Shown piece after piece: positions 1 to 64,000 of a stretch of 64,000 bases of DNA. Every line of letters starts with the position of its first letter. The stretch's first letter is position 1. The translations under genes and the position numbers were made by a program. The notes under the pieces are model-generated. The model did not search any database. It was given only the letters and a program-made list of their open reading frames with translations, and was not told the DNA's origin. This DNA comes from an uncultured delta proteobacterium (GTDB lineage: Bacteria; Desulfobacterota; Binatia; Binatales; Binataceae), in contig CAVVEB010000019.1 in assembly GCA_963747115.1 (NCBI GenBank), positions 76,704-140,703 on the forward strand, in the 5' to 3' direction.

Positions 1-9707: not shown

Positions 9708-9993
9708 ATCGCTCGGGTGGCGCAACCTAACGAACAAGACCAATCAATTCAACCTGACGAGACGATGAGGCCGAACTCGGGCGGGTCAATTTGCAGTCCT
9801 CGCCAGCCAACCTCGAGGAGTGGGATTCGCTGGTGCAGGTGAACACAATTTTGAGCCTGGAACAGGAATGCGGAGTTCAATTCTCGGTCGAGGAGATCGA
9901 GGAGATGACCGACGTCGATAAAATCCTGCAAGTGCTCGTGCGTAAGAATCACAATCGCATCGGGAGCTAGATGCGCAAACGGCGCGCCCGCAT
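9708..9993 (+). pseudogene. decayed partial duplicate of the FkbH/ACP region (FkbH internal fragment fused to the ACP 3' part)
   Basis: Nt 9767-9993 align base-for-base with 997-1223 at offset 8770, with about 90+% identity by eye, including the TAG and the following ATG. Nt 9708-9760 resemble FkbH nt 469-522 (NQFNLT codons). The FkbH-frame piece hits TGA at 9766, and the ACP-frame piece has no start and a TGA at 9755. Confidence 0.7.
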
Positions 9994-10034
9994 CGTTGCG
10001 AGCACGCCGTTCGCGGCGAAGCTATCGGTAGTTA

Positions 10035-11261
10035 TCAGGGACACGAGTCAGTCGCGGAAGTGTACACCGCGTTGACATCGTCGGGCGTCGCATTCGTCGC
10101 GGTCAAGCTCGTGACCGTAGGGTTTCCGGTGGTGCCGGTCGCCAACAAAATGCCCGCGCAAGCCTCGGTGATCCGATTACCACTGACGATGTTACTGCTA
10201 CCGCTGGGGCTACCGCAGGAGCTGTCCAGATTTATGCCCGATTCGTCACTGGCATAGATGATGTTGCTTTTTATCGTGTTGCTGTTGCTGCAGACATCGA
10301 TGCCATCGAAGAGCAGTGTTCGAGATATGGTGTTCGTGGTAACCGTCGCGCCGTCGGCAACTCCATACGCCGGATCGCTGGCCAAGGCAATGCCGTATTG
10401 GTTGTTTCCAACCTGGTTCGATTGGACGAAAACGTTGGACGACGCGTAGACCAGAATTCCCGAAGCCCCAGTTGTGCCGGGCGAATAGACGTTATTCAGG
10501 ACCGTGTTGCCGGTGATCTTGCCGGTCGCGCCGAATCCCAGCTGAATGCCATTTTCCGCCGCGCCGGTAGTGGGCCCCTGACCGATAACCGTATTGCCAG
10601 TAATGGTCATGGTGGTTCCCGCATCGTCACCAGTAATCCCGTTCTTCTGATAATTCGCGACGCTGCTACCCTTCACCGTCAAAACAGACGTGGAAGAACT
10701 TGCGTCGGCAAAAATTCCCAACCCGCTCTGGCATCCGCCCAACCCAGCGCCGAGCACCTCATTGTTGACGATGACGGAATTCACCATGCCCGAAGCATTC
10801 TGGTAGTAGATCCCGATTAATTCGGGTGTGCACGACGTAATACCGTTGCCGCTGGTGCCGGTGCCGTCTAGCGCAAGGTTCTCAATGGTCACAGCGGTGG
10901 TGTCGTGGACGTAGACTTGCGCCGCGACGGCATGTCCGGACACCGAGGTCGCGTTCGTCGCCATCCCGCCGGAGGGCGGCGCGATTACCGGCGCGTCCGA
11001 AGTTCCACTAACGATCCCTTTGAGGATCAACGGTTTCGAGATGGTCAACTGTTCCGGATACGTACCCGGACAAACTTCAACCACGGTTGACCCGGCGGTA
11101 CTAATCGCTGCCTGGATCGTTGTTGCGCTATGCGCGTGACATGAGCCGACGAAGACCGTCGTCGCGTGCGCCTGAGACGAGACTAGTCCGAGGCCGGCTA
11201 CGGTCAGAAAACCCGTCGCGACCACCCGCATTTTCCACTTTCGTTTCGGCAGCGGATTCAT
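10035..11261 (-). CDS. secreted right-handed parallel beta-helix repeat protein (polysaccharide lyase/epimerase-like fold)
   Basis: Signal-peptide-like KRKWKMRVVATGFLTVAGLGLVSSQAHA, then Gly/Asn/Thr-rich ~22-aa periodicity (IGIYYQNASG, CQSGLGIF, NYQKNGITG, VIGQGPTTGAAENGIQLGFGA). The start could be 11303, 11261 or 11231. Confidence 0.7.
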   Translation of the reverse strand: MNPLPKRKWKMRVVATGFLTVAGLGLVSSQAHATTVFVGSCHAHSATTIQAAISTAGSTVVEVCPGTYPEQLTISKPLILKGIVSGTSDAPVIAPPSGGMATNATSVSGHAVAAQVYVHDTTAVTIENLALDGTGTSGNGITSCTPELIGIYYQNASGMVNSVIVNNEVLGAGLGGCQSGLGIFADASSSTSVLTVKGSSVANYQKNGITGDDAGTTMTITGNTVIGQGPTTGAAENGIQLGFGATGKITGNTVLNNVYSPGTTGASGILVYASSNVFVQSNQVGNNQYGIALASDPAYGVADGATVTTNTISRTLLFDGIDVCSNSNTIKSNIIYASDESGINLDSSCGSPSGSSNIVSGNRITEACAGILLATGTTGNPTVTSLTATNATPDDVNAVYTSATDSCP

Positions 11262-11324
11262 AAGCACCTTTTGCGTTGCATATCTGCGGACTGAATTTTT
11301 CATTTTTCGCTACGTCGTCAACCG

Positions 11325-12626
11325 CTAAGGGCACGAGTTGGCAGTCAACTTGGTGTGAACCGTGTTGTTATAAGTGTTGGTACCGACGGCGGCACCGGGC
11401 CCGTTCAGAATGCCGGCGCAGGCACCGTTAATGACGTTCGATTTGACAGTGTTACCGGTACCGCTGCTGCTGCAGGTGCTGGGGCTGGCGCTGGTGCTGT
11501 CGAGGTGAATCGCGGACTGCGCGTTGTTCGAAAGGGTGTTGCTCGAAACGGTGTTGCCGTTGCTGCAGACATCGATGGCATCGCAGACCTCGGTTCCCGA
11601 TACTTTATTGCCGGTGACAGTGCCGCCGTCGGCCAGGAATCCGTCGCCAGGATCCGAGACCAATGCGATGCCGAATTGAGTCGTAGAAACAGTATTGTTA
11701 AGTACTTTTACCGAAGGCGAGCCATACACCAAAATGCCATCGGCAGCATTAGCGGCGAAGGTGCTGGTACACGCGGTGGGAGGGGGCGAGGGAACATAAA
11801 TATCGTTGAATACGGAGTTCAGACTGACCGTGCCTGCGGCTCCGAATCCGATTTGAATCCCATTTTCAGCGGCGCCGGTGGTAGGACCCTGGCCGATAAC
11901 CGAATTACCATCGACGTTGACGGTGGTTCCGATCTCATTCGCGGTAATGCCGTTCTTCTGGTAATCGTGAACTGTGTTCTGCAGGATCGTAACGGTCGAA
12001 GTTCCGCCGCTTCCGCTTTGCACGAAAATGCCCAAGCCGCTCTGACAGCCGGCATCAGTTGGATCCTGCTTCTGGTTGCGCTCCGTAGTCGCATAGATTT
12101 CGCCGGAAGCATTCTGATAGTAAATGCCGATCAGATTCGGCACCGAACCGGAAGGACAACCCGTGATTTGGTTGTTGGTTCCGTCCACCGTTACCCGCTC
12201 GACCGTCACATTCGTGGCACCCTGCACCAGAATTTGGGCGGCAATCGGATTGCCACTGGTGAGGCTGGTGGCGTTGGCCACCAAACCGGTCGATGGGGGC
12301 GCGATGATCACGGCACCGCTGACAAAGCCCGCCCTCGGGGTCCCGCCCGGCCCGGTCAGCGCGAGACTCGTGCTGATGGTGACCTGCTCGTGATAGGTCC
12401 CCGGGCAAACCAGGACGGTCCCGCCCGTAGAGGTATCATTTACGGCCGCCTGGATAGTTGAAAATGGACCGACCGCCCCCGTCGCTGTGCATGTGGTTCC
12501 GACAATCGTCAGAGCATCGCTGGCTTCTGCCGAATATGGAGCGGCTATCGCGAAGCCGCAGCAGATGACGGCGCCCATCAGAGCCGCCCGTATGTTAGAG
12601 AAACCATCTTTGGCTCGGATCCTCAT
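11325..12626 (-). CDS. secreted right-handed parallel beta-helix repeat protein (paralog of 10035..11261)
   Basis: ATG 12626 lies 5 nt after AAGGAG. It has the signal peptide MRIRAKDGFSNIRAALMGAVICCGFAIAAPYSAEA and shares the blocks IGIYYQNASG, CQSGLGIF, DYQKNGITA and VIGQGPTTGAAENGIQIGFGA with its neighbour. Confidence 0.75.
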   Translation of the reverse strand: MRIRAKDGFSNIRAALMGAVICCGFAIAAPYSAEASDALTIVGTTCTATGAVGPFSTIQAAVNDTSTGGTVLVCPGTYHEQVTISTSLALTGPGGTPRAGFVSGAVIIAPPSTGLVANATSLTSGNPIAAQILVQGATNVTVERVTVDGTNNQITGCPSGSVPNLIGIYYQNASGEIYATTERNQKQDPTDAGCQSGLGIFVQSGSGGTSTVTILQNTVHDYQKNGITANEIGTTVNVDGNSVIGQGPTTGAAENGIQIGFGAAGTVSLNSVFNDIYVPSPPPTACTSTFAANAADGILVYGSPSVKVLNNTVSTTQFGIALVSDPGDGFLADGGTVTGNKVSGTEVCDAIDVCSNGNTVSSNTLSNNAQSAIHLDSTSASPSTCSSSGTGNTVKSNVINGACAGILNGPGAAVGTNTYNNTVHTKLTANSCP

Positions 12627-12883
12627 GAACTCTCCTTGGCAAGCGCTCACCGAATCCATTCAGTGACGGCTTTGGCACAGATTAGCGTTAGAGCGCCTAA
12701 TAACGCTTCTGCATCATACGATATTCGCAGCCAAATTCACGTGATTAATGACCCCATAGATTCATAAAAAGGAAAACCCTGTCCCTTAACAATCCGTTTA
12801 TCTCGGGCGCTGCTTGTGTAGCAAAATCCTACACAGGGCGGCCGACGCGGAAGGAAACCTTTCCGCCACCCATCGTTGGCGAG

Positions 12884-14905
12884 TCAACGAATCTCGTAAA
12901 CTTTAGCTTCGTAGCCGGCGAATTTGTCCGCGAAACTGTTGTCGGCGCCGGGCGTGAGTTTCTGCATTCCTCTCCGAACCGTGACCGATTGAGCTTTCGT
13001 TTTTAGAGTGAATTTTGCCTGGGTAGCGTCGGCACTATGATTGTACGCGATTAGGTAGCGGGTTCCGTCGGCGCCTACCTTCGAGCGGACGACAATGTCT
13101 TTTGGAGGGTCGCCAGCGAGAACCGGCGTATCGGGCTGCAGGAGCATCGGTTCCATCTCCTTCACTTCCTTGGTGACGTTAACCAGTTCCTGCCAAAGCG
13201 CTTTCTTTTGGATTGGGTCTCTGACCGACGCGAGTCCTCGCAAGCCGTGAGACCAGTAAAAGAGCCCGCTGGCGCCTTCCGCTACCGCCATCCAACTCAT
13301 GTCATGAAGCTGCTGCTCCGTGGGCCAAGCTGATTCTAAAGTTCCTTGAAAGAACTGGATCACTGTCCATACCGGTCTGGCGCCATGGACCGACTCGACT
13401 GCGGCCCTGGTCCGATCTCCGACCATCGCGATGTCGTTGCCGGCGGGCTTCCAAAGCGGGTAGGGGTCGACCCCCATCACGTCGGCCGCATCTTTCCAGA
13501 ATCCGAGATCCCGGTAACGGCTCAACACGACCAGATCGAATCCGGCGGGATCGCTTTCTTTGATAACTTGAAATTGATGAAACGTGCGCGGCAGCTTGTC
13601 GAGCATCGGCTCGTCCTGGACATAGTAGCCGACGATTCCCTTGTTGCTCTTAAACGCCGAGGTATATCGCGCTACGAAATCATCGTCGTTTGAACTTCCG
13701 AGATGGCTTGCCAATCCTTTCGGATAGTTATGATTGTCCGAGTAAAAGTCGTTGACGGCAGGCATAAAAAAGATTCCGCGCGATTGCAACCCATCGGTGT
13801 AAGCGTCGATGGCGCTCGTTGGAGCATTGGTGATGTAGTAGTTGATCAGCATGTTCAAGGGCGCCTGCGCGATCTCATCGAGCGGCTTGTCAAAAGCTTT
13901 CGGATTATTGGAGTACCCGGAGGTCTCATAGATTCCGAGCACGTAATGCGCCGCGCCGTCACCGAAGTGGGCGCGATTGCGCTCATCGATCCACGCGCGC
14001 AGGAAAGTACCCGGATTAGAATCCACTTTCACGACCTTGTAGGCAGGCGGCTCAAACAGAGTTTTACCCCCGCTGAGCAGTTGTCCTCGGACCCGGTAGA
14101 CACCGGCGGGCAACGCGGCAAAGTCCAGCATCGAAGTAAAATTATCAGCTGGCGATCGCGAGACCTGTGCTGCCACCGACTTTGATTCGGAATTGAGCGC
14201 CTCGAGCCGAAATGAAAGGTCGCCGCGCTTCACCATTGCGTCCGCCCCGTCGAGATTGAGCGTCACCTGCATTCGCACTTGTTGATCCGAGCCGGGAAAG
14301 AGATATCCCCGGTAATTCGGATACAACATAAAAGTCTGCACCAGCGGAGGACTTTCCCGGCGCAAGAATAAATCCCGAAACCACGCGGTACCGGAGACCT
14401 TTCCGTAAATCTCGAGTCTGAAGCGCGACTTCCCGGCGGGCGGCGCAACGACTGCATGCTCGAAGGTGTAAGTCTGCCAGTCGTGGGTGCCGTTGATCAT
14501 CTTTGTGCCGCCGGCCCAAAACAGATCTATCCGTGCACCGCCAAATCTCTTTTCCGGCGTCATCTCGCTGGTCTTGATGTCGCCCCCGACCGTATATATT
14601 CCCTCTGCGGGTACGAACTCATTGACGGCAATCGACACGCCCCGCTCGCATCCTGCCGGATCAACTATTTTCAGACTCGCCTTACCGCCGGAGGCTCCGC
14701 TGATCGGATCCAGCTTAAAGCAGGGAGTAACACGCCATCCTTGTAATCCTTTCGAAAAGTCGCCGTTTATCGAGCAGGTTTGCGCCTTTTGTCCATGGGC
14801 TCTCGAGGCTTTCAGCTCCACCTGCAGGAAAATTGCGAGCGCGGCTACCTTTGGTAAATCGCGATAGGGCTCCCTCTGAAGATGCGAAATCCGAATTCGA
14901 GCCAA
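12884..14905 (-). CDS. putative EPS glycosidase: N-terminal carbohydrate-binding-like module plus clan GH-A-like TIM-barrel region
   Basis: Long ORF with coding-like composition. NGDFSKGLQGW opens a jelly-roll-like module. GYYVQDEP and MAVAEGASGLFYWS resemble acid/base and nucleophile blocks of clan-A glycosidases. It is clearly paralogous to 48750..50856. The family is not identified, and the TTG 14905 start is doubtful. Confidence 0.55.
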   Translation of the reverse strand: MARIRISHLQREPYRDLPKVAALAIFLQVELKASRAHGQKAQTCSINGDFSKGLQGWRVTPCFKLDPISGASGGKASLKIVDPAGCERGVSIAVNEFVPAEGIYTVGGDIKTSEMTPEKRFGGARIDLFWAGGTKMINGTHDWQTYTFEHAVVAPPAGKSRFRLEIYGKVSGTAWFRDLFLRRESPPLVQTFMLYPNYRGYLFPGSDQQVRMQVTLNLDGADAMVKRGDLSFRLEALNSESKSVAAQVSRSPADNFTSMLDFAALPAGVYRVRGQLLSGGKTLFEPPAYKVVKVDSNPGTFLRAWIDERNRAHFGDGAAHYVLGIYETSGYSNNPKAFDKPLDEIAQAPLNMLINYYITNAPTSAIDAYTDGLQSRGIFFMPAVNDFYSDNHNYPKGLASHLGSSNDDDFVARYTSAFKSNKGIVGYYVQDEPMLDKLPRTFHQFQVIKESDPAGFDLVVLSRYRDLGFWKDAADVMGVDPYPLWKPAGNDIAMVGDRTRAAVESVHGARPVWTVIQFFQGTLESAWPTEQQLHDMSWMAVAEGASGLFYWSHGLRGLASVRDPIQKKALWQELVNVTKEVKEMEPMLLQPDTPVLAGDPPKDIVVRSKVGADGTRYLIAYNHSADATQAKFTLKTKAQSVTVRRGMQKLTPGADNSFADKFAGYEAKVYEIR

Positions 14906-15367
14906 CCCCCGATACCTGACGGGTGGATGGTGGCGGGGAAGAGCTTCCCCCGCATGAATAGCCCGCGAATAGAATCAGGCCGAGCAGAGCGACCACGGAG
15001 GACAGGTAAAGGTTCTTTTGTCGCCTCGTCATAATAAGGATAATGTCCCCCATAATATCCCTTATCGCCCCAAACTTGACGCTAAAGCGATCCGGGTTTC
15101 CGTCTAACACATCTATCCACAGGGAAGGGCTAATGTGCACGAATCGTCGTGGAACGCGTGATATTTCTGACACTAATTCTTAACCAAAACATTTATATTC
15201 AGGAACAATATTCGCTCCTGCCGGGGAATTTTCAGTTGCAAGCAAGCGACCTTTTGTGTTTCGGGTATTGTTAGCATTGGCGGGACTGCAAACAATGGCA
15301 GGAGCATAATGAAGACGAATTTCGCGGGCCATGATCTGCTTTGGCCGAAAGGTACACTACAGTAAAA

Positions 15368-16771
15368 ATGTTGCGGCGCCGCCCTCGAGTCATCAACGGC
15401 ATCGCGCGAATCCTTGATTTGAGTTTTATCGGCGTAGCCTTTGCCTACGCGGTCTGGTGGAACTTCATTCGCACCGAACGCTGGATCCCCGCTACCGCGA
15501 CCAATACGGTTTCCGAACGAAACATTCAGTACCTGTTTTTCCTAACAGTGGTATTGCTCACCTGGGCGGCACTCTCTCATTTGATGGGGGTGTATAGCTC
15601 GCACAGAACCGAGGCGCTGTCATCCAGTCTCGGTCGGCAGCTGAGGACCCAGGCGTTATGGATGGTAGTAACCGGCTTTTTGATCTTTCTCATTCGCTTC
15701 AGCCTGCTGCGCCGCGGATTTCTGGGGTCATTTTTTGTCTATGCCAGCGTCCTTCTGACCTTCCGGGAGACGTGTTTCGTTGTCCTGCTGCAGGAGCTCC
15801 ATCGCCAGGGATACAACCTGCGCCGAATCGGGATTATCGGCGGGTCGGCAAGCGCCGAGCGGTTCACCGCCTTTGTCGAACAAAATCCCGAGGTTGGATA
15901 CCGCGTCGTAGAGGTCGAAAGCGAGCAGAATCTGACCGCCGCCGTGGCGGGAAAGATGATGCCCGAATTGGATGACATCTTTATCCTGGCGGGCGGGACC
16001 CCTGCGGAAGAGTTGGAGCCCCTGGCGCTTCAGTTGCTGCACCGTGGAAAGCGCGTGCATATCGTCCCGGGCATGTTCAACGCCCGATTGTTTCGGCAAG
16101 AGCTCGAGGACTTCGCGGGAATTCCGGTCCTTTCGATTGGGGGCCCCGGCTTGAATGCGCTTCAAGCGGCGTTCAAGCGGACAATTGATGTGATCGGCTC
16201 AACGCTGCTGCTAGTGCTGCTTTCGCCGCTGCTCGCGCTAGTCGTTTTAGCCATCAAAGTTAGTTCAAGTGGACCGATCCTCTTTGTACAGGAGCGCTTG
16301 GGCCAAGGCGCACAGCGTTTTCCGTTGTACAAGTTCCGCACCATGGTTTCTAACGCGGAAGATCTGCTGCGGACTGACCCCGCGCTATACAAAAAGTACG
16401 TCGATAACAATTTCAAACTGCCGAAGAAGGAAGATGTGCGAATCACTGCTCTGGGACGCTTTTTGCGCACTACCAGCCTCAACGAACTGCCGCAGCTTTT
16501 CAACGTATTCAAAGGTGACATGAGCCTGGTCGGCCCGCGTCCGATTGTCCCCGCCGAAATCGAACAGTACGGCGATTACGCCGACCTGTTTCTGTCCGTT
16601 AAACCGGGACTCACGGGAAAATGGCAGATAAACGGCCGCAGTGAAATCAAGGATTATGGAGTTCGCGCCGCGATGGACCTCGAATACATTCGCGACCAGT
16701 CGCTGAGCACGGATGTGGCGATTCTGGTCAAAACTATTCGGGTCGTGTTGCAGCGCAGGGGCGCCTATTGA
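15368..16771 (+). CDS. polyprenyl-phosphate sugar phosphotransferase (WbaP/WcaJ/EpsB-type priming transferase)
   Basis: N-terminal TM segments are followed by the bacterial sugar transferase core: PLLALVVLAIKVSSSGPILFVQERLG, PLYKFRTM, LNELPQLFNVFKGDMSLVGPRP. I prefer ATG 15368 over the listed TTG 15341. Confidence 0.9.
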   Translation: MLRRRPRVINGIARILDLSFIGVAFAYAVWWNFIRTERWIPATATNTVSERNIQYLFFLTVVLLTWAALSHLMGVYSSHRTEALSSSLGRQLRTQALWMVVTGFLIFLIRFSLLRRGFLGSFFVYASVLLTFRETCFVVLLQELHRQGYNLRRIGIIGGSASAERFTAFVEQNPEVGYRVVEVESEQNLTAAVAGKMMPELDDIFILAGGTPAEELEPLALQLLHRGKRVHIVPGMFNARLFRQELEDFAGIPVLSIGGPGLNALQAAFKRTIDVIGSTLLLVLLSPLLALVVLAIKVSSSGPILFVQERLGQGAQRFPLYKFRTMVSNAEDLLRTDPALYKKYVDNNFKLPKKEDVRITALGRFLRTTSLNELPQLFNVFKGDMSLVGPRPIVPAEIEQYGDYADLFLSVKPGLTGKWQINGRSEIKDYGVRAAMDLEYIRDQSLSTDVAILVKTIRVVLQRRGAY

Positions 16772-16861
16772 GGAGATGCTCGACTCCCGCAATCGCGCAT
16801 CAACGCGTCGCTACCTCGAATTGTTACTCCGCGCCGTCGGTGAGTTTCTTCTCGGTCCCGA

Positions 16862-17674
16862 TCAGGATGACTTGCGATACACGCCAACGATGACGCTGGC
16901 TGCGAAGTTCCGCGCTCCCATCGACATCAGAAATCGACTGGCTGCGAGTTCGATTGCGCTCAGCGGACCAATGAAGTAGAAAAGCGGCCGCGCAGGGAGC
17001 AACAGCACCTGTTCGCAGGAAAATCCGGCGCGCGATGCCACCTCGGTCATACTCCGCGCGGTGTTGATCCGATAATAGGTGGGAAACACGTCCTCCTCTT
17101 CCCGAAAGTCCATGTAACGAATCATCGCCATCACGAAGCTTTCGGGAAGAATCCGGCGTCCCAGTGTCACCAGCCGCGCAGCGTAACTGACCACGTTGGT
17201 CGTGTGGATGACTACTCTCCCGTCGGGCGCCAAAACTCGAGCGAACTCTGACAAAACCTTAACCGGATCTTCCAGATGCTCAGCGACACTGTTTAACGTA
17301 ATCAGATCGAACGTGCGCTCGTGGAAAGGAAGGCTGCCGAGCGTCGCGGACACCCGGTATTTGATGCTGCGATGCTGTGTGAGCGAAGCGAACTCGAGGT
17401 CACAGCAAACCACGAGAGCCGCCTTCCGCACCATAGCCTTTTCCTGGTCAGCGTCCGTGGTCTCGAGAACCATATGACCGCCACCCGCATCGAGCCATCG
17501 CGTGCTCGGGGTTAGCAGATCATCTACTAATCGGGCATAGGTTAACTGCGTGTACTCGCGTTGAGGATGTATATGCTCGCGCAGCCAATAATAGGAGCCG
17601 CGGCCAAACCGCCGATCGAGCCGGTGCCAAAGGGAAGACAGCGTGCCACGCGAAGTTACGGAATCTTCAGCCAT
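16862..17674 (-). CDS. class I SAM-dependent methyltransferase
   Basis: WLDAGGGHM (motif I), VVCCDLE, FDLITLNSVAEHLEDP and LAPDGRVVIHT blocks. Confidence 0.8.
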   Translation of the reverse strand: MAEDSVTSRGTLSSLWHRLDRRFGRGSYYWLREHIHPQREYTQLTYARLVDDLLTPSTRWLDAGGGHMVLETTDADQEKAMVRKAALVVCCDLEFASLTQHRSIKYRVSATLGSLPFHERTFDLITLNSVAEHLEDPVKVLSEFARVLAPDGRVVIHTTNVVSYAARLVTLGRRILPESFVMAMIRYMDFREEEDVFPTYYRINTARSMTEVASRAGFSCEQVLLLPARPLFYFIGPLSAIELAASRFLMSMGARNFAASVIVGVYRKSS

Positions 17675-17878
17675 TTGCTCTCGTTTTCATGTAGCGGAGG
17701 CGGTTCGCGAAGGAGCGTGGCCTTTCTGATCCGCGGCGCCAGCAGGTAATCTATTCATTCCGCCGCTAAAACTTAAGCGATCAAGCGATCTTACAAACAT
17801 GAAAAACAAGCTTACCTGCGTCAGTATTCACTTGCGGGAGAGAAATAGAATTGTTATCGACGCCGTACAAGGGGTGCG

Positions 17879-18703
17879 ATGCAATCGGAGCACGTAGAGA
17901 ATGTGGGTCTCCCAACGACTCGCTCTAAATTTCTTTCCGGTCTGACGCGACGTTTGATTGGACATCGCGGCGGTTACCGCGCGTCGCAACTGCTAATTCA
18001 GATTTTCGGCGCCACCGGCTCGGCGGTGGAAACCGATGTCTTCGGCTTTCGCATGTTGGTCGACCCCAAAGACCACGCTTGCCGCGCATTACTCTACTAT
18101 CCGCAGCTTTACGAAGCCGCCGAACGCGCCGCGCTGCTGCCGCAGATACGGCCGGGAGATGTGGTCGTCGATGTGGGAGCGCATTTCGGAGTCTACTCAC
18201 TGCTGGCCTCGAAACGAGCAGCTAAAATTCTGAGTATCGAGGCCGACCCGGCCACCTTCGGCTATCTCGAACGCAATCTCGCGATGAACGGCGCCTCCAA
18301 CGTAACCGCTGTGCAAGCCGGCGTCTCGGATCGGCGCGAGAGTTTAAGTTTATATGGCAACAATGTGACCGGAGATCGGAGTGGCCATTCCTTCGTGCCG
18401 GGCTGGGGCCGCAATGATAAGACTGAAGTCCAGTGTTATCCCCTGCCCGAAATCATGGCGGCTCACGGCTTTGGAACCTGCGACGTACTCAAAATCGATG
18501 TGGAGGGTTTCGAATATCGCGTTCTGGCACCATTGATCGAACAAAGCCGAATTCGACCACGCGTAATCCTCGTCGAATATTTCGAAACGAGAAATACCGG
18601 AGACGTCCGCATCCTTCTGCGCGACCATGGTTACCATCTTTCACGCCAGATCGGCCGTGATTACCTGTTCTGTCTTGTCAGCGGATCGCCGGAAGCGTTG
18701 TGA
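17879..18703 (+). CDS. FkbM-family methyltransferase
   Basis: GDVVVDVGAHFGVYSL, ILSIEADPATFGYLERN and CDVLKIDVEGFEYRVL are typical FkbM-family blocks. Confidence 0.85.
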   Translation: MQSEHVENVGLPTTRSKFLSGLTRRLIGHRGGYRASQLLIQIFGATGSAVETDVFGFRMLVDPKDHACRALLYYPQLYEAAERAALLPQIRPGDVVVDVGAHFGVYSLLASKRAAKILSIEADPATFGYLERNLAMNGASNVTAVQAGVSDRRESLSLYGNNVTGDRSGHSFVPGWGRNDKTEVQCYPLPEIMAAHGFGTCDVLKIDVEGFEYRVLAPLIEQSRIRPRVILVEYFETRNTGDVRILLRDHGYHLSRQIGRDYLFCLVSGSPEAL

Positions 18704-19611
18704 ATTCCTTCGACCAAAGCGACCGGACAGCGTTGCGACTGCCGGACTTTATACATGTCGGGCCGCCGCGGACCGGGACGACGTGGTTACACCAGGTGCT
18801 GATAGGTCACGTGGGACTGCCTGCCGATAAGGAAACGCTTTTTTTCGAGGTCAACTACAATCGCGGCATCAAGTGGTACGCCGATCTCTTTCGCGACTTT
18901 CCTCCACCGCTGCGGTTGGGCGAACTGGGCCCGACTTATTTTTCCAATACCATCGCCAGGGATCGGATTCGCGAGCATATCCCGAGTTGTAAGATAATCT
19001 GCACTTTCCGGGAGCCGGCGGCCAGACTTTATTCAATGTACCGCCTGCTCCGCGCACAAGGCCGCCCGGTCGAAGACGAATTTGACGCCTATTGGCGCGT
19101 GCTGGTCGCCTGCGGGTTGGACTTTTGTGCTTATGCCACACATTTGCGTCGGTGGCAGGAGACGTTTGGAGAAGACCGGGTATTGATACTGTTCTATGAG
19201 GATCTCAGCACCGATCCACAAGGCTATCTCGATCGCGTTTGCGACTTCATCGGGATTCCACTCGTGGCGCTCACTGACTCAGCGCTCGGAAGGTCAAAGG
19301 TATACTCAGCCGGACAGGTGGCTAACCGATCCAATTCCATCGTGAAGCGCACCGCGGATGCTGTTTACTGGCTGCGTCGGCACGGCGCCGCGCCTTTGAT
19401 GAGGCTTGGCAACAATACCCGTGCGAGTCGAATGATCCGCAGGGTCTTTGTCGAAGAATTCGAAACCCTCAGCCCGGCCTCCGCTGAAGAAGTGCGGCAC
19501 ATGATGCTTCCCGAGACGGAGGCGCTCGAGCAGATGACCGGCAGAGATCTCTCGAGCTGGAAACCGGGAACACGCGGCGTTGCGCGCGAGGACCTTTCTC
19601 ACTCCGTTTAG
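18700..19611 (+). CDS. sulfotransferase-family protein
   Basis: 5'-PSB-like loop LPDFIHVGPPRTGTTWLHQVL and the downstream IICTFREPAARLYS (3'-PB-like) block. The start overlaps the upstream stop. Confidence 0.8.
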   Translation: MNSFDQSDRTALRLPDFIHVGPPRTGTTWLHQVLIGHVGLPADKETLFFEVNYNRGIKWYADLFRDFPPPLRLGELGPTYFSNTIARDRIREHIPSCKIICTFREPAARLYSMYRLLRAQGRPVEDEFDAYWRVLVACGLDFCAYATHLRRWQETFGEDRVLILFYEDLSTDPQGYLDRVCDFIGIPLVALTDSALGRSKVYSAGQVANRSNSIVKRTADAVYWLRRHGAAPLMRLGNNTRASRMIRRVFVEEFETLSPASAEEVRHMMLPETEALEQMTGRDLSSWKPGTRGVAREDLSHSV

Positions 19612-19618
19612 TGAACCG

Positions 19619-20566
19619 ATGCGACCGAACACGCTAAACGCAGAACCTGCCACTTCTTTCAACCAAAACAACGCGAAGCCGTCGCGACTGCCGGACTTTA
19701 TACATGTCGGCCCAGCGCGAACCGGAACGACCTGGCTGCATGAGGTTCTCACCAGTCACGTAGGTTTGCCGCGCGAAATTAAAGAAACCCATTTTTTTGA
19801 CAACCGCTTCGATAAAGGTGTCACTTGGTACGCGTGGCACTTCAAAGACTATCCGGCAGATCTTCCGATCGGCGAAATTGCACCGACCTATTTTTCGAAT
19901 GCGATAGCGATCCACAGAATTCGAAAGTTGATTCCCCAGTGCAAGATAATTTGTACCTTCCGCGAACCGGCCGAGCGCTTGTACTCGCTGTATCGGATGT
20001 ATCGCAAGGAGGGCCATCAGATTCCGGACACTTTTTATGAGTTTTGGCAGCTCATCGTCGCGGGAGGAGCGAATCCGTGCAGCTATGCCGGGCAGCTCCG
20101 TCTATGGCAGCGCGCATTTGCCGAACCCAATGTTCTGGCGTTGTTTTATGATGACCTCGATTCCGATCCTCAAGGCTATCTGGATCGAGTGTGCGATTTC
20201 GTCGGTATCGCGCGCATGCCGTTGAAACATTCGCCGGTCGGCGAGTCAAAGGTGTACTCGACGTGGAGCGAGGCGCGGCCCAATCTTTATTCGCGATCTA
20301 TCGTACGGGCAATTGACTGGTTTGCGCGCCACCACGGCGCGCCGCTGGTTCGGCTCGGCAAAAACACTCGCGTGCGTCGAATGATCCGCCAGCTTGTGGT
20401 CGCGGATTTTGAAGACGCCGGCCAATCTTCATTTGAAGAGCTTCGGCAAATCCTGCTGCCCGAGGTCGAGGCACTGGAACAACTGACGGGGAGAGATCTC
20501 TCCAGCTGGAAACCCGGCTTCGTCAACACCCTTAACGTCGATAGCGATCCTGTACATCGACGTTAG
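19619..20566 (+). CDS. sulfotransferase-family protein (tandem paralog)
   Basis: LPDFIHVGPARTGTTWLHEVL and IICTFREPAERLYS. It aligns along its whole length with 18700..19611. ATG 19619 lies 8 nt after the upstream TAG. Confidence 0.8.
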   Translation: MRPNTLNAEPATSFNQNNAKPSRLPDFIHVGPARTGTTWLHEVLTSHVGLPREIKETHFFDNRFDKGVTWYAWHFKDYPADLPIGEIAPTYFSNAIAIHRIRKLIPQCKIICTFREPAERLYSLYRMYRKEGHQIPDTFYEFWQLIVAGGANPCSYAGQLRLWQRAFAEPNVLALFYDDLDSDPQGYLDRVCDFVGIARMPLKHSPVGESKVYSTWSEARPNLYSRSIVRAIDWFARHHGAPLVRLGKNTRVRRMIRQLVVADFEDAGQSSFEELRQILLPEVEALEQLTGRDLSSWKPGFVNTLNVDSDPVHRR

Positions 20567-20629
20567 AATGGATATGATTGTGAACAATCCCACGTCAGCA
20601 ATCGAAGGGGCGCGCCCGCGATAGGCGAC

Positions 20630-21805
20630 ATGAAGGTGCCTGAAAATTCCGGATCGCGGACCCCTTCCAGCCATGGCCGCCTTGCCAGGTTTTGCGCCTC
20701 CGTCGCGGTAGTTCTGGTTTCAAGCTGCCTGACCTTGCTGCTCGGCGAGGTGATAGTCCGTGTGTTCGCGCCGACCGAGACGCTGAGCCTGTTTAACGAG
20801 GATTATCAGGGACTCAAAGCGGCGCGGCCGAATATTCACGGATTCCATGAAATCCCCGGGACGTTTCGCAAGACCTACTCCACCAGTGCGCAGCGCTTCC
20901 GCGGCCAGCAGTTGTTCGCGCCCCAACCACCTCCCGGTACGCTTAGAATCGCGGTACTTGGAGACAGCTTCACTTTCGGATGGGGCGCCAACGACGATGA
21001 GACCTATCCCGCGAATCTCGCGCGCATCTTAGCCAAGGAAGTGGGTCCAGTTGAGGTACTAAACGCGGGCGCCCTGGGCGACGGCACCGGCGACGAGGCG
21101 CTCTGGTACGACGCCTGGGTCAGCCGTTTCAATCCCAAGCTGGTCATTCTTACTGTCGTACCCAATGATACCGATGACGATCTTGCACGTACCCTGTTCG
21201 CCGTTGAACCGTCGGGGGAAGGGCATCCGCTGCCCGCACAACAACTGCATCATTACCAGCAATCTCAGCGCAGGTTCGCCCGTCTGATGCACAGCCTTCC
21301 TGGCTACGAATTCCTTGGCGAACATTCTGAGCTATTGAGCTTGTTTCGGCGGGTCGTGTCGCTGAAGATTCGAACCCGCAGGATTAATCAATGGCAAAAC
21401 GGCCAGGGTGCGCGAGCCTTCGAGACCGTGGGGCTTCCGCTATTAGCGGCAGAAGTGACGTGGCTCAATCACAGAGTGCAGCAGTCCAATGCCCGGTTGG
21501 TGGTTACCTTTGTCCCCTTCCGGGAAACCATTTATGGCGATCCACGCGCGAACAAGTCGGCGAATGATAAGGCGGCGGAAATGATCGCCACCCTGGCCCG
21601 AGCATGCGCCAGCGCGGGAATCCCGTTCCTCAACATGACGCCCGAAATGCGCACGGTAGCGGCCGCGGATAAACTTCCGCTCTACTACATGACGAATCTC
21701 GATGCCCACCCCACGCCGGAGGGCTATCGCGCGATAGCGAAAAATCTTGCGGCTTTTCTCACCGACCAATTGCACTTGAAGCAGACGATGCTGGCGCAAC
21801 ACTAA
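20630..21805 (+). CDS. membrane-anchored SGNH/GDSL-family hydrolase (esterase or acyltransferase)
   Basis: N-terminal TM segment (FCASVAVVLVSSCLTLLLGEVIV). SGNH blocks I (AVLGDSFTFGWG), II (NAGALGDG), III (VVPNDTDDD) and V (DAHPTPEGY). Confidence 0.75.
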   Translation: MKVPENSGSRTPSSHGRLARFCASVAVVLVSSCLTLLLGEVIVRVFAPTETLSLFNEDYQGLKAARPNIHGFHEIPGTFRKTYSTSAQRFRGQQLFAPQPPPGTLRIAVLGDSFTFGWGANDDETYPANLARILAKEVGPVEVLNAGALGDGTGDEALWYDAWVSRFNPKLVILTVVPNDTDDDLARTLFAVEPSGEGHPLPAQQLHHYQQSQRRFARLMHSLPGYEFLGEHSELLSLFRRVVSLKIRTRRINQWQNGQGARAFETVGLPLLAAEVTWLNHRVQQSNARLVVTFVPFRETIYGDPRANKSANDKAAEMIATLARACASAGIPFLNMTPEMRTVAAADKLPLYYMTNLDAHPTPEGYRAIAKNLAAFLTDQLHLKQTMLAQH

Positions 21806-22854
21806 TGAACGGAAAGTCTTCCGAAGCTGGGGCAAGCATTTCCTCGCCGGGCGCGTTCGCCAACAATCTTTCTCTTCTCCAATGCCCCGCGTGTGGCGGC
21901 GAATTCAAACTCGCAGCGCAAACGCTTGGATGCTCGCAATGCGGGCGCACCTTCGAACACGACAACGGAATTGCGCAGTTGTTTTGGCCCGCCGATGATC
22001 AAGTCCCAAGCGGGGACGTAACCGCCGTCGTCAAGGCCTTTTACGAAGAGAATCCCTTCCCCAATTACGACGATGTGGAATCAAGCTTCACACTGCGCGA
22101 AAAGGCCGGCAAAGGCATCTTCGCCCAACTGCTCGATGATAACGTTCCCTTGACCGCAAAAGTGCTCGAAGTCGGCTGCGGCACCGGGCAGCTCAGCAAC
22201 TTCCTTGGTGAATGCAGCACGCGCACGGTAGTCGGCGCCGATCTTTGCCTCAACTCGCTGCGGCTCGCGCAGGAGTTCAAGCTGCGCAACGAACTCGCCA
22301 ATGTGACCTTCTGCCAGATTAATCTGTTTCGCCCGCCGTTTAAGGCCGAAAGCTTCGATGTCGTCCTCTGCAACGGCGTGCTGCACCACACCAGCGACCC
22401 CTTCGGCGGGTTCAAATCGATTGTGCGCCGCATCAAAAGGGGCGGCGTCATCCTGGTCGGACTGTACAACACCTATGGCCGATTGCCGACCGATTTCCGG
22501 CGCACGATGATCCGGACTTTCGGTGACCGGGCGGCGGTTCTCGATTCACGCCTGCGAAAGTCGTCGCTTAACGAGGGCCGGCGGCGGGCTTGGCTGTATG
22601 ACCAATACAAACATCCGCACGAGTCCAAGCACACCTATGGCGAAGTGCTCGAATGGTTCGAGCAGTGTCGGATCGAATTCATCACCAGCATTCCAAAATG
22701 CACGGGAGGCCCGCTGCTTCCAACCGACCGGTTACTCGATCAGCAGGAGCCCCGGCCGAGGCGCATGGCCCGTTTTCTGACCCAGACAGGAATGCTGCTC
22801 AAGGGCGGCGTTGACGGTGGCCTCTTCATCATGATCGGACGCAAGGCCGCTTAG
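21805..22854 (+). CDS. class I SAM-dependent methyltransferase with N-terminal zinc-ribbon
   Basis: CPACGG...CSQCG four-Cys ribbon, then VLEVGCGTGQLS, VVGADL, FDVVLCNGVLHHTSDP and GGVILVGLYN. TAATG overlaps the upstream stop. Confidence 0.85.
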   Translation: MNGKSSEAGASISSPGAFANNLSLLQCPACGGEFKLAAQTLGCSQCGRTFEHDNGIAQLFWPADDQVPSGDVTAVVKAFYEENPFPNYDDVESSFTLREKAGKGIFAQLLDDNVPLTAKVLEVGCGTGQLSNFLGECSTRTVVGADLCLNSLRLAQEFKLRNELANVTFCQINLFRPPFKAESFDVVLCNGVLHHTSDPFGGFKSIVRRIKRGGVILVGLYNTYGRLPTDFRRTMIRTFGDRAAVLDSRLRKSSLNEGRRRAWLYDQYKHPHESKHTYGEVLEWFEQCRIEFITSIPKCTGGPLLPTDRLLDQQEPRPRRMARFLTQTGMLLKGGVDGGLFIMIGRKAA

Positions 22855-22988
22855 CGATCGATGCTGTGTCCGAGCCGTCAAGTGCGTCGCAGATGCGCGA
22901 TTAGCAAACCTCGCGCAAAAACCGGTAAAAATAACCACCCATCGTTGTCGTAAAATAGCTTGGGAATCGGTTATGTTACGTAGTTGCC

Positions 22989-23309
22989 ATGTCAACTAAG
23001 GAGCAAGAATTAGCGTCGGTTCCTGACGCCGCAAGCACCGGCCTCAAGCAATGGAGGCAGGAGCCCAAGCAACAGGGCGCCGGCCCCGGAGCGCTGAGCC
23101 GCCTGGTCACCGGAGCGAAGCGATTGAGCAAGCGGGTCGGCCAGGCCGAAGCGACGCTCATCCTGCGCATCTTCTATGTGGTGGTTTTTGGCGGCGTGGC
23201 GCTCGTGATGCGCGGAAAACGTCGTCAACTGCTCACGCTGGAGGACAGCGGTCCAGTTGCCTGGCTGCCTAGGCGCGCGCCCGGCACGGACCCGACCAAG
23301 CAATATTAG
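22989..23309 (+). CDS. small single-TM protein upstream of carbamoyltransferase (possibly SxtJ-like)
   Basis: 106-aa ORF with one hydrophobic segment (ILRIFYVVVFGGVALVM), ending 6 nt before the carbamoyltransferase ATG. The SxtJ assignment rests on gene context recalled from other genomes, not on motifs. Confidence 0.4.
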   Translation: MSTKEQELASVPDAASTGLKQWRQEPKQQGAGPGALSRLVTGAKRLSKRVGQAEATLILRIFYVVVFGGVALVMRGKRRQLLTLEDSGPVAWLPRRAPGTDPTKQY

Positions 23310-23314
23310 ACCAC

Positions 23315-25099
23315 ATGTATACCCTCGGCGTTTCCTGTTATTTTCACGATTCGGCCGCCGCTCTGCTTAACGATGGCGAACTGATCGCCGCAGCGGAAGA
23401 AGAGCGCTTCACGCGAAAAAAACACGACTACGAATTCCCTACCCACGCGATTGACTTTTGTCTGCGCCACGCGGGCATCCGGGGTGAGGATGTCGACTCG
23501 GTGGTTTTCTTCGAAAAGCCGTTCCTCAAATTTGAGCGGATTCTCGCCACTGCGGCGGCCACCTATCCTTCTTCGGGTACCGTGTTTCAGAAGGCGATGC
23601 TAACTTGGCTGAAGGACAAGCTGTGGGTGCGCAGCCTTCTGGCCGATTATCTCAAGATCGATCCCCGCAAGGTCCTCTTTTCCGAGCATCACCTGTCCCA
23701 CGCGGCGAGCGCCTTTTTCTGCTCGCCCTTCGAGGACGCGGCGATTCTTACCGTGGACGGCGTCGGCGAATGGGCCACCGCGACTTTTGGCGAGGGGCAC
23801 GGCACGAATATCAAGCTGGACGGCGAAATTCGGTTCCCGCATTCGTTGGGCCTCCTCTACAGCGCGTTCACCGCTTTTCTCGGCTTCGAGGTCAACGAGG
23901 GTGAATACAAAGTGATGGGGATGGCGCCATTCGGGAAGCCCAGGTTTCTCGACCAGGTGCACAAGCTGTTTCGCCTCGGCGCGGACGGCAGTTTCCGGCT
24001 TGAGATGAAGTACTTCTCGTTTCACAAGTCCCCGACGGACACCTACAACGATCATTTCACCGATCTTTTCGGAGCGGCGCGGCCAGCGGAGGCTCATTTC
24101 TTCACCAAAGATTCCGGGTATCCCTCTTATTTCGGGAAAAAGCCGGCCGATTTTGAGCGCCGGGCCGAGGACAACCAGCACTACGCGGATGTTGCCGCAA
24201 GTATCCAGGTTGCGACCGAGGAAATCCTGCTGCACATGGCGCGCGAGGTCCGCAATCGAACCGGACTCACGCGGCTGTGTATGGCGGGCGGCGTCGCCCT
24301 TAACAGCGTCGCAAACGGCCGCATCCTGAGGGAAGCCGGCTTCGACGAGATTTTCATTCAGCCAGCGGCGGGCGACGGCGGCGGCGCGCTGGGTGCCGCG
24401 CTTTGGGGCTATCATGTCGTGGCGGGCAATCCCCGAAAATTCCGCATGACCCACGCGTACTGGGGCGAGGAACATTCCAACGGTGCCGTGACCGATTTTC
24501 TGCACTCCCAAGGGGTGCCGCACGAGACCATTGACCATCAGGATGTTCTGCTTGACCGGGTGGTTGACGCATTGCAAAGTGGTTCGGTCGCCGGCTGGAT
24601 GCAGGGACGCTTTGAATGGGGCCCGCGAGCGCTGGGCAACCGATCCATCCTCGCCGATCCCCGGCGCGCGGAAATGAAGGAAATCGTCAATACAAAGATA
24701 AAGTTCCGCGAACCGTTCCGGCCCTTTGCGCCGGCGGTGATAGGGGACCGGGCGGGCGAATACTTTGAACCTCACACGGCGGAGCAACTGCCCGCGCGGT
24801 TTATGTTGTTGGTTGCGGACGTTGCGCCCGCGGCAAGGGCGAAAATTCCTGCCGTCACGCACATGGACGGTACCGGCCGCCTGCAGACCGTTTTCGCGGA
24901 TAGCAACCCGCTTTTTTTCCAGCTGCTGTCCAAATTTGACTCCGCGACCGGAGTCCCGGTGCTGCTCAATACTTCATTTAATCTCCGCGGCGAGCCAATC
25001 GTGAATACGCCCGCCGAAGCGCTCAACAGTTTCGCCCGCAGCGGTATGGACATCCTGGTGATCGGCAATTCTATAATCCGAAAGAGTGAGTTACGATGA
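23315..25099 (+). CDS. NodU/CmcH-family carbamoyltransferase
   Basis: N-terminal LGVSCYFHDSAAALLNDGELIAAAEEERFTRKKHD, then GGVALNSVANG and the C-terminal NTSFNLRGEPIV block characteristic of the family. Confidence 0.92.
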   Translation: MYTLGVSCYFHDSAAALLNDGELIAAAEEERFTRKKHDYEFPTHAIDFCLRHAGIRGEDVDSVVFFEKPFLKFERILATAAATYPSSGTVFQKAMLTWLKDKLWVRSLLADYLKIDPRKVLFSEHHLSHAASAFFCSPFEDAAILTVDGVGEWATATFGEGHGTNIKLDGEIRFPHSLGLLYSAFTAFLGFEVNEGEYKVMGMAPFGKPRFLDQVHKLFRLGADGSFRLEMKYFSFHKSPTDTYNDHFTDLFGAARPAEAHFFTKDSGYPSYFGKKPADFERRAEDNQHYADVAASIQVATEEILLHMAREVRNRTGLTRLCMAGGVALNSVANGRILREAGFDEIFIQPAAGDGGGALGAALWGYHVVAGNPRKFRMTHAYWGEEHSNGAVTDFLHSQGVPHETIDHQDVLLDRVVDALQSGSVAGWMQGRFEWGPRALGNRSILADPRRAEMKEIVNTKIKFREPFRPFAPAVIGDRAGEYFEPHTAEQLPARFMLLVADVAPAARAKIPAVTHMDGTGRLQTVFADSNPLFFQLLSKFDSATGVPVLLNTSFNLRGEPIVNTPAEALNSFARSGMDILVIGNSIIRKSELR

Positions 25100-25266
25100 G
25101 TAAAATAATCGGCCGTTTCCGGATCGTTGGTGAGTTACTCGGGTTTGTCCGCAATAACAAAATGCTGTGGCTGGCCCCCGTGATCGTCCTGCTCCTCCTC
25201 ATTACCGGGCTGGTTATAACCGCTCAGACCTCGGCGGTGGCGCCGTTCATTTACACGCTCTTCTAG
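25096..25266 (+). CDS. 56-aa membrane peptide, DUF5989-like (below the ORF-track size cutoff)
   Basis: My own translation gives MSKIIGRFRIVGELLGFVRNNKMLWLAPVIVLLLLITGLVITAQTSAVAPFIYTLF*. The ATG overlaps the carbamoyltransferase TGA (ATGA). The ...KMLWLAPVIV...SAVAPFIYTLF ending matches what I recall of DUF5989 peptides found next to carbamoyltransferases. Confidence 0.65.
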   Translation: MSKIIGRFRIVGELLGFVRNNKMLWLAPVIVLLLLITGLVITAQTSAVAPFIYTLF

Positions 25267-25406
25267 GCGCAATGGAGGAAGGCGCTCGCGCGCATGCGAG
25301 AATGCTCAGCGCCCGCCCTCTTCCTGTTCGAGAACATAGGCCAGACCCGGTCGCCTGATTCAAAAGTCACGGCACTGGTTCGGTCATCACCAATAGCAGC
25401 AGCCTG

Positions 25407-26537
25407 ATGAACAGCGACCCTTCCGCCCTTGCCCCAATGCCTTCGAGTCCGCCAAACTCCGGCAAAAATTTCCGGCCGTTGGTAAGCATCGTTATCGACA
25501 ACTTCAATTATGCGCGCTTCCTGCCGGCGGCTATCGACAGCGCGCTCGGCCAGAGTTACACGCCTACTGAAGTGATCGTCGTCGATGATGGTTCGACCGA
25601 TAACTCAGCGCAAGTAATCGCTAGATACGGAGATCGTCTGGTCGGCGTGCTCAAACCCAACGGCGGTCACGCCTCTGCATTCAATGCCGGGTTTCGCGCA
25701 AGCCGGGGCAATATCGTGTTCTTTCTCGACGCCGACGATATGCTTTTGCCCAATGCCGTCGCGGAAATCGTCGAGTCATGGCGGCCCGCAACGGCGAAGG
25801 CGCAGTTCGTTCTCGCGCACGTCGACGCCGAAGGACAGCCGCTTGGGGGAGCGGTTCCATACGACTCCGAGGAGATGCCAAACGGGGACCTTCGCAATCT
25901 GATCCTTGCCCGCGGCGGTTACGTCACACCGCCTACCAGCGGAAATGCCTTCGCACGTTCGGTACTCGATCGCCTCCTTCCGCTCGCGGAGGCGCAATGG
26001 CGCCAGGCCGCAGATACCTCACTCGAGATTCTGGCGCCATTCCTTGGTGATGTCGTGTCGATAAAAAAAACGCTCGGCTTGTATCGCGTTCACGGCGCCA
26101 ATCACGGAGCGCTGAGAGAAGGCCTTGAAGGACTGGACGGCCGCAAACTTCGGGTCAAGCTAATTATCGACGTACAGCGCGAACAGGCACTTCGCGAGTT
26201 CGGCAGGAACGCCGGCTTTGTCGTTCCTCGCAACTGGGCCGCGCGTGAGCCGGGCCACCTCAAATATCGTCTAGCTTCGCTGCGTTTGGATCCCGCGCAC
26301 CATCCATTTCTCGACGACAACCGCTTCTCGCTAATGCTCCAGGGCCTCGTCTCGAGTTGGAAAAGTCCTCGCTACAGCATACGCGCCAAGCTTTTTCACT
26401 CGGCCTGGTTTCCGCTGGTCGCGCTTCTTCCCCGATCAAGTGCGATATCGCTTCTACCCTTCGCTTTGGTGCCGAGAGCGCGGCACGCCGGTCAGCCCGC
26501 AGGCGAGCAGCGCTGCGGCTCCAGAGACCCCGTGTAG
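25407..26537 (+). CDS. family 2 glycosyltransferase
   Basis: VSIVIDNFNYARFLPAAIDSALGQSY, VIVVDDGSTDNS and VFFLDADDML (DxD) blocks. Confidence 0.9.
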   Translation: MNSDPSALAPMPSSPPNSGKNFRPLVSIVIDNFNYARFLPAAIDSALGQSYTPTEVIVVDDGSTDNSAQVIARYGDRLVGVLKPNGGHASAFNAGFRASRGNIVFFLDADDMLLPNAVAEIVESWRPATAKAQFVLAHVDAEGQPLGGAVPYDSEEMPNGDLRNLILARGGYVTPPTSGNAFARSVLDRLLPLAEAQWRQAADTSLEILAPFLGDVVSIKKTLGLYRVHGANHGALREGLEGLDGRKLRVKLIIDVQREQALREFGRNAGFVVPRNWAAREPGHLKYRLASLRLDPAHHPFLDDNRFSLMLQGLVSSWKSPRYSIRAKLFHSAWFPLVALLPRSSAISLLPFALVPRARHAGQPAGEQRCGSRDPV

Positions 26538-27676
26538 AGACCCTCGTAACGCGCGGCCACTGACGACCATGCGTAGTCGCTTTCTATCTTTCTCCGCGCT
26601 TGCAGAGAAAGTGCTTCACCTAGCGCAGGGTCGTTAAGCAGCTTTATCACCGCCTCAGAAATTTCGCTCGCGGAGTTGGCTATTATGACGTGGCGTCCGT
26701 CAATCAACGCAGTGCCTGAAAGGCTGCGATCGGTTGCTACTATCGGTGGACCCGAAGCCATCGCCTCGAGGATCTTGTTCTTCACGCCCATTCCAAACCG
26801 AAGCGGGCTTACGTAGACGGCCGCGCTCTGGAACCAGGGTCGCAAATCCGGAACCGTCCCGGTGACATGAACGCCAGATGTGCTGCCGAGAAGCTGGACA
26901 CGGCCGGATGGTTGCGCACCCACGATCCAGAAGGACGCGCCTGGAAAACCTTCGCGCACGATCGGAAAAACCTCACGAACGAAATACTCTGCCGCGTCTT
27001 CATTGGGAGGCCAACTCATGTTGCCTGTGAATACGATTCGGCCCGCTTCCGCCGCGGGCCGATAGGCGAAATACTCGAAATCGATTCCATTGGGAATCAC
27101 CGCGATGCGCGCGCGCGAAATCACGGTCGCGAGCGCATCTCTATCCGCCGCAGAAGTCACCACCACGCTATCAGCGTAGCCGAACCATCGGCGTTCCTGA
27201 CGGCGGGCCAGAAAATACAGGATGGAAAGATAGCCGCGCGAACGGGCACCTTTGGCATAAGACATAAACTCTCGGTACCGAAGTGATTTTGAATCGTGGG
27301 CGGAAAGAATCGCGGGCACAGTTCGCGGTTTGTCGCGAATCAAAGAACCCAACCCTCCGCCTTCAAGATGAATCGCCTCGGGATCCGTCCGCTTCAGAGC
27401 TTCGTGAAATTTCTGCACAAGGGCGGGATCTTGAACGCCGGCGAGCGCGCGAGCTCTGGCCGACAACCCGGGCGGCGGCGGCCGGAAGATTTCGTAAGAT
27501 CGACAATACTCACGCGGCCAATTGATTTGCTCCGCGCTCTCGCCACCATCGGAAGTCGCGATCAAATGAAAGTCGTGCCGCCCGGCGAGTTGTCGAATTA
27601 TGTTCGCAGGTATGAGCCGAAACCCGTCATGGCTCGGCAGATAGGGGACCATCTCCGAAACAAGGAGGATTCTCAT
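26492..27676 (-). CDS. family 4 (GT-B) glycosyltransferase
   Basis: MRILLVSEMVPYLPSHDGF start at ATG 27676 (ATGA overlap with the upstream stop). C-terminal GMGVKNKILEAMASGPPIVATD block. The upstream part of the listed ORF is Arg/Gly-rich and non-coding-like. Confidence 0.85.
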   Translation of the reverse strand: MRILLVSEMVPYLPSHDGFRLIPANIIRQLAGRHDFHLIATSDGGESAEQINWPREYCRSYEIFRPPPPGLSARARALAGVQDPALVQKFHEALKRTDPEAIHLEGGGLGSLIRDKPRTVPAILSAHDSKSLRYREFMSYAKGARSRGYLSILYFLARRQERRWFGYADSVVVTSAADRDALATVISRARIAVIPNGIDFEYFAYRPAAEAGRIVFTGNMSWPPNEDAAEYFVREVFPIVREGFPGASFWIVGAQPSGRVQLLGSTSGVHVTGTVPDLRPWFQSAAVYVSPLRFGMGVKNKILEAMASGPPIVATDRSLSGTALIDGRHVIIANSASEISEAVIKLLNDPALGEALSLQARRKIESDYAWSSVAARYEGLYTGSLEPQRCSPAG

Positions 27677-28944
27677 CCAACCCGGTAGCCCGGCCTCAAA
27701 ACCATTGGGGCCGCTTGCGACGACGGCGCCGCTGCGGTCTTTTTCTCTTTGGCCGCCACGTAACCCGCGATCATGTACAGGGGAGGCGCCAGCGAAATCG
27801 CCACCCATGGTTCCTTGACGAACTGAGCCGATAGAAATACCGCGGCCACCATGAAGCCGCTCAGCCCGATACGCATCGCGGCCCCCAGCGCGGCGAATTT
27901 CTCCGGAACGTCCGGTCGTTTTTCTACTACTCTGCAAGTGAACAACGTCATCAACAGAATCGCCAGGTAGAGCGCCAAAGTAGGTATCCCACCTTCCGCC
28001 CCGAGTTGAATATAAGTGTCGTGCGCAATGTGTTGGCCCGGATCCACGGCGAGGAGACGCGTATTGTAGTGGATTGCTTCCGGCTTGAAGCGATCCAGTC
28101 CGATGCCAAAGACAGGATGTCGCTCCATCATATTGATTCCGGCCCGTGCGAGTTCGAAACGGCTGCGAGTTGAGATCTCGGCGCCGGTCTCCGCCTGTCC
28201 CTCGAAGCGAATATGTCGCAGACGATCACGCATTCCCGCCGGACCAACTGCCAACAGAATCAAGATGCCGGCGACAAATACCACCCCGAGGCGCAACTTA
28301 TGGTTCGACTTCAGCCATCCCAAGGCGGCGGTGACTCCCAAGGCGAGGAGACCCCCGCGCGATTGCGCCACAAAAACCGCGAACGCCAGCGTCGGCGCGC
28401 AAATCTGACCAACCCTTCTCCAGTTGCGATTCTCGTCATAGGTGGCTAGCCAAACGGCCAGAGGCACCGCCAGCACCAGCGAAAGCGCCTCGTAGTTTGG
28501 ATCCGAAGAGGGGCCTAGTGGCCGGACCCAGTGATAGATGTAGTACTGCTTGTAGAGCCATGTGCTGGCAAACGTCTCTGCGGAGACCGACGCCCGGATC
28601 GTGTTTTGCAGCCGTTTGGGAGTGGTAACAAGGCTGCCGGTCGCGACGATCAGAATCGCGAATGAAAAAAAAGTCGAGGCATCGAGACCCGGAAAGGGCA
28701 GGAACGACAAGACCGTACCTATTATAGGATAAATCGCGAACGCCGCAAAAACGACCAGCAATCCCGCCGACGATCGCGGCGCGGCGTCATCGGGTCGAGG
28801 CATCAGCAGGACCTCCAAGACCAACAGGATGCCCACCACTTTTACCGGCGTGATGGGGACCGACGCGATGGTGACCAATTGGTAGCCGAATAGCGGATGC
28901 TCCTGAAATGGAATAAGGAACAGGAACAGATAGTACAAAGTCAT
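27673..28944 (-). CDS. O-antigen ligase/polymerase-like (Wzy_C-type) integral membrane protein
   Basis: About 10 or more hydrophobic segments and the loop block FVAQSRGGLLALGVTAALGWL typical of O-antigen ligase family proteins. Confidence 0.75.
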   Translation of the reverse strand: MTLYYLFLFLIPFQEHPLFGYQLVTIASVPITPVKVVGILLVLEVLLMPRPDDAAPRSSAGLLVVFAAFAIYPIIGTVLSFLPFPGLDASTFFSFAILIVATGSLVTTPKRLQNTIRASVSAETFASTWLYKQYYIYHWVRPLGPSSDPNYEALSLVLAVPLAVWLATYDENRNWRRVGQICAPTLAFAVFVAQSRGGLLALGVTAALGWLKSNHKLRLGVVFVAGILILLAVGPAGMRDRLRHIRFEGQAETGAEISTRSRFELARAGINMMERHPVFGIGLDRFKPEAIHYNTRLLAVDPGQHIAHDTYIQLGAEGGIPTLALYLAILLMTLFTCRVVEKRPDVPEKFAALGAAMRIGLSGFMVAAVFLSAQFVKEPWVAISLAPPLYMIAGYVAAKEKKTAAAPSSQAAPMVLRPGYRVG

Positions 28945-29068
28945 GTTGCCGAATCACTCCTCGGATCACGCATATATCGAGCCAGTCGATTGGTTCCGCT
29001 TCGGCAATCCAGCCTGAAAAAATTCGCCAATATCAGCGCGTGGCAAAAGGTTATCGGCTCACGCGGCG

Positions 29069-29989
29069 TCACATAATCCTTTCTCGAAGATGTCGGTGAA
29101 TCCGCCCGACCAATGGAACGCGCTGCGCTCTTATCGCCCGTACGTACTCTAGTGAGTCATGATCGAGACAATTTCGTTCCATGCCGGGTAGCCCGCGTAT
29201 AGCCGCCGTGCAGCCGCGCAAAAAAGCTCCCAGCTGCTTCGCGCGCAGGGCAAACAGTCCCATCATGACCACGTAGCGCAAAGATTGCCGCAGAGCCGTT
29301 GAGGTCGGGAACGATCGATAGCCCACCCAAATTCCGTTGCGAGTGTTATAGTAATACAGTCGCCATCCAGGACGCTCCTCGCTGGCGACATAATGAGTTA
29401 CCGCGATCCGCGGCGTATGCATCAGGCGCGATCCGTCGCGGATCAGGCGGTAGCCGAGATCGACGCCTTCGTGTCCGAGGAAGAATGCGGCTGGATATCC
29501 GCCCACCCTCAAGACCTTGTCGCGGCTGAGCGCGCTCGCGCCTTCCAAAATGAAATGAGTTTCGAACTCACGGGAAGCGTGGGAGATGGGTCGTGGATGA
29601 CACCAGTCACGCTCGAGCACTTGCCCATCAGATCCTAGCACGGTGAAATTGAGGCACGCCAGAGAGGAATCACGCGCGAACGCTCTTTCAACTTCCCCAA
29701 TGCAGTCAGCGGAGATAAGTTCAACATCATCATCGATCGTGATCAGAATTTGCGTGCGGGCAGCGCGCAGAGCGATGTTGCGCCCTTCGCATCCGCCATT
29801 GGACGGCGCGGCGAGGTACCGCACCGCCGGGAATTCGGATTCGATCAGCCGCTTCAGTTCAGGTTCCGCGGCATTATCCACCACAATTATTTCTTCGACG
29901 TGGGAGGCGCAGACGCAGGCGGACCTAAGCGCACGCATCAAATGCTGATGGCGTTTGTAGGTCAAGATCGCGATCGAGACGGCTTTCAT
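29069..29989 (-). CDS. family 2 glycosyltransferase
   Basis: VSIAILTYKRHQHLMRALRS, EIIVVDNAAEP and LITIDDDVEL (DxD). The start overlaps the upstream stop. Confidence 0.85.
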   Translation of the reverse strand: MKAVSIAILTYKRHQHLMRALRSACVCASHVEEIIVVDNAAEPELKRLIESEFPAVRYLAAPSNGGCEGRNIALRAARTQILITIDDDVELISADCIGEVERAFARDSSLACLNFTVLGSDGQVLERDWCHPRPISHASREFETHFILEGASALSRDKVLRVGGYPAAFFLGHEGVDLGYRLIRDGSRLMHTPRIAVTHYVASEERPGWRLYYYNTRNGIWVGYRSFPTSTALRQSLRYVVMMGLFALRAKQLGAFLRGCTAAIRGLPGMERNCLDHDSLEYVRAIRAQRVPLVGRIHRHLRERIM

Positions 29990-31233
29990 GCCGCGGCGAA
30001 CCTCAGGTGCCTCTCGAATGCCTCTAGGGTGGCGCGGGTGAGCATTCTTCGGCGTTCGGCGGGAGCGTCCGCCCGCACGTTGAGGACTTGACAGAGCGCG
30101 GCGGCTATTTCTCCACCTCCGCTTTCGGATCCTATCTCATCCCAAAAGAAATCAAGCACGCAGCCGGTACCATAAATCAATGTCGCTAGAGATCCGGCTC
30201 GCGCGGCGGCGAGCAGTCCGCGCGCTCCCAAACTGCGCAGAGCGGCGGGACGCCGCAGCAATCTGCCCCAGTCGCGCGCCCGCTGCGCCGCAGGTTCCAG
30301 TTTGCTAAGGCGCACGAACACGGATCGCCAATCGGCGGCGTATTGACGGCCGCCGAGCATTTGGGTGCTTTCCCAGTTCCATGCCAGCCGCGCGATTTCG
30401 GCTGCTTCGCGGAATCGCTCGAGGGGTACTGCAGGCATGAGCTTTTTCTGACCCAACTTAAGCGCCAAGGCATCGCGGTAATGACCGAGAAACCGTGCGC
30501 TAACCTCATCGCCTAGGATCTCCGGATGGCGGCGAAGGGCATCCTCGAAGGGCCTCTGCCTCGACTGGTATTCCGGCTTGTAGCAGCCTAGGAAAACTGA
30601 AAGGGAAGTGCCAAGATCGATCCAGAACTTGGTCAGCGAATATGCGCCACCGATACTGTCGCGCGTCTCAGCGGCGTACTGATCTCTGACCGCAATCTGC
30701 TCAATTATCCGATTGTTGAGCAGACGGAATGCGTCGCGCCTCATCGCCGCGTCGGCCCATTGCGCCTGCGGCATTGGTATGACGGCCGGATTTCCCCACA
30801 GGAGTTTGCCATGCGTGCATAATTCCCGGGTGAAAATTGTAGGTTTGAGGCGCGGCATGGTGCGGGAATATATTGGGCTGAGTTCGACCTTTATCCCGCG
30901 CGCGACATGCGATGGGTCGGAATTCAGTTCGGCTTCGGTCAGGCGCAGTGCCCGCACTACTTCGTCAACCGGAACTATGCCGCTGATTAAAACCACGAAG
31001 CATTCCACGTCGCTCAGCCAACGAGTTCTGGCGCGGGTGTCGGCAAGCACCGTACCCTCGCCGCGAGCAAAACTCCCGGTAAGGATCAGTCCCGCGAGGC
31101 ATTTGGCAGGAACGTAGGTGCGAACCCGATCGGTCAGAACCTGCAGTTCGCGATTTACCTCATCCTGAAACTCCGGGTCGGCGCTGAGCGGAAATGTGCC
31201 CGGCGGGCTCAGCGCGAACGCGCCGTCATTCAT
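29986..31233 (-). CDS. hypothetical protein with possible minimal nucleotidyltransferase fold
   Basis: 415-aa ORF translationally coupled on both sides by ATGA overlaps. LILTGSFARGEGTV...SDVECFVV loosely fits the G[SG]...D.[DE] pattern of pol-beta-type NTases. The remainder is helical and Arg/Ala-rich. The functional call is weak. Confidence 0.45.
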   Translation of the reverse strand: MNDGAFALSPPGTFPLSADPEFQDEVNRELQVLTDRVRTYVPAKCLAGLILTGSFARGEGTVLADTRARTRWLSDVECFVVLISGIVPVDEVVRALRLTEAELNSDPSHVARGIKVELSPIYSRTMPRLKPTIFTRELCTHGKLLWGNPAVIPMPQAQWADAAMRRDAFRLLNNRIIEQIAVRDQYAAETRDSIGGAYSLTKFWIDLGTSLSVFLGCYKPEYQSRQRPFEDALRRHPEILGDEVSARFLGHYRDALALKLGQKKLMPAVPLERFREAAEIARLAWNWESTQMLGGRQYAADWRSVFVRLSKLEPAAQRARDWGRLLRRPAALRSLGARGLLAAARAGSLATLIYGTGCVLDFFWDEIGSESGGGEIAAALCQVLNVRADAPAERRRMLTRATLEAFERHLRFAAA

Positions 31234-33539
31234 TCCCGGAACGCTTCCTGATCGTACTTCGCGTATTTCCCGTACTTGCCGTATCTGCCGTAACGTCCAT
31301 AGCGCCCGTACTTCTCGTTGCGCACGGTAGAATAGGAAGCTTCGAAACGATTCAGAACCATGCTGAAGAGGGACGCGGGATCGAACATCTTCAGCGCCTT
31401 GGACACCGCCGCACGGGCGGTACTATCGGCGGCGGCGACGAAAACGACCCCATCTGCCGCGGCAGCGAGAATCTGCGCATCCGGAACCAGCAAGGCTGGC
31501 GGGGTGTCAAAAATGATGTATCGGAATGAATCAAGATTCCCCAAGGCGTCCATGAACTCCTTCATCTTCTGCGACGACAGATATTCCGGAGCCCGGTCGC
31601 ACGTGCCTCCAGCGGGAACGATACCTAGCCCTTGAATAGGTGTTGCTTGTACGCATTCGTTGATGTCCGCGGTACCTTTCAGGAAGCTGAGAAATCCGGC
31701 TGATGGGTCGATATCGAGCGAATAGTGCTGATAGGGAGCACGGAAATCGCCATCGATCAGCAAAGCGGTACTGCCTGAAGCGGCTAGCGCTGCGGCCAGG
31801 TTGAGCGCTACGAAACTCTTTCCCTCGCCTCCGACGGCACTTGCAACCACAAAAACCCGCGCCTTGCGCTCCGAGGCCCACATCTGCAGCCGGAAAGCCA
31901 ACAGCTGGAACTCGTCGGACGCAGTGGTCACTATTCCATCTCCGGCCGAAACCAAAGGCGGCGCTGGGTAGCGTTTCATGAACCGGGCGGCGCCATGCTC
32001 ACGCGCGACAGTAGGAACGCTCGCGCCATTCTTCGCGGACGGGTGGGAAGCCGACCCATTGGAATGTCCCGCAAGAGACGCCGCGGATGCGCCATTGTTA
32101 AGGCCAGGCCTAGCGGCCGCACCGTTCCTATTGACTATCCTGAGCTGGCCGCTGCTGTCGACCTCGGGCACACGCGAAATCGCAATAGCCGCAACATCTG
32201 CGAACTCGGACTTGATGTCTTCGGAGTCCTTAAGTGAAGTGTCGCTGATGAATAGTCCAAAAGGAATCGCGAGTGCTATGAACAGCGTGATACCTAACCC
32301 GCCCCCTGCCATCGCCAAATCGTTAGGGTAGGAAGGTTGCGTCGGCAAACTGGCGGCCTGAAGGACTCGCAGGCGCTCCCCTTGTCCGGTTTCGAAGACC
32401 TCCTGGGTCGCACGCGCTTCGAACAAGGAATTGGTCAAGTCGTGATAGTGGCCGGACAAGATCGAATAATCCCGGTCGACGGCGGCAAGTTCCTCTTCGT
32501 GCTTCGGAGTCGATTCGATTAGATGCTGGTAATCGGCGATTTGCTGCTGCAGAGCACCGACCGCCGGGTTTGGATTGGCTGCGGCCGCATCGGTGGCGGA
32601 ATTCGCCAAATCCTTCTGGCTCGCCAACTCGTTCTGGGTCGTCTCGATTTCCCTCTTGGTCTCGATCACCTCGGGATATTCGTCGCTATATCGGGTCCGC
32701 AAGGAAAGTAGCTTGGTCTGCAGTGCTGCGAGCTCCGCCTGCGGAGTTACCAGCTTTTGGCCGCTGGAAGTAGTTACATAGTGCGCGTCCGGCTGGTTCT
32801 CTTCCTGCTGGGCTTTGTCTAGCTGCACCTCGAGGGCTTCGACCGCCCTGACATTCGTCTCAAGATCCTGAGGCAGGCTGCCGCGATACTTTTCCTTCAG
32901 GCTTCTGATTTTCTGCTGGCTCGCATTAAGCTTGGCGCCGGTATCGGCGAGTTCGCTCGTGAGCAATCTGACCGTCTCGGCCGCTTCCTCTTCGCGTTGT
33001 TTGCGGTCGTCGGTAATCATTATCTCACCCAATTCTGAGGCGACCGCTCGCGCAACCTCTGGATGATAATATTGGAAAGACACCTGGACCACGTCAGGAG
33101 GAAGGCTCTTCAACCATCGAGTCGGCGTAATCGTCTGCAACAGAGAATCCGGAATGGTAATCGATATTGCATTGGCCATCTGATGCACGGCGCCAGGCAT
33201 GAGAACTCCGTGATGCCGATAGAGGCCATATTTGGCGATAAGCTGTTTCAGATGGTCGCCGGTGACGGTTTCCTGACTTAGCGAATCCAGCCGTGCCTCT
33301 AAACTAAGCGAGGGATTCGGCGAAGACTGGCTGCTGGTGATCAAATTGGCTTGTATATCCGGCTGCCTGACTTCCAGTACCACGGTCGAAGTGTATTGTT
33401 TCGGCACCCATATCACCGCCACCGCCGTAATCAGAAGACCCACGACCATCGTGAGCCAAAAGCTGGTTCGATGCCGATGAACGACATCCCAATAAGGTGC
33501 AATACTAATAACTGTCTGATTACTCATGGCCAACTCCAT
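31230..33539 (-). CDS. polysaccharide co-polymerase / bacterial tyrosine autokinase (Wzc/GumC/EpsG-like)
   Basis: Wzz-type N-terminus with TM (FWLTMVVGLLITAVAVIWV), long coiled-coil region and a second TM. Kinase domain with Walker A (ASAVGGEGKSF), A' (LLIDGDFR) and B (IIFDTPP). C-terminal Tyr cluster YGRYGRYGRYGKYGKYAKY. Confidence 0.9.
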   Translation of the reverse strand: MELAMSNQTVISIAPYWDVVHRHRTSFWLTMVVGLLITAVAVIWVPKQYTSTVVLEVRQPDIQANLITSSQSSPNPSLSLEARLDSLSQETVTGDHLKQLIAKYGLYRHHGVLMPGAVHQMANAISITIPDSLLQTITPTRWLKSLPPDVVQVSFQYYHPEVARAVASELGEIMITDDRKQREEEAAETVRLLTSELADTGAKLNASQQKIRSLKEKYRGSLPQDLETNVRAVEALEVQLDKAQQEENQPDAHYVTTSSGQKLVTPQAELAALQTKLLSLRTRYSDEYPEVIETKREIETTQNELASQKDLANSATDAAAANPNPAVGALQQQIADYQHLIESTPKHEEELAAVDRDYSILSGHYHDLTNSLFEARATQEVFETGQGERLRVLQAASLPTQPSYPNDLAMAGGGLGITLFIALAIPFGLFISDTSLKDSEDIKSEFADVAAIAISRVPEVDSSGQLRIVNRNGAAARPGLNNGASAASLAGHSNGSASHPSAKNGASVPTVAREHGAARFMKRYPAPPLVSAGDGIVTTASDEFQLLAFRLQMWASERKARVFVVASAVGGEGKSFVALNLAAALAASGSTALLIDGDFRAPYQHYSLDIDPSAGFLSFLKGTADINECVQATPIQGLGIVPAGGTCDRAPEYLSSQKMKEFMDALGNLDSFRYIIFDTPPALLVPDAQILAAAADGVVFVAAADSTARAAVSKALKMFDPASLFSMVLNRFEASYSTVRNEKYGRYGRYGRYGKYGKYAKYDQEAFRE

Positions 33540-34747
33540 CGGTACCCTTCAAACGCGATATCCATGCCCAATACGAAATAATTCCCGTCCGCTTGCTGTC
33601 CTACAGCCAGACCCTGCGGTGCGGTGGACGAACCAGACTCGGACTCCCGGCGAATATTGATATAATTACAGTACAGCGTTAACCACTGGTTGATTCTTTC
33701 GTTCAAGCCAATGCCGTAGGTTACAAACCATGCGTCAACCTGAGGGCCGAAAAATTCACCGTAAGACACCGCACCTTTCGCCGAGAGACGCTGCGTCAGG
33801 TAGTAGGTGAAACTACCTCTCGCCGACCTGCGAAACCCCGCTCCTCCGAGTCCATCGGTCAGACTGGGCTCCTGACCGCCGTATATCTTGATGTTTCCGC
33901 GACGAAACCGATATTCCAGCGTTCCGATCCCAGCCGGATTTATGGTCTGCCGGCCGGTACCCAAAGCGTTGGAAACAACCAGGCCGACAGTACCCTCAAG
34001 CGACAGGTTGTAGGTCGGCTCCCAGTCACCTTTTAGGAATGGCCAATGGTCCTCGGTCGCCGGACGGCTCCCAGCTCCTCCCTGGAACCGAAAATCAGAG
34101 AACTTGTATCCGGGTCCAAAACTGAGTTGCTCATTGTAGTGGTACAGCCCAACAACCTCCACCCCCTGTTGGTAGCTGGTACCACCTCCCGACACCCACA
34201 ATGTCCGCTGGTCAATTCCTAGCTGGCTCGACCAGTCGCGGCTCCAATCGTGATCGAGCGATGCCTCGAAGAGGTTGGATGTCGCTTGGTCATTGGAAAG
34301 GAGCAGCGGCCCGAAAACCTCGTTAAGCGTGGCCGCCGGTTCGCTGGTGCCAACCGCTAAATTGATCGGACTATCGCGTGCGAAGTACTCCCCCAGATTC
34401 AGCCGCGTTCGGCTTCCCAGATTTTCGACGTCGGTGGCACGCATAAACTGCGCCTCACCGGCGCGGTCGAATTCAGTGTTGGTAACAAACAATTGCGCTG
34501 CGGTATTCCATTGAAAGGTTGCCTGCCGCTCCGGCGAAGTTAAATCGAGGAAAAAGCCGGCAAAAGCAGTTCCGATAAAATCTCCCATCGTATTGTTCGC
34601 CGAAAGGCGAACATTGTCGGTATAGGTCCCACTAAGGGTCAAAAACGGGAACACGCGAAGCAAATTATCGGCCCCCGCAATGGTCGGCACCGACAACACA
34701 AAAGCCGTTGCCACAATGATACTGGTTAGTCGCGACTTGGGTTTCAT
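33524..34747 (-). CDS. outer-membrane beta-barrel protein associated with EPS export
   Basis: Signal peptide MKPKSRLTSIIVATAFVLSVPTIAGA, then alternating-hydrophobicity strands rich in Gly/Tyr/Phe. It sits between the Wza-like and Wzc-like genes, as the OMP does in PEP-CTERM-type EPS loci. Confidence 0.6.
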   Translation of the reverse strand: MKPKSRLTSIIVATAFVLSVPTIAGADNLLRVFPFLTLSGTYTDNVRLSANNTMGDFIGTAFAGFFLDLTSPERQATFQWNTAAQLFVTNTEFDRAGEAQFMRATDVENLGSRTRLNLGEYFARDSPINLAVGTSEPAATLNEVFGPLLLSNDQATSNLFEASLDHDWSRDWSSQLGIDQRTLWVSGGGTSYQQGVEVVGLYHYNEQLSFGPGYKFSDFRFQGGAGSRPATEDHWPFLKGDWEPTYNLSLEGTVGLVVSNALGTGRQTINPAGIGTLEYRFRRGNIKIYGGQEPSLTDGLGGAGFRRSARGSFTYYLTQRLSAKGAVSYGEFFGPQVDAWFVTYGIGLNERINQWLTLYCNYINIRRESESGSSTAPQGLAVGQQADGNYFVLGMDIAFEGYRWSWP

Positions 34748-34748
34748 A

Positions 34749-35432
34749 TCATGGCACCGATATCGTATCTCCAGGCTTGACAAAGACATCTGCGGAGAGA
34801 TCTCTGCCCGAGCGCACGAAGTTGTAATTCACCGTCAACACCACGGTATCTGTCCCGGTGTGACGAAGAATCCTGATCTTGCTCGCGTCAGCGTATTGGC
34901 CTAACCCGCCAGCTTCGGCAAGCGCTTGCGACAACACTTCTCCAGAATGAAGCCTGTATACCCCTGGCTTGTTTACTTCGCCTAACACGTAGAATACATG
35001 GCTCGCGGCATTAGTAACACGGACCGTAACGTTCGCATCATTCACATAGCGGACATATCGAGTTTGCAGGTCGTCTTTCAGTTGATCGGGCGTCAGTCCC
35101 GCGGCCTGCTCGCGTCCGATGAGAGGCATCGTAATCGTTCCATCGGAAGCAACGACTACCTTTCCGCTAAGCTGCGGCTGTTGCCACACAACTACCTCCA
35201 GTTCGTCATCGCGTCCGATTATGTAAGGCTCGATCTTCTCCTGCGGACGGGAAATGACGTTTCTCTGAACCGGCGTCCCCAGCAGCGAGCAAGCTGAGGT
35301 CGCTAAAGCAAGCGCCATGATCAAAGCCTTCGCGAGCGCGCGCGTTACATCCGGCAACGGCTTCACGACGCTGGTCGGACCGGCAGAGGATGCTCCTACT
35401 CCGCAACATCTCGTGGTTGACAGTTCGTTCAA
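34749..35432 (-). CDS. Wza-like polysaccharide export protein (Poly_export + SLBB)
   Basis: Lipobox-like ALALATSAC. YIIGRDDELEVVVWQQPQLSG, DGTITMPLIG and VLGEVNKPGVYRL blocks. The true start is possibly GTG 35366. Confidence 0.85.
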   Translation of the reverse strand: MNELSTTRCCGVGASSAGPTSVVKPLPDVTRALAKALIMALALATSACSLLGTPVQRNVISRPQEKIEPYIIGRDDELEVVVWQQPQLSGKVVVASDGTITMPLIGREQAAGLTPDQLKDDLQTRYVRYVNDANVTVRVTNAASHVFYVLGEVNKPGVYRLHSGEVLSQALAEAGGLGQYADASKIRILRHTGTDTVVLTVNYNFVRSGRDLSADVFVKPGDTISVP

Positions 35433-35473
35433 GTTACAGACCCCGGCACCAATCGAAGATCCCCTTTCATTTG

Positions 35474-36406
35474 CTATTCGCGGACTAGACTCCGCACGAC
35501 CGCCTTACGGTGAACGCTTCTCGTCTGTTCTTCCGGCAACGATGCGCGACTGACCTTTACCGCGCCGGCAGCCGCGCGCAACCTTGGCTCCTCGCCAATC
35601 GGCCCGGGAATATGACAGTGGCTGTGACCTTCGGAATCCCAGCTCTTGAGTAAGACGTACTGTTTGCCGTGGCGCTGGATAAGTCCGCGCTCTTCCAGAT
35701 CGTTCATGAGCCGGCTCACCAGGGGCCGCGAACTGGCGATCATCTCGGCCAAGTCGGCATGCGAGAGCTCCGGAATGATCACCGTGCCGCGGTTATCGCG
35801 AACACCTAACCGTGATCCAAGGTCCTCCAGAACCACCTCGAGGCGCTGTTCGAATGACAGTCCGAGAAAACTCGCGCGCCAATGGAACGTGAGCGACCAG
35901 AACGTATTGAGTGACTGCAGCAGCTCAATCATGCGTTCGGAGTCAACCGAGCGGAGCAGCTGGCTGACGTGTTCGCGGGTGAAGAGCGCGATCGAACACT
36001 TCGTGAGCGCCTGCACATCGAAGAGCTTCGCGCGCCGGCCCTTGGGGTCCACATAGTCGGCGAATCCGATGATCTCTCCCGGACCGGCAAGCCGGACCAA
36101 TACCCGTGCGCCGCTGGTCTCATTGCAGTACATCTTTACGTGTCCGGCGAGCACGCAGCCGAATAGGTCGCCGGGAGAACCTTCCAGGAATACCATGGCG
36201 CCGCGGGGAAAGTTCACGGTACTGCGATGATCCAGCAGCTCATCAACAATGTTGTGAGGAACTCGCCACTGACTGAAATTCTCGCGCAGGCGCGACAACA
36301 TTTCGTCGCACATGACACCAAGCGCGCCTAAAACCCAGATAGCGTGTGACAGTGATATAGAGACTCCTACGTGTAACATAGCCTCGCTCCTGGCGCGGCC
36401 AACCAT
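35474..36406 (-). CDS. Crp/Fnr-family transcriptional regulator
   Basis: cNMP-binding-like barrel (FPRGAMVFLEGSPGDLFGCVLAGHVKMY) and C-terminal HTH (HADLAEMIASSRPLVSRLMNDLEERGLI). The start is more likely 36313 or 36301 than 36406. Confidence 0.8.
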   Translation of the reverse strand: MVGRARSEAMLHVGVSISLSHAIWVLGALGVMCDEMLSRLRENFSQWRVPHNIVDELLDHRSTVNFPRGAMVFLEGSPGDLFGCVLAGHVKMYCNETSGARVLVRLAGPGEIIGFADYVDPKGRRAKLFDVQALTKCSIALFTREHVSQLLRSVDSERMIELLQSLNTFWSLTFHWRASFLGLSFEQRLEVVLEDLGSRLGVRDNRGTVIIPELSHADLAEMIASSRPLVSRLMNDLEERGLIQRHGKQYVLLKSWDSEGHSHCHIPGPIGEEPRLRAAAGAVKVSRASLPEEQTRSVHRKAVVRSLVRE

Positions 36407-36431
36407 TTCTTAACCGAAATGATCGCTAAAG

Positions 36432-36447
36432 TTGATAAGCCGATCAT
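36432..36447. promoter_or_regulatory. candidate Crp/Fnr-type half-palindrome upstream of the Crp-like gene
   Basis: TTGAT-aagccg-ATCAT, 26 nt upstream of the longest possible start of 35474..36406. Confidence 0.2.
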
Positions 36448-36526
36448 CTCCAGCCAGCTACAGAATATTTGGTAACTTATCAATCCACTTCCCGTTCAAC
36501 GATCCACAGTCACTCACCTACGCTTC

Positions 36527-37660
36527 TCATACATATGTACGCATGACATCGAAGATGTCCGTAATCCCGTGCAAGCTATCTCCATAGTCAACCGATGACA
36601 CGAATGCTGATCGCGAGGCGGGCGCCGAAGGATGAAACCCATGCATTCCGTGAGGCGCCGTCCGGCCCATATGACTGGGCGCGATTACGGTTCCCTGCCG
36701 CATCAAGAAAATCTCCTCGCCATACTTATGATCAGGAAACCATGCCCGCAGCTTGGTCAATTGCGCGCGATCCAGCCAGGTTCCACAGATGTTTTTGTTC
36801 AACGCTGACATGACCAGCTTGCGGGCGTCTTCGGAAAAGAACCAAAAGCGCGCCATCGTGGAGTCCAGCAGGCACAAATAATCGTCCGGCGCGGTAATCG
36901 GCAAAGCGTTCAGCCGGGCCTGGATATCGACCGTATGAAGTGTCGGCGCCATTCCGTGATCGCCGAAGACGTGGAGGTCGACCCGCCGGTAATTGCCACT
37001 CGCCACCGAATAGAGATGCGCGAGGGCGTCCGAATACCGATCGAGCACGGCCGCGACCGCGGGCGAGTCGTCGGCATGAAGATGCAGAAAATGATCCAGT
37101 TCCGCGAGGTAAAGGAAGTAGAAGCTGTGCTCGCCGCGACGCAGATCCGACTCCATCGATTCGATGAGTTGCTGGTCGGGGCCGTCGTGATAGCAGTAGG
37201 CCTTGTACCGGGTACCGTTCTTCTCCAGCAAATCGAAGATGGAAGTTGAACCCTCGATACCGCCCGGCTGGTAAATGTTCTTCTTTTCGCAGATATCCAG
37301 CCGCGGCAGATATTTCAGCGGCACTCCATAGAGCTGAAAGTAACCGCCGAATTGATTCATGCCGCGCGCGAGACGCTTCACCCCGTAGCGCACATAGCGG
37401 TTTTCCACCATCGCCGGAGGCATCGCACACAACCAGCTCAAACGACGAAACGGCGACTCCTCCTTCGCGCGATGAAATAGTGAAAGCCGTCCATGCTCTT
37501 CGGGAAATTTTCCGGTCAGGATCGACGGGATCGCAGCGGTACTGAACCCCAGTACTGTATCCAGCGGACGCCGGTATGGCGCGACCTGAGCGAGGAATCG
37601 ATGGTCTTTGATCCATTCCCAACCGAGCGCGTCCATTAGTACGAAGATTGCCGTGTTCAT
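36527..37660 (-). CDS. alkaline-phosphatase-superfamily enzyme (type I phosphodiesterase/nucleotide pyrophosphatase-like)
   Basis: FVLMDALGWEW near the N-terminus and VFGDHGM near residue 230 are metal-ligand blocks of this superfamily. Confidence 0.7.
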   Translation of the reverse strand: MNTAIFVLMDALGWEWIKDHRFLAQVAPYRRPLDTVLGFSTAAIPSILTGKFPEEHGRLSLFHRAKEESPFRRLSWLCAMPPAMVENRYVRYGVKRLARGMNQFGGYFQLYGVPLKYLPRLDICEKKNIYQPGGIEGSTSIFDLLEKNGTRYKAYCYHDGPDQQLIESMESDLRRGEHSFYFLYLAELDHFLHLHADDSPAVAAVLDRYSDALAHLYSVASGNYRRVDLHVFGDHGMAPTLHTVDIQARLNALPITAPDDYLCLLDSTMARFWFFSEDARKLVMSALNKNICGTWLDRAQLTKLRAWFPDHKYGEEIFLMRQGTVIAPSHMGRTAPHGMHGFHPSAPASRSAFVSSVDYGDSLHGITDIFDVMRTYV

Positions 37661-38421
37661 CGGGCTCCAGGTTTCCTTGCGATTGCGAGAAGTCCGGAGC
37701 CATGCCGGGTAGTAGTTCTGAGCTCCAGGAAGCTCAGGCTCAACAGAAATGGCAACGCGACCACGAATACGATCGGATTCGGTTTGCTGTCGCCCAGCAC
37801 GAAAAAAATGTCATGCGCGAGATTTCCAAACGGGCCGTACGTCCATACCGTCTTCACTGGCTCCAGCCCGACCTCACGCGCGAGTCCATTGATTTGATCC
37901 GGTGAATATCCCGGCCGCACGTGTCCGATGTCCGCCGGCGTGAACCCGATCCGCCGCTCGCGCCACGCGACCAGTCGCGAATGACGGCGCTGCGGCACCG
38001 ACGGGAAAGTTAGCAGCACGTATCCGCCGGGACGCAACGCGCGCGCCAGATTGGACATCGCGTGGCGGTCGTCCTCGATATGCTCCAGCACGTCGGTGCT
38101 GGTGATGAGATCGTATTCGGAACGCGCCGTGAGATTGAGCAGGTTGTCCTTGCTGAAGCTCGCGTTGCCGAGGTGCAGGGCGGTGGCCGCCGTGCGGCAG
38201 CGTTCCACCCGTTCGTCTTCCAGATCGATGCCGTGGATTTTCCAGCGCGGGAAGAGTCTGGCGCAATGCAGCGCGATATCACCGCGGCCGGTTCCCGCAT
38301 CGAGCATCGCGACACCCTCTTCCGGCAGCCCCAACGCCTTGATTTCGCGGAAAACATGATGGATGCGGATGCGCCCCGGAATGTGGATCTCGCCCACCAG
38401 CCGATATGCCTGTCGTCTCAT
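37657..38421 (-). CDS. class I SAM-dependent methyltransferase with C-terminal membrane segment
   Basis: MLDAGTGRGDIAL, IHGIDLE, YDLITSTDVLEHIEDD and LRPGGYVLLTFP. ATG 38421 was chosen because the upstream part of the listed 461-aa ORF overlaps the FemAB-like gene and is Arg-rich. Confidence 0.75.
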   Translation of the reverse strand: MRRQAYRLVGEIHIPGRIRIHHVFREIKALGLPEEGVAMLDAGTGRGDIALHCARLFPRWKIHGIDLEDERVERCRTAATALHLGNASFSKDNLLNLTARSEYDLITSTDVLEHIEDDRHAMSNLARALRPGGYVLLTFPSVPQRRHSRLVAWRERRIGFTPADIGHVRPGYSPDQINGLAREVGLEPVKTVWTYGPFGNLAHDIFFVLGDSKPNPIVFVVALPFLLSLSFLELRTTTRHGSGLLAIARKPGAR

Positions 38422-38477
38422 GCGCGACGGCTCGGCGATCGCTTTTTCGATTCCGAATCTGGGCGCGGCCACGGCGT

Positions 38478-39536
38478 TCAATTCGAAATCCCCCTGCGCA
38501 AACCTGGCCCGACCGAACGCGCGACTCGAATCGGCATGTAGCGCCAGATTTTGCTGATGGTCTGCAGGCTCTTGCGGCTGCGCGGCGCCGCGGCATTCGG
38601 CGTGAGATACAGCGTGCTCCAATACGGTTGCACCGCTTTCGGACCCCATTGCCGTTTGAACTCGAAGATTCCTGAATCGACCGTCGAGCGTCCGAAGTCG
38701 AAGGTATGGCATCCACGCTCGATTCCGAGGCGAATGGCGCTCCAGTACAGAGCGTTGGTGCCATACAGAGGACGTGCTTGGAGATTGGCGCCGCTCCACG
38801 GCAGCCCCATCGATCCTTTGAATTCGAATGCGAGACCCGCCGCGATCACGCGATGGTCGTAGCGGATCAAAATCAGGGCAAGGAACTCGCGCAACTGCGA
38901 GGTAACCTGGCGAAAGTATTCGCGGCCGTGCGTCGGCGAACCCAGGTCGCGCATGTTCTCCGAATACACCGCGAAGAATTCCTCGAGCTTTGCCGCATCG
39001 CCGGGATCGACGATCTCGGTCTTGAGCCCGATCTTCTCGCATCGCTTCAGACGGTTGCGCCGCTCCGAGGGCAGCAGCTTGAGCTGTTCCTCGGCCCGCG
39101 AAGCAAGCGGGAGGTGCTGTGCGACTTTCTCGGTGCTCAATTCGAACGGATGCGGCATCTTGTCGAGGCTGCGAACGTGCAGCCGCTTGGCCTTCATATG
39201 CTTTGCCAGCTCATGGGCGCGGGCGAGAAGCTGGGTATCCGCGTCTTCGCGCTCCGCCGCCGCGATCCCGTCGCGGTGACAGATACCGCCGTAGTCGAGG
39301 TACGGCATCGACACCAGCTCGTTGCCGTAAATGAAGCTTTTGACAAAGATGAACGGCGCCCCCGCGATCGCTTCGCCGCGATCGTTCTCGGCGATCAGGT
39401 AAAACGGCCGATATCCGTACGCGCAACCGACAACCGCGCGCCATTGCCATAGGTGACCGTTGGTCGCATCGGCACTGCCGGCGACCAAACGCTCCCAGTC
39501 GGCGCGACGATTCTCGTCGCAAAGTGCAACTTTCAA
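38478..39536 (-). CDS. FemAB-like / GNAT-fold acyl(aminoacyl)transferase of the type associated with PEP-CTERM EPS loci
   Basis: About 350 aa with WQWRAVVGCAYGYRPFYLIAE, ELVSMPYLDYGGI and CHTFDFGRS blocks, as in FemAB-related EPS-locus proteins. Confidence 0.7.
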   Translation of the reverse strand: MKVALCDENRRADWERLVAGSADATNGHLWQWRAVVGCAYGYRPFYLIAENDRGEAIAGAPFIFVKSFIYGNELVSMPYLDYGGICHRDGIAAAEREDADTQLLARAHELAKHMKAKRLHVRSLDKMPHPFELSTEKVAQHLPLASRAEEQLKLLPSERRNRLKRCEKIGLKTEIVDPGDAAKLEEFFAVYSENMRDLGSPTHGREYFRQVTSQLREFLALILIRYDHRVIAAGLAFEFKGSMGLPWSGANLQARPLYGTNALYWSAIRLGIERGCHTFDFGRSTVDSGIFEFKRQWGPKAVQPYWSTLYLTPNAAAPRSRKSLQTISKIWRYMPIRVARSVGPGLRRGISN

Positions 39537-39552
39537 ATGCTCTCCCCCGAAC

Positions 39553-40677
39553 CTAAAGGTTCCGCGGTTTCCAGATCACCGGAACCTCACCCGAAAAACA
39601 CCGCCACAGCCCGATCGCCTGCGCACAGTTCAGCGCCACGAACTGATATGCGAAGCTGGCCTTTCCCTCGAGACCGAGACGCCTCGCAATCATCCCCATT
39701 CCAACACTGATGGCGAACAATATTTCCGCGGCACTTGCGACCGCGAAGATCCCGCCCACCCTCGCCAGCACCAGGCTCGATATCAATGCCGCCGCGAGCA
39801 GCGGCGCGGTGAGCCAACGCAACAGTTTGTGCGAGGTCAGCACCGCGATCGAGCGCCATCGTTGTTCGCGAAACAACTCCGGCAGGAATCGAAAATACAC
39901 TGTCGCCGCTTGCGAAACCATCCTTACCTGGCGGGAAAATTCGCCGTCGGTGGAAAAATCCTCAACGCAGACCGCCTCGCGCACCATGATCGAATTGGAG
40001 TGCTGCAACGCCACCAGGATCGGATGCATGAAGTCGTTGATGAGTTCCGGAGCTTGCGCCTGAAACAGCGCGCTGCGCATCGCGTAGATCGCGCCATCGG
40101 CCGCGACCACCCCGAGGCGCGATTCATAGACCCGCAGAAGCTGCTCGTAACGCTGATATACCGACCCGATGGTGCCGTCGGGATAGCGCGAGATTCCGGT
40201 TACCAGCCCGATCGACGGGTCGGTGAAGGGCCGCGCGAGTTCGGTCAACGCCTGCGCCTCGAACATCGCGTTGGCGTCGGTGAAAACCAGAATTTCTCCG
40301 CTCGCATGCTTCACCGCCGAGTTGAGCGCCGCGCCCTTTCCCGCCCTGCTCGATTGCTGCAGCACGCGCACCCGGCCCGACGCGAAGGTCTTCGCGATTT
40401 CCACCGTCCGATCGTCGCAGCCGTCGGAGATCACGATCATCTCCGCGCTGCCCGGATAGTCGGAGCGCAGGAAGTTCGAAATCTTTTGCGCGATGACGCG
40501 CTCTTCGTTGTAGACCGCGAGGATCAAGGACAGCGACGGCCACTTTTCAGGCGAAGCCGCATCCGAACCCTTGCGCTCGATCCCATATATAGAAGAGAGG
40601 GCCGCGAGCAGGATCGGGTAAAGGACATACGCGTAGAGCAATAGCCCCGAGCTTATATAGAAGACCGCGCGCAACAT
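39553..40677 (-). CDS. membrane-bound family 2 glycosyltransferase
   Basis: N-terminal TM, LSLILAVYNEERVI, MIVISDGCDDRT, GKGAALNSAV and ILVFTDANAMF (DxD), plus C-terminal TM segments. Confidence 0.85.
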   Translation of the reverse strand: MLRAVFYISSGLLLYAYVLYPILLAALSSIYGIERKGSDAASPEKWPSLSLILAVYNEERVIAQKISNFLRSDYPGSAEMIVISDGCDDRTVEIAKTFASGRVRVLQQSSRAGKGAALNSAVKHASGEILVFTDANAMFEAQALTELARPFTDPSIGLVTGISRYPDGTIGSVYQRYEQLLRVYESRLGVVAADGAIYAMRSALFQAQAPELINDFMHPILVALQHSNSIMVREAVCVEDFSTDGEFSRQVRMVSQAATVYFRFLPELFREQRWRSIAVLTSHKLLRWLTAPLLAAALISSLVLARVGGIFAVASAAEILFAISVGMGMIARRLGLEGKASFAYQFVALNCAQAIGLWRCFSGEVPVIWKPRNL

Positions 40678-40697
40678 TTTTTGGTCAGGCGCCCGAC

Positions 40698-41891
40698 TCA
40701 GGCGGCCCGGCCCTCCTTCACCCCGCCCGTCAACTCGCGGTAGACCGAGATCGTTTCTTCGACCTGCTTTCGCAGCGCGAAATTCTCATGCACGTATTTG
40801 CGGCCCGCCGCGCCGAGCTCCGATGCCCGCGCGGGATTGCCCAGCAGCCGCTCGATCGCCGCCGCGATCGCCGCCGGATCTCCCGGCGCCACCAGCAGCC
40901 CGGTCTCCCCGTCGATCACCACTTCCGGAGTCCCATCGACCGCGGTCGCGATGAGCGCCTTGCCCGCCGCCAATGCCTCGATCGCGACCAGCGGCAAGCC
41001 TTCGTAGAGCGACGGCAGCACCACGATGTCCGCGGCTTCGAGCAGTTGGGGAACGTCGTCGCGATAGCCGAGGAATCTGACCCGGCCCGCGAGCCCGAGC
41101 GCGGCGCATTGCGCGCGAATCGCGGCCTCCAGCGGACCCTCGCCCGCGAGCAATAAAATCAATCGCGGCCAGCGCGCGGAAATCTGTCCGATCGCCTCGA
41201 TCAAAAAGCGATGTCCCTTCTGATCGTCGAAGCGCGCCAGCGTCAGCAGCACCTGCTCCTCGGCGAGGCCGAGTTCGCGGCGCGTGCCGGCGCGATGCTC
41301 GCCGCCCGCCGCGCTATAGCGTCCGAGGTCGCGGCCGTTGTGAATGACGCGAATTTTGGTCCGCGGCACGCCTTTGTTTTCGATCAGATGACGCGCGGCG
41401 GCGTGCGAAACCGCGATGTATCGATCGATGAGGCGGCCGACCTGCCGATCGACCCAGAAGTTGCCGCGCAACTTTTTCCCCATCCTCCAGACTTCGGGTC
41501 CGTGACAGGTCTCGACGATCGCCGGCACTCCAGCCACCCGCGCGGCGGCCGAAGCGAACAGGCTCGCGATGAACAAATGGCAATGCAGGAGCGCAACCTT
41601 CTCCTGCCGCACGAAGCGCGCGAGCTGAGCGCCCGCTTTCAGATCAAAAGGGGAGGAAAATTCTACTGGCAGGCATTTGACCTGCGCCGCCGCGAGCTCC
41701 GTCGCCATCGCGGTCAGAAGTGCTTGCGGCGCGGCCAGGCACGGGGTGAAGCCGAATTCCCGCAGCGATACCAACAGCGACAGCGCATGTTCCTCGGCGC
41801 CGCCGCGAACCCTGCTGGTTAGCAGGTGCAGCACCGCTCGCGAGGGACGGGATACGCCCGGTACGCTACAGTCCAATTCCATCCTGTTCAT
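40698..41891 (-). CDS. family 4 (GT-B) glycosyltransferase
   Basis: LLLAGEGPLEAAI, VRFLGYRDDVPQLLEAADIVVLPSLYEGLPLVAIEALAAGKALIAT and GETGLLV (EX7E region). Confidence 0.9.
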   Translation of the reverse strand: MNRMELDCSVPGVSRPSRAVLHLLTSRVRGGAEEHALSLLVSLREFGFTPCLAAPQALLTAMATELAAAQVKCLPVEFSSPFDLKAGAQLARFVRQEKVALLHCHLFIASLFASAAARVAGVPAIVETCHGPEVWRMGKKLRGNFWVDRQVGRLIDRYIAVSHAAARHLIENKGVPRTKIRVIHNGRDLGRYSAAGGEHRAGTRRELGLAEEQVLLTLARFDDQKGHRFLIEAIGQISARWPRLILLLAGEGPLEAAIRAQCAALGLAGRVRFLGYRDDVPQLLEAADIVVLPSLYEGLPLVAIEALAAGKALIATAVDGTPEVVIDGETGLLVAPGDPAAIAAAIERLLGNPARASELGAAGRKYVHENFALRKQVEETISVYRELTGGVKEGRAA

Positions 41892-42600
41892 CCGTAAGCG
41901 ACGGATGAAGCGCGAACGCTAAAGATATTACGGCCCCGTGAAACTTAGAGCACGAACGGCTTGCCATAATGGGCAAAAACAGCCCTATTTGCCGTTACAG
42001 AATGTTATCCGATGAGGTCGATTTGTTGAAAGTTGACCGCTGGGCAAGGGCGGCACGTGAAAATTAACCGATCTTTAACCTAACGTTAGCTTTGGTCCTC
42101 ACCCGAAACGCGTGCGGCTAATCCTGCGCACTACGACGATAAACTACGCACCCCCTTCGCCTTTGATGACTCAACCAACTCCATCTATGGCACAGCATAG
42201 CCGAAATCCCAGCATTCATATAAGTATCCCTGCAACTCCCCATCATGGTTACAAATAGCCATCCAGATCGCATTTTACGCATACATTTGTAGCGCACTTT
42301 TCTCGACACCCATCTATTATCGGCCCCGTTAATGGGGTGATGGGGTCCGTTGCAATCCACTCTGGTAGCTTTTGCGTATATGTGTCCGAGGGGGACAGCG
42401 CTGAGTGCGAAACGGGCTTGAATTTTAATTGCCGGGGGGTAGCCTTTGCACCAGCGCTAACCCGATACCGGAAAGGAGGTTCTCGTTTCCGTACGTAAGG
42501 TCCCCGGTTAGTTCTGCGGGGGAACAGAATGGTTCTGAATGGGTTGTTCTTTTGGCTCTAGGGTTTTCGTCTAACACCAAATCTTATTTGGGGAGGCAGT

Positions 42601-43992
42601 ATGAAACGTTCTTTTCTTTCATTCGCATTAGCGGGCGCCGTGGGTTTGGGCATGCTCGCAAGTGCATCGATGGCATCAGCCACTTGCACGCAGTTGGGAG
42701 GCCATAACTACGCCATCAGGCTGGTCGGCGCCGAGGTCGATGACAGTACGCCTGGCGATCCGAAGCCGGCTCCGATCGCGGCGGTGGGTGTTATCGCGGT
42801 AGCCGCATCGCCCGCATGCACGATAACCGGCAAAATCATCTACAACGATGACGGAACCTTCACTGGCCCGACCTCTTCGCCATACGCTCTCTTCAACGGC
42901 AGCAACAACCTTAGTGGATTCGTTTCCTTCGACAACAACAACCAGGGCGTGCTGTCGTTGACTCAGAGCCCCGGTGGAATGGGTGCGGCGACCTTCGGAA
43001 TCTTCGCCGAAGCCGGGTATGCGGAGTTCCGCGGCGCCCGCGTCGACGGAAATCCGGGTAACCCTCTGGGCATAACCGGTGAGAAGCAGGGGACGATTCC
43101 GGCGCCTGTGGCTCCGGCTACGATCTCCGCGACCTTCCTTAACAGCGCTGCGTTTTCATTCGAAGGCGGTCAATCAACCGGCGGAGTTCTCGGATTCGGC
43201 GACGGTGCAGTTGCAGGAACGGTGGATATTAACCTCAACCCCTCCGGCAGTGGAGTGGCTCGAGCCGGCGGCGATCTCGACTACAACAACAACGGCGGCA
43301 CGATTAATGCCACCCCAATCCTCCCGGCTGGCGACGGTGCGTTTGTTTGCGACTTCGACCAGAGCTACGTAGACACGGACACCACTCTTGGTTACGAAGA
43401 TACCGTGGCGGTCTTTAACAGCGATTTCATGTGCCCTATCGCGAATATTGCGGACTACACTTCCTCAGTTGTGTGGGGCCCGGTCAACGCGTCGGCGTGG
43501 ATCATCACGACCGCCTCAAACACCGGCGCTGGTCCGGCTCCGTTCCAGGGCGTTTCAACCGGCCAGGCAGGCAAAATCATCCAGTACCACGTAGGGATCT
43601 CTCCGGGAGCGGCCGTGGTTCATTCGACCGGCGCGCCTGTGACCCTGACCATCACCAACGGACTCGGAAAACCGTTTGACTACTCGTCAATCACTCTGAG
43701 TTCTGGACTGAGCGGATTCGTAACCATCGCGGCGCTCGGCCCGATCCCCTGCAACACCGGCGCTAGCAATGTTGGTGCGCAAAACCCGATTCTTCCGGCG
43801 GGCGCCAACCAGTGCACGATTTCGTTGGTTAACAGCGGTACTCCGTGCACAGCTTCGGGCCCCAACCACATCACTGGTGGACCTGGAGGAGCAGGATTTG
43901 GACAGGTGATCATCGGTAGTCCGCAAGCCGCGATCGCCCCGTCTGGTACGCCGCTCAATTCCTTTGCCTACAACGTAACCTGCACACATTAA
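42601..43992 (+). CDS. secreted hypothetical protein (Gly/Thr/Asn-rich, multiple Cys)
   Basis: GGGGAGG lies 6-7 nt before the ATG. It has the signal peptide MKRSFLSFALAGAVGLGMLASASMASA and is followed by a strong terminator. I recognised no family motif. Confidence 0.6.
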   Translation: MKRSFLSFALAGAVGLGMLASASMASATCTQLGGHNYAIRLVGAEVDDSTPGDPKPAPIAAVGVIAVAASPACTITGKIIYNDDGTFTGPTSSPYALFNGSNNLSGFVSFDNNNQGVLSLTQSPGGMGAATFGIFAEAGYAEFRGARVDGNPGNPLGITGEKQGTIPAPVAPATISATFLNSAAFSFEGGQSTGGVLGFGDGAVAGTVDINLNPSGSGVARAGGDLDYNNNGGTINATPILPAGDGAFVCDFDQSYVDTDTTLGYEDTVAVFNSDFMCPIANIADYTSSVVWGPVNASAWIITTASNTGAGPAPFQGVSTGQAGKIIQYHVGISPGAAVVHSTGAPVTLTITNGLGKPFDYSSITLSSGLSGFVTIAALGPIPCNTGASNVGAQNPILPAGANQCTISLVNSGTPCTASGPNHITGGPGGAGFGQVIIGSPQAAIAPSGTPLNSFAYNVTCTH

Positions 43993-44027
43993 TTCGAATT
44001 AACCTCACATATTTGAAGTGAGCCGTC

Positions 44028-44064
44028 GGGGCGGGCCAGCAATGGCCCGCCCCGATTCTTTTTT
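44028..44064 (+). terminator. rho-independent terminator
   Basis: GGGGCGGGCC-agcaat-GGCCCGCCCC perfect 10-bp GC stem, followed by GATTCTTTTTT. Confidence 0.85.
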
Positions 44065-44205
44065 GCCGGGCCGCCCGCCTCCAAGCTTCTGGCAGGGGCG
44101 GTTCGCCGTTTGGTATACAAGGTGGGTTGATTGGAGAGGCAAAACAAAAAACCCGACTGTTTCCGGGAGATCAGCCGGGAGCAGCAAAGGCGCGGAGGAG
44201 ATTAA

Positions 44206-44571
44206 GTGAGTTCGAGATCATTGGCAGTCTGGTTGTGGGTCGCAGTCGCGTCGGCACTCGGTTACGCGCCGGCTTGGGCGCAGGATGCTCCCCTGCATCT
44301 GGAATGCGAGCAGCGCGCCTTGGGCGGCAGCGGGCAGACTACGCAGCGGACTTTTATAATCGACGAAAAGGCGGGTACTGCCACGACCTCCTCTAACGGT
44401 GAAGGGTTAGCCCTGGAAGGAAAAAGCACTCCGGACCAGTACATCTTTCGGGGAGGCAGCAAGCCGAAAGAGTTTACGGCTCTAATCGACCGGCGCACTG
44501 GGACGTTAGTTGTTCATCAAGGAGCGACCACCTACGTGGGCAAATGTCCGGCGCTCGCGCCAAAGCCCTGA
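44206..44571 (+). CDS. small secreted hypothetical protein
   Basis: GTG start 6 nt after GGAGGAG. Signal peptide LAVWLWVAVASALGYAPAWAQD, mature part about 95 aa. No family recognised. Confidence 0.5.
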   Translation: MSSRSLAVWLWVAVASALGYAPAWAQDAPLHLECEQRALGGSGQTTQRTFIIDEKAGTATTSSNGEGLALEGKSTPDQYIFRGGSKPKEFTALIDRRTGTLVVHQGATTYVGKCPALAPKP

Positions 44572-44704
44572 CGTGACGGCGAGTTGTTTGCGTTACTCCT
44601 GGCAGGGACGGTTCCGGTAGCGTGACGGCCGGATGAGAGCGGGAGGGCGTCCTCGCCCGACGGTGATGGAGTGGCACCACCTATTCCTGCGCATCGCTCT
44701 TTTT

Positions 44705-44887
44705 GTCATCCAGAAGCAAGCGCAGCGCCGCTGAAGGATCTCGTGGCCTCACAAAACAAAGTCGCGCCGTTGATCCGCACCGTGAGCGACCCCCGGATGA
44801 TCACTCGCATTCGCATGCTGAAAGCAACACTCGCTACCGGCACTCACCCGAGATCCTTCGGCATCGCTCCGCTCACCTCTGGATGAC
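44705..44887. mobile_element. MITE-like 183-bp element with ~39-bp terminal inverted repeats (second copy 45870-46052)
   Basis: The left end GTCATCCAGAAGCAAGCGCAGCGCCGCTGAAGGATCTCG and the reverse complement of the right end GTCATCCAGAGGTGAGCGGAGCGATGCCGAAGGATCTCG agree at about 31 of 39 positions. Confidence 0.55.
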
Positions 44888-45033
44888 AAGGGAAAAGAAC
44901 GGCGTTCGCGGCGATTCGTGGCGTGCGATCACCGCGCGCAACGCGCGGCTCTCAGCTGGCCGGCGCGATGGTCGCTCTTGCGATTCGCGACAACCGTGCC
45001 AGTCGGATGAGAGCGGCGCGCGCTGCCTCGCGG

Positions 45034-45243
45034 CCGCTCTTCTTACAAGACGCCGCCTCTTCTAATGTCATCCTGAGGGTCGTCCCGAAGGACCTACGCG
45101 GAGCGACCGCGAGGCACGCCGAGCGGTCGCCCTTCTTACAAGACGCCGCCTCTTCTAATGTCATCCTGAGGGTCGTCCCGAAGGACCTACGCGGAGCGAC
45201 CGCGAGGCACGCCGAGCGGTCGCCCTGAGCGCAGCGAGGGGCC
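45034..45243. repeat. left inverted repeat of GIY-YIG module A (contains a 93-nt internal tandem duplication, 45039-45131 / 45132-45224)
   Basis: CCGCTCTTCTTACAAG...AATGTCATCCTGAGGGTCGTCCCGAAGGACCTACGCGGAGCGACCGCGAGGCACGCCGAGCGGTCGCC...GAGGGGCC. Its reverse complement recurs at 45577-45693. Confidence 0.85.
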
Positions 45244-45265
45244 CACGCGAAGCGATGGTCTGAGA

Positions 45266-45577
45266 ATGCGCAATAACTATTTCATCTATTTACTGACGAA
45301 TCGCACGCATACCCTTTACATCGGAGTTACGGACAATCTTGAGCAGCGGCTCGAGGAGCATCGCGCCGGATTTGCTTCGGTGTTCACCGCCAAGTACAAA
45401 ATTCATCGCCTGGTTTATTTCGAACAATTCGATGACATCGTTTACGCCATCGCGCGGGAGAAACAACTCAAAGGGTGGCTTCGGCGCAGGAAGATCGAGC
45501 TGATTGAGAGTATGAATCCGCGATGGACTGATTTGAGCCTTGAAATGTTTCCGAGCAAGGGGCATCGCTCCCCATAG
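45266..45577 (+). CDS. GIY-YIG nuclease-domain protein (UPF0213/YhbQ-like, 103 aa)
   Basis: YFIYLLTNRTHTLYIGVTDNLEQRLEEHR (GIY...YIG plus a conserved Arg/Glu helix) and EKQLKGWLRRRKIELIE (the typical REKQLKxW block). Confidence 0.85.
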   Translation: MRNNYFIYLLTNRTHTLYIGVTDNLEQRLEEHRAGFASVFTAKYKIHRLVYFEQFDDIVYAIAREKQLKGWLRRRKIELIESMNPRWTDLSLEMFPSKGHRSP

Positions 45578-45693
45578 GTCCTTCGCTTCGCTCAGGACGA
45601 CCGCTCGGCGTGCCTCGCGGTCGCTCCGCGTAGGTCCTTCGGGACGACCCTCAGGATGACATTGAGAGAGGCATGGCCTTGTAAGAAGAGCGG
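45577..45693. repeat. right inverted repeat of GIY-YIG module A
   Basis: The reverse complement equals the left repeat at about 90% identity over about 117 nt. It begins at the last base of the GIY-YIG stop codon. Confidence 0.85.
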
Positions 45694-46198
45694 CACACTC
45701 GCAGGCTTCGTGGCGCGCGATCACCGCGCGCAACGCGCGGCTCTCATCTGGCCGGCGCGATGGTCGCTCCTTGGCTTGCGACCAGCGTGACGGCCGGATG
45801 AGAGCGGGAGGGCGTCCTCGCCCGACGGTGATGGAGTGCCACCACCTATTCCTGCGCATCGCTCTTTTTGTCATCCAGAAGCAAGCGCAGCGCCGCTGAA
45901 GGATCTCGTGGCCCCACAAAACAAAGTCGCGCCGTTGATCCGCACCGTGAGCGACCCCCGGATGATCACTCGCATTCGCATGCTGAAAGCAACACTCGCT
46001 ACCGGCACTCACCCGAGATCCTTCGGCATCGCTCCGCTCACCTCTGGATGACAAGGGAAAAGAACGGCGTTCGCGGCGATTCGTGGCGTGCGATCACCGC
46101 GCGCAACGCGCGGCTCTCATCTGGCCGGCGCGATGGTCGCTCTTGCGGTTCGCGACAACCGTGCCAGTCGGATGAGAGCGGCGCGCGCTGCCTCGCGG

Positions 46199-46315
46199 CC
46201 GCTCTTCTTACAAGACGCCGCCTCTTCTAATGTCATCCTGAGGGTCGTCCCGAAGGACCTACGCGGAGCGACCGCGAGGCACGCCGAGCGGTCGCCCTGA
46301 GCGCAGCGAGGGGCC
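46199..46315. repeat. left inverted repeat of GIY-YIG module B (single 93-nt unit)
   Basis: Same sequence as 45034-45243 but without the internal 93-nt duplication. Confidence 0.85.
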
Positions 46316-46337
46316 CACGCGAAGCGATGGTCTGAGA

Positions 46338-46649
46338 ATGCGCAATAACTATTTCATCTATTTACTGACGAATCGCACGCATACCCTTTACATCGGAGTT
46401 ACGGACAATCTTGAGCAGCGGCTCGAGGAGCATCGCGCCGGATTTGCTTCGGTGTTCACCGCCAAGTACAAAATTCATCGCCTGGTTTATTTCGAACAAT
46501 TCGATGACATCGTTTACGCCATCGCGCGGGAGAAACAACTCAAAGGGTGGCTTCGGCGCAGGAAGATCGAGCTGATTGAGAGTATGAATCCGCGATGGAC
46601 TGATTTGAGCCTTGAAATGTTTCCGAGCAAGGGGCATCGCTCCCCATAG
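46338..46649 (+). CDS. GIY-YIG nuclease-domain protein (identical second copy)
   Basis: The listed translation is identical to 45266..45577. Confidence 0.85.
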   Translation: MRNNYFIYLLTNRTHTLYIGVTDNLEQRLEEHRAGFASVFTAKYKIHRLVYFEQFDDIVYAIAREKQLKGWLRRRKIELIESMNPRWTDLSLEMFPSKGHRSP

Positions 46650-46765
46650 GTCCTTCGCTTCGCTCAGGACGACCGCTCGGCGTGCCTCGCGGTCGCTCCG
46701 CGTAGGTCCTTCGGGACGACCCTCAGGATGACATTGAGAGAGGCATGGCCTTGTAAGAAGAGCGG
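46649..46765. repeat. right inverted repeat of GIY-YIG module B
   Basis: Same sequence as 45577-45693. Confidence 0.85.
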
Positions 46766-47271
46766 CACACTCGCAGGCTTCGTGGCGCGCGATCACCGCG
46801 CGCAATGCGCGGCTCATCCGTCCGGCACAGTTGTCGCGAATCATAAGAGCGACAACTGTGCCAGCCACCCTCCTATTTTCGCTTCGACTCCACTCGCGTT
46901 CCGCCTCAGCGGCTTCGCGTCTCGCTACTGCGAGAGAAGGGCTTTGGGAAGACCGCACCAACTTTCGGCGGGCGCGCGCTTCAGGATCGCCGAACAGTTT
47001 TCGGCGCTCAACCCGAGATTCCGTCGATGAAGAGCCCCAGCTTATTCTGGCGCCGCCTCACCCGCAGCGGTATCTCACGCGCTATCGATAAGTAGGGTGT
47101 GGCGCTGCGCCGCCGGCTTGCCGGAAGTAGTGTCTCCTCCAGGACTATCTGGCCGCAAAATGAAACTTCAGAATCACAGCTGGCGCCGCCCAGGTTGAGA
47201 AAACGACCTGCCTGCATCCTCTGTTGAGCAGCGCCGATGGTGATGCTAACGGATCATGCTCGGAGGTCCCC

Positions 47272-48400
47272 TTGAAACGATCGACCAAGCTTTTTCTGAT
47301 GGTAATGGTTCTCGCGTTGGCAGGATGCGCACAGCACCCTGCGTCATCTCCCAACCCGCCGGCTCAAACCGGCGCCGCTGCTGCCTGTGCGGATAAGCAC
47401 GGCGTGTTCGTCACTGGCCCAAAGATGATCACCCCGCGTGACCAACAGGCCGCGGCCTTGCTCGAAAATGGTCAGGTTCTGATCGCGGGTGGCTTGGGCG
47501 CGATGGACTCGAGTGAGATCTACGATCCCGCAAGCGACAGTTTTAAGGCGGGGCCACAAATGACCGCCAAGCGCATGAGAGCCGTGGCGACTCGTCTCCA
47601 GGATGGCCGAGTGCTGATCAGCGGCGGAATGGGTGACCATACGGGTGCTCTCGATAGTGCGGAGGTCTTCGATCCAAAAACGAACACCTTCACTGCTACG
47701 GGACCGATGAGCACGAAGCGCGTAGCTCATTCGGCGACGTTGCTCGAGGATGGAAAGGTGCTGGTCACGGTGGGGAGAACAGCCGATCTCTTCGATCCGG
47801 CGACCAATACTTTTGCTCCTGCTGGAAAGCCGTTGCTAAACGGACATGAGAGTTCAGGAACCCGGCTTCAGGACGGACGAGTGTTGCTTGTATGCGGCGG
47901 CCAGAACATTCTGGATTTCAAGGCGGCGCAAATTTACGATCCCAGGACCAACGAGTTCACGCACACTGGAGATATGGCGGTGCCGTACTTCATGTGCTCC
48001 AGCACGCTCCTTCCCAACGGCAAGGTATTGATTTCCGGTAACGGAGGCGACCAAAAGACGCAGGCGGCCAGCTTTACGATCCCGCAACCGGAAAATTCAG
48101 CCTTGCAGGCACCACGGCGGTTCCCGTGGTGGATCCGCTTCAGGACCCGCTGAAAGATGGCCGGGTACTAATGATGGGAATCATGTTGCCATTTGATCGT
48201 CATCACGATGACACCACCGCGGCCGCGATTTATGACTCCTCGTCTTCGACGTTCAGTAAGGCGGGCACTCTAAAGCCCATGCGACAAACTGGTATACGTT
48301 GACTACTCTTTCGGACGGCAGCGTTTTGATGGCGGGAGGTGGGGAGCGCATTCTGCGGAAAACAAAGTTCTCGGATAACGCGATGCTGTACTGTCCGTGA
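47272..48400 (+). pseudogene. Kelch/galactose-oxidase-like beta-propeller lipoprotein, interrupted by two frameshifts
   Basis: TTG 47272 lies 5 nt after GGAGG and gives MKRSTKLFLMVMVLALAGC (lipobox). There are repeated units ...DGRVLI(S/A)GG...AE(V/I)(F/Y)DP.T..F. The reading continues in the -1 frame after about 48056 (QLYDPATGKFSLAG...) and again after about 48288 (NWYTLTTLSDGSVLMAGG...MLYCP*). Confidence 0.65.
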
Positions 48401-48749
48401 TTACCGGCAATTTCAGGCGCGGCTATTGGGCGCGGTATCTCCGCGTTGCGTAAGCGGTTGCTGTAACCGGAGGCACCTCTACCTCGATGGCTCCCGCCCC
48501 GATTTTTTCGCGCGCGAGGCGCTCGACCCGAAAGCAACTTTGCTAAAGATGTGCATCTTTGACAGTGGGGCGCGCAGGCTTCAGCCGGCGCCTCAGAACG
48601 CTCCTTGTAGCGCGCGCGAAGCACTCATTCGCGACCGAAACGCATCATTTGCGCTCGTTTCCGCGACTCCGCAACGACATCGCGACGCCTCGCGACAACA
48701 TCCGAGCAACACATTTGCAACATTTTGAGGTGCCCGCCGCGTGCGCGCA

Positions 48750-50856
48750 TCAGTTCCCGTCGCGCGCTATCTGCGGGTTCGGCATGAAGTTTTGGGTGGC
48801 ATTACTGAGCTGAAAAACATGCGCCTGATACGGCGCGAACGTCATCGAAAAATTGCTCGCCGAAGTCCGCGTCACCGCCGCGCCGGGTTCATCGTGCACG
48901 GTCACCGTCGCGGCCGGCTGCGCCAGCGTGAAGGTCGCGCTGAGCGCGGACGCTGAATGGTTATACGCGATGACATAGCGCGTGCCATTTCCGAGGTCCT
49001 TGGTTTTGGTGACGATGGTGCCGGCGGCGGAGTTCGCGGTGAGCACCGGCGCATCGGGCATCAGCAACATCGGCTCGAGCGATTTGATCTCGGAGGTGAC
49101 ATCGATCAACTCCTGATATAAGGCGGCGCTCTGCGTCGGATTCCTTACCGAGTACAAGCCGCGCAGACCATACGACCAGTAGAACAGTCCGTTGGCGCCC
49201 TCCGCGATCGCCATCCAGCTCATGTCGTGCAGTTGCTGCTCGGTCGGCCATTGCGATTTGGTGGTCCCCTGAAAAAACTGGATCACGGTCCATACCGGAC
49301 GGGCGCCCTGCACGGTTTGCACCGCCAGTCTGGTCCAATCGGCGACTTCGGCAAGGTTGTTATTGGCCGCATACTGGATCGGATAGGGATCGACGCCGAT
49401 AACATCGATGGTGTCTTTCCAGTACGGAAGATTCAGCGGATGGTTGGAGACGGCGAGGTTGAAACCCGACGGATCGCCGCCCTTGATCAGCGCGTATTGA
49501 TCGAAGGTCTCGGCCTGCACCGCCAGACTCGGTTCATCCTGCACGTAGTAACCGGCCACGCCGGTATCGGGCGCCAGGGTCGAGGTAAAATCGGAAATCA
49601 GCGCATTGGGATCGGTGGTGCCGAATTCTTCTCCACCGCTTTCGGATAGCTGGGTTTGTCGGGTAAAAGTTGCTCACGGTCGGCAGAAATACCATCCCGA
49701 GCGACTGCATCGCGGTGGTGTAAACCTTGATCGCGGAGGTGGGCGCGCTGGAGATGTAGTAATTGATGATCATGTTGATCGGCGCCCTGGCAATCGCCGT
49801 CAGCCGCGGCAGGTAGTAGCTCGCGCTCAGCGAATATTGGGTGGTGTCGTAGATGCCGAGCACGAAATGCTGATTGCCGTCGATGAAGTGGGCCCGGTTG
49901 CCGGGATCGATCCACGCCTTCATATCGGCGCGCGCCGAGGCGTCCAGCTTCACGATCGAATAAGCGGATTGCTGCAGCAGCAACTTTCCGCCGGCGTCCA
50001 TCAGCTTGCCGGAAACCTGGTAAGTGCCGGGCGGGAGCGCGCCCATATCGAGGGTCGCGGTAAACTGATTCGCATCCGGGGAGAAGGACTGCGCCGCCAC
50101 GATGTTGCCGGCCGCATCGACGGCGTCGAGCTCGACTTGAACCTCGCTCAGCGGCACTCCGCCGACGGGATTGACCGCGAGCGCGAAGCTCGCCACCTGG
50201 CTCTGATCGCTGAACATCAAACCGCGATAGTTCGGGTAGAGCAGAAAAGTCGTCAGCGGCGGCGGGAGCTCTTGTTGCATCGTGAGATTGGCGAACCAGG
50301 CCGCACCGGACGGCTTCGGGTACCCATAGTTGGCGACCTCGAAGATCCCCGTCTTACCCTCGGCCACGGCCGCGTGCTGGAAGGTGCTGGTTGTCCAGGC
50401 GGTGGTTCCGTTGATTCTCGGGGCAGCGCCGGCGCCGGTTAGCAGCAGCCGCACTCCGGCGGCCGCGTTCGAGCTGACGAAATTTTCGGTCATTATCTGC
50501 GCGCTGACGGTATAGTAGCCGCCCCCCTGCGCCTTGACCGAATTGACCGCGCTCGGATTGGCGTGATTGCAGGTGGCGGGATCGTTCAGCTTCATGCTGA
50601 CCGCGCCGTTGGGAGCAAGAGTGGTAGGGTCGAGGCTGAAGCATTTGGGCAGGAATTTCCAGCCACTGGTTCCATCGGAAAAATCGCCGTTCTCGAGCGA
50701 ATTGGGCGCCAGCGTGACGCCGACTGCGGGAGTCATCAGGCCGCCGACGGCCAATTGGGCGGCGCTCGCGCTGGTAGGAACAAATAGTAGGGTGATTATT
50801 CCAATGAGTAGGAATCGAGCGCGCACCGGTGGCGTCACGGTTTTGGACTTGAACAC
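48750..50856 (-). pseudogene. glycosidase-like paralog of 12884..14905, interrupted by two frameshifts
   Basis: Listed ORFs 49534..50856 and 48750..49559 are the N- and C-terminal parts. Between about 49655 and 49625 the paralog-matching residues (SYPKAVEK, then EFGTTDPNALISDFTSTLAPDTGVAGYYVQDEP) lie in the two other frames. The signal peptide RARFLLIGIITLLFVPTSASA is present. Confidence 0.65.
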
Positions 50857-51425
50857 GGATAGTTACCTCAGCGAAGACTGACTGTTACGAGCCCCACTCT
50901 TCGAATGAGCAAGAGTCCTGCCGCCGGGTACTGTCCCAAAAAGATACAGTCAGCGAAGCCGGTCGCATCACACGTCCCGCAATCGGTCATGTTCGTAAGC
51001 CGAGTCGCAATTCGAGACATCGGGCGCCCAGCGGCGCCGTCGCGTTAGGGTGAACGGCCCAATTGCAGATCCGCATGCGAGCTTGCGAAACTGGTCGGTC
51101 GAGGTGTCGATCAGGAGCGGATCGGGGACGGGTCAGGCGTGAAAGAAATCATTTAAATTCAAATATTTGCGAAGACTACGCGGGTCGCGTTGCGATCGCG
51201 ATCCCTTACAACCGGTAGGCCGCGCTATAGTGACGCTACGCGACTCAATGCGGGCGGAGACGCTTGCTTTCGGTTGTCCATTGGACTATTGGAGATGCGT
51301 CTTTTGTCAAATTGGACTATTTTCCACCGTCAGGTGGATAATATGAGAGCACGGGGACAGCTTGTACGCCATTTTTTGACATCCAGTTTAAACCAGAGGC
51401 CGTATCAAACTGAGGGGACAGTCCG

Positions 51426-52214
51426 ATGATCGACAACACCGACAGCGACGATTCACAGAAGCTCGAAAGCCAACTAACCGCATGGGGCGTACCACCAGAA
51501 CTCGCAAAGGAGCTACGCGAATACCACAGTCGGGTCACCTTCGCGCCCGGCGAAGTGATCTATACCCAGGGCTCGCCGGCCGACATTTTGTATTGGGTAA
51601 TCAAGGGCGTCGCCAAGATTACCTGCCCGCAACGCAACGGAACGCGAATCCTCGCGCGCCTGGTGACTGCGGGAGAATTCCTGGGATTGGCTGACGAACG
51701 CGACGAAAAAAATCATTGGGTGAGACGCTTCGATGCGGAGGCGGTCAGCAAGTGCGTGCTGGCAATGATCACCCGCCATCACGTCCGCGAATTGCTGAAG
51801 GTGCTGGACAACGAGTCGCTGCTCCAACTGATGGAACGCGCCAATTCAGCGTGGGCCGGATGGGTTCAGTATTATGCGATGTTCCTGGGTTATTCGTTCC
51901 GCGAGCGCCTCGAGTTAGCGTTGACGGAACTGGGACGAAAGTTTGGAGTTTCCGATAGCGACGGGATCCTGTTGACCTTCGAACCGGGACACGCCGATTT
52001 GGCCGAGATGATCGGCAGCTCGCGGCCGTTGGTCAGCCGCCTGATGGCGCAACTCCAGGACGAAGGAGAGATCGCGCGTCGCGGCCGCCGCTATGTTTTG
52101 TTAAACGCGGGAGTCATCGCTTCCGCCGCAAGCAAAGATTTCCGGCCATCGCGAGACGAGCCGGCTCAGCGCGCAAGAACGATCGTTCTGAACAAGACCA
52201 GCGTGGCTGCCTAG
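51426..52214 (+). CDS. Crp/Fnr-family transcriptional regulator (paralog of 35474..36406)
   Basis: FAPGEVIYTQGSPADILYWVIKGVAKI barrel and the HTH HADLAEMIGSSRPLVSRLMAQLQDEGEI. It is followed by a strong terminator. Confidence 0.85.
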   Translation: MIDNTDSDDSQKLESQLTAWGVPPELAKELREYHSRVTFAPGEVIYTQGSPADILYWVIKGVAKITCPQRNGTRILARLVTAGEFLGLADERDEKNHWVRRFDAEAVSKCVLAMITRHHVRELLKVLDNESLLQLMERANSAWAGWVQYYAMFLGYSFRERLELALTELGRKFGVSDSDGILLTFEPGHADLAEMIGSSRPLVSRLMAQLQDEGEIARRGRRYVLLNAGVIASAASKDFRPSRDEPAQRARTIVLNKTSVAA

Positions 52215-52261
52215 AAGCGTACTGGTCCATCGATCATTGATGATCGGAAAGTCCTGAGGTT

Positions 52262-52301
52262 GGCCATCGACTAGCTATAGTCGATGGCCGCTTCCATTTT
52301 T
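52262..52301 (+). terminator. rho-independent terminator
   Basis: GGCCATCGACTA-gcta-TAGTCGATGGCC perfect 12-bp stem, followed by GCTTCCATTTTT. Confidence 0.8.
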
Positions 52302-52753
52302 GGGCGGGGCCGTTGCTTATAAGCATCAAGTCGAATCCATGTGCCTAGAGTGATTATTCGCCCGATAGAACATATGTAGACGCTTAGTTACGTCTAATAC
52401 AATTGGTTTACTGTCGAAAGATAGTCATTTCTCACTCGGTTCCGGAGCTGAGACATAAGAACGGCTACTTCTGACCCTATGCTACTCATCCACTGTATGA
52501 CTGTAACTTGACCATCTTTGCACGCTTGAGCTACCTCTACGCGTTACATCTAGCAAAAGATGTTTTTTGTTCGGGGATGTCGACTATAAATCCGCACGCG
52601 TCGCGTGTGCGTATATTAATCGACGTAGAACGATCATCTCATCCGGGGCATCGGGGACTTGGTTCTCAAAATGTGTTCTGGGGAGAAAATTTTAAAAATG
52701 CGTGACGGACTAACCGTCGCGCGGGGAACTATGTCCCGGAGGGAATGTCAGTG

Positions 52754-55351
52754 ATGCGGCGAGCGAAATTTTCCACAATCTTTTCCTGGTTCATCGCTTC
52801 AGTCATGCTTCTTGCGCTCGGCGTCGCGGTCTCGGCGACCAAAGCGGCCGCGCAAGAGTTGTCAGTAACCAACGCGAATGACCAGGACGCCGCCGACCTC
52901 GCGGGAGATGCGCAGGCAGACGCGGAGTTTGCCAAAAGTCCGAGGGTCTCTCTCAATGTATTTCCGCATGCGCTGAATTTCGGCCTGGCTTCCGAACAGG
53001 AACTAATGGTCTTCATTATCAACGCGAAGAATGGTCCGGTTAACGTTAACGTCAACCCTACGATTCAGAATATCGGAAAGAGGGACCGGGGCTTCAGCGT
53101 ACAAAATTATATCGGGTTTCGGCGCACAAACGGTCACTCCAAACAGTCCCGGAATCGTATTTGTCCAATTTACGCCGCTAGCCAAGGGTAGTTACAAAGC
53201 GTTCATAGCGGTGACCAGCAACCTCAGCACAAAAGCCATCAAGGTCCGGCTGGCAGGTAGCGCAAAGGGCACGGTTGAAACTCCGAGGACACCGCGACCC
53301 CGACCGCAACCCCGACCGCGACGGCCACGGCAACTCGAACCGCGACCGCCACTCCCACATTAACCGCAACCGCAACCCTGACCGCCACCGCGACCGATTG
53401 CACTGCGACGCTTACCGCACCGCGACTGCCACTCCGACAGCAACCGCAACCCTGACTGCCACTCCGACCCAGACGGCAACCGCGACCTCGACTACCGGTG
53501 CGACTCCGACTGCGACCACGACCACCGGTGCGACTCCGACCGCAACCACGACCACCGGTGCGACTCCGACCGCAACCACGACCACCGGTGCGACCCCGAC
53601 TGCGACCACGACCACCGGAGCGACTCCGACCGCAACCACGACCACCGGAGCGACGCCTACTCCTACCGCGAGCTACCGGAATGGGGGCAACCCCGACTCC
53701 GACCGCGACGGTAACTGCGACGGCCACGGCAACTGCAACCCAAACCGCCACTGCGACGGTAACTGCAACCACGACCGCAACCGCGACCTCGACGGCGACT
53801 GCAACCACGACCGCGACGGCGACCTCCACCAGCAGTTCCTCGCCGACGGCCACTCCAACTTCGGCAGCTGGACCGCAGTCGGGCGACTTGCTGATCGCGG
53901 GTGGTGATCAGGGCGGGACCTTGGGCATATTCGTACCGCTGTCGGTTTCAGTGGTATCGGACAATGTCTCGCAAGTCTTCAACACTACGACTAATCAGTT
54001 CCAAGCGGTGGGCAATCTCGTGCATGACCGTGAAGCGACCAGCGCGATTCCGCTGCCCAACGGCAAGGTTCTGATCCCGGGCGGCTCTCATTGCGCCGCG
54101 ATGACCTATAGCAAGACCCAGTCCGCCGCCTGCGGGACCGCGACCTTCACCGGCTTCCAGTGCGACGCGCTCTCTACCGCTGAGTTGTACGACGAGACCA
54201 CCGGTATGTTTACCGCGGCAGGTTTGGGCGGCGGCGGCAGCGGCATGACTACCGCGCGCAGCGGCCCCTCGGGCACTGTGATTGAGGGTTCGGGCACGGC
54301 GCTGGATGGGCAGGTGCTGATCGCGGGCGGTTCGAGCGGCAGTACGTTTGTGGCCCTCTCAACTCCGCCCGCCGGATGCGGACCTTCGGGCCAGGCCGCG
54401 GTAAACACGGCCGAGATCTACAACCCGGCAACGGATACTTTCACCGCGCTACCCCATAACATTCCCCTACCCTCAACCTGCGGAAGCGGCGGCACTTCGC
54501 AATGCGGAATCTTGGACGACGGCGCGACGCTGCTCGGAAACGGAGAGGTTCTGATCGCGGGCGGCGACCTGATTGCCTTCCTCGACGTATCTACCAAGCA
54601 GGCCGTGCTGTTCAATCCGTCGACCGAGATGTTTACGGCCACGGGCTCAATGAGCGTGGCGCGCGAAATTCCGGCCACCAGCATCCTTCCCGATGGACGC
54701 GTGCTGGAGGCGGGCGGCTTACTTGCCGAGTCAGGGCCATGCCTCGGCACCGCCAATCCGGTCGCGGTGTCGGCGAACAACACAGCGGAAGTGTACAATC
54801 CGATGACAGGGACGTGGACGGCGACCAGCAACAATCTGTCCCAGAAGAAAGTGGGTATTGCCGCGCTGCCATTCGTCAGTGGACCATTGGCCGGCATGCA
54901 GATTATCGCCGGAGGCGTGGATCCCGAAACGCCAAGCTTCCCTGCCTGCAAGGCACTGACTTCGCTGACGCAGCTTACCGAGTCATCGGCCGATCTGTTC
55001 GACGAGACGGCAGCTGGTGGAACCGGGGCGTTTACTCCGACCGGACCATTGACCCTGCCGCGTGATGGCCAAGCCAGCATCCCGCTCGGTTCCGGCACCA
55101 ACGCAGGCAAAATAATAGTGGCCGGAGGCTCGTGCACGAATAACGAGACTCTGGGCTTGTCGGCGTGGGTAATCGGTACCTCCGGAGCCGGTACAGGATG
55201 TAAGACCACTGGCCTACCCGCCAACGCAGGTCTGAACGACTACGCCGAACTGTATGATCCGGCGACCGGGACCTGGACGGTGCTCACCGGCACCGGCTCC
55301 GGCCCGGCAGTGACGCCCACCAACGCTTCGGCTTTCAACGTCCTGCCGTAA
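52754..55351 (+). pseudogene. secreted N-module / Thr-Ala-Pro repeat / Kelch-like beta-propeller protein with about four frame changes
   Basis: ATG 52754 lies 10 nt after GGAGGG, with signal peptide MRRAKFSTIFSWFIASVMLLALGVAVSATKAAA. Paralog-matching text sits in frame 2 to about 53081, frame 0 to about 53286 (GTGASAYKI...VRLAGSAKGTVETP), frame 2 to about 53419 ([18 protein letters not shown]...), frame 1 to about 53668 ((GATPTATTTT)x5) and frame 2 to the end ([14 protein letters not shown]... then Kelch-like repeats). Confidence 0.6.
53285..53850 (+). repeat. (ACN-GCN)n-type coding low-complexity tract (Thr/Ala/Pro), including a 30-nt unit x5
   Basis: accaccggtgcgactccgaccgcaaccacg repeats about five times from about 53491 to 53650. 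The remainder is degenerate Thr-Ala codon alternation. Confidence 0.85.
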
Positions 55352-55378
55352 GCCAGAGGCTACATAACGGACTCTTCC

Positions 55379-55422
55379 GCCGCCGTTACCGAGCAATACT
55401 CGGTAGCGGCGGCGCCTTTTTT
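55379..55422 (+). terminator. rho-independent terminator
   Basis: GCCGCCGTTACCGAG-caata-CTCGGTAGCGGCGGC (15-bp stem with one wobble), followed by GCCTTTTTT. Confidence 0.85.
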
Positions 55423-55761
55423 AGGTCGTGAAGATGCGCCACGGGGTCCAGAAAATCGGCCGCCAAAATGACGCCGCGATGAGCCCGAACTGTGTCTCCT
55501 AGGCGATAGCCTTTTCCGAACGGAACTAACCCTTATATGGCCGCGCCTCGCTCGCGCCGAAATATTCTCATCCCCTCGATCTTCTCGAAGTCTTGTACGG
55601 CAAACAAATGGGCGTCGTAGCAAGCGACTGTGGGACGCCTGCCTCGTTTCTGTTGCGGCGCTAAGTAAATGTGTCAGTCGAGGGACTCGAAAACCCGGCA
55701 GCGGAGCCACCGCTCCCAGTAAAATCAAGCATTTTCATCGCTTATTCGGTATGTCCCTTCG

Positions 55762-56085
55762 ATGGCACGCGGCGTGCTCTCAGGCAGGGGCTTACAAGAG
55801 AGGACAGATCGGATCATGCGATTAGATAAAATGACGCTAAGTGCCGCCGATGGCGATTCGCCCGACGTTGCTGATATTTGCGAAGTTATGCTGTTCGCGG
55901 GGGCTCGCCGACTCGGCTTCATGGTAACCGACGAGATGACCGTTGAGGCCCAGGAAAAGATTATGGCCGCAGCCGCATCTTTGGCGCAGGGAATGCTCCA
56001 CGTGCTGATCAACCAGGTCGGCGTGGCCAGAGTGCGGGAACTGATGGAATTCCCAGGAAGATCGGAGCCGGAACTTGGCAACTAG
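55762..56085 (+). CDS. small hypothetical protein upstream of the sigma-54 activator
   Basis: The ORF has coding-like third-position GC bias and no stops. The likely start is ATG 55816 or 55831. I recognised no motif, and both overlapping antisense ORFs look like shadows. Confidence 0.4.
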   Translation: MARGVLSGRGLQERTDRIMRLDKMTLSAADGDSPDVADICEVMLFAGARRLGFMVTDEMTVEAQEKIMAAAASLAQGMLHVLINQVGVARVRELMEFPGRSEPELGN

Positions 56086-56172
56086 GAGCGCGGCGCGTGG
56101 TCCAGCTAGGCGGTTTGATGCGCTCTCTTGTATGATGCCGAAGCGGCCTACGATGGCCACCAGCCCCGGCGC

Positions 56173-64000: not shown

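Follow-up and report, generated by a model that had tools for sequence, protein, structure and literature searches.

A GIY-YIG nuclease gene flanked by inverted arrays of a DNA hairpin: a putative repeat element akin to REP/RAYT systems

A small GIY-YIG nuclease gene and the inverted copies of a short DNA hairpin on its two sides form a cassette that is conserved as a unit and widespread, with carriers in many phyla of bacteria. We describe it here from a 64,000-nucleotide stretch of DNA (the window), where the cassette occurs twice in tandem (Table 1), and from homologous loci. Its organization suggests a repeat element associated with a nuclease, comparable to REP/RAYT. Most likely, the element is selfish or semi-domesticated, is present at low copy number and encodes a structure-specific nuclease that would act on the element's own hairpins, the cutting and the spread being read from sequence patterns. 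For the data as a whole, we lean, with modest confidence, toward a widespread cassette whose hairpins are the substrate of the nuclease and which spreads in a homing-like manner by break repair. Thousands of bacterial genomes have annotations of small standalone GIY-YIG genes ('GIY-YIG nuclease family protein', COG2827/UPF0213), which are assumed to encode repair enzymes of unknown role. In the literature on GIY-YIG, COG2827, YhbQ and UPF0213 we found no report tying the family to repeats or mobility, and neither Rfam nor the literature yielded a description of a hairpin-flanked GIY-YIG element.

Table 1. Features of the duplicated cassette region, in window coordinates.
Feature	Position	Strand	Remarks
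Tandem duplication unit A	44619-45783	+	1165 nt; global alignment against unit B and direct repeats
Tandem duplication unit B	45784 to ~46812	+	similarity to unit A stops at ~46812
GIY-YIG (Slx1/UPF0213-like) nuclease gene, copy A	45266-45577	+	103 aa; ORF list, Pfam match
GIY-YIG nuclease gene, copy B	46338-46649	+	103 aa, identical to copy A
Left arm, copy A	45128-45257	+	outer 34 nt, unit 45160-45186, 8-bp middle hairpin, unit 45219-45242
Right arm, copy A	45563-45694	-	unit 45578-45601 (GTCGTCCTGAGCGAAGCGAAGGAC), second unit 45634-45660
Left arm, copy B	46198-46329	+	units 46232-46258 and 46291-46314
Right arm, copy B	46635-46766	-	units 46650-46673 and 46706-46732
Extra 93-nt tandem copy, outer left arm	45025-45117	+	direct repeat, 96-100%; holds unit 45067-45093
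Gene-less hairpin-unit doublet in unit A	44703-44889	.	41-nt terminal inverted repeats, 105-nt center; MITE/REPIN-like
Gene-less hairpin-unit doublet in unit B	45868-46054	.	inverted repeat
Unrelated REP-like 66-nt palindrome (family E1)	45740-45805	.	inverted repeats; duplication junction lies within the loop
Other E1 palindrome copies	44951-45016, 46116-46181, 46813-46867 (divergent)	.	inverted repeats

A preliminary description of this DNA had reported an identical 103-amino-acid ORF in each module and inverted repeats of about 90% identity around it, and both observations hold. The arms of copy A (45128-45257 and 45563-45692) are 130 nt long, 88% complementary and separated by 305 nt, and those of copy B (46198-46329 and 46635-46766) are 132 nt long and 89% complementary; the outermost 101 nt of copy A (45033-45133 and 45594-45694) reach 92%. 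The left arm of copy A had been placed at 45034-45243, which merges a duplicated 93-nt piece with the arm proper. The right repeat had been said to start at the stop codon, which is slightly off. In copy A, the right arm begins at 45563, 12 nt upstream of the TAG (45575-45577), and overlaps the last 15 nt of the ORF, so that the final 4-5 codons are encoded by the repeat, and the hairpin unit within that arm (45578-45601) starts 1 nt past the stop codon. On the other side of the gene, the left unit (45219-45242) ends 23 nt 5' of the ATG. A 29-mer from the arm core occurs five times in the window and is absent from 100 shuffles, which excludes a chance origin of the inverted repeats. Rather than plain terminal repeats, the arms are arrays of a hairpin unit. 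Among the ORFs between them, only GIY-YIG matches a protein family (ORF list, Pfam), and no ORF with a match encodes a transposase of the known classes (DDE, DEDD, HUH, serine or tyrosine). Target-site duplications, which we looked for at 45033/45694 and at the doublet ends, are not visible, and we found no defined insertion site.

The small repeats nearby are built from the same module, as had been proposed: the 41-nt terminal repeats of the 187-nt doublets (44703-44889 and 45868-46054) share the GTCATCC...GAAGGATC pattern with the arms. The first doublet has a DNA fold z-score of -4.6, and a profile search of six-frame translations found no GIY-YIG remnant in the doublet center. The E1 REP-like palindromes have DNA fold z-scores of -6.7 and -4.5. 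The region combines at least three repeat families in a mosaic, and we found no hairpin units elsewhere in the 64-kb window. In a global alignment, units A and B differ by 5 substitutions over ~1030 aligned nt (~99.5% identity outside a 93-nt indel) and meet at 45783/45784, inside the loop of a REP-like palindrome; the preliminary description had recognized this junction and the low divergence. It had also read the duplication as recent activity, which stands for a recent local rearrangement and falls for transposition. Because an unrelated palindrome family and the gene-less doublet were copied along and the junction lies in a palindrome loop, the 1.17-kb tandem duplication is a recent segmental duplication of the entire repeat cluster and not a transposition event. 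The 93-nt arm stutter (45025-45117 and 45118-45210) is confined to unit A and faces a gap in unit B. An exact look-up of the 103-amino-acid protein returned no identical record, and soil runs X1-X3 gave only low-depth fragments (8-12% of words).

The hairpin unit has the consensus 5'-(Y-rich)T-GTC-[5-bp stem]-GA-[GCGNAGC-type apex or longer inner stem]-GA-[stem']-C-3'. Its GTC tag is invariant, with T at -1 in 76 and C at +1 in 95 of 99 units, and 82 of 112 24-nt units carry the apex GCGNAGC or ACGNAGT, bordered by 5'-YGAR-3' tandem G.A motifs. We assessed covariation in 92 loop-anchored units with unconstrained stems against 500 shuffles. The stems pair in 96.7% of cells versus 85.7% in shuffles, and double-sided changes occupy 103 cells versus 28.7 expected (0/500 shuffles in both cases). 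Six of the seven stem pairs show compensatory change, and slid controls gave 13-53%. Judged by this covariation, the stem is under selection for pairing. The d(GCGNAGC) sequence is an extraordinarily stable DNA mini-hairpin with a Tm of 70-76 C, and its DNA form is stabler than the RNA form (PMC13037366). Predicted folding of whole arms was no better than that of shuffles (z of -0.5 to -0.9), which we consider uninformative because the stability of G.A pairs and of the mini-hairpin is absent from the energy model. The wobble counts in the units, 3 G.T versus 12 A.C, are too weak to call the folding strand or DNA versus RNA. At gathering score, Rfam matched the units neither in the window nor at any of 20 loci; in the window region, its E-value mode returned only microRNA-model noise on unrelated palindromes at E<=5, and locus L073 had no match at E<=1. 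A hammerhead-like reading of CUGA...GAA was rejected upon inspection, since the core spacing misfits.

The same unit accompanies homologues of the window gene far beyond this contig. With a relaxed pattern, units lie on both sides of the gene in 63 of 76 homologous loci from many phyla and are inverted with outward GTC ends in 58 of 76; displaced control windows gave 5/60 and 9/60, respectively. A strict pattern gave 310 matches, distributed over 70 of 80 homologous loci, against 5 in shuffles. Roughly 85% of the matches at the loci lie within 500 nt of the gene, and unit density beside the gene is ~50-fold above that 1-3 kb away. Units in '+' orientation prevail upstream (67 versus 37) and those in '-' orientation downstream (74 versus 38); both orientations are present on either side. 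About 40 of 79 loci have a flank-to-flank inverted-repeat score of at least 17; the highest control score is 13. Carriers include Chloroflexota, Acidobacteriota, Cyanobacteriota, Actinomycetota, Pseudomonadota and other phyla, and the nuclease gene sits in unrelated genomic contexts in different taxa. Since units flank homologues at so many loci, gene and inverted repeats are one unit and no local accident. The case that had been named against a mobile element, ordinary REP elements randomly adjacent to the gene, is contradicted by the two-sided loci in many phyla. We give next to no probability to such a coincidence, in which REP-type repeats piled up in repeat-rich intergenic DNA around an unrelated small nuclease gene. 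The local mosaic, all of it co-copied by the tandem duplication, would suit it; the recurrence of one unit beside homologues in many phyla, its enrichment there and its spacing of 23 nt from the ATG on one side and 1 nt from the stop codon on the other do not.

The placement of the units raises a different question, namely whether they are cis-regulatory or insulating structures that act on the gene's own expression, with mobility uninvolved. Such structures might be, for example, RNA stem-loops pairing the 5' and 3' UTRs, terminators or stabilizers, or a nuclease inhibitor like those of type III toxin-antitoxin systems. Because the downstream unit abuts or overlaps the stop codon, it must be part of the mRNA. 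At loci L073 and L022, direct arrays of many units adjoin the gene and recall ToxI repeats, and the window locus has no recognizable sigma-70 promoter between arm and start codon. However, gene-less solo units, doublets and whole arms also exist at a great distance from GIY-YIG genes, either side of the gene can carry units of either orientation, and the apex motif is known for exceptional stability as DNA and less as RNA. In Ca. Aquicultor, ~170 nt of AT-rich DNA between the upstream unit and the start codon would leave room for a promoter, no Rfam family matches, and PADLOC defense models gave noise-level matches only. Taken together, we consider a purely cis-acting role quite improbable.

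The protein between the arms belongs, by sequence and modeled fold, to the Slx1/UPF0213 lineage of the GIY-YIG superfamily. It matches Pfam GIY-YIG (PF01541) at E=3.7e-13 (50 bits, cutoff 22.6), and its profile hits 1zg2 (E=1e-8) and 1ywl (E=3.6e-6) in the PDB. The AF2 model (pLDDT 89.8) has as top Foldseek matches the UPF0213 structure 1zg2 and the Slx1-Slx4 structures 7cq3, 6seh, 6sei and 4xlg, at an rmsd of 2.5-3.4 A. The catalytic-type residues Y8, Y18, R28, H32, E65 and N84 are invariant in 28 homologues. The 103 amino acids comprise the domain only and lack a C-terminal DNA-binding region (NUMOD, zinc finger or helix-turn-helix); NCBIfam returned only a sub-threshold intron-endonuclease match (TIGR01453, 17.8 bits versus a cutoff of 56). 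Slx1 cleaves branched and stem-loop DNA. It is a structure-specific endonuclease (PMC1564403, PMC7017083), and the Slx1/UPF0213 family has been judged mostly vertically inherited and repair-related (PMC1564403). For one Caulobacter COG2827 paralogue, a homologue of the window protein, an SOS box was reported (PMC1839093).

Comparison of related genomes reveals that the cassette is gained, locally duplicated and decays via internal deletion to gene-less doublets and solo hairpins, and that it is missing at orthologous sites of relatives. The 857-nt gltA-lpxB spacer of S. meliloti reads [H+ deleted-gene H- spacer H+ gene H- spacer H+], a full cassette copy and a deletion derivative in one strain. 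The preliminary description had suggested a search for empty sites in related strains, and candidates occur at this spacer: Sinorhizobium sp. K101/C101/M103, with 96% identical flanks, have ~160 gene-less nt holding one symmetric hairpin and a short remnant, and Shinella has no units and an ordinary terminator only. The 'empty' K101 state could be a deletion footprint and not a never-occupied target. Cassette copies or remnants occupy several Sinorhizobium sites, among them a decayed internal-deletion copy on pSMED01 of S. medicae and a solo hairpin on pSymB. The window's exact 29-mer recurs on six soil-metagenome contigs in gene-less solo units or an entire gene-less arm, the solo units being intergenic and just 3' of stop codons, and Terracidiphilus has a second copy, 95% identical, 1.2 kb away. 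The outer edges of the hairpins carry rapidly varying half-hairpin stutter arrays. Strains of Ca. Aquicultor differ almost solely in the number (3-5) of a 21-nt half-hairpin unit, and similar arrays are found at 13 of 80 loci and in Planktothrix. The 93-nt arm stutter of window unit A fits this pattern. Presence/absence polymorphism, internal-deletion derivatives and solo hairpins fit a minimal selfish element with the nuclease as its sole cargo. To this extent the earlier proposal of a minimal mobile element survives, gene and repeats being one unit; its ends, being hairpin arrays, are not simple transposon ends.

The copy number of these sequences is low. Each Sinorhizobium replicon carries 1-7 hairpins, and a second gene copy lies within 3 kb at 2 of 80 loci. 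The locus of Ca. Aquicultor is fixed in one genomic context across many samples, and this stability within the species indicates that the elements are not highly mobile. Relatives turned up in 35 of 72,556 plasmid records, at 14 loci among 2.9 million viral contigs, and in none of 50,697 phage records. Low copy number, the fixed Ca. Aquicultor locus, the vertical, repair-related view of the family and the SOS box also fit a domesticated host gene. The cassette would then not be selfish; it would belong to a REP/RAYT-like system in which a single-copy, vertically inherited housekeeping nuclease maintains or disperses hairpins that the host keeps for some function of its own, such as protecting mRNA 3' ends, termination or organizing the nucleoid. 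This reading is supported by the inverted hairpins around the gene, which match the REPs around RAYT genes exactly in arrangement, and it agrees with the within-species stability, the rarity on plasmids and viral contigs and absence from phage records, the position of solo units in intergenic DNA directly 3' of stop codons, and the mainly vertical inheritance attributed to the family. It is at odds with hairpin numbers that are small against the tens to hundreds per genome of REPINs, with the confinement of most units to within 500 nt of the gene, and with unrelated gene contexts among taxa and presence/absence at an orthologous site. Decayed gene copies would likewise be unexpected if the host gene were useful. 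On balance, we regard full domestication as rather unlikely.

In the homing-like spread that we favor, the hairpins would extrude as very stable single-strand or cruciform DNA, held by sheared G.A pairs and the d(GCGNAGC) apex, and the structure-specific nuclease of the cassette would act specifically on them. Recombination or template switching against another copy would repair the resulting nicks or breaks. By such repair, further sites with hairpins may gain a copy of the cassette or of its hairpins, and the local duplications, stutter arrays and deletion derivatives may also arise. We infer the functional link between nuclease and hairpin from their association. We know of no DNA joining or strand-transfer chemistry in GIY-YIG enzymes, so any spread must borrow host recombination. 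The phrase 'rather than a transposase', applied to the nuclease in the preliminary description, cannot be taken as saying that the enzyme does the work of a transposase. A better fit is break-induced, homing-like copying or a relationship like that of REP and RAYT.

Functionally, the cassette resembles a REP/REPIN-RAYT system or a hairpin-targeting homing element in which a GIY-YIG enzyme replaces the HUH transposase. With REP/REPIN-RAYT it shares a small nuclease gene that has a short DNA hairpin, tagged and covarying, in inverted copies on its flanks, the solo hairpins and spaced inverted doublets (compare the doublet at 44703-44889), and a locus that is stable within species. By contrast, the enzyme here is Slx1-like and theirs an HUH/Y1 transposase (TnpA-REP), the tag is GTC and theirs GTAG or CGTC, and low copy number and the G.A/GNA mini-hairpin design set the cassette apart. 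IS200/IS605 elements are likewise minimal, with DNA hairpin ends that are recognized by structure, small cargo and no target duplication, none being visible at the cassette; however, their hairpin ends are one-stranded, their enzyme is an HUH TnpA and they are usually multi-copy, whereas the cassette has inverted repeats. Terminal inverted repeats (130-132 nt in the window; inverted units in 58/76 loci) are shared with insertion sequences. Free-standing GIY-YIG homing genes (Seg, I-TevI-type) similarly have the nuclease as sole cargo, a presumed spread by break repair and a cycle of gain, decay and loss. Yet their products are of the UvrC+/HEase lineage and have a long DNA-binding region at the C terminus, and the genes reside in phages, introns or organelles, whereas here a bare 103-amino-acid Slx1-lineage domain lies in bacterial intergenic DNA between hairpin arrays, with 0/50,697 phage records. 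Slx1 and UPF0213 proteins (YhbQ, YazA, BH0048, EF2693) are of the same family by profile and predicted fold; in the literature that family figures as a vertically inherited repair function. Like bacterial MITEs, gene-less derivatives keep both inverted ends (the S. meliloti deletion copy, the pSMED01 remnant and the window doublet); unlike MITEs, they have no DDE-type parent insertion sequence and no visible target-site duplication, and their ends are self-folding hairpins.

A wider proposal seems to us possible, though doubtful: that bare Slx1-type GIY-YIG cassettes with ultra-stable mini-hairpin array ends are an unrecognized class of prokaryotic selfish DNA, in which the nuclease cuts its own hairpins and host recombination copies them, and that the bacterial 'Slx1-like repair' family, with ~13,000 clusters at 50% identity, consists largely of hairpin-homing elements and of lineages domesticated from them. 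If the nuclease acts on the hairpins, REP-like repeats would have a second source, one that does not depend on HUH/RAYT enzymes. Selfish behavior would then reach the Slx1 lineage, considered the superfamily's non-selfish branch, and there would be an explanation for recurrent breaks in assemblies and for spurious C-terminal tails of gene calls in metagenomes. The packaging of a large branch of COG2827/UPF0213 genes with a covarying DNA hairpin offers the family a concrete candidate substrate. The unit also shows the d(GCGNAGC) mini-hairpin, together with tandem G.A pairs, in natural use and might serve as a defined substrate for structure-specific nucleases.

Just as the preliminary description had it, the two GIY-YIG genes of the window lie in a tandem duplication; its copies, units A and B, differ by 5 substitutions in ~1030 nt of global alignment. 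The identical proteins of the two genes match the Pfam GIY-YIG domain (E=3.7e-13). Inverted-repeat arms do flank each gene. They extend over 130–132 nt rather than the ~117 bp first proposed, and the right arm sets in 12 nt upstream of the TAG stop rather than at it, so that the final codons of the nuclease gene are repeat-encoded. The small repeats nearby follow the arm pattern, as had been noticed, and form gene-less inverted pairs of hairpin units (doublets). Five copies of a 29-nt core (GTCATCCTGAGGGTCGTCCCGAAGGACCT) are present in the window, all within the arms, and 100 shuffles gave none; an additional 93-nt tandem copy of the outer left arm is confined to unit A. The duplication junction falls inside the loop of a 66-nt REP-like palindrome and several repeat families are included, indicating that a whole repeat cluster was copied. 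The duplication, previously taken as a sign of the element's recent activity, should thus be read as segmental and does not count as evidence for transposition. Sequencing reads cover the source organism, a rare soil bacterium, only in fragments.

Coordinates of the nuclease genes, their arms and the surrounding repeats in the window
Feature	Position	Strand	Remarks
GIY-YIG ORF, copy A	45266-45577	+	312 nt, 103 aa
GIY-YIG ORF, copy B	46338-46649	+	312 nt, 103 aa, identical to copy A
Inverted-repeat arms of copy A	45128-45257 / 45563-45692		130 nt, 88% complementary
Inverted-repeat arms of copy B	46198-46329 / 46635-46766		132 nt, 89% complementary
Tandem duplication, unit A	44619-45783		global alignment
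Tandem duplication, unit B	45784 to ~46812		global alignment
Gene-less doublet, unit A	44703-44889		187 nt, 41-nt inverted ends, hairpin-arm pattern, upstream
Gene-less doublet, unit B	45868-46054		187 nt, 41-nt inverted ends, hairpin-arm pattern, upstream
Hairpin unit, example	45578-45601	-	GTCGTCCTGAGCGAAGCGAAGGAC
Hairpin unit, example	45219-45242	+	ends 23 nt before ATG

The 66-nt REP-like palindromes (GCTCTCATCTGGCCGGCGCGATGGTCGC...GCGACC..GGATGAGAGC; 44951-45016, 45740-45805, 46116-46181, 46813-46867) are a second family, unrelated to the GTC-tagged hairpins. They have strong predicted DNA folding (z -4.5 and -6.7), with a 63-nt direct repeat ahead of each (44915, 45707, 46080, 46779), and the family also turns up in L099 and L101, two contigs from soil metagenomes. 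In soil contigs L099, L100 and L103, small palindromes of a third family, CCTCTCC-N5-6-GGAGAGG, are grouped with solo GTC-hairpin units, which points to BIME-like multi-family mosaics in relatives of the window organism.

The hairpin from which the arms are built is a structure under selection to pair. Each arm is an array of units in which GTC is followed by a stem of 5 nt, GA, either an apex or an inner stem, a second GA and the 5 nt complementary to the stem, and the GTC ends face outward from the gene on both flanks. When units were picked by loop sequence alone, leaving the stems unconstrained (99 units, 41 loci), all five stem pairs were Watson-Crick in 82, compared with 25% after random re-pairing. 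Across the 92 distinct unit sequences, 96.7% of cells are paired against 85.7% in shuffles (0/500), double-sided changes occupy 103 cells where 28.7 would be expected (0/500), compensatory change is seen in six of the seven pairs, and sliding the partner columns leaves pairing at only 13-53%. The middle stem pair occurs as C-G (44), T-A (41) or G-C (4); the outer apex pair is G-C (60) or A-T (31) and never unpaired. Whereas the invariance of the GTC tag follows by construction of the search, T at -1 (76/99 units) and C at +1 (95/99) are conserved beyond the stem. In the common 24-nt class, where two 5'-YGAR-3' steps flank the apex, 82 of 112 units have an apex that reads GCGNAGC or ACGNAGT; in longer variants either the GA/GA step is repeated or an inner stem with perfect pairing is added. 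Tandem G.A steps in YGAR context form sheared pairs. Judged by the nature of the motif alone, the selected hairpin probably acts as DNA: the d(GCGNAGC) "mini-hairpin" has a Tm of 70-76 °C, and its DNA form is more stable than its RNA form (PMC13037366). No Rfam family matched the hairpin units of the window, of 20 loci or of a Nitrospina locus (L073).

The pairing of gene and hairpins is not a local accident. The window protein has >5,600 relatives by word index, and 13,302 clusters (50% identity) at E<=1e-3 or 3,993 at E<=1e-10, all small, standalone and spread over many phyla, the nearest being only 69% identical. Among 80 homologous loci from different species, the strict hairpin pattern matched 310 times in 70 loci, compared with 5 matches in shuffled sequence, with ~85% of matches <=500 nt from the gene; on the upstream side '+' outnumbers '-' (67 v 37), and downstream '-' outnumbers '+' (74 v 38). 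With a relaxed pattern, units stand on both flanks in 63 of 76 loci and are inverted with GTC outward in 58 of 76, as against 5/60 and 9/60 in windows displaced by 1.5 kb, which contradicts the prospect, raised in the preliminary description, that such genes might lack any genome-wide link with the repeats. Direct flank-versus-flank alignment yields significant inverted repeats in about half of the loci, and the variable C-terminal tails of the homologues (…DPSLRSG, …LRSE, …AQDDK) are the downstream unit translated. Adjacency by coincidence, to which we give next to no credence, is excluded by this cross-phylum association; the nuclease gene with inverted hairpin arrays on both sides is a conserved cassette. 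Some loci hold very large arrays beyond a simple inverted pair, namely Bifidobacterium pluvialisilvae (L062), Nitrospina, with as many as 10 upstream and 6 downstream units, all in a single orientation, and a Ruminococcaceae locus (L022), where hairpins of two types follow each other in strict alternation at a period of ~118 nt.

The window protein is a member of the Slx1/UPF0213 family. A profile of 28 homologues matches both solved UPF0213 proteins, 1zg2 (E=1e-8) and 1ywl, and the AlphaFold model (pLDDT 89.8) lies nearest to 1zg2 and to Slx1 of Slx1-Slx4 crystals (rmsd 2.5-3.4 Å, ~75 residues). The invariance of Y8, Y18, R28, H32, E65 and N84 among the 28 homologues makes an active enzyme probable. 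Slx1 itself cuts DNA as a structure-specific endonuclease, and YhbQ and YazA belong to its family (PMC7017083). Dunin-Horkawicz et al. 2006 assigned 1zg2 and 1ywl to the Slx1 lineage, described as vertically inherited and repair-related, and saw the origin of selfish GIY-YIG enzymes in the second lineage, UvrC+ (PMC1564403). Of the three COG2827 genes in Caulobacter, which have no assigned role, one reportedly has an SOS box (PMC1839093). Free-standing homing endonuclease genes partly resemble the cassette in architecture, but the window protein lacks their DNA-binding extension and scores below threshold with the intron-endonuclease model. Nor does the cassette share their residence in phages and introns; the family is essentially absent from phages (no match in 50,697 phage records, 14 loci in 2.9 million viral contigs) and rare on plasmids (35 of 72,556 records).

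Cassettes undergo local duplication and internal deletion, and they leave solo remnants; some orthologous sites are empty. In the 857-nt gltA-lpxB spacer of S. meliloti, a hairpin(+), a 3' gene fragment, a hairpin(-) and a 122-nt spacer are followed by a hairpin(+), the full gene, a hairpin(-), spacer and a hairpin(+). In Sinorhizobium sp. K101, C101 and M103, whose flanking genes are 96% identical, the spacer is gene-less, ~160 nt long, and contains one symmetric hairpin (CTCATCCTCGGGCTTGTTCCCGAGGATGAC), a 37-nt spacer piece and a degenerate unit. The two flanking hairpins, each self-complementary, thereby double as a pair of direct repeats, and the symmetric hairpin would be the expected product of recombination between them; it could alternatively be an unoccupied target. 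The gltA-lpxB spacer of Shinella, ~37 nt long, holds nothing but an ordinary terminator. On S. medicae pSMED01 a decayed copy retains a hairpin together with the opening and closing codons of the gene; pSymB of strain 1021 has a solo hairpin, and Sinorhizobium replicons contain 1-7 hairpin copies each. The window's exact 29-mer recurs in six soil-metagenome contigs, none encoding the nuclease: five have solo units directly 3' of stop codons, preceded by a T-rich tract, and one an entire gene-less arm. Purely cis-regulatory hairpins, an improbable reading, are hard to square with such gene-less units. Terracidiphilus has a pair of copies, 95% identical and 1.2 kb from each other, accompanied by solo units and by a spacer that is itself repeated; a second gene copy within 3 kb is found in only 2 of 80 loci.

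The edges of the hairpins are hypervariable. In ten samples of Ca. Aquicultor secundus the gene context is constant and the sequences nearly identical, the main difference being the count (3-5) of "half-hairpin plus filler" units, each 21 nt long, on the outer margin of the downstream hairpin, accompanied by variation in the matching array upstream, an indel of a separate ~60-nt repeat beyond it and a few point differences. In half-unit arrays, known from 13 of the 80 loci plus a plasmid of Planktothrix, it is always the GTC-stem-GA half that stands ahead of a complete unit, and the 93-nt arm stutter in unit A is an event of this kind. The Planktothrix agardhii cassette, with full- and half-hairpin arrays (L081; plasmid p1, NZ_LR882964.1, 18.5-19.4 kb), sits inside a defence locus, with a type IIL MmeI restriction-modification gene on one side and DISARM drmA on the other. 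The Ca. Aquicultor loci (L083-L092) also carry a separate ~60-nt repeat (TAGACTTTGGCGTGTGCG...), in one or two copies by strain, ~600-660 nt upstream of the gene.

We lean, by a little, towards a mechanism in which the nuclease would cut its own extruded hairpins and repair from other copies would spread the cassette. Hairpins extruded from the DNA would be the substrate of the encoded structure-specific nuclease, with the invariant GTC and flanking C as a sequence tag at the single/double-strand junction. Breaks there would be repaired from another copy, a process that would carry cassette or hairpins to other hairpin-bearing sites and from which stutter arrays, tandem copies and deletion derivatives would also arise. 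The main rival, a domesticated REPIN-RAYT-like relation in which a stable host gene tends its repeats, would account for stability within a species, but low copy number, patchy genomic context and decayed gene copies make it unlikely.

In architecture the cassette works like REP/REPIN-RAYT systems, whose HUH enzyme it lacks, and partly like IS200/IS605, though without a known transposase class. We rate it as a nuclease-associated hairpin repeat element whose nuclease belongs to another superfamily; that it represents a distinct class of mobile DNA is a tentative suggestion, about which we are more doubtful than confident. A full-text search of the literature outside subscription journals returned no report tying the Slx1/UPF0213-type GIY-YIG family to repeats or mobility.

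Other repeats and genes mark the wider window. Kelch-repeat proteins flank the cassette region at 47224-48153, with a lipoprotein-like N-terminus, and at ~54000-54600. Long ACC/GCG/CCG-rich coding tandem repeats with 12/18/30-nt periods (53300-53870, 59100-60300, 63100-63800) are held by very large ORFs on the - strand (57844-61311 and 61760-63925), likely repetitive surface proteins, and the segments 57838-58927 and 61754-62843 are paralogous (80-88% identity). A 227-nt direct repeat (93% identity) has copies 8.8 kb apart (997-1223, 9767-9993), and polysaccharide-type genes encode a carbamoyltransferase, a methyltransferase and a chain-length-regulator-like P-loop protein.
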